A stretch of 64,000 nt of DNA from UHGV virus genome UHGV-1488776; one strand, given 5' to 3'. The DNA is from a virus. The notes under the pieces are model-generated. The model did not search any database, had not been told where the DNA came from, and was given only the letters and a program-made list of their open reading frames with translations. Shown piece by piece: positions 1 to 64,000 of the stretch. How positions within the stretch are numbered: the first letter of the stretch is position 1; every line of letters begins with the position of its first letter. A program made the translations under genes and the position numbers.

Positions 1-2
1 AG

Positions 3-530
3 GCGATCTACGACGGTTCAACTAAACGTATCTATATCAATGCCAGCGCGCGGCAGGCAGAGGATATGCTCGCGCTTATGCGTAAGTCTCTGGGTTCTCT
101 TCCTGTTGTTCCCCTGAGTGTTGAAAATCCCATTGAATTAACGCTGACCGACTGGGTACGTGATGGTAGTGCTCCACAGGGATTTCAAATGGGGGATGCG
201 GCAGAACTTAAGGCAGTGCTTGAGGATGGCGGTATTGCCCGAGTGAAAAAGCAGGATTTGGGAAGCGATGAAATTTCCACACACCTGGAAGCTGGCAAGC
301 TCGTTACTAAGTTGGCACTCGACTGGCAGAACCGCATTAAATTTACACTGGACCATAACTTCAGCCTTACCAGCGTCAAATTTGCGGATGAATTGCTTGA
401 GCAGAACTCTGATATTGATAGTGAAGATGTTGCGCAGCGACTGGACGCAGATTTCTTCCTGTTGACCAGTGAAATTTCGTGCCTGGTTGATGCTCTGGTA
501 AATGCCCTTGGTGGAGAGGCTAAGCAGTGA
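3..530 (+). CDS. hypothetical protein, 5'-truncated at window edge
   Basis: Frame open from nt 3 to stop at 528-530; 4-nt overlap with downstream dmt start; no recognisable motif. Confidence 0.4.
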
Positions 531-2950
531 AAGAGCTGTGCTATGGATCTGTTTGCAGTGGAATTGAAGCCGCGAGTATTGCCTGGGAACCGTTGGGTAT
601 GCGTCCGGCGTGGTTTGCTGAAATCGAGCCTTTTCCATCTGCCGTTCTTGCGCACCGCTGGCCCCATGTCGCCAACCTTGGCGACATGACAAAACTTGCC
701 AAAAAAGTCCTGGCTGGGGAAATCGAATCCCCTGATGTGCTCGTCGGGGGTACGCCTTGTCAGGCATTCAGTATCGCGGGCTTACGTGGTGGGCTTGATG
801 ATGAACGCGGCGCGCTAACTTTGAAGTATGTGGAGCTTGCAAATGCAATTGACGACAAACGGTCTGAGTCCTTCCTCAAACCGACAGTTATCGTCTGGGA
901 AAATGTCCCAGGAGTCCTGTCATCGGCAGATAACGCCTTCGGATGTTTCCTTGCCGGATTGGCTGGAGAAGATGCGCCATTTGAACCAGGTGATCGACCT
1001 GAATCAGGAAAAAGTAACGCGTTCTGGCGGTGGGATGGCAAAACCGGTTGCCATGCTCCAAAGTGGCCGCAGTGTGGTTGTATTTATGGACCGCAGCGAA
1101 AGGTGGCCTGGAGAATCCTTGATGCCCAATACTTCGGAGTGGCACAACGACGCCGACGCGTGTTTGTTGTCGCAAGTGCTCGAACAGACCTCGATCCCGC
1201 AACGGTACTTTTTGAGTTCGAAGGCGTGCGCCGGGATATTGCGCCGAGCAGAGGCGAGGGGAAGGAAGTTGCCGGAAATGTTGGAAATGGCATTAAAAGC
1301 GGGAGCCATTGGGATAACCCTGTAAATCCTCACCCGACACTTAACCAGTCACACAATACTGGTGGGATTGGTGCAAGTAACCAAGAGATTTTTGCGCAGC
1401 GAGGCAGCGGACTTGTGTATTGCATGGCGCATGGGCAAGGGGGGGCAGAAATAAAAAATGATGGGACATCACCTACTCTTACTTGTAATCATGAAGCTCC
1501 AATTGTGTTTTCTTGCAAGAAAGCTATTGCGTTTACAAGCAAAAATTATGGGCAGGATGCGGGTGTTGAGATTTCCCCAACTTTACGAGCTGGTAACTCT
1601 GCTAATAGCAATCAAAACGCGGGATGCCCACCAGCTGTTGCGTATTCGCTACAACATGCACAAATTGGGCGAAAAGATGATGCTGGACCGCAGGGTAAAG
1701 GGTGGCAAAAAGAGATAAGTTTTACTCTTGATTCCCGCGCAACAGCTGACGCCGTTGCGTTATCTTTTTGGGGGCAGGAAAGTATTGAAAAAGGCGAATT
1801 AGGTGAGAATGGTTACTTACCTCATATGATGAGCGTTCGCCGTCTGACTCCTGTCGAATGTGAAAGGCTGCAAGGTTTTCCTGATGGACATACGTTGATT
1901 CCAACGGGAAAGCGTAAGAAAGTTACTTCAGATGAACTTATATACCTTCGCAATCACGATCCTGATTTAAGTGAAGAAGAGGCCGCCATGCTTGCAGCTG
2001 ACGGACCTCGTTACAAAGCGATCGGCAATAGTATGGCGATACCAGTAATGCGCTGGATTGGCGAGCGGATTACCAAGGCTGCATGTCGGCAGAAAGAAGG
2101 AAGTGAAACAAAAGAGCGAAAAGTTAAACCAGCGGCAGAATTCGAACGGTCCATATTCAAATGGGCTGGTGGAAAATTTGGTGTTCTGGAACAAATCTTT
2201 CGCTATTTGCCAGAAGGGAAGCGCCTGATTGAACCTTTCGTTGGTGGCGGAGCTGTCTTCATGAATGCCGGATACCAGGAAAATCTGCTAAATGATGTGA
2301 ATGCTGACCTGATTAACTTTTACAAGACTCTGCAACGCGAGGCGCATTCACTTATCACTCTGGCACATCGTTTCTTCCAGGACTACAACACGCAGGAAGG
2401 ATACCTGGCAGTACGGAATGCGTTTAACAAACAAGTCTATGATGATTTACATCGCGCAGCGGCGTTTTTGTTCCTGAACCGACATTGTTTTAACGGATTG
2501 ACGCGTTACAACCAAGCCGGTGAGTTCAATGTCGGTTATGGGAAGTATAAAACTCCGTATTTCCCATTGCAGGAGATGGAAGCCTTCCTTGGTGCGGAAG
2601 GGCGTTCTGAGTTTGTATGTGGTGATTTTGCTGCGGTGATTGAAGCTGCCGGAGAAGGAGATGTCATCTTTTGCGATCCGCCGTATGAACCGCTCCCAAA
2701 TACAGAGGGATTCACGAACTATTCCGGTCATGACTTTAAGTTTGAAGAGCAAAAACGCCTGGTGTCTCTGTTGACGGATGCTCATCGCCGAGGTGCAAAG
2801 GTTCTCATTACTAACAGTGGCGCGCCAAACATCAGAGAACTTTATCAGGACAGTGGCTTCAGAGTGGAACCTCTTTTTGCCAGACGTTCTGTGTCTTGTA
2901 AGGGGGGCTCTCGAGGTGTTGCTCATGACGTTATAGCAATATTGCTCTAA
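527..2950 (+). CDS. dmt: bifunctional DNA methyltransferase (N-terminal C5-cytosine MTase, C-terminal Dam-like N6-adenine MTase)
   Basis: 807 aa; N-terminal GTPCQAFS (PCQ motif) and WENVPG (ENV motif); C-terminal FKWAGGK and DPPYEP Dam motifs; position upstream of tRNAs and ban as in P1. Confidence 0.85.
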
Positions 2951-2957
2951 TAAATTT
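2941..2957. promoter_or_regulatory. C1 repressor operator, 17/17 match to ATTGCTCTAATAAATTT, with overlapping inverted partial site to 2968
   Basis: Exact consensus 17-mer overlapping the dmt stop codon; likely the operator of the tRNA-ban operon (Op72-like). Confidence 0.7.
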
Positions 2958-3134
2958 ATTAGTGTAATATCGCCTCAATGAATCGTGATTTATAGAGCGA
3001 TTTAGCTGTTAGCCGCGACAGGCGCGGCGGCAAGTATGGCGGGGTAGTGACTCCTTCCCCATCATGACGCCGAGTTGCCAGGTTGACCATACGCCTAAGT
3101 GGCAACACCGAAGTGCGTTACGAGCTTCCAGTTT

Positions 3135-3160
3135 GCCCATCTTCGGGTGGGCGTTTTTTT
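3135..3160 (+). terminator. rho-independent terminator-like hairpin
   Basis: GCCCAT-cttcgg-GTGGGC stem-loop followed by GTTTTTTT. Confidence 0.5.
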
Positions 3161-3342
3161 CAGGGTTTTCGTCATGGTTAGCGACTTTGCGGCGGTTTAG
3201 AAACTGACCATTAAAGTAAATGCAAACGATGATCTGATGATGGTAGCGGCCTAAGAAGCCAGACGCCACGGGGTATGAGTCGTCCCCCGTCAAAAAATCG
3301 ACCGCAGAGTGTCCCCGTCTGTGTATTAGGGAACGGGGAGGC

Positions 3343-3417
3343 ACAACAGGTAAGGGCGCTGGTGTGATTAACCAGATGAACGAGAAGGGGCCATCTGTTG
3401 GTCAGCGTCCTTTCCTG
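3343..3417. repeat. long imperfect hairpin repeat, unit 0 (AACAGGTAAGGG ... CCTTTCCTGTTG)
   Basis: 5' arm cacaacaggtaagggcgctg and 3' arm cagcgtcctttcctgttg are near-complementary; same arm sequence as units downstream of the tRNAs. Confidence 0.5.
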
Positions 3418-3625
3418 TTGCGTCTTCTTTTCAGCGTAACAGCGGTGCTTAACAGCACTTTGGGTACAGTTCCACGAATTTACGGGTATATCCCGTCATG
3501 CTGAAGGCGCTAATCACGCTGGAAGCCAGGGTTGTGCATCCCCTGTTACCGAATTGCAGCCAGGGCGCGGTGCGCCGAAAAGCATACGGAGGTGGAAGCC
3601 CTCGCCGGAGACGTACCCGGCAAGT

Positions 3626-3701
3626 GATGGTGTAGCTCAGCGGTTAGAGCGGTTGACTGTTAATCAACGGGTCGATGGTTCAAATCCATCCACCATCGCC
3701 A
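3626..3701 (+). tRNA. trnA: tRNA-Asn (anticodon GTT)
   Basis: Hand-folded cloverleaf: acceptor GATGGTG/CACCATC, D-arm GCTC/GAGC, anticodon loop CTGTTAA, T-loop TTCAAAT, 3' CCA encoded. Confidence 0.85.
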
Positions 3702-3703
3702 AT

Positions 3704-3779
3704 GCCGGTTTAGCTCAGTTGGTAGAGCGCCTGCCTTGTAAGCAGGATGTCAGCGGTTCGAGTCCGTTAATCGGCACCA
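3704..3779 (+). tRNA. trnT: tRNA-Thr (anticodon TGT)
   Basis: Hand-folded cloverleaf: acceptor GCCGGTT/AATCGGC, anticodon loop CTTGTAA, T-loop TTCGAGT, CCA encoded; 2 nt after tRNA-Asn. Confidence 0.85.
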
Positions 3780-3781
3780 GC

Positions 3782-3890
3782 ACAACAGGTAAGGGTATTT
3801 TGCGACGTCGGAGATCGCCGAGCTTGGCAGAGGGTTCGAATCCCTACGAAGTACCCTTACCGTTGTGATGAATGCGCAGGCTGATGCGCG
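3782..3890. repeat. long hairpin repeat unit A with GTGATGAATGC tail; loop holds a T-arm-like GGTTCGAATCC
   Basis: Arms acaacaggtaagggta / tacccttaccgttgtg, then gtgatgaatgcgcaggctgatgcgcg. Confidence 0.5.
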
Positions 3891-3992
3891 AAAGACATTG
3901 CAGCTATTGCGGAAAAGAGCTGTTCGGCGGGGCAATTAAACGCCCGTGAGAGTCTGAAATAACCGCAAGCCGGAGATCAGCACCGGTCATCA

Positions 3993-4072
3993 CAACACAA
4001 CAGGTAAGGGCATTCTCCCTTATGGGGCTTGGCTTAAATGCATCGAGTGCTCTTACCGTTGTGATGAAGTGC
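3993..4072. repeat. long hairpin repeat unit B
   Basis: Arms caacaggtaagggcattctc / gagtgctcttaccgttgtg, then gtgatgaagtgc. Confidence 0.45.
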
Positions 4073-4203
4073 AGCTCTTTGAAGCAACCAGAAGATAAGC
4101 ATCTGGCTTCACAACATAAACCGCAGGAACGACCAATAAACGGTAGTCCGTATGGAGAACACCCCGTTGAGGAAGAGGCCTGGCCGGAACCGTAACCGGC
4201 ACT

Positions 4204-4320
4204 ACAACGTTGAGAACACTGGCGTAACGGGGTCATATCCCAATCTACGAATAAATGTTGCGTTGCAGCGTGACAACCAGTGTTCTCAACATTGTGGTGA
4301 ATGCACAGGCTGATGTGCCG
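4204..4320. repeat. long hairpin repeat unit C (about 18-bp stem)
   Basis: Arms caacgttgagaacactgg / ccagtgttctcaacattg (17/18 complementary); loop contains taacggggtcatatcccaatctac; tail gtggtgaatgcacaggctgatgtgccgc. Confidence 0.5.
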
Positions 4321-4482
4321 CAACTACAGTAGTGCGCGCTTTGCGGGGCTTGCTACAACCCTGTGTCGGAGTTCAGCACCGACCATCACAGTTTGATTCT
4401 CTGGCATGAGCATAACGCTGAAATAAGTCCAGCCTGGTGCGGCCCGATCACCCGCCGTTAGCTCCACGAAACGGAGCACGTA

Positions 4483-4584
4483 ACAGGTAAGAGCATTCTC
4501 CTGTAACGGGTTCATATCCCAATCTACAGGTCCACCAAGAATGCTCTTTCCGTTGCGGTGAATGCGGCTAAGCGCACGCGGGGA
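4483..4584. repeat. long hairpin repeat unit D
   Basis: Arms aacaggtaagagcattct / agaatgctctttccgttg; loop shares taacgggttcatatcccaatctac with unit C; tail gcggtgaatgcggctaagcgcacg. Confidence 0.5.
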
Positions 4585-4707
4585 AATGGTTATATCAGTC
4601 CATTCATTTCTCCTTGTTTCCCCGTCCACGGTGGATAACCAGCCAAAGGACACCGGGAGGCACCCGGCACCGCAACCTTATTTCCCAACCAGTAATGAGG
4701 TTAATAA

Positions 4708-5133
4708 ATGCTCGGTATTCTCAAAAAGAAATTCCGCAAAGCGGCTGGCGGAGTCAAGAAGATGGAAAACCGTGATGCGGTGGAAGCGACTGTCTGGGGC
4801 GCATATTCCATTGCATACTCTGACGGCACCTGCGATGCGAAAGAAATTGCAGTATTGGAAAAAACCATTGCAGCACTTCCTGCCTTTGCGCCGTTCTCCG
4901 GTGAAATTGCCCAGATGAGCGCCAATATTCGCGCTCAATATGAAGCCTCGCCGCGCCGAGCGAATGCCCAGGCTTTACGTGAACTGGCTGACGTGTCTGG
5001 AACTAATGATGCGGTAGATGTTCTGTGCCTATGCATTGATATTGCTGACCAGGATGGCATTGGGGCAGAAGAGCAGGAGCAATTGAAGAAAATTGCCCAG
5101 GCTCTTCAATTGCCACTGGAACAGTATATCTGA
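4708..5133 (+). CDS. tciA: TerB-like (tellurite-resistance family) protein
   Basis: 141 aa, acidic, TerB-like composition; position between tRNA genes upstream of ban matches P1 tciA; true start may be internal. Confidence 0.55.
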   Translation: MLGILKKKFRKAAGGVKKMENRDAVEATVWGAYSIAYSDGTCDAKEIAVLEKTIAALPAFAPFSGEIAQMSANIRAQYEASPRRANAQALRELADVSGTNDAVDVLCLCIDIADQDGIGAEEQEQLKKIAQALQLPLEQYI

Positions 5134-5297
5134 TGGTTATAAAAGCACGTCTAATTCTGGCTTTGGTTTTTCTCGTGCTATCTGTGCTGGTGGATTTCAC
5201 CAGCACAATCCTGTCGGTTTTATCCGACGGGGCGTTGGTAGCAGTAGCTGTAACATTGGTATGGCCGATATTTAAACCAGCCTCGAAGGATCAGTGA
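5133..5297 (+). CDS. small membrane protein (54 aa)
   Basis: ATG overlaps tciA stop (ATGA); hydrophobic MVIKARLILALVFLVLSVLV...; positionally P1 tciB-like. Confidence 0.4.
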   Translation: MVIKARLILALVFLVLSVLVDFTSTILSVLSDGALVAVAVTLVWPIFKPASKDQ

Positions 5298-5404
5298 TGA
5301 GCTTCTGGGATTTTGCAGATAAGTATCCAATTGTTCTCATTATCATTGTTGCCATAGTTGTAGGCGGTATTGTTAGCGCCATTGAAGCACTTAGGAAACA
5401 GTAA
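5297..5404 (+). CDS. small membrane protein (35 aa)
   Basis: ATG overlaps upstream stop; MSFWDFADKYPIVLIIIVAIVVGGIVSAIEALRKQ; positionally P1 tciC-like. Confidence 0.35.
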   Translation: MSFWDFADKYPIVLIIIVAIVVGGIVSAIEALRKQ

Positions 5405-5407
5405 TCC

Positions 5408-5483
5408 GGCCCTTTAGCTCAGTGGTTAGAGCTGGCGACTCATAATCGCACGGTCACCGGTTCAAGTCCGGTAGGGGCCACCA
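5408..5483 (+). tRNA. trnI: tRNA-Ile (anticodon CAT, ileX/lysidine type)
   Basis: Hand-folded cloverleaf: acceptor GGCCCTT/AGGGGCC, anticodon loop CTCATAA, T-loop TTCAAGT, CCA encoded; body resembles E. coli ileX rather than Met tRNAs. Confidence 0.75.
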
Positions 5484-5768
5484 TATTTGGTTGTAACACG
5501 GCGTCTGGCACATGCGTCGTTAGCGGTCTGGTGACGTTAAAGGGGTTACCTTTTCCCCTAGCTCAGGCAACAAACCAGGTAGCCGAAATGTGCAAGTCAC
5601 CGTTGGAGGGATAGCGGATACAGGGACTCACCATCCTGGCGATTCGGTGTGACAGCCGGGAAGAGTCCGGCGCATTAATCCTGATTTTCTGGTGATGACT
5701 CATATCGTTAGGAGTGATTTGAGTATGCCGATTATATCTGACATTCAGCACGCCTGGGTGGAGTGCTA

Positions 5769-7133
5769 ATGTCTGCATCCCCTCTTGAATCCATGCCAAA
5801 TTCCCTTAGTGCAGAACAAGCTGTACTTGGTGGCTTAATGCTTGATAACTGCCGCTGGGATGAAGTTGCAGATCGTATAGTTGCTGATGATTTTTATACC
5901 AGTGCTCATCGTGAAATTTTCAGTGAGATGGAGAGGTTATTAAGTCATGGCAAACCGATTGATTTGATAACACTTGCTGAAGCACTTGAACAGAACGGTA
6001 AATTAGAACGCGCCGGTGGTTTTGCGTACCTTGCGGAGATGTCAAAGAACACGCCCAGCGCGGCAAATATTTGTGCTTATGCGGATATCGTTCGTGAACG
6101 CGCGGTTGTTCGTGAAATGATTTCCGTCGCAAATGAAATAGCTGAAGCTGGATATGCGCAGGATGGCCGGGGCAGCAATGAATTGCTGGATATGGCCGAA
6201 CGCCGCGTTTTTGAAATAGCTGAAAAACGACAAAAGAGCGGTAGTGGTCCAAAAGATATCGCCAGCATTCTCGATGCAACGGTATCTCGCATAGAAGAGT
6301 TGTTTCAGCGACCGCATGATGGTGTAACGGGACTTGATACCGGATTTACCGATCTCAATAAGAAGACGGCAGGGCTTCAGTCGTCCGATCTCATCATTGT
6401 CGCCGCCCGCCCATCTATGGGGAAGACCACGTTTGCGATGAATCTCGTCGAAAATGCCGCAGTTCGTAACGATAAGCCCGTATTGGTTTTTAGCCTTGAG
6501 ATGCCGAGCCACCAGCTGATGATGCGCTCACTGGCTTCTCTTGCACGCGTTGATCAGACTCGTATTCGGACAGGGCAACTTAACGACGAGGATTGGGCGC
6601 GGGTTTCTGGCGCAATGGGTATTCTGTTGGACAAGCAGAATATTTTTATTGATGACTCAAGCGCCCTGACACCTACAGAGCTTCGTTCCCGCGCTCGTCG
6701 TGTTTATAAAGAAAATGGTGGTTTGAGCATGATTATGATCGACTACCTGCAACTTATGCGCGTCCCCGAGCTGCAAGATAACCGAACGCTGGAAATTGCC
6801 GAGATTTCTCGCTCACTGAAGGCGTTGGCGAAGGAATTACAAGTACCGGTGGTGGCATTGTCACAACTTAATCGATCGCTTGAACAGCGTGCGGACAAAC
6901 GACCGGTAAATTCAGATTTACGTGAATCAGGAGCAATTGAGCAGGACGCAGACCTGATCATGTTTCTGTATCGCGACGAAGTTTATCACCCGGATAGCGA
7001 AATGAAGGGCATTGCCGAGGTAATTATCGGAAAGCAACGAAATGGCCCAATTGGCACGGTGAGATTGGCTTTTAACGGCCAATACTCACGGTTTGATAAC
7101 TATGCTGGTGCTGACTGGCAAGAGGATTATTAA
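5769..7133 (+). CDS. ban: replicative DNA helicase, DnaB family
   Basis: DnaB N-terminal domain (AVLGGLMLDN) and RecA-like core with Walker A RPSMGKTTFAMN; 454 aa from the ATG at 5769. Confidence 0.9.
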   Translation: MSASPLESMPNSLSAEQAVLGGLMLDNCRWDEVADRIVADDFYTSAHREIFSEMERLLSHGKPIDLITLAEALEQNGKLERAGGFAYLAEMSKNTPSAANICAYADIVRERAVVREMISVANEIAEAGYAQDGRGSNELLDMAERRVFEIAEKRQKSGSGPKDIASILDATVSRIEELFQRPHDGVTGLDTGFTDLNKKTAGLQSSDLIIVAARPSMGKTTFAMNLVENAAVRNDKPVLVFSLEMPSHQLMMRSLASLARVDQTRIRTGQLNDEDWARVSGAMGILLDKQNIFIDDSSALTPTELRSRARRVYKENGGLSMIMIDYLQLMRVPELQDNRTLEIAEISRSLKALAKELQVPVVALSQLNRSLEQRADKRPVNSDLRESGAIEQDADLIMFLYRDEVYHPDSEMKGIAEVIIGKQRNGPIGTVRLAFNGQYSRFDNYAGADWQEDY

Positions 7134-8131
7134 TGCAATGGAATGAGGAAAAGCCGATGAACATCCTGATCATTGGGCGAAAATTTGAAGCTATCAGTGA
7201 TGTGAAAACATATACGGAAATGTGGGCTTATAACCTGGCCTGCGCCTTTAGTGAGGCAGGGGTAACATTGCAATACCATCGTCCATATTCCCCTGGCGTC
7301 GAAAGCCCGGAGGATTATGTTGAAGCTGTGTTGACTGCTGCGACCGCATGTTCTGCGAAGGCCATTTTGGCACCAGGATTGAGGTATTTTACTACGGTAC
7401 CCAGGGAAATAGGCATGCAACTGTGTCGCCGATTCTCTGGATGGGTAGCCCAGGTATATGACGGTTCTATGCTGGATTCGGCACCAGTCGATATTACTTT
7501 TACTGTCCGCGATGATACCTGGCGGTACCTGGATAATCCCGGCAGGTTAGAGCGTCATAATCGTTTTAACAAACATGTTGGATGGGCAGCGAATCAGGAG
7601 CTGTTCCATCTGGAAACCAAAACAGACGATGTTCTGCGTATTTTTGTAGACCACGCTGCATTTGATGTTAGTGGTTTTGATCACTCCTTAAGTATCCTTA
7701 TGAACCTTCAGCGTCTGACCGTTCCGTATGAGGCCAGAACGTTGACTGATGACGGATTGGTTACCATTGATCCGGGGAATATTTCGGTAACTCCATACAG
7801 GCGGACGCCGGTGCCAGCAACCGAATTTGCAGCTGAATTGCGTAAGAGTGACGTTTTTATCGTTACGCATCCCGAAAGCCTTGGATTAACTGTTCTTGAG
7901 GCGGCAATGTGTGGAGCGTTGGTATTAACGCCTCCCGATTGCCTTCCGCCGGATCGCCTGGAGTTGGTGAACCATATGGTTATCAAGTCGCGGATTGATT
8001 GGGATGAGGTTATTGCTCGCGTTGATCGCGTGAAAAATGCTGAAAAGGTCCAGTGTCACACCTGGTCGGCAATTGCGGAAAAGATGCTTGAGACGTTTAT
8101 CACGCAGAAACCGTCGCGCGGTAACGGATAA
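7133..8131 (+). CDS. dbn: hypothetical protein downstream of ban
   Basis: Start overlaps ban stop (TAATG); alternative start at 7157 with GAGGAAAA SD; no recognisable motif. Confidence 0.55.
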   Translation: MQWNEEKPMNILIIGRKFEAISDVKTYTEMWAYNLACAFSEAGVTLQYHRPYSPGVESPEDYVEAVLTAATACSAKAILAPGLRYFTTVPREIGMQLCRRFSGWVAQVYDGSMLDSAPVDITFTVRDDTWRYLDNPGRLERHNRFNKHVGWAANQELFHLETKTDDVLRIFVDHAAFDVSGFDHSLSILMNLQRLTVPYEARTLTDDGLVTIDPGNISVTPYRRTPVPATEFAAELRKSDVFIVTHPESLGLTVLEAAMCGALVLTPPDCLPPDRLELVNHMVIKSRIDWDEVIARVDRVKNAEKVQCHTWSAIAEKMLETFITQKPSRGNG

Positions 8132-8157
8132 AAAATTGAACCCGTCATAACAGAAAA

Positions 8158-8176
8158 GCCCGATCGCCGGGCTTTT
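8158..8176. terminator. bidirectional rho-independent terminator
   Basis: GCCCG-atcgc-CGGGC hairpin flanked by A-run and T-run between convergent dbn and baseplate gene. Confidence 0.6.
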
Positions 8177-8177
8177 C

Positions 8178-11324
<3,147 letters not shown>

Positions 11325-12542
11325 TTATCCTTTCCGTTTACGGGCTTCGTTAATTTGTGTCTCAAGAATGCTTCGCGCCTGCGCGGTGGCAGCGGCCTTG
11401 TCCATTCCCTGACTCATGAAAAACTTTATGAGGTTGTTCGCCTGCGTTTGCAGGGCTTTTTTGAGAGCGTCGGCTTCAGCGCGAGCCTGGGCTTCCCTCA
11501 CCCGCGATGCTTTTAGTTCGGCATTCTTCCTGTTTGCCGTGGTGCGAGCTTTTTTTAACAACCGGCGAACGTTGTCCGTGGCGCTATCTTTGGCGCGTAG
11601 TTTTTTGCCTAATGCATCCTGAGATTTCAGATATAACTCATACTCACGCGCCGCTTTAGCCTGATCCGTCGTTGTTGTCCGGTTGCGCGCGAGCGATTTA
11701 GCCAGTTCGCCTTTGAAATAGGTTGTTGTCTTCCGCTTGTCATCGCCGAAGGCCACCTGTTCAGCTGCTTTTTCCAGGGCAATAATGATGGCCTTGTGCC
11801 ATGTGGGAGACTGAAAACGCGTCATAGCGTGCAAAACATGTTTGCAAGCCACACCAGTCAGATCAGGGTTGCGGATTTTAGGGAAGGCATACTCTTTTGG
11901 CGGCGTGACAGCATAGTTACCAGCCGTGGCCATATAACGATACCAGTATTGATGGCGTCCACAATCACAGTCGAAAGATACCCGGCCCTTGCAGAGATCG
12001 GCAGCGATTCGGGCTTTTTTCGCACCGTCTTCAGCAATTTCCTCAACGGCTTTATCCCATTCCTCAAATCGAATTCTGACACGGTGATGCTGGTGGACCG
12101 ACTCATCCGAGGCATTAACAGATATCAATGCAAGGTTGTGTTTTAGCCCGAGGAATGTCGCGGCTTTGATCCCTGTGCCATCAGAAACTTTGTTGTTAGC
12201 GCGTTTTATATCAATGCTGGTGGACTGCGCCACCAGCTGAGCATAGGTAATGCCGGGTACCGTGCTCTTGAATTTGGTTTTATGAGCCTGCCTTGAGGTG
12301 TTGAAACTGCGTATATCTTCGGGCGTAAAGTAGGTGCCATCTTTCTTTTTCCCAAGGCTGAGGAATGCCTCAAGTTCGCGGTTACGCATCCCCATAATCC
12401 TTGGGGTGAGTGTACGTCGCGCGTTTCGCCGATTCTGACGCTGCTGTTTACGGATAAGATCGAAGACCTTGTTAAAGTCTTTTGCACTTAATCCATCAGT
12501 CTGATAGCGACCAAGATTGTCGCGAGCATATTCAGTTGGCAT
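11325..12542 (-). CDS. hypothetical protein with Cys/His cluster and basic coiled-coil C-terminus
   Basis: 405 aa; CDCGRHQYWYRYMATAGNYAVTPPKEYAFPKIRNPDLTGVACKHVLH suggests a zinc-binding motif. Confidence 0.5.
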   Translation of the reverse strand: MPTEYARDNLGRYQTDGLSAKDFNKVFDLIRKQQRQNRRNARRTLTPRIMGMRNRELEAFLSLGKKKDGTYFTPEDIRSFNTSRQAHKTKFKSTVPGITYAQLVAQSTSIDIKRANNKVSDGTGIKAATFLGLKHNLALISVNASDESVHQHHRVRIRFEEWDKAVEEIAEDGAKKARIAADLCKGRVSFDCDCGRHQYWYRYMATAGNYAVTPPKEYAFPKIRNPDLTGVACKHVLHAMTRFQSPTWHKAIIIALEKAAEQVAFGDDKRKTTTYFKGELAKSLARNRTTTTDQAKAAREYELYLKSQDALGKKLRAKDSATDNVRRLLKKARTTANRKNAELKASRVREAQARAEADALKKALQTQANNLIKFFMSQGMDKAAATAQARSILETQINEARKRKG

Positions 12543-12551
12543 TCATTTCCC

Positions 12552-22779: not shown

Positions 22780-22780
22780 T

Positions 22781-23266
22781 ATGACCAAAATTAACTATCA
22801 GGCACTGCGTGAGGCGGCAGAACGTGCAATTCCGGCAATGGAACGCCTGTTAATGTTGCCAGTTGATGATGATCTGATAAGCGAACAGGAACTTAAAGAT
22901 TACGGTGTGGATATTGATGCGCTCAACGCCTTCAAATTTCTGGCCGGACCAGAAACCGTGCTGGCACTACTGGATGAACGGGAAAGAAACCAGCAATACA
23001 TCAAATCCCGCGACCAGGAGAACGAGGATATTGCGCTAACGGTAGGGAAGTTGCGCGTTGAGCTTGAGGCAGAAAAACAGCGGGCAAAGGATCTGTTTAT
23101 GGAAAATGCTCGGCTTAAGTCAGGTATAGCCGGTCTGATACACCTCGGTATTCGATATGCAGATGTTGATGTCATGAAAATTGCTGGAGATGCCCAGCTT
23201 TCTACCCCATGCACTGACAGCATCATAAACAGCATTGCAACAGGCATTCGCATCAAAGGAGAGTGA
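22781..23266 (+). CDS. Ead/Ea22-like protein, paralogue 2
   Basis: N-terminal MTKINYQALREAAERA. Confidence 0.5.
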   Translation: MTKINYQALREAAERAIPAMERLLMLPVDDDLISEQELKDYGVDIDALNAFKFLAGPETVLALLDERERNQQYIKSRDQENEDIALTVGKLRVELEAEKQRAKDLFMENARLKSGIAGLIHLGIRYADVDVMKIAGDAQLSTPCTDSIINSIATGIRIKGE

Positions 23267-23267
23267 T

Positions 23268-23477
23268 ATGGCTATCGCTGCAAGTTACACCATGCATCTC
23301 TATTGTGACTGCCGCCAGTGTACGGAAGGTGTATATCCAGTGCCAGACTTCGGTGAGTATATCGGTACGTCATGGTCTGGTTGTGCAAAAGAGGCCCGTA
23401 AAGACGGGTGGCGAATAAGTAAAGACAAAACACGTGCTTTTGCGCCCGGGCATAAAGTTTTGAGGATTAACAAATGA
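23268..23477 (+). CDS. small Cys-rich protein
   Basis: MAIAASYTMHLYCDCRQCTEG; preceded by AAAGGAGAGTGATATGG RBS module. Confidence 0.45.
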   Translation: MAIAASYTMHLYCDCRQCTEGVYPVPDFGEYIGTSWSGCAKEARKDGWRISKDKTRAFAPGHKVLRINK

Positions 23478-23836
23478 CCACTATTACCAAAGAACGTATC
23501 GAATTATTCATTAAAAATCCGCTTGATAACGGGCTTACCCGTGGCGAACAAATGGAACTGGCACGAATTGCGCTGGCATCACTGGAAGCCGAACCGGTTG
23601 CAGTAAACGACGACATGGCTTACGCATTCCATCACGCATTGTCAGATTCATCGCTAGGCGCTGATGAAGTAGAGGAAATTAAGGCCGGTTTGCGTGCTGC
23701 CTTTGCCAACGTCACTATCCAACCAGAGCCGGTAGTGCCGGATGAAATCGAGCCAGACGATAGCAATACGTTTGATTATGTTGATGGCTGGAACGCCTGC
23801 CGCGCTGCCATGCTTCAGGGTAAGGGAGATGAGTAA
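23474..23836 (+). CDS. hypothetical protein (ITKERL family, paralogue 1)
   Basis: MTTITKERIELFIKNP ... ELARIALASLEAEPV shared with 24711-25280. Confidence 0.5.
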   Translation: MTTITKERIELFIKNPLDNGLTRGEQMELARIALASLEAEPVAVNDDMAYAFHHALSDSSLGADEVEEIKAGLRAAFANVTIQPEPVVPDEIEPDDSNTFDYVDGWNACRAAMLQGKGDE

Positions 23837-24012
23837 TGCGTGTGGCATTTTTCGGCTTGTTACCGTACCCGACTCGTTTTTGGGCTTCTGCGCTAATTGC
23901 AAAGCCACATGTCCTGATGGCTGACAACATCATCCCGGCACCAAAGCGCCGCCATACCGGTATTGCAGCGGCACGACGAGCAGCAAAGAGACGCAGGAGA
24001 GCAAAGCGATGA
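23836..24012 (+). CDS. small basic protein (58 aa)
   Basis: ATG overlaps upstream stop; Arg/Lys-rich C-terminus; weak. Confidence 0.3.
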   Translation: MRVAFFGLLPYPTRFWASALIAKPHVLMADNIIPAPKRRHTGIAAARRAAKRRRRAKR

Positions 24013-24197
24013 AAAACCGTAAAGCAAAGATTCTGTTAGTTCGTAGAAACGCTCCTGGCGTCTGGCAGTGGGTGAGACTCAGCAACCGACGGATGGGGTT
24101 GATGAAATATTACGGGATGATGGATTGTGGTTTTTGCAAAAAGCCCAGCGCGGCGCAAAACCGCTGGAAAAACCACTTGCGCACTAAAGGAGAGTGA
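24009..24197 (+). CDS. small basic Cys-containing protein
   Basis: 62-aa ORF with ATGA overlap. Confidence 0.35.
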   Translation: MKNRKAKILLVRRNAPGVWQWVRLSNRRMGLMKYYGMMDCGFCKKPSAAQNRWKNHLRTKGE

Positions 24198-24198
24198 T

Positions 24199-24714
24199 AT
24201 GGCGTTAACACACCGCGAACTCTGTCAGATTGCGTATAAGTTCCTTAAGCGCAACGGGTTCAAGGTTTGTTTTCATGACCGCTTTATAGCTGTAACCAGT
24301 ACCGGAGAACAGCCAGATGCTATGGGATTCAGAAATTCAGCATCATGCCTGATAGAGGCGAAGTGTTCTCGTGCTGACTTGTTGGCAGATAGAAAAAAGC
24401 GTTTTCGTAAAAATCCATCTCTTGGAATGGGCGACTGGCGATTCTTTATTAGTGAGCCGGGAATTATTTCAGTTGAGGATTTACCACCTGGCTGGGGATT
24501 ACTTCACGTTGTTAACGGAAGAGTACGGAAAGTACATGGGTGGCCCAAGGGTAATTGCTGTTGGGGTAATCCTGACGATAAGCCATTTACTGGAAATAAG
24601 CAGGTTGAATGCGATTACATGTTATCTGCATTAAGGCGCATGGAGTTGAGAGGGCACCTTAATGAAATATATGACGGTGTAATTGTTAATAAGAAAGAAG
24701 GAAACGCGGCATGA
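24199..24714 (+). CDS. PD-(D/E)xK-like nuclease-fold protein (hypothetical)
   Basis: 171 aa from ATG with AAGGAG SD; PDAMGF ... CLIEAKCS resembles a D-x(n)-E-x-K core. Confidence 0.4.
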   Translation: MALTHRELCQIAYKFLKRNGFKVCFHDRFIAVTSTGEQPDAMGFRNSASCLIEAKCSRADLLADRKKRFRKNPSLGMGDWRFFISEPGIISVEDLPPGWGLLHVVNGRVRKVHGWPKGNCCWGNPDDKPFTGNKQVECDYMLSALRRMELRGHLNEIYDGVIVNKKEGNAA

Positions 24715-25280
24715 TCACTATTACCAAAGAGCGACTGCTGACAATCAAGCAGTGGCGCGAAACATACGGACCGGGTAGCAACGTTGTACTGCCAGCAGAA
24801 GAAGCGGAAGAACTGGCACGAATTGCTCTGGCATCGCTGGAAGCAGAGCCTGTAAACCAAACTTACAACTTACCAGAATTAATCGAAGGCATGGAAGTTT
24901 CCATTGATGTAAGCACTTGTGATGCTGATTTAGGTAATCGCTATTTCGGCACCGTCACCGAGGCGTTAGAACTTGATACAGCCAAGAATGGTTACATCCT
25001 CCTGGTTCAGGACGCAGAGCCAAACTTCGATGTAAATGGCAACTCTCCGGTAACTCCGGATGGCTGGATAAGCTGTAGTGAGCGAATGCCGGATACCAAA
25101 ACAGCCGTTCTTGTTGCCAGGGAGTTTGACAGGAAAGGTGACTGGCGAATGAAATGGGCGACTTACATCCCGGGGCATCCTGACGCTAATGATGGGTGGG
25201 TAATACCTGGTGCGTCGTGGATACCATCACACTGGATGCCGCTACCAGAACCGCCGCAGGAGGCGAAAAGATGGATGTAA
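24711..25280 (+). CDS. hypothetical protein (ITKERL family, paralogue 2)
   Basis: MITITKERLLTIKQW ... EELARIALASLEAEPV. Confidence 0.5.
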   Translation: MITITKERLLTIKQWRETYGPGSNVVLPAEEAEELARIALASLEAEPVNQTYNLPELIEGMEVSIDVSTCDADLGNRYFGTVTEALELDTAKNGYILLVQDAEPNFDVNGNSPVTPDGWISCSERMPDTKTAVLVAREFDRKGDWRMKWATYIPGHPDANDGWVIPGASWIPSHWMPLPEPPQEAKRWM

Positions 25281-25528
25281 AAGAGAAGGTTTTGCAGGTG
25301 ATGCGTTACCGGGCTGCCCTGCAAGATAAAGCTCTCGGCGGGGAATATCCATTCAGGATGGCAACCTGGAATCTGCGGTTGGCAATGGAGAAGGAATTTC
25401 CTGATGAAGAATGGCGTTCGGCAGATTTGCGCAAAATTCTTATGGAGCTGGCTAAAGACGGAACAGTATCCAAAGATACCCATGCCAGCCGGATTGGTCA
25501 GGCGGTATGGAGACTGGAGGTGAGGTAA
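25271..25528 (+). CDS. small hypothetical protein
   Basis: MDVKEKVLQ start with GGAGG SD; overlaps upstream gene end. Confidence 0.4.
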   Translation: MDVKEKVLQVMRYRAALQDKALGGEYPFRMATWNLRLAMEKEFPDEEWRSADLRKILMELAKDGTVSKDTHASRIGQAVWRLEVR

Positions 25529-25809
25529 TGGCTAACCTGCAACTTGCCGTTAAAGGTGAATACTTCGATGCCATGATTCGCGGGGAGAAAACGGAAGAGT
25601 ATCGCCTGTGTAATGACTACTGGAATAAGCGCCTCGTTAACCGTAAGTATTACCGCCTGATTATCACAAAGGGATATCCGAAGCGCGAAGACTTCAGTCG
25701 CAGAATTGACGTCCCGTATAACGGATATGAAATAAAAACAATCACACATCCACACTTCGGTGATAAACCGGTAAAGGTGTTCGCGATAAAAGTGAAGATT
25801 AATAGCTAG
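25528..25809 (+). CDS. ASCH-like small protein
   Basis: MANLQLAVKGEYFDAMIRGEKTEEYR (GxKxxEYR motif); TAATG overlap. Confidence 0.4.
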   Translation: MANLQLAVKGEYFDAMIRGEKTEEYRLCNDYWNKRLVNRKYYRLIITKGYPKREDFSRRIDVPYNGYEIKTITHPHFGDKPVKVFAIKVKINS

Positions 25810-25832
25810 ATTTCAATTAACACGGAGTAATT

Positions 25833-26126
25833 ATGTGGCGCGGTAATAATCATGGCGGAAGTCAGATGATACTTACCGAATATACGTTCGACCACAAAAC
25901 CAATAAATCACGTTCAGTATATTTGCTTCGGCACAATAGCCGCGTAAGAAATACCGTTCTGGAGCAAAATCTGACCGTTGAAATGGATAATTTGGGAAAC
26001 TTCAAGCCAACAATATCGCTTGATGATTTTCCGTGTGGTTTAAGCGAAAGAGAAGCAATGCTGAAATTAGCAGAATGGCTACAAAGATTAAGCATTGCTA
26101 TTGAAGATAACTGGTCTGAACCTTAA
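25833..26126 (+). CDS. hypothetical protein
   Basis: 97-aa ORF. Confidence 0.4.
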   Translation: MWRGNNHGGSQMILTEYTFDHKTNKSRSVYLLRHNSRVRNTVLEQNLTVEMDNLGNFKPTISLDDFPCGLSEREAMLKLAEWLQRLSIAIEDNWSEP

Positions 26127-26132
26127 ATTAAT

Positions 26133-26507
26133 ATGATGACACTAAAACATTTTCTTGACCGCCCATTATGGGCGGCAGCCGCAGGCTATGACTTTAATTA
26201 TATGGATTGCATGTCTTATACTGCCAATGCATACGACCATTCGTTCAGCCTGCTGTTTAATTCTTTAAGAATATTGCCGGAAACAGAAGTTGGAGAGCTT
26301 CATTTATGGATATTGGGCTTTATCGCGGCTGGAGTTGGTATTGCCGTATGGCCTTTTATTTTCTGGCTGGTGGCTGTTGTAGTGTGGTTTAAGTGCAAGA
26401 CGTACCGGAAAAAGTATTTCTTAGGTGATGGAATGACTGATATTGCCAAAATGAACATTGAAAAATGGACTAAGGAATGTGAAAAGAAATGGCGCAAAAA
26501 GAAATGA
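26133..26507 (+). CDS. membrane protein
   Basis: TM segment WILGFIAAGVGIAVWPFIFWLVAVVVWF, basic C-terminus. Confidence 0.45.
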   Translation: MMTLKHFLDRPLWAAAAGYDFNYMDCMSYTANAYDHSFSLLFNSLRILPETEVGELHLWILGFIAAGVGIAVWPFIFWLVAVVVWFKCKTYRKKYFLGDGMTDIAKMNIEKWTKECEKKWRKKK

Positions 26508-27163
26508 CTACTCTAACGACAGCATACTTACAGCAATTGGTATTTTTTGCAGGCGAGGCTACTTGTCATCCTGACGCAAACTATTTATTGGAATTTGAGA
26601 GGTTAGCGTCACCCGGTATCGTTCTGGAACTGGCCCAACAGGTGCTGGCCTTGAGACAAAAAGAGCAACATAAAAGTAATACGTGTAGATTGAATTTTGA
26701 GCAGTGGCTGGAACAGCAACGCGGAAAAATCGATGTGGACTGTGGTTGTGTGTCCACTGAAACATTCATGCACTGGCTGCGGGTAGCTTACGAGGCTGGC
26801 AACTATCCGGATATTCCGGATAGTTCGGTGCCAGCGCCAGGAAAGGGCGTCACCGGTGAACGTATCCGCATTAAGCCGCATGTTTATCGCGAACTGGTTA
26901 ACCGTCTCCACGATACAGCGATCAAGTGTGCTGGCACCCAGCAATTACGAGAAAGAATTAGCCGTGTTTTGGGCGACGTTATTACGCCATATCATCATAA
27001 ACAAGCCGAGAAAAGCGGTCTGGAAAGGTGTCATCTTGAGGCAGCATTAAACATTAAGCCGGGGCATACGCTTGGCATTATTGATGCACTGTTGGTTCAT
27101 AAGATGGCCAGGGCTTTATTGTCGTTGGTGGACGCTGGTGATACAAGCGAGGGTGAAGTATGA
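26504..27163 (+). CDS. hypothetical protein
   Basis: 219 aa from ATG overlapping upstream stop (ATGA). Confidence 0.45.
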   Translation: MTTLTTAYLQQLVFFAGEATCHPDANYLLEFERLASPGIVLELAQQVLALRQKEQHKSNTCRLNFEQWLEQQRGKIDVDCGCVSTETFMHWLRVAYEAGNYPDIPDSSVPAPGKGVTGERIRIKPHVYRELVNRLHDTAIKCAGTQQLRERISRVLGDVITPYHHKQAEKSGLERCHLEAALNIKPGHTLGIIDALLVHKMARALLSLVDAGDTSEGEV

Positions 27164-27522
27164 GAGTTGCAGATCACATCAAACACCTTGAAAGAATTAT
27201 CGAAAACGGTGAACTCTTAAGAGATCAGATGAGACGCACGGCAGAAGCCAGGGAGGCGATAATCCACAGTCAGGCTGGTAAATTAAAGCAATTGTCAGAG
27301 ATTAACACGCTATACAAGAACAGACGTAACCGGGCGGTGATGCGGCTTCAGAAAGCACGTAATGAAATTAAATTGGTGGAGGCAAAACTGAAAAAACAGA
27401 TCCAGCGTTACGATCAGCAAGATGCTTTTTATGCCGCCATCAAGGCGGCTGCTAATGAAATAGGCATCTGGAAGTTGCTGGTGGAGAAAGCAAAGACGAA
27501 GTTAAATGCCAACGAAAGCTGA
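27160..27522 (+). CDS. coiled-coil protein
   Basis: 120 aa, heptad-rich; ATGA overlap. Confidence 0.45.
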   Translation: MRVADHIKHLERIIENGELLRDQMRRTAEAREAIIHSQAGKLKQLSEINTLYKNRRNRAVMRLQKARNEIKLVEAKLKKQIQRYDQQDAFYAAIKAAANEIGIWKLLVEKAKTKLNANES

Positions 27523-27597
27523 ACTACAGGTGCCCACCAGCACATACAGAAAATGATTGTTTCCACATCAAGGAGATTTTAATGTTTCACTGAAACA

Positions 27598-27735
27598 TTA
27601 AGTAAGCCAGTGCATAATTCCATTTTTTACTGACCTTAAAAGCAAAATCAAAACGATGATGAGGATAATAGCCAGAATCTGGCTAATAATAGGCGCATCT
27701 AAAAATGCACTCAGGAACTGAAAAAAAGCGTTCAT
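27598..27735 (-). CDS. 45-aa hydrophobic peptide (candidate small membrane toxin)
   Basis: MNAFFQFLSAFLDAPIISQILAIILIIVLILLLRSVKNGIMHWLT; AAGGAA SD about 10 nt upstream; in AT-rich low-coding island. Confidence 0.3.
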   Translation of the reverse strand: MNAFFQFLSAFLDAPIISQILAIILIIVLILLLRSVKNGIMHWLT

Positions 27736-28597
27736 TCAGGTGGTTCCTTGTCAAATGTAAAGGTGCACTTGCTCACGTTGACGTAGAAACCCAACCCCTA
27801 TATAGTTGGATTCGGTGAATGAAAGTCGTTAACGTGAGCTTACGGCACATGTTTTCGGAAAAACATCAGGGAACGGCTAATTCCTTGATGCGGGTGGGGT
27901 CTGTAATGCAGACCCTATCTATTAACGTCATGATTGCATCTCAAATTTTCTCCTTATCTTCAATTAATCTACATTCATTTCATCTGTTAGCCACCACAAT
28001 ATGTAGAAAATGGCCCTCTTGCAAGTGCATAACTTTGTGGATAACTCAGGAAGGAAAAAGTGGCTTTCGCGCACCTTCGGTCAGACAAGGTGTCCGGGAA
28101 AGTCAACGCAAAGAAAAAAATTGTTAAAAATAACGTTTGTTGGAATTGTATATTTTTATCCCCTTCAATGGTTAGCATTCTATTAACATCTTTTTTTAGA
28201 GACAGAAAAACATATCGTAACAACATATATACAGTATTAAGAGGCGAGTATTATCCTGCGGTGGGAATTCTGGGCGCTGTTAGATTCGACTTTCTCAGCA
28301 GGATTACATCGTCAACTTGCGACGTTGCCGTATGACTTTCGTGTAATAGGTGACAATGATGCGGCTAGTGAGTTACTTGTGAAGTTTTTCGGAAAAGGTT
28401 TTGTGGCCTCGGATCTTGATGAGCTACAGCAACATGAAGTGTCTAATTTGATTTTTAGCCATAGCCAATAAGCCTCCCTCCTCCATCAAGGCCACAATTT
28501 GTGACCTTAAACAATTTGTTTTCTGCTTTTTCTTATTTGAGAAAATAACGTTGTTGACAGCTAATAGGCTCGTTGTTGTTATACATGCCTGTATAGA

Positions 28598-28954
28598 TTA
28601 TGACCGTAAATTATTAGCGGATTTTAAGCCATATTCACCGTTGTAGAAATTACTCATGTTCCATTCATTGGGAAGCTCTTTTCTGTCCAATGTATAGTGG
28701 CGCACGATATAACGATCTTCATCTTCTTCGATGGACAGGCGGACATAGCCAATGTGAATCACCGATACGGGCGGTGTTCGTATTGCATAGATGTCGCGGA
28801 GATATACCGGTAGCTCGACAAATGCATCAGGTGCATCTGTGACGCTCGTTTTTTCACAGTATTCATATAACGCATCGTTGATATCGTTAAGAGATTCATG
28901 ATCGTATATTTCCAGGTAATTACCGCGATCGCGATGGTACTCGATTTTAGCCAT
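28598..28954 (-). CDS. hypothetical protein
   Basis: 118-aa ORF coupled to the upstream minus-strand gene. Confidence 0.45.
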   Translation of the reverse strand: MAKIEYHRDRGNYLEIYDHESLNDINDALYEYCEKTSVTDAPDAFVELPVYLRDIYAIRTPPVSVIHIGYVRLSIEEDEDRYIVRHYTLDRKELPNEWNMSNFYNGEYGLKSANNLRS

Positions 28955-29539
28955 TCAAAATCCCCTGTTATCGTTTTGCATTTTTCTAATCCGGTTCAGA
29001 ACTACTTCATGCTGGGCTTGGATAGCGGCTTTTTCGTTTTCAAGCCGGGCGATAGACATCTCCAATTCTTTGCTGTACCAGGCGAGCTGGGCCAGGTTCA
29101 TCCGGTTGTGGTCGAGAGTTGGAGACACTTCGACGCGATCCCTTTCTTCCTGCTTTAATGAGAAGAGATTCATCTCATCCCTTGAGGAAAATTCAGCAAC
29201 AATTTCTTGTTGATGATCCGGTCGCTGCGGCATCCTCGCCAGTATAAATGGCGGTTCTTTTGAAAACATGAATGTCGGTTCAGACCGTGTTTTTACCCAG
29301 CTTGCCTGCTGTCTTTCGGCAAGTTCACAGGCTTCATCATAGTTATCTGCCAAACAAAGCACGGATGGACGGTCCCACGCCCCACCATTCAGACAATAAA
29401 CTACAATTTTCCCGTCAGGTTGTGTAACCCCATATGGATGGTCCCACCAGGCGTCCAGCTGAGCTTTAGAGCGTTTCTCGTTAGGAGTGCAGTCAAAATT
29501 TTTGGGCAATACAGGATCGAGAGGAATGCGATTAGGCAT
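28955..29539 (-). CDS. hypothetical protein, divergent from humD
   Basis: 194-aa ORF; positionally in the P1 lxr/hot neighbourhood but not identifiable. Confidence 0.45.
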   Translation of the reverse strand: MPNRIPLDPVLPKNFDCTPNEKRSKAQLDAWWDHPYGVTQPDGKIVVYCLNGGAWDRPSVLCLADNYDEACELAERQQASWVKTRSEPTFMFSKEPPFILARMPQRPDHQQEIVAEFSSRDEMNLFSLKQEERDRVEVSPTLDHNRMNLAQLAWYSKELEMSIARLENEKAAIQAQHEVVLNRIRKMQNDNRGF

Positions 29540-29675
29540 AGCTAATTCCTTATTAACTGATTGGCAACGAGGTTACGCTGATCCCGCGGTGATGAATAGT
29601 AGCAAAGCGCACAAAAATCATCAGCGGTGGTTGATGTACATAACGCGTTTGCACCAAAGGTGCTTCTTTAATGTA

Positions 29676-29695
29676 TACTGTACAGATAAACAGTA
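29676..29695. promoter_or_regulatory. LexA box (SOS operator)
   Basis: TACTGTACAGATAAACAGTA matches CTGT-N8-ACAG, 19 nt upstream of humD, overlapping a TATACT -10-like hexamer. Confidence 0.65.
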
Positions 29696-29713
29696 TTTTT
29701 GAGGTAAAACGCT

Positions 29714-30103
29714 ATGGGTTTCCCTTCTCCTGCGGCGGATTATGTTGAAAGCCGAATTTCTCTTGATCAGCAGATAATTAGACATCCATCAGCAACCTAC
29801 TTCATGCGGGCAGCTGATAGCCATCACCGTGAGGGAATATTGCAGGGTGCTTTGCTGGTGGTTGATTCTTCGCTTACTCCAGTTGATGGTTCGCTGCTTG
29901 TGTGCGCTATGGAGGGTGAATATCGCATAAAGAGATACAGGAAGTATCCGCGCCAGCACCTGGAGGATTTAAGCACCGGGAAGAAAGAGGCGTTACCAGT
30001 AGATGACGATGGATGCACGGGCAGTAATGCTGTTTTTGGTGTGATCACTCATGTCATCAATGATGCCCGAAGTGGGGAGTTTGATGATTGTCCGGTTATT
30101 TAA
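29714..30103 (+). CDS. humD: UmuD'-like SOS mutagenesis protein
   Basis: 129 aa, S24 peptidase-like core; LexA box upstream; position before phd/doc as in P1. Confidence 0.7.
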   Translation: MGFPSPAADYVESRISLDQQIIRHPSATYFMRAADSHHREGILQGALLVVDSSLTPVDGSLLVCAMEGEYRIKRYRKYPRQHLEDLSTGKKEALPVDDDGCTGSNAVFGVITHVINDARSGEFDDCPVI

Positions 30104-30138
30104 GCTGCAAAGGGCTGGTGCTTTATGCCTGTGAGGTT

Positions 30139-30169
30139 TATAATTGTGTACACATAACGAGTACACGAG
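30139..30169 (+). promoter_or_regulatory. phd-doc promoter and operator palindromes
   Basis: TATAAT at 30139-30144 followed by TGTGTACACA and GAGTACACGAG palindromic sites just upstream of phd. Confidence 0.5.
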
Positions 30170-30175
30170 GTATTT

Positions 30176-30397
30176 ATGCAATCCATTAACTTCCGTACCG
30201 CGCGCGGCAACCTTTCTGAAGTGCTCAACAATGTTGAAGCCGGGGAAGAGGTTGAAATCACCCGCAGAGGCCGTGAGCCAGCAGTAATTGTCAGCAAGGC
30301 TACTTTCGAAGCCTACAAAAAAGCGGCGCTGGATGCTGAATTTGCATCCCTGTTTGACACCCTGGACTCCACCAACAAGGAACTGGTTAACCGATAA
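30176..30397 (+). CDS. phd: antitoxin Phd
   Basis: 73 aa, [39 protein letters not shown]; overlaps doc start. Confidence 0.95.
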
Positions 30398-30777
30398 TGA
30401 GGCATATATCACCGGAAGAACTTATTGCGCTTCATGATGCGAATATAAGCCGCTACGGCGGCCTGCCTGGCATGTCAGATCCGGGCAGGGCAGAGGCCAT
30501 TATCGGGAGAGTTCAGGCCAGAGTTGCCTACGAAGAGATCACCGACCTTTTCGAAGTCTCCGCCACCTACCTGGTGGCTACAGCGAGAGGGCATATATTC
30601 AATGATGCCAATAAGCGTACCGCGCTAAACAGCGCGCTGCTATTTCTACGCCGTAACGGGGTGCAGGTATTTGATTCACCTGAACTGGCAGACCTTACTG
30701 TAGGCGCTGCGACTGGCGAGATATCTGTATCTTCTGTCGCCGACACGTTACGTAGATTGTATGGTTCTGCGGAGTAG
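30397..30777 (+). CDS. doc: toxin Doc (Fic-fold kinase)
   Basis: 126 aa; Fic motif HIFNDANKR. Confidence 0.95.
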
Positions 30778-30781
30778 ATTA

Positions 30782-30961
30782 ATGGCACGCAAATACAACA
30801 AATTGTCCCGTGAAGCGTTAAAGATGCTTCTTGATGGCGTGAGTCGCCGCGAGGTAAAGCAATACCTGGTTGGTAAGCAAATTGGAGCCAGGACTGCTAT
30901 TGCTGTGTTATGCCGTCAGGAAATGGTTGTGCTTAAACAGAGAATGCCGGGCAGCAGATAA
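30782..30961 (+). CDS. small hypothetical protein downstream of doc
   Basis: 59 aa from ATG at 30782; positionally P1 pdcA-like. Confidence 0.35.
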   Translation: MARKYNKLSREALKMLLDGVSRREVKQYLVGKQIGARTAIAVLCRQEMVVLKQRMPGSR

Positions 30962-30988
30962 AGCCCAATCAGTGATGAAAGGTGTGAT

Positions 30989-32032
30989 GTGAAAGCCGTA
31001 ATTACTCCCTTTGTACAAAAAGAGCTTGGCGTCGCCACATTCAAAGTGGATCAGGAAGTCAGAAAGCTGGTGGAGGCTGGCCGTAAATTTATTATGGAGC
31101 CGGTGCCGCGTGAGTTAATCGAGCACATGGACGACGGCCTCGTTGTTTCCGAGCAAACTATGGCAACAAATGAGGCGTTGCAGCCGTTTTTTAACAGCGA
31201 TGAACTGTTTCGCCGTATTGGTGGAATTGACGCGCTGGTGGCGTGGTTGCGCAGGAAAGAGGGGCAATGCCAGGCCGCAGATCGTAGCTGGTGTGACAAC
31301 CATATTGTCCACGCAGAACGAGACAATAGCGCGGTGTTGTTGTGCTGGCATCACGATAACCATTACCGGATGCGTGGTTTTAATGAGCTGAAAGAAACGC
31401 TGCATAATAATCGCGTTAACTGGATACTGGATGTCGCCCGTCAGGAAATGGGGCTTTCAGATGGCCATGATTTAAGTATTCAGGAACTGTGCTGGTGGGC
31501 TTTCATGCGCAACATGATGCACCTGATGCCGGAAGAAGTTTGCCGTATATCAATAAATAAGATGAAAGCCGCAACGCAGGATAGCGGACCTCTGAAAGAG
31601 GCGGATATTCGCCCGTATGACGATCGCGCTACAGCATATGTTCAGATGATGGAAGAACGCGCCGCGCCGATGCGTGCAAAAGTATGCCCTGTGGATGTTG
31701 ACTCCGACCCTGGCATGGCGCATTTCAAAATACCAAAACTGCAATCGCTAAAATTACCTGAGTACATGGACTTTGTTGCTTCCCGTCCATGCTGTGGGTG
31801 TGGAGCGGCGGGAGCTGGCGCTCACATTACGCCTTATATCGTTCGTCATAGTCGATTATGCGCGCATGACATTTACGCAATTCCTCTGTGCCAGTCATGC
31901 CAGCGTGATATTGAGCGTGACCGCGATAATTGGGAGAAGACGCACGGTAGGCTGGCGATGCATCAACGATTGTTCTTTGATTACGCGCTTGGAGTCGGCG
32001 CTATCACAAGTCACTCGTCGAGTGTTAGATAA
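30989..32032 (+). CDS. hypothetical Cys-rich protein downstream of doc
   Basis: 347 aa; C-terminal [12 protein letters not shown] ... CQSCQRD cluster; positionally P1 pdcB-like. Confidence 0.5.
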
Positions 32033-32033
32033 A

Positions 32034-32050
32034 ATTGCTCTAATGTATTG
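32034..32050. promoter_or_regulatory. C1 operator-like site (14/17)
   Basis: ATTGCTCTAATGTATTG right after the stop codon. Confidence 0.35.
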
Positions 32051-32120
32051 CTATTTCTTTAATCGAGGGTATTATATTCCACGTTGATTAGTTGACATGG
32101 GCTAATCAGTAGGTGACAGG

Positions 32121-32573
32121 ATGTTACTTAACTGGCAGGGACGCCACTTCATGGAAATAAATCACTCACGAATAACATCGTACGAGATTGCGGATTACAT
32201 GATCCGCACTAAATCTCTTCTATCAGCGAAAGAACTCGCAGCAATTCTTGAAAAGGAATACCCGCATCTGGATGTCGATAAGCGCGATGTTTATCTGCGC
32301 TTAAAGGCTATCGCTGTGTCTAAGTATTCGTCTGTTTTGATTGATGACAGTACACGCCCACGTAGATTTCAGATCCACTCTCTGAATCCTGAATTCTTTC
32401 GCCGTAGCCGCGCTCCGCGCCGGTTTGATGAAAAACTCCAGAACGAACTCTATATGACGCAGGACGAAAAGGAACGCCGGGAGCACCAGCCTTGGGTAAT
32501 GGCGCGTCAACTTTTCAATAAGGTGGCCCGTCAGCACCGTCATTACGGTAATGCCACATCCGCACGTATCTGA
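32121..32573 (+). CDS. lpa: late promoter activator (Lpa-like)
   Basis: Position immediately upstream of pacA as in P1; start may be the ATG at 32151. Confidence 0.5.
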   Translation: MLLNWQGRHFMEINHSRITSYEIADYMIRTKSLLSAKELAAILEKEYPHLDVDKRDVYLRLKAIAVSKYSSVLIDDSTRPRRFQIHSLNPEFFRRSRAPRRFDEKLQNELYMTQDEKERREHQPWVMARQLFNKVARQHRHYGNATSARI

Positions 32574-32658
32574 TTGATTGCTTGCCCGTTCCGGGCCTTT
32601 TGACATGTGACTTTCGTTACCCTCGCGTCAAAAAGAGTTTTTACGAAAGGAAGCATAA

Positions 32659-33852
32659 GTGACCTGGGACGATCATAAGAAGAATTTTGCTCGCCTGGCG
32701 CGAGATGGTGGTTACACCATCGCACAGTATGCCGCCGAGTTTAATCTTAACCCTAATACTGCACGTCGTTATCTCCGTGCCTTCAAAGAAGACACCAGGA
32801 CAGCGGACAGCCGCAAGCCAAATAAGCCAGTCAGGAAGCCACTAAAAAGCATGATCATTGATCACTCTAATGATCAACATGCAGGTGATCACATTGCGGC
32901 TGAAATAGCGGAAAAACAAAGGGTTAATGCCGTTGTCAGTGCCGCAGTCGAGAATGCGAAGCGCCAAAATAAGCGCATAAATGATCGTTCTGATGATCAT
33001 GACGTGATCACCCGCGCCCACCGGACCTTACGTGATCGCCTGGAACGCGACACCCTGGATGATGATGGTGAACGCTTTGAATTCGAAGCTGGCGATTACC
33101 TGATAGATAACGTTGAAGCGCGGAAGGCCGCGCGCGCTATGTTGCGTCGGTCCGGGGCCGATGTTCTGGAAACCACTCTTCTGGAAAAGTCTCTTTCTCA
33201 TCTCCTTATGCTGGAGAACGCCAGGGATACGTGTATTCGTCTGGTGCAGGAAATGCGCGATCAGCAAAAAGACGATGATGAAGGGACTCCGCCTGAATAT
33301 CGTATCGCGAGCATGCTAAACAGCTGTTCCGCGCAGATAAGCAGCCTGATCAACACCATTTACAGCATCCGGAATAACTATCGAAAAGAAAGCCGGGAGG
33401 CGGAAAAGCACGCTTTATCTATGGGGCAAGCTGGCATTGTTAAGCTGGCATACGAACGAAAGCGTGAAAATAACTGGTCAGTGCTGGAAGCAGCTGAATT
33501 CATCGAGGCGCATGGCGGAAAAGTGCCGCCCCTGATGCTGGAGCAAATCAAAGCCGATCTGCGTGCTCCTAAGACCAATACCGATGATGAGGAAAGGCAA
33601 ACAGCCGTCGGTGGCCCTTCTCTTGAAGATCTGGACAAAGTTGCGCGAGAACGGGCCGCCAACCGCCGCGCCGATGCCGCATTGTGGATTGAGCAGCGTA
33701 GGGAAGAAATCGCCGATATCGTTGATACAGGCGGTTATGGAGATGTTGATACTGAAGGTGTATCAAACGACCCATGGCTGGAACAAGACCTGGACGAAGA
33801 CGAGGAGGAAGACGAAGAAGTTACCCGCAAGCTATACGGGGATGATGATTAA
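32659..33852 (+). CDS. pacA: terminase small subunit PacA
   Basis: 397 aa, GTG start with AAGGAAG SD; contains the pac hexamer clusters; acidic C-terminus. Confidence 0.8.
32852..33010. other. pac packaging site (4 + 3 TGATCA/G hexamers with GATC Dam sites)
   Basis: Four TGATCA hexamers at 32852-32892 and TGATCG, TGATCA, TGATCA at 32982-33010 inside pacA. Confidence 0.8.
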
Positions 33853-35336
33853 TGGCCAGAAGTTGCGTAACGGATCCACGTTGGCGCGAGCTGGTGGCGC
33901 TATATCGTTATGACTGGATTGCTGCCGCTGATGTTTTGTTCGGCAAAACACCTACCTGGCAGCAGGATCTGATTATTGAGTCTGTGCAGGAACAGGGTAG
34001 CAAGACATCTGTTTCGTCTGGTCACGGTACCGGGAAATCAGACATGACTTCTATCATGATCATGTTGTTCATAATCATGTATCCCGGTGCCCGCGCCATT
34101 ATCGTTGCGAACAAAATTCAGCAGGTAATGACCGGTATATTCAAGTACATCAAGATAAACTGGGCTACTGCCACCAGCCGTTTTCCATGGCTTGCTGATT
34201 ATTTTGTTCTGACAGAAACCGCTTTCTATGAGGTTACTGGTAAAGGTGTATGGACTGTAGTACCGAAGGGCTTTCGTCTGGGAAGTGAAGAAGCTCTCGC
34301 CGGTGAACACGCAGATCATCTTCTGTATATTATCGATGAAGCCTCCGGTGTCAGTGATAGAGCTTTCGGTATCATCACCGGTGCTCTTACCGGACAGGAT
34401 AACCGCATCTTATTACTGTCACAGCCTACACGCCCAAGCGGCTATTTCTACGATACTCACCATAAACTGGCCAAGCGTCCTGGTAACCCTGATGGCGTTT
34501 ATACGGCGATCACGCTTAACAGTGAGGAATCACCGCTGGTAACGCCAGCATTTATCAAAATGAAGCTGGCGGAGTACGGCGGGCGTGATAACCCTATGTA
34601 CATGATTAAGGTACGCGGACTATTCCCTAAATCACAGGATGGCTTCCTTCTTGGACGTGATGAGGTTGAACGTGCGACGCGGCGGAAAGTCAAGATTGCC
34701 AAAGGATGGGGCTGGCTTGCATGTGTGGACGTTGCTGGTGGTACGGGACGGGATAAGTCCGTTATCAATATCATGATGGTGTCCGGCCAGAGAAATAAAC
34801 GCCGTGTAATCAACTATCGAATGCTGGAATACACAGACGTTACAGAAACGCAGCTTGCCGCCAAAATTTTCGCAGAATGTAATCCTGAGCGATTCCCAAA
34901 TATCACCATAGCGATAGACGGCGATGGGCTGGGTAAAGCAACGGCGGATCTGATGTACGAGTATTATGGTATTACCGTACAGCGTATACGCTGGGGTAAA
35001 AAGATGCATAGTCGTGAAGATAAGAGCCTGTACTTTGATAAACGTGCTTATGCCAACGTTCAAGCCGCAGAGGCCGTAAAATCTGGTCGTATGAGACTGG
35101 ATAAGGGTAATGAAACTATTGAGGAAGCGTCGAAAATCCCTGTAGGGATTAACTCCGCAGGTCAATGGAAGGTGATGAGTAAGGAGGATATGAAGAAAAA
35201 ACTCAACCTGCACTCACCAGACCATTGGGATACATATTGTTTCGCTATGCTGGCGGATTATGTTCCCCAGGATGAAGTGCTTAGCGTCGAAGACGAAGCG
35301 CAGGTTGATGAAGCTCTGGCATGGCTTAATGAATAA
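33852..35336 (+). CDS. pacB: terminase large subunit PacB
   Basis: 494 aa; Walker A-like SGHGTGKS; ATG overlaps pacA stop. Confidence 0.85.
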
Positions 35337-35360
35337 CTCATTGACCATGCCGGATGGAAA

Positions 35361-36212
35361 CTATTGCGCGCTTTCGGGGTTGTCGTTTACTGGCTGCCCT
35401 TTCTTAGTTTTACGGCTGCGCGTAACTGATGCGGCTGATTTGACCTTTTTCTCTTCGCGAGTGATGGCAATTTGTTTTTTTACATTTTCAATATCTGCCA
35501 GGCGATATATTTTTGCCTGCGGCCAGCGGTCGCAGATGATCGGTTCTATAGAGTCATAAAGGCTAAATTTTGCTTTCTCGAATTCACCGTTGATGATAAT
35601 TCCATCACGGAGAGTTTCATCGCAGATAAACACACCACATAGCGGCACATGGTAACTAACTGATTTACCATCATTGTAGTTAGGGCTACTAGAAATGTAA
35701 TGGACGCGCAGCATTGTTTCGCTAAAGCCGTGTACGCGCATACGGAATTTTTCATCCTCCGGGTACTGCTTCATTAGCTCTTTTGTTGCTTCCAGGTTCT
35801 CTATGTATTTCGCACTGTGCTCATTGATCCCTGCGCTTTTCTGGATGCGAATGTCCTTATCAATCAGATGAATAATGCGGCCAGCGGTCATGTTGACGCT
35901 GTTCACAGCTTCTGTCTGATAAGTCGTAACCTTACGCACACCGCGAAGGATGTTAGGCACTGGATATAAAATAGTCTTTGGGATATTGAGGTCTGGGTAC
36001 TGTTCCAGTTCCCGCGCCATTAAAGTCCATTTATCAATTTCAGCCTGAATGCTGTCAGTTTCTTTGAACGGCAGAACGACAACCGGGCGTACAGGACGAC
36101 CGTCGCTGGCGGCATCAACGTGTTGGGCGCGTGCAACAGCTTTTTTTAGAAAGAGATCCCTGAAGCTGACGAACTCCTGGTACAGTTGTTCGCCGTAGAC
36201 ATAATTTATCAT
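35361..36212 (-). CDS. c1: C1 repressor of lysis
   Basis: 283 aa, MINYVYGEQLYQEFVSFRDLFLKK; adjacent to coi, operators and loxP. Confidence 0.95.
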   Translation of the reverse strand: MINYVYGEQLYQEFVSFRDLFLKKAVARAQHVDAASDGRPVRPVVVLPFKETDSIQAEIDKWTLMARELEQYPDLNIPKTILYPVPNILRGVRKVTTYQTEAVNSVNMTAGRIIHLIDKDIRIQKSAGINEHSAKYIENLEATKELMKQYPEDEKFRMRVHGFSETMLRVHYISSSPNYNDGKSVSYHVPLCGVFICDETLRDGIIINGEFEKAKFSLYDSIEPIICDRWPQAKIYRLADIENVKKQIAITREEKKVKSAASVTRSRKTKKGQPVNDNPESAQ

Positions 36213-36306
36213 TGATCCTCCTCCAGAATTGACATGGCCAACAACTCACAGCGGATTACACTGGGAGTTGTTGGCCACCATTATAGAAGGATCCAACGAA
36301 AATAAT

Positions 36307-36323
36307 AGATTTATTAGTGCATT
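36307..36323. promoter_or_regulatory. C1 operator-like site between coi and c1 (14/17)
   Basis: AGATTTATTAGTGCATT. Confidence 0.45.
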
Positions 36324-36532
36324 TATTGTGAGTCTGGCTGGTTAGTGGCCATGAGATATTCGATTGTGTCAGTGAGATCATCCAGGTCGTCTTGGGTGAT
36401 GCGGTACTCCTGATTGGATATCTTTGAGTAGTGTTCAGCAATGGCGCGGGCAGCGTCGGTTTCGGCGGGGTCTACAGATAAAGCGTTAGAGCAATGTCTA
36501 ACGTCGTCGATGGTTGGTGGAATGAAAGCCAT
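36323..36532 (-). CDS. coi: C1 inactivator Coi
   Basis: 69 aa, MAFIPPTIDDVRHCSNALSVD; immediately upstream of c1. Confidence 0.85.
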   Translation of the reverse strand: MAFIPPTIDDVRHCSNALSVDPAETDAARAIAEHYSKISNQEYRITQDDLDDLTDTIEYLMATNQPDSQ

Positions 36533-36769
36533 AATTATGCCTCACTGTATTGACAACACAGAGCCTGAAGCTCTGACCTACTGTTTCACCCATGATCCAT
36601 GCTGGGGTAATCTAACAACATTGCGCTGTGTGTAAGATGAGCAATGCATAGCTGTAATGCCGTTGTATAAGGTTTCCCTGTTTGCTCATTTCCTTCTGAG
36701 CCGCTCTACAACGCTGAAGACACATTAAATAGTGAATCCAAAGTCGTATTACGAAACGGCGGCAAAACT

Positions 36770-36786
36770 ATAATTTATTAGAGCAA
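36770..36786. promoter_or_regulatory. C1 operator, inverted (16/17)
   Basis: TAATTTATTAGAGCAAT upstream of coi-c1. Confidence 0.6.
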
Positions 36787-36853
36787 TTGTCAAACAACTA
36801 TGAAAAACAATCCAGTTTTTGGCTGGTGGAGTGGGATTTTTCTCTCAAAATTT

Positions 36854-36870
36854 ATTGCTCTAATAATTCT
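36854..36870. promoter_or_regulatory. C1 operator (14/17) overlapping promoter-like CTTGATTTTTA
   Basis: ATTGCTCTAATAATTCT; same module as at 18767. Confidence 0.55.
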
Positions 36871-36913
36871 TGATTTTTATGCGCAGCTGGACGTAAACTC
36901 CTCTTCAGACCTA

Positions 36914-36947
36914 ATAACTTCGTATAGCATACATTATACGAAGTTAT
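36914..36947. other. loxP site-specific recombination site
   Basis: Exact ATAACTTCGTATA-GCATACAT-TATACGAAGTTAT. Confidence 0.98.
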
Positions 36948-37136
36948 CTTAAGGGTTATTGAACATGATCAATTTACCTGTAAATCCATACAGTTCAATA
37001 CCTTATCAGGTCAAATAGTGATCACTTGATCATTTGATCAAGGTTGCGCTACGTAAAATCTGCGAAATGTTGGCAGTGTTAGTGCTCCAGATTTCGCGTA
37101 GCGCACTTAGCACCACCAATCAATCAGAGGTGAAAA

Positions 37137-37358
37137 ATGGGATATTCAGCTGCTAAAGTGTCCACTCATCTTGAGCTTGAGAAAAACCGTGGTTACTGGC
37201 GGGCAAAAGGGTTTGATCGTGATAGTTGCCAACTGTCATTATCGCGCGGTGAAGAGAAAATAGAACGCACGCGCGGTCGCTGGCGTTTCTATGACGAGAA
37301 CCATAAACAGGTAAAGGCAGAGCCGATCCTGTACACTTTACTTAAAACCATTATCTGA
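37137..37358 (+). CDS. small hypothetical protein upstream of cre
   Basis: 73-aa ORF with GAGGTGAAAA SD; preceded by a long inverted repeat. Confidence 0.4.
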   Translation: MGYSAAKVSTHLELEKNRGYWRAKGFDRDSCQLSLSRGEEKIERTRGRWRFYDENHKQVKAEPILYTLLKTII

Positions 37359-37365
37359 GTGTTAA

Positions 37366-38397
37366 ATGTCCAATTTACTGACCGTACACCAAAATTTGCC
37401 TGCATTACCGGTCGATGCAACGAGTGATGAGGTTCGCAAGAACCTGATGGACATGTTCAGGGATCGCCAGGCGTTTTCTGAGCATACCTGGAAAATGCTT
37501 CTGTCCGTTTGCCGGTCGTGGGCGGCATGGTGCAAGTTGAATAACCGGAAATGGTTTCCCGCAGAACCTGAAGATGTTCGCGATTATCTTCTATATCTTC
37601 AGGCGCGCGGTCTGGCAGTAAAAACTATCCAGCAACATTTGGGCCAGCTAAACATGCTTCATCGTCGGTCCGGGCTGCCACGACCAAGTGACAGCAATGC
37701 TGTTTCACTGGTCATGCGGCGGATTCGAAAAGAAAACGTTGATGCCGGTGAACGTGCAAAACAGGCATTGGCGTTCGAACGCACTGATTTCGACCAGGTT
37801 CGTTCACTCATGGAAAATAGCGATCGCTGCCAGGATATACGTAATCTGGCATTTCTTGGGATTGCTTATAATACCCTGCTACGTATAGCAGAAATTGCCA
37901 GGATCAGGGTTAAAGATATCTCACGTACTGACGGTGGGAGAATGTTAATCCATATTGGCAGAACGAAAACGCTGGTTAGCACCGCAGGTGTAGAGAAGGC
38001 ACTTAGCCTGGGGGTAACTAAACTGGTCGAGCGATGGATTTCTGTCTCTGGTGTAGCTGATGATCCGAATAACTACCTGTTTTGCCGGGTCAGAAAAAAT
38101 GGTGTTGCCGCGCCATCTGCCACCAGCCAGCTATCAACTCGCGCCCTGGAAGGGATTTTTGAAGCAACTCATCGATTGATTTACGGCGCTAAGGATGACT
38201 CTGGTCAGAGATACCTGGCCTGGTCTGGACACAGTGCCCGTGTCGGAGCAGCGCGAGATATGGCCCGCGCTGGAGTTTCAATACCGGAGATCATGCAAGC
38301 TGGTGGCTGGACCAATGTAAATATTGTCATGAACTATATCCGTAACCTGGATAGTGAAACAGGGGCAATGGTGCGCCTGCTGGAAGATGGCAATTAG
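37366..38397 (+). CDS. cre: Cre tyrosine recombinase
   Basis: 343 aa, MSNLLTVHQNLPALPVDATSDEVRKNLMDMFRDRQAFSEHTWKMLLSVCRSWAAWCKLNNRKWFPAEPEDVRDYLLYLQARGLAVKTIQQHLGQLNMLHRRSGLPRPSDSNAVSLVMRRIRKENVDAGERAKQALAFERTDFDQVRSLMENSDRCQDIRNLAFLGIAYNTLLRIAEIARIRVKDISRTDGGRMLIHIGRTKTLVSTAGVEKALSLGVTKLVERWISVSGVADDPNNYLFCRVRKNGVAAPSATSQLSTRALEGIFEATHRLIYGAKDDSGQRYLAWSGHSARVGAARDMARAGVSIPEIMQAGGWTNVNIVMNYIRNLDSETGAMVRLLEDGN; matches Cre as I recall it, except the last residue. Confidence 0.98.
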   Translation: MSNLLTVHQNLPALPVDATSDEVRKNLMDMFRDRQAFSEHTWKMLLSVCRSWAAWCKLNNRKWFPAEPEDVRDYLLYLQARGLAVKTIQQHLGQLNMLHRRSGLPRPSDSNAVSLVMRRIRKENVDAGERAKQALAFERTDFDQVRSLMENSDRCQDIRNLAFLGIAYNTLLRIAEIARIRVKDISRTDGGRMLIHIGRTKTLVSTAGVEKALSLGVTKLVERWISVSGVADDPNNYLFCRVRKNGVAAPSATSQLSTRALEGIFEATHRLIYGAKDDSGQRYLAWSGHSARVGAARDMARAGVSIPEIMQAGGWTNVNIVMNYIRNLDSETGAMVRLLEDGN

Positions 38398-38414
38398 CCA
38401 TTAACGCGTAAATG

Positions 38415-38431
38415 ATTGCTCTAATTCTTTG
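38415..38431. promoter_or_regulatory. C1 operator-like site (13/17)
   Basis: ATTGCTCTAATTCTTTG. Confidence 0.35.
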
Positions 38432-38447
38432 ATATTTATGGTGGCAT

Positions 38448-38759
38448 ATGAGAAAGGATTTCAACATCGACGGAAAATATGTAGTGCTGTCTGTAAGCAC
38501 TAATATTCTGTCGCCATCTGTCATTGTCACCGTAAAGTTGAGCGATAGGATGCCTGATATCGACTCGATATCTGTTGCGTTCCCCGTTAAAAGCATGCGG
38601 AGTGCTGAACATTTTGTGATGAATGCAACGGAGGAGGAAGCGCGGCGCGGGCTTACTAGAGTGATGGGGGAATTTGGCGAACTCCTGGGTAAGGTAAACA
38701 ATGCCCTTTCAATCAGTTCAGCAAGGTCCAAAGCGTTAACCGCTTCCATGATGAAATAA
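38448..38759 (+). CDS. cra: hypothetical protein between cre and ref
   Basis: 103-aa ORF; position cre-cra-ref-mat as in P1. Confidence 0.5.
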   Translation: MRKDFNIDGKYVVLSVSTNILSPSVIVTVKLSDRMPDIDSISVAFPVKSMRSAEHFVMNATEEEARRGLTRVMGEFGELLGKVNNALSISSARSKALTASMMK

Positions 38760-38764
38760 AAAAA

Positions 38765-38785
38765 AGCCTGGCAAGGAGCCAGGCT
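38765..38785 (-). terminator. terminator-like hairpin, T-run on minus strand
   Basis: AGCCTGGC-aagg-GCCAGGCT preceded by A8 on plus strand. Confidence 0.4.
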
Positions 38786-38891
38786 GCACAAAAGAGCGGG
38801 TTTGTATTCCGCATCCAATCAATCAAGAAGGAGTATAGCACACAGGTACTGAAGTGAAAAAATGTGATTCGCGAGAAACAAAATATATACC

Positions 38892-38921
38892 ATTGCTCTA
38901 ATTGATTGCTATAATTTGGCC
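38892..38921. promoter_or_regulatory. tandem C1 operator-like sites overlapping a TATAAT upstream of ref
   Basis: ATTGCTCTAATTGATTG and ATTGCTATAATTTGG; -10 at 38910-38915. Confidence 0.5.
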
Positions 38922-38975
38922 GCAGTTTTTGTCAACTACGAAGACGTTGCCATTACTTCACTCCTTGACATCATT

Positions 38976-39001
38976 GGCGGCCATTAGGCCGCCTTTTTTT
39001 T
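38976..39001 (+). terminator. rho-independent terminator-like hairpin in ref leader
   Basis: GGCGGCC-atta-GGCCGCC followed by T9, ending 5 nt before the ref ATG. Confidence 0.5.
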
Positions 39002-39006
39002 GCCAT

Positions 39007-39567
39007 ATGAAAACAATCGAACAAAAACTTGAACAGCGCCGCGAGTGGCAGAAGGCAGCCAGAGAACGAGCGATCGCTCGGCAACGGGAAAAGTTGGCTG
39101 ACCCCGCCTGGCGAGAATCGCAATATCAGAAAATGCGGGATTCTATCGACCGCCGTATCGCTAAACAGAAAGAGCGCCCACCAGCCAGCAAAACGCGGAA
39201 AAGTGCGGTAAAAATAAAATCTCGTGGCTTGAAGGGGCGAACACCGACGGAGGAGGAACAGACTATCGCCAATGCTCTTGGCACTCTCCCCTGCATTGCC
39301 TGCTACATGCATGGAGTAATATCTGAAGAGGTGTCTCTGCACCATATCTCCGGTCGTACCGCGCCGGGTTGTCACAAAAAGCAATTGCCCCTTTGCAGAT
39401 GGCACCACCAGCATGCAGCACCGGCTGAAGTAAGAGAAAAATACCCCTGGCTGGTCCCTGTTCATGCCGATGGCGTGGTAGGAGGCAAGAAAGAATTCAC
39501 CTTGTTGAACAAGTCAGAGATGGAGTTGCTGGCTGACGCCTATGAAATGGCAAACATCATGCACTAA
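39007..39567 (+). CDS. ref: Ref, HNH-family recombination enhancement endonuclease
   Basis: 186 aa from MKTIEQKLEQ; basic N-terminus; HNH-like LHHISGRTAPGCHKKQLPLCRWHHQH. Confidence 0.8.
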   Translation: MKTIEQKLEQRREWQKAARERAIARQREKLADPAWRESQYQKMRDSIDRRIAKQKERPPASKTRKSAVKIKSRGLKGRTPTEEEQTIANALGTLPCIACYMHGVISEEVSLHHISGRTAPGCHKKQLPLCRWHHQHAAPAEVREKYPWLVPVHADGVVGGKKEFTLLNKSEMELLADAYEMANIMH

Positions 39568-39718
39568 TAAATATATTATTTTTAATCTTAAATGATTGAC
39601 AACTGACAAGTGACTTGAGTCAGAATCATCACACGCCCGGTACGGATGGATCCCTTTTCAAATATTCCATGGACGGCACAGTCTGAGTACCGGGCGCTAC
39701 CTTCAGTTGTATTGCTAA

Positions 39719-39745
39719 GCCGCCGCTGGTGGCTTTTCTTTTTTG
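39719..39745 (+). terminator. rho-independent terminator-like hairpin
   Basis: GCCGCC-gct-GGTGGC followed by TTTTCTTTTTT, ending about 10 nt before the mat ATG. Confidence 0.45.
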
Positions 39746-39755
39746 TAGGGGCGCT

Positions 39756-40397
39756 ATGGATAAGAAAATATGCGTTGTTTCGATGAGCGTCGGCAAACCG
39801 GCGTCAATGACTGCTGCATGGATCAACAACGAGCTGATAATGGCTGAGCGGACCAGCTACCCTGAACGCCGCCGCGACATGGAACTCCAGCTGCTGCGCG
39901 AATTGCGAGAAAAAGAGGAAAAGGGTTTTATCGTGCTGGTGGAAGAGGAAAACAGCTTTATTACTGGTCGAGTTGGCCAGCGTGTAAGGTTGCGCGATCC
40001 CTTCATGAACGGCAGGCCGGTACTGATTGAAGCAATGCAGATTTACAAGGAGCTGGAACGCCAGAAAGCGATCAAGTTACCGCGCAAGGAATCCGGCAAA
40101 TACATCCTCCACCAAAGCATCTTCGATTCCGAACACGATAAAAAAGGCGATGAATTTTTCAACATCAACTGGAGCGAAATAACGACAGAGCATGTTCTGA
40201 CGTTACTATGTTGCTTTGCGACGGAATACAACAACGTTGCCAGCGCCGACTACATCAGGGCAATGGCTGGAGAAGTTGAAGCCCGCCAGGAACCATCGTT
40301 ACTAAGTCCACTTATTAACATAATTCTGGGTACCCAGACACTGGAACAAAAAAAAGTGCCGAAAGGGGTATTAACAGGCAAGCATAATTATTTCTAA
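39756..40397 (+). CDS. mat: hypothetical protein (P1 mat position)
   Basis: 213 aa from MDKKICVV; position after ref as in P1. Confidence 0.5.
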   Translation: MDKKICVVSMSVGKPASMTAAWINNELIMAERTSYPERRRDMELQLLRELREKEEKGFIVLVEEENSFITGRVGQRVRLRDPFMNGRPVLIEAMQIYKELERQKAIKLPRKESGKYILHQSIFDSEHDKKGDEFFNINWSEITTEHVLTLLCCFATEYNNVASADYIRAMAGEVEARQEPSLLSPLINIILGTQTLEQKKVPKGVLTGKHNYF

Positions 40398-40564
40398 TAA
40401 TTTATAGTGGGGACTTTTGATGGTGTAAAACCCCATGAATTATTATTTTTTAGTTTTTTGATTCTATTTTTTTTTGCATTACCCGTCATAAAAATGAGCT
40501 TGCTTACATAATAGAAAATTATTTTATCAACACTATTACAACAAACGATTATCACTGATAACAT

Positions 40565-40588
40565 GAGTCCTTTGAAAACAAAGGACTC
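40565..40588 (+). promoter_or_regulatory. perfect 10-bp hairpin abutting the GNAT start codon
   Basis: GAGTCCTTTG-aaaa-CAAAGGACTC, 8 nt upstream of the ATG at 40597. Confidence 0.4.
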
Positions 40589-40596
40589 ACCATACT

Positions 40597-41205
40597 ATGT
40601 CTAATACCTCGGCAAATGAAATTGTACCGCACTTACCGCTAATTTTCGAAAATGAAGCTAATGGGATTCTTCAGGATCTGGCCTATACTCCATCGCTTAT
40701 GGGGTTGATGATGTTCCCGACAGAAGAGGAGCTGAAAGCAGCGAGAAGCTACATAATTAACGTTTTTGAAGAGTGTTACCGAGCCGGTCATTTGCGCATT
40801 ATGGGCTTTACTAATGAAGAAAACTTGTTCGGATACGCCTTAATCTTCGGACATCCATCGGGAAATTTTCCGTTGTACTGTCATAAAATATATGTATATG
40901 AGCAATATCGTGGTAATGGACTTGGAAGTAATATACTGGCAGAAATACTTGCATTTCCAAATGAGGTCGCTTTGATTTGCCAGTCTGATTTGGTTCCTTT
41001 TTATGAATCAGCCGGAATGCACTTTAAAGGAAATTACACCACTCCATCAGTCGCCAATTTCAAAAAAACTCGCGGCATGTATGAGGGGCTTTGTTTGATG
41101 AGCACTGAAAAAAATGCAAACTCTAATGGTGTACCTATATTCATGCTGAACGATAACGATATTGATAACATCATACAGGCTATCGCATCATCGGCACCAC
41201 GATAA
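40597..41205 (+). CDS. GNAT-family N-acetyltransferase
   Basis: 202 aa; GNAT motif A YEQYRGNGLGSNIL and FYESAGMHF; AT-rich codon usage unlike flanking phage genes. Confidence 0.7.
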   Translation: MSNTSANEIVPHLPLIFENEANGILQDLAYTPSLMGLMMFPTEEELKAARSYIINVFEECYRAGHLRIMGFTNEENLFGYALIFGHPSGNFPLYCHKIYVYEQYRGNGLGSNILAEILAFPNEVALICQSDLVPFYESAGMHFKGNYTTPSVANFKKTRGMYEGLCLMSTEKNANSNGVPIFMLNDNDIDNIIQAIASSAPR

Positions 41206-41260
41206 TATTAATAATTCATCTCGCCGCAGGAACTACAAACCAGTTGATTGTTTGTGAAAC

Positions 41261-41278
41261 GCCCGGTGCAAACCGGGC
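41261..41278. terminator. GC-rich hairpin between convergent genes
   Basis: GCCCGGT-gcaa-ACCGGGC. Confidence 0.4.
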
Positions 41279-41287
41279 CAACAAAAC

Positions 41288-41536
41288 TCAATCAGCATTG
41301 AGAAGCAATGCATTATCTATGATGATCTGCTCCCATTCTTCGAATGCCCGGTCGCGGACGCCCTGGGGAACACTGTTTGTTTTGAAATCGACGACTGTAC
41401 GCCATTTCCCGTCCGGACGGTACATGCGCAGAGCTTTACTTCCCCCTTCCCTGCGCACCTCAACGTTATGCTTGTCAGCAAACTCTTGTAATGCTCGTAG
41501 CGTCCCATGCTTTACTGTGTAGTATCGCTTTTTCAA
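41288..41536 (-). CDS. small hypothetical protein at end of darB operon
   Basis: 82-aa ORF overlapping upstream stop; size and position fit my memory of P1 lxc (bof), unverified. Confidence 0.4.
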   Translation of the reverse strand: MKKRYYTVKHGTLRALQEFADKHNVEVRREGGSKALRMYRPDGKWRTVVDFKTNSVPQGVRDRAFEEWEQIIIDNALLLNAD

Positions 41537-41973
41537 GTTTTCTCTCCAGCCTGTGCCAAGGCTTCAACTTCCAAATCGTAAGACTCAAACTCATAGTCCT
41601 GGTCGTCAACTTCTTCAGGCACTGGCAGTAAATGCCAGGCTGAGTATATCTGACCATTATCAAAACGCTCCTGGCTGTAGAGCGTCGCGGCTATGAGTGT
41701 TAGCGCCGGGCGGTCATAACGGTAAATTTTGCGAACGTCACGGTCAACGAGACGACCGAAATTACCATAACCGCGCTCCAGTAATAATTTTTTAATTTCC
41801 GGCCAGTATGGACCATAGCTGCGGTACAGGCGGGGATTTTTCAGTAATCGCCCGCGTAGCCCTGACAGGAAGAAATCAACGTATTCGTCTTCTGTCTTTC
41901 CTAACAACGCTGTACGGAGTACCGCCTCAAGATATGTTTTATTCGGTTTTATTGTATCAGATAGTGTGGCCAT
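41533..41973 (-). CDS. hypothetical protein co-oriented downstream of darB
   Basis: 146-aa ORF 34 nt downstream of darB; P1 ulx/hrdC neighbourhood. Confidence 0.45.
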   Translation of the reverse strand: MATLSDTIKPNKTYLEAVLRTALLGKTEDEYVDFFLSGLRGRLLKNPRLYRSYGPYWPEIKKLLLERGYGNFGRLVDRDVRKIYRYDRPALTLIAATLYSQERFDNGQIYSAWHLLPVPEEVDDQDYEFESYDLEVEALAQAGEKT

Positions 41974-41982
41974 ATTATGCGA

Positions 41983-42000
41983 CGCCCGGCGAACCGGGCG
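41983..42000. other. GC-rich hairpin in darB 3' intergenic gap
   Basis: CGCCCGG-cgaa-CCGGGCG, same motif as the hairpin at 41261. Confidence 0.35.
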
Positions 42001-42006
42001 CTCCTG

Positions 42007-45000
42007 TTATGCGTATTGTTGGATGACGGCCAGAACGTCCGCCACGTTGTGTTTTGTCTCGATAATCCACCAGTTACCTGGGAAGTCGCTGTTCTTCGCC
42101 TTCGCTGGCAACCAGCGAGCGCCGAATTTCGCCTTGATTGCGTCTTTCGCACGGAAAAGAACCCCTTTCATGCCGGAGGCTTCCTGAAGCCCAAATACCT
42201 CGCCAGCGGCGAATTTTGGTGCGTACATCATCTTCAGGTCGGCGGTGGATACGCGATAATTCAGACCAAGAGACTGAGCTATGCTGGTGGCATCACCCTG
42301 TATTGATGATAACTCTTCTTGTTTCTCGTTTCTGGCAGCAATTTCTTCCTCCGTGATGTTGCCAAGGGCCAGGTTTATCCGATCAGCGTCTGCCTGTTTC
42401 TCTTCATCGGTGCGCCCGGCAAGTACCGTGTTAATTCTGTGCAATATCTCCACATGATTCTTGCGCATGCTGAGCAATTCCGGCGTAACCTCGTTAAGGT
42501 CCACCAGCCCAAGGATGGCAAGGTCGGTAAACATTGATACCAGGTTGTAGGTCATGCGATAGCTGAGTTGCCCATAGGCTGATGGCAACTGCACCGCATC
42601 CATTTTATAGGCATCCATAAATTTAGAGCCGTCGTTTACGACATCCGCAATTGCCGGTGTGATTTTCCCTGTGGTGGCGGCCTCCCTGATTGCTGTTACC
42701 CACGATTGAGTCAGCGCGGCGACTGCATGATTCAGATTGGCTTTCCGTTCTGCTGCAATGCGCGCGCTTGCTGCGTCCATTGTCTGCTTGATCTCGTCTT
42801 TATTGCTGTAAATGCCAATGGTGCCAAACTGTGCTGTGGTGATCTCATAATCTGACGCCCGGAACTCATTGGTACCGAAAATGGCATTGGTGACTTCAAG
42901 TTCAGAATCCCCGTTACGAGTAGCCCCCTGGCTTGTTTTTTCCGGCATTCTGGCGATCGCATCCGCTATTTTCTCCTGAATTGCTTCAGGGGATAGCGTA
43001 TCTCCGTATGACGCGATTACATCGCCATAATTGGAGCCAAACAGTTCAACCAGGAATGTTTCTGCCGAACGGATCTGGCGGTTATTCCCTTCCGACATCA
43101 TACCAAGCACCCATTTTGCAATTGACGACTTCAGCGCGCTGTCACGGCGATCCGGGTAAACCGCATGCTTCAGTGGGTCCGTATAGGTACCAACAAAATC
43201 AATGCTATAGCCTGACTCTGTAGTCTGAACGCCGTACGAGTCAGTTATTTTGATCATGCCGCGCTGCTGGAAACGGTAGAAATCGTCACAGGAAATGATG
43301 TCGTTAATCCCGGCGATGGAGACGCCACCACTGATTTTCTGCATAACAGCATCTTCATCGGGAGTTACATCCACCTGTTTATCCAGCGTCTTCACATCCC
43401 AGTTACCCGATTTGGTGCCTTTGAAGGTAAAGATGATCTCCACGTCTGCGCGCTGGCTGTCGAAGTCCAGCGACTTAATGCGAACGATATCACCGGCATA
43501 ATCGTAGTATTGGCCTACACGCCATGAGCGATCGCCGATAACAAGGAACTCACTCGCATGGTTTACCAGGTCAGGATCAACATCCAGAATGCCTTTATTT
43601 AATGCATCCTCCACCAGCGGGCGCAGGCGTTTGATATCCGTCGCGGCCTTCTGAGTACGGTTCAATAATTTCTCATAGCGGGAGATGGCTTGAGAGATAT
43701 TAGCCTTGCGCTGAATGGCGCTTTTCAACGACGCGCGATACTGTGCTAACAACATACGGTCTGTGTGATGGACACTCCCCCAGCGTGCCTTCCAGTCTGC
43801 GTTATCCGCTGCCTTGGCCATTGCCGCCTGTTTGAATTTAGCTACCTCGGCGGTGGTCTTTTCAAGTTCCGCTTTGCTTCGCTCCAATTCAGCGGTAAGT
43901 ACCTCCACATCCTCACCAGCTGCGTGCTGCGCCTTGATGTAGTTCTGAAGGTCGATAGTAGCCTGTTCTTTCTGGCGAGCGCGTTTCGCAGCTTTCGCCT
44001 TATCCATTTGAACCTGCATCATTGCCAGACGTTCGCCGTCATCCTTCGCGGTATACATCTGCATTTCGATCATATCGTTGGCGTCGGCGTTCTCCATTTC
44101 TGACTTATCTGAACGGAGGATATCGGAGATCCAGCCTGCTTTACGCTTCAGCGTCTTCAGTCGGTATTCATCGAAAGACCCCTTGCCGCAGTAGTAGTGA
44201 ACGCGAACGCTTGCACGGTTGGAGCCAACTCGGGCACCGCGACCGTTTCGTTGCGCAATACTGGCTGGAGTCCATGGCAACGTCAGATGATGGATGTCAG
44301 TCGTTCCTCGATGCAGGTTGATACCCACCTCTGCCTTTTTGTTGCAGATGATGATCGGAGTCCGGCCCTCCTGGAAGTCGGCTGCAATCTTTTCCAGACC
44401 GCCCAACGACATTTCATTTTGCTGCGCGATATAGGCGTCATACAGAGCCATTTGCTCGTTGTATTTCGCTATCTGTGCATCTGTTGGTTCATCCGGTAAC
44501 TCTTTCGGCGGTTTAACCGCTTTCAGTTTCTTACCGGTTTTACCTGCCTCGGCAACCGTCTGAGCATTCAGTATCCCCACCTTTGAAGGTTCAAGGTTAA
44601 GAGCATTGCAGATAATGCGCTTGAGCTTCTGGTGCTGCGTTTTTTCATCGGTGAAGATGATTTGCTTACCTTCCGGGAAAAACTCCTTCAGCGTGGCAAT
44701 CAGCTTCGCGTATTTGGGCGTAACGGGGTGAGTTACGGTCTGTTCGTCAATGCCAAACCTGGCCAGGCGCTTATTCACTTCCTGCTCGAACGCTTCCGGA
44801 ACCTGCAACTGAATAAACTCGCCCTTATCTATCAGGGAGTATTGCGATTGCTGCGTGATTGAATCATCACTGTCGTCGTCTTCGCTGGTGGCTTGTTTAG
44901 GCAAACTGTCCGCCAGCTGCTGCACCGCATCGGCGTACTCCGGCAGGAAACGATAGGTGATCCGGCGATAGTACAGGTCCATGTCAGTACATACGCGGTC

Positions 45001-48000
45001 CATATCCCTGATTATTGAGAAGATCGGACGGGCTTTCTCGTGCTCAATCACGCCGTCTTCATTGACCGAGGTCGTTACGCCATTGTTGGCTTTGGCCGCC
45101 GCTTCCGCCTGCTGACGCAATTCTTCATACGCCGCCAGTTGTTCTTCAGTAAGTGGTGCATCCTGCTGGTGTTCGTCCAGCTCCGGGATCTCCACGGTAT
45201 CCTTAACGTCTTCCGCCGTTTTAAGCGTTACCCAGCGATGGAATATACCGCGCAGCGCATCAAGGTTTTCAAAGCCCACCAGCGCCATTTTTTCTTCAAC
45301 TTCACCGCTAATTTTCTGTACCGTTTCCAGCCTGGTCTTGCCGAAGAATTTAACGAAGTCATCAGGACCGTAGATCCCCATGTTCTGCCAGTACTCCTTC
45401 GGCAGAACATGAGAAAGCATGTTGTATGCATCGATCGGGGTGTTAACGACTGGCGTTGCAGTCAGGAGAACCGGCCCGCGCCCACCATTCTTTTTCATCA
45501 GGTACGCGTTTTTAATTGCCATATCTCGCGCCGATTGCGCCACCGCGCTGGTGGGCAGATAGGCCAGTTGTGACGCTTCGCGACCATTTTTATAGCTATT
45601 GCGGTAGTTGTGACCTTCGTCAGCGATCACACTATCGAAGCCCATATCCTCAAAGTACGGATACTTCTCTGCTTTTTCGGTGCCGGTATCTGAATACTCC
45701 GACAATACCCGGCGACGCGCGGCCTCTTTGCGGTGGGAGTCGGAGTCCATTGCGCTGGCTACGCGTCCGGCGGCAACGAAGTCATAAAGCATATCCTGTG
45801 CATGCTCATCTACGGTGTCATCACGTAGCGGAATGCGGGCGTATTGTTCTTTGGTAAACACGACTGCACGGTAATTTGAGTGCGGGATCGCGTTCATCCG
45901 CGCCGTGATAGTGGCTTCATCTGCCAGCTTAAGAGCATCGCGCATAACTGGAGTGCCATCAGTACCAAGAACAGGTTTACCGTTCTCATCGAGCACCTGC
46001 ACCTGGCGAATCTGATCGCCATCCATCAGCACATCAAGACCGACGAACAGGTAGTTACTGAATGCCTCTTCACTCAGGAATTCTTTTGCTTCGTAATACC
46101 AGTTTTCCAGCACTGATTTAGGCACTACATACGCAGTACGGGTGGAGCGACCGTTCTCATAGTTGAACGCCTCAAGCGCCAGCGCGGTCGTGGTTTTACC
46201 CAGCCCGGTGCCGAAGCCCAGGATGCCGCGCCCATCTTCGGACAGTCGGCGCACCTCGCTATTCTGGTAATCAAATGGCTGGCGCTTACCGCTTAATCCC
46301 TTCAACCCAAGCGGATCGCCAGAGTGTTCATACGGGATATTGCTATTGAACACATCGTTGTATTTGGCAACCAGCTCATCGTAGCGATCGTGCGTCTTGA
46401 TCCACTTATTGAACTGGTCCTCAAGCAGTGCCATCTGCTCGCGGTAGCCGTTCGCCGTCGCGCTATCTTTGCCACCGATACGCGCACCATTGAGATACTT
46501 TTCCAGCTGTGCCGGGAACCCGGTCGCGTTTTCACCTGATTTACGGTCCCACTCGTAGCGAATCTCACCTGTTTCTTTATCCTTGCGCTGGACGACACCG
46601 TATCGGTGCCCGACGAACAGACCATCACCACCGTGATAGGTGTCAGAAACCATTTCGTCGCCTTCCAGCTGCACTGACTGCACATAGCGCAGATCCGGAT
46701 AGCCGTTTTCCTGCAAAAATTCCAGAATGACGGAACGGTCGAACCAACGGCTATTGAGCTTAAACCGGATATTCTCTGCTGGCGTCTTGATGCGCTTCTC
46801 TTCGATAGCTGCCAGCTGATTAAGGACGTTGTTCTTTACTGGACCGTCGGGGAGTGTGGCAAGGAATTCCTGTTTTGGTGCCACTATCTCGTTAATGTCG
46901 CCGCTGGTGGCGCGGGCGAACGGAAAAATCCCGCCATACGGTGAAACCGCAATGCCAGGGGTGCTGGCCAATAAATTAAGCAACTCGTCATCACTGGCTG
47001 GCAGTTCGCCGGTAAACGCAAGGCGGAAATCATCGAGCTGGATTGGATCGCGAGTGAGATCACTGTAGAGATAACGCAGGGTGTCCTGATAGCTGGTGGA
47101 GTCATAACTGGCGCTGGAATCATGCGTAACCAGTTTTCCTGTCAGCTCGTCAGAAATAGTGCCATCCAGCTTAATTGCACCACGGAAAGCAAACCAGGCG
47201 CGCGCACCGCTCCCCGATAATTTCGCTATCGGACCGCGACCGGGGTTACCAAAACGGTCAATCTCTGCCTGCAAACGGGATACCAGAGAAAGGCGCTGCT
47301 GTTCGATTTGTTCAGCACTATGCCCGGCGGCCTTCATGTCCTGATATTCAATTAACATCCGGCCAATCATCGCCCCGCGATACAAGCGTTCACGGTATTT
47401 TTCAGGCTGGCTGTTAATCCAGTCCACCAGCTGCACCATATCGTCGCTGATTGATGTGGTGTATTTATCGCGGACATTTGCCATCTGGGTAAATGTCATA
47501 CCGAGACGGCCTTCTGTTGTAGTCAGGTTACGCTGAAGAGCCTCCCAGCTGTCCGCGCCATAACTGGCAACATCAATCTTCAGCTCCTTCCCTGCATCAG
47601 ATTCAATCCAGCGACCACCAGCATATTTTTGCCATACGCCATTAATCAGGCGCATTTCCCCTTCATCAACAACGTCTGCGGTCGGTGACGGTTCAGCCAT
47701 ATTGAGCAAAGACCAGTCGATACGACTTTCGAAACGATGAATCAGCTTCGCTTTAAGAGCCTGGTTATCAATCTGCCCGTCGGCACGAACCTCAATACGC
47801 CCCTGGAATCCCTTCTCCTGGGTGCCATGAACAAACCGGCGACCGTCCTTTTCAAACCACTTGCCAGAAATAAACGTTGGCCAAAGCACATTTGCCGATT
47901 CGAGAGTGCTTTCATCCACCAGGGGGATTTTCTCAGCCATCTCTGCCGGATGTTTGCGCATCAGCACCACATCTACGACCGTACTGGTCCCGTTAGCGTC

Positions 48001-48774
48001 AAAAGTACCGGTAGGCAAGCGGTGGGCACCAAGAAATTCAGCTTTCCGTGATAGGCGCAGGCGTAACCGCTTCATGTTTGAACCTGAAACAATGGACGGC
48101 GGCACAATCACGCACATGAATCCGCCTGGCTTTATCTTGTCCAGCATGCGGAGCATGAAGTAAGAACCCATGTCCGTTTCTTCTGCGTAAGGCTTATCGA
48201 TGTTGCGTGTGTTATCACGACCACCGAACGGAACGTTACCCACAACATGGTCGAATGAATCGTTAGGCGTGCTTACAGCCAGTTGTTCGAACGGAGAAAT
48301 CTGTACGCTGTCTTCCGGGTGCAACAGCTGGTTTATACGACCGGAAACACTGCTGATCTCAGTCGCGGTCATCACCGTACCAACCGGTTTTGTCTCATTA
48401 AAAACGCCGGTTCCCGCCGATGGTTCCAGAGTGTTACCTACGTCCGCGCCGTAGAGCTTCATGATCTCCCAGACACCTTCAGCGATCGGCTTTGGTGTGT
48501 AATATTCGGAGACGGACCCGCCAATGCCGCCTTCGCCGGTGTACCCAGCCAGGATCTGGCGCTGTTCATCTGTCAGTGTCGCGCCGTCCACCAGCGAATT
48601 AAGCAAATCTATCGCCTTCTGATTCGCCTCCCGGCGTAGTCGGTCATAGCTTTTGCCTTCCACCTTTTCCACGCCGTATCTAATCGGCGCTCGGTGAGAT
48701 GTTATTGCCCTAATGTATTTCAATATTTCGCTGACACTTGAACAGCGAAACACCCCCATAGATAGCTTGTTCAT
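42007..48774 (-). CDS. darB: DarB-like methyltransferase-helicase (defence against restriction)
   Basis: 2255 aa; N-terminal N6-MTase motifs (EPSAGTGVF, GNVPFGG); SF2 helicase motifs GFGTGLGKTTTA and VIADEGHNYRN; length matches P1 DarB as I recall. Confidence 0.85.
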   Translation of the reverse strand: MNKLSMGVFRCSSVSEILKYIRAITSHRAPIRYGVEKVEGKSYDRLRREANQKAIDLLNSLVDGATLTDEQRQILAGYTGEGGIGGSVSEYYTPKPIAEGVWEIMKLYGADVGNTLEPSAGTGVFNETKPVGTVMTATEISSVSGRINQLLHPEDSVQISPFEQLAVSTPNDSFDHVVGNVPFGGRDNTRNIDKPYAEETDMGSYFMLRMLDKIKPGGFMCVIVPPSIVSGSNMKRLRLRLSRKAEFLGAHRLPTGTFDANGTSTVVDVVLMRKHPAEMAEKIPLVDESTLESANVLWPTFISGKWFEKDGRRFVHGTQEKGFQGRIEVRADGQIDNQALKAKLIHRFESRIDWSLLNMAEPSPTADVVDEGEMRLINGVWQKYAGGRWIESDAGKELKIDVASYGADSWEALQRNLTTTEGRLGMTFTQMANVRDKYTTSISDDMVQLVDWINSQPEKYRERLYRGAMIGRMLIEYQDMKAAGHSAEQIEQQRLSLVSRLQAEIDRFGNPGRGPIAKLSGSGARAWFAFRGAIKLDGTISDELTGKLVTHDSSASYDSTSYQDTLRYLYSDLTRDPIQLDDFRLAFTGELPASDDELLNLLASTPGIAVSPYGGIFPFARATSGDINEIVAPKQEFLATLPDGPVKNNVLNQLAAIEEKRIKTPAENIRFKLNSRWFDRSVILEFLQENGYPDLRYVQSVQLEGDEMVSDTYHGGDGLFVGHRYGVVQRKDKETGEIRYEWDRKSGENATGFPAQLEKYLNGARIGGKDSATANGYREQMALLEDQFNKWIKTHDRYDELVAKYNDVFNSNIPYEHSGDPLGLKGLSGKRQPFDYQNSEVRRLSEDGRGILGFGTGLGKTTTALALEAFNYENGRSTRTAYVVPKSVLENWYYEAKEFLSEEAFSNYLFVGLDVLMDGDQIRQVQVLDENGKPVLGTDGTPVMRDALKLADEATITARMNAIPHSNYRAVVFTKEQYARIPLRDDTVDEHAQDMLYDFVAAGRVASAMDSDSHRKEAARRRVLSEYSDTGTEKAEKYPYFEDMGFDSVIADEGHNYRNSYKNGREASQLAYLPTSAVAQSARDMAIKNAYLMKKNGGRGPVLLTATPVVNTPIDAYNMLSHVLPKEYWQNMGIYGPDDFVKFFGKTRLETVQKISGEVEEKMALVGFENLDALRGIFHRWVTLKTAEDVKDTVEIPELDEHQQDAPLTEEQLAAYEELRQQAEAAAKANNGVTTSVNEDGVIEHEKARPIFSIIRDMDRVCTDMDLYYRRITYRFLPEYADAVQQLADSLPKQATSEDDDSDDSITQQSQYSLIDKGEFIQLQVPEAFEQEVNKRLARFGIDEQTVTHPVTPKYAKLIATLKEFFPEGKQIIFTDEKTQHQKLKRIICNALNLEPSKVGILNAQTVAEAGKTGKKLKAVKPPKELPDEPTDAQIAKYNEQMALYDAYIAQQNEMSLGGLEKIAADFQEGRTPIIICNKKAEVGINLHRGTTDIHHLTLPWTPASIAQRNGRGARVGSNRASVRVHYYCGKGSFDEYRLKTLKRKAGWISDILRSDKSEMENADANDMIEMQMYTAKDDGERLAMMQVQMDKAKAAKRARQKEQATIDLQNYIKAQHAAGEDVEVLTAELERSKAELEKTTAEVAKFKQAAMAKAADNADWKARWGSVHHTDRMLLAQYRASLKSAIQRKANISQAISRYEKLLNRTQKAATDIKRLRPLVEDALNKGILDVDPDLVNHASEFLVIGDRSWRVGQYYDYAGDIVRIKSLDFDSQRADVEIIFTFKGTKSGNWDVKTLDKQVDVTPDEDAVMQKISGGVSIAGINDIISCDDFYRFQQRGMIKITDSYGVQTTESGYSIDFVGTYTDPLKHAVYPDRRDSALKSSIAKWVLGMMSEGNNRQIRSAETFLVELFGSNYGDVIASYGDTLSPEAIQEKIADAIARMPEKTSQGATRNGDSELEVTNAIFGTNEFRASDYEITTAQFGTIGIYSNKDEIKQTMDAASARIAAERKANLNHAVAALTQSWVTAIREAATTGKITPAIADVVNDGSKFMDAYKMDAVQLPSAYGQLSYRMTYNLVSMFTDLAILGLVDLNEVTPELLSMRKNHVEILHRINTVLAGRTDEEKQADADRINLALGNITEEEIAARNEKQEELSSIQGDATSIAQSLGLNYRVSTADLKMMYAPKFAAGEVFGLQEASGMKGVLFRAKDAIKAKFGARWLPAKAKNSDFPGNWWIIETKHNVADVLAVIQQYA

Positions 48775-48840
48775 TGGTAATCCTTAACAAGTGACTAGTG
48801 TTAAATTCCGTTCAAACACGATGCGAATTATTCTAATTAA

Positions 48841-51571
<2,731 letters not shown>

Positions 51572-51584
51572 CCACCAAAAATAA

Positions 51585-51602
51585 CCCCGGCAGCTGCCGG
51601 GG
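51585..51602. terminator. palindromic GC hairpin (bidirectional terminator-like)
   Basis: CCCCGGCAG/CTGCCGGGG perfect palindrome after pro stop. Confidence 0.5.
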
Positions 51603-51615
51603 TTCTCGTTAACTA

Positions 51616-51870
51616 TTATCGCCTTCGTGCCATATATTTGCGCACCGCGCGGCGTGGACAATCTGAAGCGGTTTCTTTCTGCTGCATCAATCTCGCAGCC
51701 ATGCTCAAAAATGTCAGGCACAGCCGAAGCCCGGCATACAATAGCGGTTCCAGTGGCCACGTCTCATTGAGCACATATACCGCCATGAAAATCGAGTCAA
51801 AAACTATCGCCGCCAGCGATAACTTCATTGTCGAAAGTCGGCGGAGCTGCCGGAGTTTATTCATTGACAA
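51616..51870 (-). CDS. small membrane protein downstream of lyz (possible lysis accessory)
   Basis: 84 aa with TM segment LSLAAIVFDSIFMAVYVL; overlaps lyz 3' end by 14 nt. Confidence 0.35.
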   Translation of the reverse strand: MSMNKLRQLRRLSTMKLSLAAIVFDSIFMAVYVLNETWPLEPLLYAGLRLCLTFLSMAARLMQQKETASDCPRRAVRKYMARRR

Positions 51871-52459
51871 GCCCCGTCAGGCAAAGCTGGCGTTCTTTTT
51901 CACGGCGAATCTTTAAACCTCGCAGGGGCACGCCGTTACTGTTCACGAAATCAGGGAGATGGTTACACATATTCACCCATTCCCCTTTCTGCGCCCACTT
52001 GTGGATGGACGTTTCTACTCGCATGCCTCGCGCTTTGCTGTAGTAGGTCCGTAAGCTATTGCATCCCATATTGAATGCCGCGCTTGTCATTGCACTGAAG
52101 GCATTATCGGGCATGTCTTTGCCCCGGAAGTGCTGATTAATACAGCGTTCAGCGATCAGGATATTCTTTTCCCAATCAGCGGCGATTTGCTGGTCGGTTT
52201 TTCGCACGCCTGGCGTTACCCCGTGTGTATTACCAATCCCGTCAGTCCATACACCCGCCGGGCACATGTATGGGTCACGTCGGCAACCTTCAGCGTTTCC
52301 GATAAGCTCAAGCCCCGCCTGGTTGGTTCGCACATTGCCATTACCCATCACGATGGTAATCATCACCGCGATAGCGCAAATTGCACCGCCTCCTGCGGCT
52401 GTTTTTCCCTTCATAAAGACCTCATAAGCGAATTTTTTACGCTCCAGGACAACACCCAT
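51857..52459 (-). CDS. lyz: SAR endolysin (T4-lysozyme family)
   Basis: N-terminal SAR-like hydrophobic stretch AICAIAVMITIVMG; catalytic region ELIGNAEGCRRDPYMCPAGVWTDGIGNTHG. Confidence 0.85.
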   Translation of the reverse strand: MGVVLERKKFAYEVFMKGKTAAGGGAICAIAVMITIVMGNGNVRTNQAGLELIGNAEGCRRDPYMCPAGVWTDGIGNTHGVTPGVRKTDQQIAADWEKNILIAERCINQHFRGKDMPDNAFSAMTSAAFNMGCNSLRTYYSKARGMRVETSIHKWAQKGEWVNMCNHLPDFVNSNGVPLRGLKIRREKERQLCLTGLVNE

Positions 52460-52546
52460 TCACAGCCAATACCGACTGACTCGATCCCTTTAGAAGGCAC
52501 AGGATAATGCAAATCACTTGTTAGCTACGTTTCAAAGATATACATT

Positions 52547-52563
52547 ATTGCTCTAATTAATTT
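52547..52563. promoter_or_regulatory. C1 operator (16/17) upstream of ssb
   Basis: ATTGCTCTAATTAATTT. Confidence 0.6.
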
Positions 52564-52582
52564 ATTTTATTAGGTAAGATAA

Positions 52583-53071
52583 GTGGCACAACGCGGTGTA
52601 AACAAAGTCATCCTGATTGGTACCCTGGGGCAAGACCCGGAGATCAGGTATATACCAAATGGCGGAGCGGTCGGAAGATTCAGCATCGCAACGAATGAAT
52701 CATGGCGCGACAAGCAAACGGGCCAACAGAAAGAGCAAACAGAATGGCATAAAGTCGTTTTGTTCGGAAAACTTGCTGAAATTGCGAGTGAGTATTTACG
52801 AAAAGGTTCTCAGGTCTACATCGAAGGGAAACTTAAAACCCGTAAGTGGACAGATGACGCCGGTGTAGAACGTTACACGACGGAAATTATCGTCAGCCAG
52901 GGCGGCACCATGCAAATGATCGGCGCTCGCCGTGACGATTCACAGTCCTCAAATGGCTGGGGGCAATCAAACCAACCTCAAAACCACCAGCAATACAGTG
53001 GTGGCGGTAAACCTCAGAGCAACGCCAATAACGAACCTCCAATGGACTTTGACGACGATATTCCGTTTTGA
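52583..53071 (+). CDS. ssb: single-stranded DNA-binding protein
   Basis: 162 aa; OB-fold N-terminus; Gly/Gln-rich linker; acidic tail DFDDDIPF. Confidence 0.92.
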
Positions 53072-53268
53072 ATGTGTAAAAAACGACTGAAAGAAAAGCG
53101 GTGGTCCAGACGCCAACAAAAGCACGAACTCGCTAAAAAACGCCAAAGTTGGCAATGGCACGCGTTTTTAACGAACAGAACACCACGAGATATTGCTTTC
53201 GCTGGTGGGAAAACATTCCTAACCCACCTGAAGACGCAATACATCAGTTTTTAAGCAGAGAAAAGACT

Positions 53269-54057
53269 ATGACAGCACAAAAAACTAAAACCATTCAATA
53301 CCGCCTACGTAATGGCCAGAGTGTCGAAGTGACCATCAATAATGATGGAGTACCTGGCGAAAAAGTTTCTATCTCTGATCTGGCTATCGAAAAAACCATC
53401 ATGTGCCACCTTGGCTTTACTGAAGAAGTGAGCAAAAAGCATGGTGTAGCAATCTGGAGCGCAATGGATACTGGTATGCGCAAATTCATTACTGCTCGTA
53501 CCCCAGGGATGACCATGATGGACCTCATGCAGATTGCGCCGCTGTTTGAATGTGAGCCTTTAGATGTATTCAGCAATCCAGCTATCTGCCAGCAGTTATA
53601 TGGTGAGATGAAACTCGCGGTTACCCCCATTGTGCTGCATGAAGGATCGCTTGCTGGCGTGTGGAAAGTAGAGCGTATTTCAAGCTACATGCCTTTCCAT
53701 GTCAACGGCGTAATCACTGGTGAAAATCAACCTGTTTCCGTTATAAAGTCAGACCTCAAGCGCGCAATTCTTGAAGCAAGTTGTCGAGTTGTCGGGCTGG
53801 GCAAACAGTCTTATGTTTCCTTCCCGGCTGGCCCTGAAGGCCCGGCAGAAATTCTGATTATGGATGCCGATCTGCTCTGGCAAATACAGTTTCTGATTGG
53901 CAAAAGCATCATCCGCGCTGAAGAACTCGATCAGTACATTACCTGCACGATGACGGATGAAGTCAAAAGTGTGGCTATAGCCAATGCCCGGAACCTATGT
54001 CGTGCTGCATTAACAGAACTGCAAGAAAACACCACGGAAGAAGTGGAAAGCGATTAA
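53269..54057 (+). CDS. hypothetical protein
   Basis: ORF open from 53149; MTAQKTKTIQ start at 53269 more likely. Confidence 0.45.
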   Translation: MTAQKTKTIQYRLRNGQSVEVTINNDGVPGEKVSISDLAIEKTIMCHLGFTEEVSKKHGVAIWSAMDTGMRKFITARTPGMTMMDLMQIAPLFECEPLDVFSNPAICQQLYGEMKLAVTPIVLHEGSLAGVWKVERISSYMPFHVNGVITGENQPVSVIKSDLKRAILEASCRVVGLGKQSYVSFPAGPEGPAEILIMDADLLWQIQFLIGKSIIRAEELDQYITCTMTDEVKSVAIANARNLCRAALTELQENTTEEVESD

Positions 54058-54062
54058 AAAAA

Positions 54063-54088
54063 ATCCCGCCGATTGGCGGGATTTCTTC
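54063..54088. terminator. bidirectional rho-independent terminator
   Basis: ATCCCGCC-gatt-GGCGGGAT flanked by A8 and TTTCTTC. Confidence 0.65.
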
Positions 54089-54395
54089 AATATACGATCT
54101 GGTCTACATGATCACCAAAATCATCGTCGTCGTCCTCATCGCCACCATCTACTGCTGGCCAATCAACAAACCAGCCAGCGTAAAGATGCAGCGTTCGGAG
54201 AACATCACTTGCGGGAGCATCAAGGGTGTTAACGAATCCCATATAGCTATTGGGATTTGCTCCAGCTATGGCTTCAGCGATCATGTCCTCGGTAATGTCA
54301 CCGGAGATAATGCTTAAACGCCCGGAAACTTCTTCATTATCATCAAATTCGATAATGGCATCTCCGCCTAATGGCGCTGCGATTTTAATCTGCAT
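54087..54395 (-). CDS. acidic hypothetical protein, last gene of dar operon
   Basis: 102 aa, C-terminal DGGDEDDDDDFGD; overlaps upstream gene end. Confidence 0.45.
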   Translation of the reverse strand: MQIKIAAPLGGDAIIEFDDNEEVSGRLSIISGDITEDMIAEAIAGANPNSYMGFVNTLDAPASDVLRTLHLYAGWFVDWPAVDGGDEDDDDDFGDHVDQIVY

Positions 54396-57372
54396 TATTT
54401 AGCTCCTTTGCCACACCTAATAACAGTTCCAGCAATCCGTCACCATTCATCAGTGATGCGGCAGCGGCCTCTTTGTCATGATACAACTGAAGAGCCATAG
54501 AGAATACTTCCGTTGCTGACGTTTTGGAAATAGTCGGTGATTTCTGCCGAATTTTCCCGGAATTACTCACTGAGGCTGGCGGGTATACCTTCGCCATATA
54601 AATATTACTCAATCGAGATCTGAAGCACCATTCAGGCTTGCCACGCCCACCGATATTAACGAAAGATGGCTTATCCCCTTCAACATTGGCCTTCAGGAAT
54701 GACCGGGCTTTCTCTAACAAACCAGGGTTACTGTACTCAAGATGATGACCCAGCTCGTGCCACAGTGCACTTGCATTTTCATCGTTCAAATTGACAGCAA
54801 CAACACCATTAAGATTTGCATATGCCCTTCCCTGGTGGTGAACCACCTTTGTTAAGGTCGAAATTTTACCGCCGGTCAGGCGATAAATATCAGCAAGTTC
54901 CTTGCGCAGGTCTATCCCACCATTCTGTCCAGCGCGGGCTTCTTCCACTTCTTCCGTGATAAAAGAGTCGGCCCACTCAAGAGCTTTTTCTTCAGATACG
55001 GATGAGTTGGCGATCGCACTGTTCATGGCAGATAACACTTTCTCGTGGACCGAACCCATACTTCGCTGATTCATTTGCCAGCGTGTCTGCGGGTTATATG
55101 AGAATCGCTTAAGTAGTTGGTCAAGCTGCTCAAGTTCTTCTTCACTGACATACTTTTTAGCCTCACCAATAATGCCAGGGAGAATATTGCCGTTAGGATT
55201 AAACGCTCGCGAAAGGAAGAGTTTCAGCGCCCCCATGCCCTCCGATGCTTCAATATCACCAATAACCCGGTTAACAATGGCCGCACTCTTCGGATTAGCA
55301 TCCGCCAACGCTCTGGCTACGATTTGCAGGGACGATACGACCTCACGCTGCATATCCGTCCTGATCTCATCAATAAACTCTGGCGTTATGCCGTGCTCTT
55401 TAAGGATATCCCGGCCTTCCGCCGTTACCCCATCGATATCACCGACATGTTTATTAACACGACTTTGCAATGCCTTAAATGCCTTCAGAATTCCACGGGC
55501 ATCACCCGCTTTACTAACGGCCTTCCTGAATGCTGGCAAGAAGTCAGAGTTAACCTCATTTTGTTGATCGGCCCACTGAATGGAGGCTTCTTTCATCTCG
55601 TCCAGAGTCAGATCACCCAACGCGGTATGGTCTGTGAATATGAGCGACAACCTCTGAACCATTTCTGCCAATGGTGATGCCGAATGCGCCGCGCTAAGGA
55701 ATGCTTTCACCCTGGTTGGGCGAATGGAAAACCAGTCAATAGCTGGTGGCATATCTCCGTTTTTTATCGCCTGCGCTATCTCATCAAAGCCGTCGCGCCC
55801 AAGGGAGGATGCGTGATTTAACAATCCGCGAAGTAACGAATTGCTGATACCGAATAATCGGCACCATTTATTCACGTCGGCAACAGGCATTCGAACAAAA
55901 TGCGCAAGCACTTGTACAAGCTGTTCATCCTGGGGATCTGTACGGGAAAGCAGCCTGATCAGATGAATAATGTCTTTGATGCCGGATGCCCGATGTAATA
56001 GCAAGCTGGTATATGGAGCAACACCGTTGTAACTACCGCCGGAAACGGACTCGAAAAGACCGCCGGATATCCCTTGCATGCCTTCGTTTTCCAGTTCCTG
56101 AGACACCTGGCGAAGGATATCCTGTAACGACACATCACCACCGCCAAACATATCCCCCAGCGCCTGGCCCTGGTGCTGTAACTCATCATTGATACGTTGA
56201 GCCATCAATTTAAAGGCGGTGGCCATACGCTTCGCGCTACGGTTATTCGCGACGATGAACAACGCGAGAGCTTTCACTTCCGGGGCTGTTTCGCTGAACA
56301 TATCCCCCTGAGCAATAACATCGGTAATATGTTGGCCTGACTCCTTCGATTGCCTTACCAGGTCTACCGCATCTTTCAATGCCGCCAGCGCCTTTTTATC
56401 GAGACTATCCGCTGTCTCAATACCATCAACAATAGTTGTCACAGCCTGCTTGTGCGCTTCTCCTGATAAAGCCTGCATCTGGACAAAATCATTGGCTGCC
56501 GCATTAAGCGCCGTCAGAACATTACGCATATCCGGATCAGGTTCTTCTGCAACCATTCTTACCAAGCGCGCATCCTTATATGCCTTGGCAAAGATCGCGT
56601 TTTGTATACGGTCAACAAGTTGCCGTGTTGGTCGCCCATCTTCCGTTACAAGGCCAGCAGCCTGTGTGGCACCAACTTGCGTCATGAATCCGCGAATAAA
56701 CGCGTCATTACTGCGGCTAAGCAGATCTCCGCTTTCTGATGGGTTAAACAGCGCCATCATCGCCGGAGTTATGCTGTCGGCATCAACAAAAGCCTTTTCA
56801 CTGGCTGCCATTTCCTGGAGATCAGAAATATTTGAGTCCTTGGCAAACTGAACACGGTCAACCTTCGTTAACCGGCGGCGCACCAGTACCGGAGCCGTCA
56901 TTGATTCAACCTTTTCAGGTCGTATTCCGAATTCGGTCGCATGTTCAATCAGGTACTCCCGATACCGATCCGCATTACCGTCCTGATAGGCTTTAATGAT
57001 CCCCATGGTCCTCCCATTACCTGACTCAACGGCATTGTCCTCACCAATTATCGGCGCGCCATGGCTGGATAAACCGGAATCAGTAAGCTGAGCAGGCCGC
57101 AAATCTTTGGATATCTGGTTAACCTGAAGAAGGCTGGATGCGCGGGTCCGGTCGCGCGGTTGAAGTTCCTGGGGATAGTCAGGATTAATTTTCCCATCCA
57201 GAGTATTGGATACCAAAAGAGCTGAGGCATCGACGATATCAAACGCTGTTTTTACCTCGTCTCCCTTCGCTGTCACCACATACGAAACCCGCCCATAATC
57301 GGGCAGGTTCTTTAGCAGCTCGATCAGCGTTTCTATGCTGGTGGCCATTACCACCTGATCGCTTAAGCTCAT
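54385..57372 (-). CDS. ddrB: DdrB-like capsid antirestriction component with HExxH motif
   Basis: 995 aa; position after darA-ddrA; C-terminal ALWHELGHHLEY zincin-like motif. Confidence 0.6.
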   Translation of the reverse strand: MSLSDQVVMATSIETLIELLKNLPDYGRVSYVVTAKGDEVKTAFDIVDASALLVSNTLDGKINPDYPQELQPRDRTRASSLLQVNQISKDLRPAQLTDSGLSSHGAPIIGEDNAVESGNGRTMGIIKAYQDGNADRYREYLIEHATEFGIRPEKVESMTAPVLVRRRLTKVDRVQFAKDSNISDLQEMAASEKAFVDADSITPAMMALFNPSESGDLLSRSNDAFIRGFMTQVGATQAAGLVTEDGRPTRQLVDRIQNAIFAKAYKDARLVRMVAEEPDPDMRNVLTALNAAANDFVQMQALSGEAHKQAVTTIVDGIETADSLDKKALAALKDAVDLVRQSKESGQHITDVIAQGDMFSETAPEVKALALFIVANNRSAKRMATAFKLMAQRINDELQHQGQALGDMFGGGDVSLQDILRQVSQELENEGMQGISGGLFESVSGGSYNGVAPYTSLLLHRASGIKDIIHLIRLLSRTDPQDEQLVQVLAHFVRMPVADVNKWCRLFGISNSLLRGLLNHASSLGRDGFDEIAQAIKNGDMPPAIDWFSIRPTRVKAFLSAAHSASPLAEMVQRLSLIFTDHTALGDLTLDEMKEASIQWADQQNEVNSDFLPAFRKAVSKAGDARGILKAFKALQSRVNKHVGDIDGVTAEGRDILKEHGITPEFIDEIRTDMQREVVSSLQIVARALADANPKSAAIVNRVIGDIEASEGMGALKLFLSRAFNPNGNILPGIIGEAKKYVSEEELEQLDQLLKRFSYNPQTRWQMNQRSMGSVHEKVLSAMNSAIANSSVSEEKALEWADSFITEEVEEARAGQNGGIDLRKELADIYRLTGGKISTLTKVVHHQGRAYANLNGVVAVNLNDENASALWHELGHHLEYSNPGLLEKARSFLKANVEGDKPSFVNIGGRGKPEWCFRSRLSNIYMAKVYPPASVSNSGKIRQKSPTISKTSATEVFSMALQLYHDKEAAAASLMNGDGLLELLLGVAKELNNAD

Positions 57373-57384
57373 CCCTGTTACGCC

Positions 57385-57750
57385 TTATGCTGCCTCTTTA
57401 ATGTTGGCGGCTATCCATGCCGCCGTGTGCTGTTTAACCTGGTCCAGGTCGATGTATGTGCCAACATATTGATTCAAATCCTGCAAGGTACCGATAAATG
57501 CATCGGTGCTCTGATCGACGAATTTATCAGCCAGGAAATCAGCAACCAGTTTTGGCACACCATCATGTTCCGAAGGTTGTTTTTCCTCGCCACTACCACC
57601 GCCGGACGCGCCGTACCCCATCTGTTGCATGATCTGGTCAATTTCATCGCTGATATCCAGCAACTCCATACCACTCGCGGTAGCCGCTTTGGACATCAGA
57701 GCATCCAACTTATCGCTGAGATCCATTAACTCAATAGCTGATAGTGTCAT
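57385..57750 (-). CDS. ddrA: DdrA-like small acidic protein
   Basis: 121 aa; start overlaps darA stop. Confidence 0.5.
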   Translation of the reverse strand: MTLSAIELMDLSDKLDALMSKAATASGMELLDISDEIDQIMQQMGYGASGGGSGEEKQPSEHDGVPKLVADFLADKFVDQSTDAFIGTLQDLNQYVGTYIDLDQVKQHTAAWIAANIKEAA

Positions 57751-59666
57751 GCCGCTACCCCCGCTTTCTGGATTGCTACCAACAGATCAGCCAGGTGGCG
57801 AGCTGCGCCGTTAACCAGCTCTTCGTTTTCCTCAAAACGTCCGGCAGCCTGAAGGGCTGCAATCGCTTCCCGGACATTGCCCCGGGCGTTACGGATCTCC
57901 GCCATGTCAGTGCTTTGCATATCCATCACGTTATTGAGATATTCAATGGCTTTATTAGCCTCTGCATCTGCTTCGCTAACCGTTTCATCAGGCTGTGCCG
58001 GGGCCGGTTCTGGCTGAGTAATCTCACCGACTTCGGCCTGCAATGCATTGATCATGCTCTGCACCATTTTCTCGGTGCCAGCGCCCCCAGGAAACGCAAT
58101 ATTGGGGAAAGTTTTTTGAAACTGAGTTTTCAGCATTACGCAGAACTCGTCTGGTGAGCTGGTGGCCAGCTCCAGAGCTTTTTGTGCATATTTGCCAAAC
58201 GGACCATTAGTAAGTGTCTTCGCCAGGAAATCGAAAGAATCCTCGCGAGGCAATAACTTCAGGTCGTACTCACTCATTTGCTGATCAGAAAGCGGGGTAT
58301 CGTAAGTAGCAATGCCGTAGCGTGCATATTCATAATACGGGTCACCTTCATCAGGGCGCGGCAGAATTGCTTTGTTACCTTCAGGTATTGCGCCAGGGGC
58401 CGCCGGACGCATTTGCAGGGCATATCGATATGCACCTACAGAGACTTCTGGTTCAGGCGAAGAGCTACCGGTATCCTCCGCTGGTTCAGGTTCGACGTTT
58501 TCCGGTTTATGTTCTTCTGGTTGGACCAGGTATTCCGATACATTACCCGCTTTATAGGCTTTAAACAGCTTGCCGATCGCATCTGCCATGTCCACACCCT
58601 GTATGGATTTAGCCTTGATCATGTATACGCTGCCATCCGGATCGGTTAACTGGATATACCCTTCGCCGTCCCCAATGAATTGCTTCATTGATGCACCATT
58701 ACTGAGCGTCGCTTCCCCGTCCATATGCATACGATTTTTGATACTGGCAAGGCGATCCGTCAGCGCGCGAGAGTGCCCACCAGTCATCCCCGCAGGGGCA
58801 ATGGTATCGCGCCCACCAGTGCGATTGAGCCGATCAATCTCCCCCTGCAAACGCTCATTCTCTTCATAAAGAGAATCCGCTTCCGATGCAACAGCGTTAA
58901 TTTTCTGCTCCAGATCTGCCTTCTGCCCTTCTACCGCTGCCACCTGATCCGCGAGGTCGCTCATGGCGTCCTCTTTCTGGTCACTGTCAGCCTGTAGTTG
59001 GGTTATTTCATCAACAAGGGCTTTTTTCTTCTTCTGCGCACGCTGGAATTTTGCCGAGTTTTTCTCTGCAAGGTTGGCAAGTTTCATGGTGACCTGCGCC
59101 AGCGTCATATCACGTCCACTCATCGGAGCAACGGTGTGAGTAACGTCTTTTTTATTCAGTAAGAACTGGAAAGCAACCAGCGTATCGCTATTGGTGATCC
59201 GGTTTTCCGCTGTCGGGCTATGAAACAGAATGCTGATAGTCTGACCATCACTGAGCGGAATAATGGCTGGCAGGACCGGCAGCCCGTTAACGTTACGTGC
59301 CCGGCCAATTTCAGCCCCGCCGATCGCGCGTGCACCGTTCTGGGCCACATCCCCCGTTTTATCACTCCCCGCAGAGATTCCGGTACCATTCAGCTTCTGG
59401 TTCAATGCCCGGACAAATGCCTGCATGGTCCGGTGTAACTGCAAACGAGTAGAACTAATCGCCTCCAGTAAATCCGTAGCACACCAGTGGATTGGCGTGT
59501 CATAGAAGAACGTAGCCTCGATTTCCTCCAGGGTGTTGGATTCCGTCATCAGATAGCGGTCCTCACCGGCCATTAATGCGCGATATTCATCATCAGTCAC
59601 TGGCGGGGGAAGCACGTCAAGCCCAGGCTTGATCGTCACCCCTTTATTGATATTGAACTGTTCCAT
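57747..59666 (-). CDS. darA: DarA-like internal head protein (defence against restriction)
   Basis: 639 aa; central coiled coil; shares KNSAKFQ segment with upstream Hdf-like protein. Confidence 0.65.
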   Translation of the reverse strand: MEQFNINKGVTIKPGLDVLPPPVTDDEYRALMAGEDRYLMTESNTLEEIEATFFYDTPIHWCATDLLEAISSTRLQLHRTMQAFVRALNQKLNGTGISAGSDKTGDVAQNGARAIGGAEIGRARNVNGLPVLPAIIPLSDGQTISILFHSPTAENRITNSDTLVAFQFLLNKKDVTHTVAPMSGRDMTLAQVTMKLANLAEKNSAKFQRAQKKKKALVDEITQLQADSDQKEDAMSDLADQVAAVEGQKADLEQKINAVASEADSLYEENERLQGEIDRLNRTGGRDTIAPAGMTGGHSRALTDRLASIKNRMHMDGEATLSNGASMKQFIGDGEGYIQLTDPDGSVYMIKAKSIQGVDMADAIGKLFKAYKAGNVSEYLVQPEEHKPENVEPEPAEDTGSSSPEPEVSVGAYRYALQMRPAAPGAIPEGNKAILPRPDEGDPYYEYARYGIATYDTPLSDQQMSEYDLKLLPREDSFDFLAKTLTNGPFGKYAQKALELATSSPDEFCVMLKTQFQKTFPNIAFPGGAGTEKMVQSMINALQAEVGEITQPEPAPAQPDETVSEADAEANKAIEYLNNVMDMQSTDMAEIRNARGNVREAIAALQAAGRFEENEELVNGAARHLADLLVAIQKAGVAA

Positions 59667-59667
59667 G

Positions 59668-60279
59668 TTAATTTCCTGCTTTCAGTTGCTTAAGACGGCG
59701 TTTGAGTTCGCCATTTCGGGCCTTTTCGTTATTGAGTCGGCCTGTCTCCTTATCCAGCTTCGCCCGCAAATCAGTGATCTGCTGTTGATTGAAAGACACC
59801 GAGTTCTGCGCTGATTTATAAGCGGCAACCACCTGAGCATTCCGCTGTTTTGCCTCTTGCAGGCGCTGAAAGTTGGATTTTACTGCCGGTTTCTTGTCTA
59901 CCGGATTGGCAACACGTTTCGCTTTGGCGATCAGTGATTTCTGGAATTTTGCGGAGTTTTTGCGGGCCGCTTGCCCCATGACGGTACCAAGCGTCTTGAT
60001 ATCCGGCGACTGAGCGTTAGGAATAGCTTTTCCATTCAGCCTCACAGACGATATATCGCCAGTATCGTTTACCTGTATGGCAAGAATTTGTCCGTCGTTA
60101 AGAACCAGCTTTGCGGTTTTAACTTTAACGCCATCTTTCGTTGTTGCGCGGTTGCTGGAGTCAACCTCAATTACCGTAACACCGGTTTTATTGATCGCCG
60201 CGATAAGGGATTTCAGCCCCTTTTCATTAACCTGGTCAAAATCGACCGTTGCATACTTATTTTTCGTCATCTGACACAT
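59668..60279 (-). CDS. hdf: Hdf-like protein (homologue of DarA fragment)
   Basis: 203 aa; KNSAKFQ and coiled-coil segment similar to DarA; directly upstream of darA. Confidence 0.55.
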   Translation of the reverse strand: MCQMTKNKYATVDFDQVNEKGLKSLIAAINKTGVTVIEVDSSNRATTKDGVKVKTAKLVLNDGQILAIQVNDTGDISSVRLNGKAIPNAQSPDIKTLGTVMGQAARKNSAKFQKSLIAKAKRVANPVDKKPAVKSNFQRLQEAKQRNAQVVAAYKSAQNSVSFNQQQITDLRAKLDKETGRLNNEKARNGELKRRLKQLKAGN

Positions 60280-60700
60280 CCTGTGCGAGATTTATTACGT
60301 AACTTCTGCGGATTTGCTGAGTAACAGGGAAAATCCGATACAACGGGTTAATGAACGAGTCGCCATGCGTAACCATGACGTTGAAATGCCACAGTCGCTC
60401 TCCTTTACCCATATATTCAGTGGGTATGTACAACCATTCACTGTTTTCGCCCTGTTCAGCCGACGTCAAACAACGTTGTTCGCCTTCAATCACTGTCGTC
60501 GGCTTCTGAACATCGCGGATCCAATATCTGACCGTTGCGCCGCGCAAAAACGGGAATTTAGACCGGTATTTGAACGGCACCCGGATGAAACCCGGTTTAA
60601 TTTCCACATCACCAAGTTCTAAATGCGTGATGTCCTTGCGTTTTAGCAAATAGCGATCGGCTAAGGCTAACGCAAGAACGCATACACCCCAGCCAATCAT
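60257..60700 (-). CDS. lydB: antiholin-like protein
   Basis: 147 aa; directly downstream of holin-like gene with 4-nt overlap. Confidence 0.5.
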   Translation of the reverse strand: MIGWGVCVLALALADRYLLKRKDITHLELGDVEIKPGFIRVPFKYRSKFPFLRGATVRYWIRDVQKPTTVIEGEQRCLTSAEQGENSEWLYIPTEYMGKGERLWHFNVMVTHGDSFINPLYRIFPVTQQIRRSYVINLAQDVSDDEK

Positions 60701-61026
60701 TTCCCGCCTCCCTTTTTCACCAAACTTGTAAGAACATTCAGAATGCTATCGATATTCACTCGTTTCATCCCTGAAATCACCTCATGACCGTTATTGCTGG
60801 CTATCGTTACCATTAAGTACGTAATTGATAACTCCCAGCCCTCGTGTTGCCCCAATAGGTACGCCACCGCGCCAGCTGTCACTGCAACAAAGATCTCCGT
60901 AACCAATCCCAACAAATTGCCAGACTGGCGACCGTCTCGGACATCCATCAGGAACGTGCCTATCCCACCAATTACTGAAAGCAGGAGCGCAATAGCAACT
61001 GGAGCTAATTCCTGTGTGTCAAGCAC
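60697..61026 (-). CDS. lydA: holin
   Basis: 109 aa; three predicted TM segments and basic C-terminus KKGGGK. Confidence 0.6.
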   Translation of the reverse strand: MLDTQELAPVAIALLLSVIGGIGTFLMDVRDGRQSGNLLGLVTEIFVAVTAGAVAYLLGQHEGWELSITYLMVTIASNNGHEVISGMKRVNIDSILNVLTSLVKKGGGK

Positions 61027-61100
61027 AAGTTCCCTCCTACGTTGTCAGGAGGTAATGGTATGCAAAGTAACTTCTCAACCGGTTATGTTGCATAAGAGAC

Positions 61101-61364
61101 TTACCTATTCAACCGACTTTTGGAACCTTCAATAATAAGCCTGCTATTGGCGCTGAAAATAAGAACCATGCAGCTCTGAAGGCTTTCATTCATATCCTTA
61201 TATTCCGCGAGATACATGCCAATAAAGCCAGCAAGTACGGCGGAAATACATTCGTCCAGCAATTTCTTGCATGAAGACTCGTAACGGTTTTCACATAGCC
61301 CACTCAAATACGAATACACCCCACCAAGAAGGGATAACATCACGATATGTACATAAAATGTCAT
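61101..61364 (-). CDS. small membrane protein, first gene of lyd/dar operon
   Basis: 87 aa with two hydrophobic segments. Confidence 0.4.
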   Translation of the reverse strand: MTFYVHIVMLSLLGGVYSYLSGLCENRYESSCKKLLDECISAVLAGFIGMYLAEYKDMNESLQSCMVLIFSANSRLIIEGSKSRLNR

Positions 61365-61799
61365 TTTTTACCTATACAACAGTAAGTTGAACAACATTTG
61401 AGAACGGTATGCACTTTGTGATTTCCACACACACTGGTTTTGTTAATTAAAACCTGTGGCTTGCAATAAATAACGATAGTGGGCAAAAAATATGCTAATA
61501 GGCTATGTACGCATATAGACAAATGAACAAAACACAGCTATGCAGTGAAAAGCACTTGAAAGCGCAGGATGTGAGCTAATTTTTGCGAATAAGGCGAGCA
61601 GCAAAAAGGCTGGGCACCCTGGGTTAAAAAAGGTTCTGCGTATGCTTTCCAGAGGTGATACCCTAGTCTCGGACTAGGGACAACATTTCGAGAACAGTTT
61701 TCATTAGCGGTCAGCAGGCGCTAGATACATCGAATTGATGTGCCGCGCGATAAATGTACCTATTCTATCATGATAAATTACACCGACGCGGCATTAGAA

Positions 61800-62372
61800 T
61801 TACAGCTCAGATTGAGTTTGGCGCTTCTCTACAGGATGATAACGATAAATCGTCGATACACCGATATCGTAAATAATTGCCAACTGTTTCCTGCTGTAGC
61901 CATTTTCGATCAACCTCGCTATTTGCTCATGTTGTTCTTTTGTCAACTTCGGGCGACGTCCGCCAATGCGTCCCTGTTCGCGTGCAGCTGCCAGTCCGGC
62001 CAGTGTTCTCTCAACAATTAATTCACGTTCCATTTCTGCTAAAGCACCCATGACATGAAAAAAGAAACGCCCCATGGGTGTTGATGTGTCAATACTGTCT
62101 GTCAGACTACGGAAATTAACACCTTTTTCCCGCAACTCCTCTATAAGCGTGATAAGGTGTTTCATACTTCTGCCAAGCCTATCCAGCTTCCAGACAACCA
62201 GCGTATCTCCTTCTGATAACGTTCTGAGCAGCTTTTTCAAGCCTGGTCTGGCTGACTTTGTTCCGCTTATTTTATCTTCAAAAATCAGTTCACATCCTGC
62301 GCAGTTCAGTGCATTTCTTTGTAAATCTGTGTTTTGGTCATTTGTTGACACACGAATGTAGCCAATTTGCAT
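61800..62372 (-). CDS. cin: Cin-family serine DNA invertase
   Basis: 190 aa from MQIGYIRVSTNDQ; resolvase catalytic domain plus C-terminal HTH. Confidence 0.9.
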   Translation of the reverse strand: MQIGYIRVSTNDQNTDLQRNALNCAGCELIFEDKISGTKSARPGLKKLLRTLSEGDTLVVWKLDRLGRSMKHLITLIEELREKGVNFRSLTDSIDTSTPMGRFFFHVMGALAEMERELIVERTLAGLAAAREQGRIGGRRPKLTKEQHEQIARLIENGYSRKQLAIIYDIGVSTIYRYHPVEKRQTQSEL

Positions 62373-62433
62373 GAAAAACAACCTCTTTGTTTAGTTAAAA
62401 ATACATCGTTGGTATAGGTAGGGATTAAGACTA

Positions 62434-62452
62434 AAACGTTGGTTTGGGGGAA
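62434..62452. other. cix-like crossover site 1
   Basis: AAACGTTGGTTTGGGGGAA; complement TTCCCCCAAACC matches invertase half-site family; 60 nt from cin start. Confidence 0.55.
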
Positions 62453-62920
62453 GGCTCTGCATTGCCTGTTGGCGTACCTGTTCCGTGGCCCTCAGCCACT
62501 CCGCCAACAGGCTGGCTAAAATGCAACGGAGCAGCATTTTCTTCTGAAATGTACCCCAGGCTGGCAAAGGCTTATCCCACCAATAAATTACCGGATTTAC
62601 GGGGAGAATTTATTCGCGGCTGGGATGATGGGCGCGGGGTGGATGCGGGACGTGCTTTATTGAGCATTCAGACAGGAATGCTGGAAAAGCACCGACATAT
62701 TGTTGTAGCCAATGATGGTTACGACACAAAAGATGAATGGGAGCTGGCGACAATTTTCAAAAAAACATACACACAAGGACGGGGGCTTGATGCCTCAAAT
62801 ACAGGAGGGAATTTGATTCCATCACCGACACTTCATTCTCGAGGGAGTATTGGTAATACTGGCGGGAGTGAAACCCGTCCACGAAATATCGCATTTAATT
62901 ACATCGTAAGGGCGGCATAA
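62444..62920 (+). CDS. tail-fibre C-terminal cassette 1 (tail-collar domain; no own ATG)
   Basis: Conserved GEGSALPVGVPVPWPSATPPTGWLKCNG ... LPDLRGEFIRGWDD head, variable middle, RPRNIAFNYIVRAA end; begins inside cix-like site. Confidence 0.6.
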   Translation: MGEGSALPVGVPVPWPSATPPTGWLKCNGAAFSSEMYPRLAKAYPTNKLPDLRGEFIRGWDDGRGVDAGRALLSIQTGMLEKHRHIVVANDGYDTKDEWELATIFKKTYTQGRGLDASNTGGNLIPSPTLHSRGSIGNTGGSETRPRNIAFNYIVRAA

Positions 62921-62939
62921 AAACGTTGGTTTGGGGGAA
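62921..62939. other. cix-like crossover site 2
   Basis: Identical 19-mer AAACGTTGGTTTGGGGGAA. Confidence 0.55.
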
Positions 62940-63392
62940 GGCTCTGCATTGCCTGTTGGTGTGCCCGTTCCGTGGCCCTCAGCCACACCACCAACGGGCT
63001 GGCTGAAATGTAACGGAGCAGCATTTTCTTCTGAAATGTACCCCAGGCTGGCAAAGGCTTATCCGACCAATAAATTACCGGATTTACGGGGCGAATTTAT
63101 CCGTGGCTGGGATGACGGACGAGGTATTGATGCAGGACGAGAGATACTTTCATTTCAGGAAGGCACTATCGTCTCCGGTTTTGATGATAATGATACTGGG
63201 GATATCAGTTCACTCAGCTCAACACAATACGGATTTGGTGACACTTTAACCTCTAATCAATGGGGGGCCATAAATGGCAAAAAGTGGATATTTGATGCAT
63301 CCAGTAAAGGTGCCAAAAAATATGACTGGTGGGCTTATGTATCAGCTCGCCCCCGTAATATTGCATTTAATTACATCGTAAGAGCGGCATAG
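62931..63392 (+). CDS. tail-fibre C-terminal cassette 2
   Basis: Same conserved head and RPRNIAFNYIVRAA end; different variable core. Confidence 0.6.
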   Translation: MGEGSALPVGVPVPWPSATPPTGWLKCNGAAFSSEMYPRLAKAYPTNKLPDLRGEFIRGWDDGRGIDAGREILSFQEGTIVSGFDDNDTGDISSLSSTQYGFGDTLTSNQWGAINGKKWIFDASSKGAKKYDWWAYVSARPRNIAFNYIVRAA

Positions 63393-63411
63393 AAACGTTG
63401 GTTTAGGGGAA
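63393..63411. other. cix-like crossover site 3
   Basis: AAACGTTGGTTTAGGGGAA (1 mismatch). Confidence 0.5.
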
Positions 63412-63906
63412 GGCTCGGCACTGCCCGTTGGTGTACCTGTTCCGTGGCCCTCCGCCACACCACCAACGGGGTGGCTGAAATGTAACGGAGCAGCATTTTC
63501 TTCTGAAAAGTACCCAAATCTGGCAAAGGTTTACCCAACGTTAAAATTACCTGATTTACGCGGTGAGTTTATCCGTGGTTGGGATGATTCGAGAGGGATT
63601 GATACAGGGCGTTCATTGCTAAGTGGTCAGACTGCAACATTTATTCGTACAGCTTTGCAGGATTATTACGGTGTCGATCTGACTACTAATGTCAAAGTAG
63701 GTATCGCTTATGCTACTGCTGATTCTGTTATAACTGTTGGAAACCCTGCTAATCCTAAAGCAGGAGATAATAGCGATTATGTTCCAGCATCATCAGATAA
63801 CTCCATAACAGGCACTCAAAGGACGGCAGAGGATAATTTTACCGGGGCATGGATATCAATGCGCCCCCGCAACGTTGCTTTTAATTACATTGTAAGGGCC
63901 ACATAA
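63403..63906 (+). CDS. tail-fibre C-terminal cassette 3
   Basis: Frame LGEGSALPVGVPVPWP ... RPRNVAFNYIVRAT opens at the cix-like site with no start codon; ORF track only shows the part from 63616. Confidence 0.55.
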   Translation, partial: LGEGSALPVGVPVPWPSATPPTGWLKCNGAAFSSEKYPNLAKVYPTLKLPDLRGEFIRGWDDSRGIDTGRSLLSGQTATFIRTALQDYYGVDLTTNVKVGIAYATADSVITVGNPANPKAGDNSDYVPASSDNSITGTQRTAEDNFTGAWISMRPRNVAFNYIVRAT

Positions 63907-63923
63907 AAACGTTGGTTTGGGGG
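63905..63923. other. cix-like crossover site 4
   Basis: AAACGTTGGTTTGGGGGAA. Confidence 0.55.
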
Positions 63924-64000
63924 AAGGCTCTGCGCTGCCCGTTGGTGTGCCTGTTCCGTGGCCCTCAGCCACACCGCCAGCAGGGTGGCTGAAATGTAAC
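63915..64000 (+). CDS. tail-fibre C-terminal cassette 4 (truncated by window edge)
   Basis: Same conserved head sequence continuing to window end. Confidence 0.5.

What the first reader, a model, noticed from the sequence alone, without database searches (positions are those of the whole stretch)
62373..64000. At least four tandem tail-fibre C-terminal cassettes, each behind a cix-like site, next to cin
Right after cin there are four copies of a roughly 200-bp conserved block. Each starts with AAACGTTGGTTTGGGGGAA (complement TTCCCCCAAACC, the serine-invertase half-site pattern) and encodes the same tail-collar head (LPDLRGEFIRGWDD), a different variable core, and the same ...PRN(I/V)AFNYIVRA(A/T) end. 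None has its own ATG or RBS; the frame opens inside the site. P1 as I remember it has only two alternative S variable parts plus U/U', so this looks like a Min/shufflon-style multi-cassette host-range switch in which an inverted site beyond the window fuses the constant tail-fibre part to any one cassette.
Basis: partly seen in the sequence, partly recalled or inferred. Interest (0 to 1): 0.7.

Follow-up and report, generated by a model that had tools for sequence, protein, structure and literature searches.

The report
p15B-type Min tail-fibre inversion array
This is the start of the long-known "Min" multiple-inversion switch of P1-like plasmid prophages, which swaps the tip of the phage tail fibre among many silent cassettes to change host range; it is real and correctly read, but ordinary and already described.

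Summary
Four direct copies of AAACGTTGGTTT(G/A)GGGGAA lie at 62434, 62921, 63393 and 63907, against 0.02 expected by chance. Each opens a start-less reading frame with a phage tail-collar head, a different core and the same PRN(I/V)AFNYIVRA(A/T) end. The fourth is cut by the window end.

These are mix sites of the p15B Min system. Two of the four 26-mers match published p15B mix sites exactly, including the one that abuts the invertase gene.

It is 74% identical to P1 Cin and lies in the opposite orientation. A decayed cin 5' remnant lies beside it, and P1's own GenBank annotation points to the same remnant in p15B.

The window is a P1-like IncY phage-plasmid of E. coli, 99.4% identical over 22 kb to pCFSAN004177G_03. 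Relatives carry 8-10 sites. One inverted site lies at the end of a 739-codon constant S part, and one tail-fibre assembly gene is present. The window's cassettes A and C are found fused in frame to that constant part in other isolates. Cassette order differs from plasmid to plasmid.

The Min/shufflon reading is supported. Novelty is low, because the system was described in 1990-92 and is common in sequenced E. coli.

The parts
61381..61669 (+). Decayed remnant of a P1-type cin gene: upstream region plus the first ~178 nt, with the ATG at 61492 and in-frame stops. It includes a second enhancer-like copy at about 61510-61581.
   Evidence: 87.5% identity (252/288) to P1 L005 5549-5838, which covers the cin promoter region and the cin 5' end. 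The translation reads MLIGYVRI*TNEQ.... The P1 GenBank annotation records the same homology with p15B nt 7147-7408.
61800..62372 (-). min-type serine DNA invertase gene (190 aa, catalytic Ser in YIRVSTNDQ). Its 5' end faces the cassette array.
   Evidence: Pfam Resolvase E=2e-51 and HTH_7 E=3e-15. 74% identical to P1 Cin. The exact sequence equals UniRef Q05517_ECOLX 'DNA-invertase' and is seen on at least 1000 contigs.
62283..62354 (-). Enhancer-like element inside the invertase gene, at +19 to +90 of the coding sequence (the presumed Fis-dependent recombinational enhancer).
   Evidence: 60/71 (84.5%) identical to the annotated P1 cin enhancer, and at the same position relative to the start codon. 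Function is inferred, not tested.
62427..62452 (-). mix site 1. Read on the - strand it is TTCCCCCAAACC AA CGTTTTAGTCTT, with the core dinucleotide at 62439-62440. Its outer half is the non-coding flank next to min.
   Evidence: Identical to the published p15B mixMl''L' (one search compared).
62439..62920 (+). Silent cassette A (160 codons from the core; collar head, core ...IQTGMLEKHRHIVVANDGYD..., end PRNIAFNYIVRAA*).
   Evidence: (Collar E=9e-15). The same cassette is fused to the constant S part in pFUJ80155-1 (L007). It occurs in both orientations and at various positions in L001-L004 and L013-L018.
62914..62939 (-). mix site 2 (TTCCCCCAAACC AA CGTTTTTATGCC). Its outer half contains the stop codon of cassette A.
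   Evidence: It differs at one position from the published mixMr''N'.
62926..63392 (+). Silent cassette B (155 codons; core ...SFQEGTIVSGFDDNDTGD...).
   Evidence: The exact protein is indexed in 171 blocks of the collection, including chromosomal P2-like prophages.
63386..63411 (-). mix site 3 (TTCCCCTAAACC AA CGTTTCTATGCC).
63398..63906 (+). Silent cassette C (169 codons; core ...GQTATFIRTALQDYYG...; end PRNVAFNYIVRAT*).
   Evidence: It is fused to the constant S part in L014, and in L008 with assembly frameshifts.
63900..63925 (-). mix site 4 (TTCCCCCAAACC AA CGTTTTTATGTG).
   Evidence: Identical to the published p15B mixN''O' (one search compared).
63912..64000 (+). Start of a fourth cassette (conserved head only), cut off by the end of the window.

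Best explanation
The region is the invertase-proximal end of a p15B-type Min multiple DNA inversion array on a P1-like (IncY) plasmid prophage of E. coli.

The serine invertase Min, with a Fis-type enhancer inside its own gene, recombines pairs of oppositely oriented 26-bp mix sites at their central TT/AA dinucleotide.

One mix site lies at the 3' end of the constant part (Sc, 739 codons) of tail-fibre gene S, a few kb beyond the window. Every other mix site sits at the 5' end of a promoter-less, start-less cassette.

Inversion between the Sc site and a cassette site joins Sc ...SVLDYL in frame to GLGEGSALPVG... of that cassette. Each phage genome therefore makes one of about nine tail-fibre tips.

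The conserved head and the conserved C-terminal strand of each cassette together resemble the collar of the T4 gp37 tip. The variable core between them is presumably the receptor-binding part.

The four cassettes in the window all point away from min, so in this isomer they are silent spares.

What is shown:
- site identity with p15B;
- cassette anatomy and reading frame;
- the invertase gene;
- the full architecture in relatives;
- natural isomers and Sc-cassette fusions.

What is inferred:
- that this molecule has the Sc partner site;
- that Min and the enhancer are active;
- that the cores set host range.
For: - Sites: four sites against 0.02 expected. Two of the four 26-mers are identical to published p15B mix sites, including the min-flank site. 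The others differ by 1-2 bases.
- Invertase: intact, 74% identical to Cin, and exactly equal to a database DNA-invertase seen on at least 1000 contigs. The enhancer-like element sits at the same position as in cin.
- Backbone: 99.4% identical over 22.4 kb to IncY plasmid pCFSAN004177G_03.
- Architecture in relatives: they have 8-10 mix sites. Exactly one has the half-site TTCTTGATTACC, at the end of an open 739-codon (or 683-codon) frame carrying Phage_fiber_2 repeats. One Caudo_TAP gene is present.
- Shuffling: cassette orders differ among plasmids (for example L004 min|L D E C B A H F|G-Sc, and L014 min|B L A H D E G|F C-Sc). Seven different cassettes are found fused to Sc across isolates.
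- Crossover position: in the chromosomal prophages L009-L012 the upstream 12-mer stays with its context and the head stays with its cassette. That places the crossover in a 22-nt interval around the core.
- Protein fold: the cassette matches the T4 gp37 tip (2xgf, E=1e-17), including the terminal NIAFNYIVR.
- Literature: Min is described as a serine-invertase shufflon giving variable tail fibres. A 5-kb segment 99% identical to p15B min is reported in a P7-like plasmid. A reverse-oriented invertase 98.5% identical to Min is reported in a P1-like plasmid.
Against: - The window ends inside the array, so the inverted partner site, the S constant part and the tail-fibre assembly gene of this particular molecule are not seen.
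- No record in the plasmid or complete E. coli genome collections has exactly the order min-A-B-C.
- Cassette B was not found fused to the P1-type Sc at 95% identity or better in PLSDB.
- No inversion was observed directly. All evidence for activity is comparative.
- Cassette heads are mosaics between plasmids, so homologous recombination also acts on these repeats.
- How the single assembly gene is expressed when it points against the S operon is unexplained.
Confidence: 0.93

Rival explanations
1. A frozen relic: the array is real, but in this molecule it no longer switches, because the partner site or S gene is lost or the invertase or enhancer is inactive. The cassettes would then be dead spares.
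For: The partner site lies outside the window and is unseen. Published P1-like plasmids exist with truncated invertase genes or a deleted C segment. Some relatives show shortened or frameshifted arrays (L007 and L008).
Against: The invertase is full length and identical to a very widespread protein. All three complete cassettes are intact open frames. All four sites keep the core and the good half-site. The closest backbone relative has the complete system. Many frameshifts in relatives look like long-read assembly noise.
Confidence: 0.05
2. Four independently expressed paralogous small tail proteins, as automatic annotation calls them ('phage tail protein', TTG starts), not parts of a switch.
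For: PGAP annotates such cassettes as separate CDS in relatives. ORF callers find TTG starts.
Against: There is no ATG, no Shine-Dalgarno sequence and no excess of promoter-like sites (2 found against 4.5 expected). Each frame opens only 1-5 codons before the crossover core. The same cassettes occur fused in frame to the 739-codon S constant part in other isolates. One database entry is explicitly named 'alternative C-terminus of phage tail fiber protein'.
Confidence: 0.01
3. Rearrangement driven by RecA-type homologous recombination between the ~260-bp conserved blocks, rather than by site-specific recombination at mix sites.
For: The blocks are long and 81-97% identical. Heads are mosaics across plasmids, which shows that homologous exchange happens.
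Against: Junctions in clean isomer sets (L009-L012) map to a 22-nt interval containing the core. The sites equal experimentally defined p15B crossover sites. A dedicated invertase with an enhancer is adjacent.
Confidence: 0.01

Closest known systems
Min multiple inversion system of plasmid p15B (E. coli 15T-; Sandmeier, Iida, Arber 1990-92; GenBank X62121)
   Same: - The same 26-bp crossover sites, two of four identical.
- An invertase gene whose 5' end abuts the array.
- A neighbouring cin pseudogene remnant.
- A constant S part of 739 codons. This matches my recollection of the 1991 paper, and I observed it in L003.
- Start-less cassettes with a common head.
- One convergent two-cassette segment carrying the assembly gene.
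   Different: p15B has 6 sites in 3.5 kb (and my memory of the papers). Relatives of this window have 8-10 sites in about 5 kb, and the window alone shows at least 4. I could not read the p15B sequence or the original papers here, so cassette-by-cassette identity is untested.
Cin / C segment of phage P1 (and Gin / G segment of Mu)
   Same: A Din-family serine invertase (74% identical to Cin). An enhancer inside the invertase gene. A crossover site inside tail-fibre gene S that splits it into constant and variable parts. The same genomic neighbourhood (ddrB, ddrA, darA, hdf, lydB, lydA, lydC on one side, R-S on the other).
   Different: P1 has two cix sites and two alternatives, each with its own U gene. 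cin points towards the segment, with its 3' end at cixL. Here there are many sites and a single assembly gene, the invertase is oriented the other way, and the variable parts are short (~155 aa) collar-type tips rather than the ~530-aa Sv of P1.
R64 shufflon (Rci) and the Bifidobacterium phage Rin shufflon
   Same: Multiple inversions among several sites. They select one of several C-terminal ends for a receptor-recognising protein (PilV, or the phage receptor-binding protein).
   Different: Those systems use tyrosine recombinases and unrelated sites. This one uses a serine invertase.
T4 gp37 long tail fibre tip (PDB 2XGF) and gp12-type short tail fibres
   Same: The cassette head and its terminal NIAFNYIVR strand align with the parts of gp37 that form the collar (E=1e-17). 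Pfam Collar is matched.
   Different: In T4 this is a fixed gene end, not a cassette. The variable insert is much shorter here.

Membership tests
p15B-type Min multiple inversion system | An adjacent Din-family (Hin/Gin/Cin/Pin/Min) serine invertase gene | tested here: met
   Resolvase plus HTH_7 domains. 74% identical to P1 Cin. Exact match to UniRef Q05517_ECOLX DNA-invertase. I could not confirm that Q05517 is the p15B entry itself.
p15B-type Min multiple inversion system | More than two 26-bp crossover sites matching the mix sequences (good half-site TTCCCC(C/T)AAACC, core AA, poor half-site) | tested here: met
   Four sites in the window. Sites 1 and 4 are identical to the published mixMl''L' and mixN''O', and sites 2 and 3 differ by 1-2 bases.
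p15B-type Min multiple inversion system | At least one site in inverted orientation, at the end of the constant part of the tail-fibre gene | not testable with these tools
   There is no inverted copy in the 64-kb window, because the array runs off the end. The feature is present in every complete relative examined (L003, L004, L013, L014, L017, L001+L019).
p15B-type Min multiple inversion system | Cassettes lack their own start and are in frame with the constant part across the crossover core | tested here: met
   Frames open 1-5 codons before the core, with no ATG or SD. The Sc frame ...SVLDYL joins GLGEG... in relatives.
p15B-type Min multiple inversion system | A recombinational enhancer in cis | tested here: inconclusive
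   84.5% identity to the annotated P1 cin enhancer, at the same position in the gene. Fis binding and function cannot be tested here.
p15B-type Min multiple inversion system | The array actually inverts, so isomers exist | tested here: met
   This is comparative evidence only. The same cassettes occur in different orders, in both orientations, and fused to Sc across plasmids. L009 and L010 differ by a whole-segment inversion at one chromosomal locus. It was not tested for this molecule.
P1 Cin / C-segment system | Two cix sites bracketing a 4.2-kb segment with Sv-U and Sv'-U', and cin reading towards cixL | tested here: not met
   There are at least 4 direct sites, the cassettes are ~155 aa with no U between them, and the invertase has the opposite orientation. 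Only a decayed cin remnant is left at the P1 position.

The most novel reading that the evidence does not exclude
The array in this plasmid family is an expanded Min system of 8-10 cassettes. By the 8! x 2 rule that reproduces the published 240 for p15B, that allows about 80,640 isomers. The cassettes are drawn from a shared pool of at least 13 types that also circulates, at 100% amino-acid identity, in chromosomal P2-like prophages. A single tail-fibre assembly gene would either serve all tips through their common C-terminal collar strand, or be dispensable for most of them, even in the roughly half of isomers where it points against the S operon.
Probability: 0.35. Interest if true: 0.35.

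Novelty: already known. Interest (0 to 1): 0.15.

Why it matters
For genome annotation, the point is practical. Pipelines label these cassettes as separate 'phage tail protein' genes. Assemblers also often mis-join, frameshift or duplicate the array, because a lysogen culture is a mixture of isomers.

For biology, the system sets the host range of a very common family of E. coli phage-plasmids, some of which carry mcr-1 or ESBL genes. Knowing which tip is expressed therefore bears on how such plasmids spread by infection. None of this changes current understanding, because the mechanism was worked out for p15B more than thirty years ago.

Tried and rejected
- Original papers: I tried to read the Sandmeier papers (PMC53420, PMC329034, PMC206102), the P1 genome paper (PMC523184) and Johnson's 2015 review (PMC4384473). 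None is held. The figures of 240 isomers and 739 codons for p15B therefore rest on my memory. The 739-codon frame was seen directly in relatives.
- Source record: I looked for the exact source record, or any record with the order min-A-B-C, in phages, plasmids and complete E. coli genomes. None was found.
- Chimeric queries: I built 'Sc end + cassette' queries. Cassette A gave one clean single-piece hit (AP024695.1). Cassette C gave full-coverage hits split into pieces by the S repeats, confirmed afterwards in L014. Cassette B gave only 84% matches.
- Expression of the assembly gene: I searched for a P1 late promoter (AAGTTACTT...TAnnnT) reading into the array from the min side, which would explain expression of the assembly gene in anti-oriented isomers. 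Only LPs and LPdar equivalents were found. The sigma-70 scan showed no enrichment.
- Doubled array: I considered that the apparent 16-17-site array of CP088508.1 was a real doubled array. Its many frameshifts make an assembly artefact more likely.
- Not used: I ran no structure prediction or large protein searches, because the question was settled without them.
Full report
**Observation**

The 19-mer AAACGTTGGTTTGGGGGAA, allowing up to 3 mismatches, occurs four times in the window. All four are on the + strand, at 62434, 62921, 63393 and 63907, and there is no other copy on either strand. Chance expectation is 0.02.

Repeat finding and alignment show a conserved block. It runs from about 45 nt before each site to about 215 nt after it. 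An unalignable core of 200-260 nt follows, then a conserved 40-nt end. Spacings are 487, 472 and 514 nt.

In the frame that reads A AAC GTT GGT TTG GGG GAA, each unit encodes three parts:
- a near-identical head, NVGLGEGSALPVGVPVPWPSATPPTGWLKCNGAAFSSE.YP.LAK.YPT.KLPDLRGEFIRGWDD;
- a different core;
- the end RPRN(I/V)AFNYIVRA(A/T).

The frames open only 1-5 codons upstream of the site. They have no ATG before codon ~39 and no ribosome-binding sequence. The fourth unit is cut by the window end.

**Context**

Upstream on the - strand are ORFs with the lengths and order of P1 ddrB (995 aa), ddrA (121), darA (639), hdf (203), lydB (147), lydA (109) and lydC (87).

Positions 40000-62400 are 99.4% identical over their full length to the IncY plasmid pCFSAN004177G_03. 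In all, 836 plasmid records match this stretch, 745 of them Escherichia and 73 Salmonella. The window is therefore a P1-like plasmid prophage.

**The invertase**

The ORF at 61800-62372 (-) has Resolvase and HTH_7 domains. It is 74% identical to P1 Cin. Its exact sequence is a database 'DNA-invertase' (UniRef Q05517_ECOLX) seen on at least 1000 contigs.

In P1 the 3' end of cin abuts cixL. Here the 5' end of the gene faces the array. Positions 62283-62354 are 84.5% identical to the annotated P1 cin enhancer and lie at the same distance from the start codon.

Just beyond the 3' end of this gene, positions 61381-61669 (+) are 87.5% identical to the P1 cin promoter region and the first 178 nt of cin. 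They carry in-frame stops, so this is a cin pseudogene remnant in the P1 position and orientation. The P1 GenBank record notes the same two homologies with p15B, at nt 7147-7408 and 6463-6533. A published P1-like plasmid is reported to have a reverse-oriented invertase 98.5% identical to Min of p15B.

**The sites**

A published table of Din-family crossover sites lists the six p15B mix sites (PMC3241671). Read on the - strand, the window sites are:
- site 1: TTCCCCCAAACC AA CGTTTTAGTCTT, identical to mixMl''L', the site next to min;
- site 2: TTCCCCCAAACC AA CGTTTTTATGCC;
- site 3: TTCCCCTAAACC AA CGTTTCTATGCC;
- site 4: TTCCCCCAAACC AA CGTTTTTATGTG, identical to mixN''O'.

The good half-site encodes the start of each cassette head. 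The poor half-site is the end of the preceding cassette, including its stop codon. These are mix sites.

**What lies beyond the window, judged from relatives**

Complete arrays in relatives have 8-10 such sites:

| Locus | Record | Sites |
|---|---|---|
| L003 | pCFSAN004177G_03 | 9 |
| L004 | pSA186_4 | 9 |
| L014 | draft-assembly contig | 9 |
| L017 | draft-assembly contig | 9 |
| L013 | draft-assembly contig | 8 |
| L001+L019 | pEH09-18-41_2 | 10 |

Exactly one site per array has the outer half TTCTTGATTACC. It lies at the end of a long open frame (739 codons in L003, 683 in L004) rich in Phage_fiber_2 repeats. That frame is the constant part of tail-fibre gene S, preceded by R. Across that site the frame reads ...SIQSVLDYL|GLGEGSALPVG. 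One Caudo_TAP assembly gene is present, always directly behind one particular cassette.

I clustered the cores into 13 types, A-M, with A, B and C being the window's three. The arrays read, for example:
- L004: min|L> D> E> C> B> A> H> F> Sc|G<
- L003: Sc|F> G< ?< A< E< K< H< I< min|C<
- L014: min|B> L> A> H> D> E> G> F< Sc|C<
- L017: Sc|E> C> D> B> A> H> G> F< min|L<

The same cassettes therefore occur in different orders and in both orientations. Seven different types (A, C, D, E, F, G, I) are found fused to Sc in one isolate or another. Every array is a run of '>' cassettes followed by a run of '<' cassettes. F and G (with the assembly gene) always form the convergent pair, because no site lies between them. 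This corresponds to the 'M' segment of p15B.

The rule (number of segments)! x 2 gives 240 for five segments, which is the figure I remember for p15B. It gives 80,640 for eight segments. This is inference.

**Crossover position**

The exact protein of cassette B also occurs in chromosomal P2-like prophages. These have a four-site array, an invertase and one assembly gene (L009-L012). L009 and L010 sit at the same chromosomal locus and differ by inversion of the whole segment. L011 and L012 are further isomers.

In this set the 12 nt upstream of the core always stay with their context: the invertase flank, the previous cassette end, or the H constant part. The first head polymorphism, at +20, stays with the cassette. 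Exchange therefore falls in a 22-nt interval around the TT core.

Among the P1-like plasmids the heads are mosaics. The same core carries different head polymorphisms in different plasmids. Homologous exchange or gene conversion therefore also acts on the heads over evolutionary time.

**Protein anatomy**

Each cassette hits Pfam Collar (E about 1e-14). Against solved structures, the best match is the T4 gp37 long tail-fibre tip (2xgf, E=1.2e-17). The head aligns to the start of that fragment, and the final ...TRPRNIAFNYIVRAA aligns to its last residues...NIAFNYIVRLA. A short tail fibre (9cuy) aligns over the whole cassette.

As I recall the published 2XGF structure (not checked here), the gp37 chain leaves the collar, forms the tip and returns to the collar. 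On that basis the conserved head and conserved end of each cassette would fold together, and the variable core would be the exposed receptor-binding insert. This explains the 'same head, different core, same end' pattern.

**Mechanism**

Established knowledge of Hin, Gin and Cin invertases gives the following. Two sites and the Fis-bound enhancer form an invertasome. Double-strand cleavage with a 2-nt stagger at the core is followed by 180-degree subunit rotation. There is a strong bias for inversion over deletion.

Applied here, Min recombines the Sc site, or any '>' site, with any '<' site. The four direct sites in the window do not recombine with each other productively. They are partners for the oppositely oriented sites further on. 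In the isomer captured in the window, A, B, C and the fourth cassette are silent.

**Comparison with the literature and novelty**

Min of p15B is cited in the literature as the coliphage shufflon, a serine invertase system generating variable tail fibres. A P7-like mcr-1 plasmid was reported to carry a 5-kb putative invertible segment 99% identical to the p15B min region.

In the plasmid collection, 206 records match the region, many with 6-16 matching places each. Among complete E. coli genomes, 1379 of 5426 have some match to the 2.3-kb query, but most of these matches are below 90% identity.

The finding is therefore a correct recognition of a known and common system. The larger cassette number relative to p15B, and the shared cassette pool with P2-like prophages, are modest extensions.

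**Open points**

- The partner site for this molecule is unseen.
- No direct evidence of switching exists for this strain.
- In roughly half of the isomers the assembly gene points against the S operon. I found no P1-type late promoter reading in from the min side. Its expression, or its necessity for the other tips, is unexplained.

Noticed in passing
window 61381-61669 (+): A decayed 5' remnant of a P1-type cin gene with its promoter region (ATG at 61492, in-frame stops). It includes a second enhancer-like copy at about 61510-61581. It lies tail-to-tail with the active min-type invertase gene. According to the P1 GenBank annotation, p15B has the same remnant.
   Followed up: partly
window 61055-61073 (-): AAGTTACTTTGCATACCAT is identical to the -22 box and -10 of the P1 late promoter LPdar. 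It reads towards the lydA/lydB/dar genes.
   Followed up: partly
L009-L012 (chromosomal contigs of four E. coli assemblies), array at about 9500-12100 of each locus: Chromosomal P2-like prophages carry a four-site version of the same system (invertase, four collar cassettes, one assembly gene). Cassette B is identical in amino-acid sequence to the window's copy, and types A and K are also present. L009 and L010 are inversion isomers at one chromosomal locus.
   Followed up: partly
L001+L019 (NZ_CP063505.1, record origin); L002/L006 (CP088508.1); L008 (NZ_CP044439.1): Several public assemblies look damaged in this array. One has a ~168-bp overlap duplication inside a cassette head, exactly at the record origin. 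One has an apparently doubled array with two assembly genes and many frameshifts. One has frameshifted cassettes. These are probably effects of assembling a mixed population of isomers from noisy long reads.
   Followed up: partly
L001 10732 (+) and 13342 (-): pEH09-18-41_2 carries the same cassette type (E) twice, in opposite orientations, in a 10-site array. This is a ~500-bp inverted repeat that could also recombine homologously.
   Followed up: no
cassette heads, e.g. window 62441-62650 compared with L001, L003, L007, L014 and L016: The ~200-bp conserved heads are mosaics. The same variable core carries different head polymorphisms in different plasmids. This implies homologous exchange or gene conversion between cassettes, in addition to site-specific crossover.
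   Followed up: partly
relatives: L003 9129-9740, L004 11473-12084, L014 13291-13902: The single tail-fibre assembly gene follows only one cassette type. In about half of the isomers it points against the S operon. No P1 late promoter reads into the array from the invertase side, so how it is expressed, or whether the other tips need it, is unexplained.
   Followed up: partly
L004 1317-2525 and L017 10246-11454: Some relatives have an IS605-family TnpB gene inserted between ddrA and ddrB. The window has no such insertion there (ddrA at 57385-57750 is followed directly by ddrB at 54385-57372).
   Followed up: no
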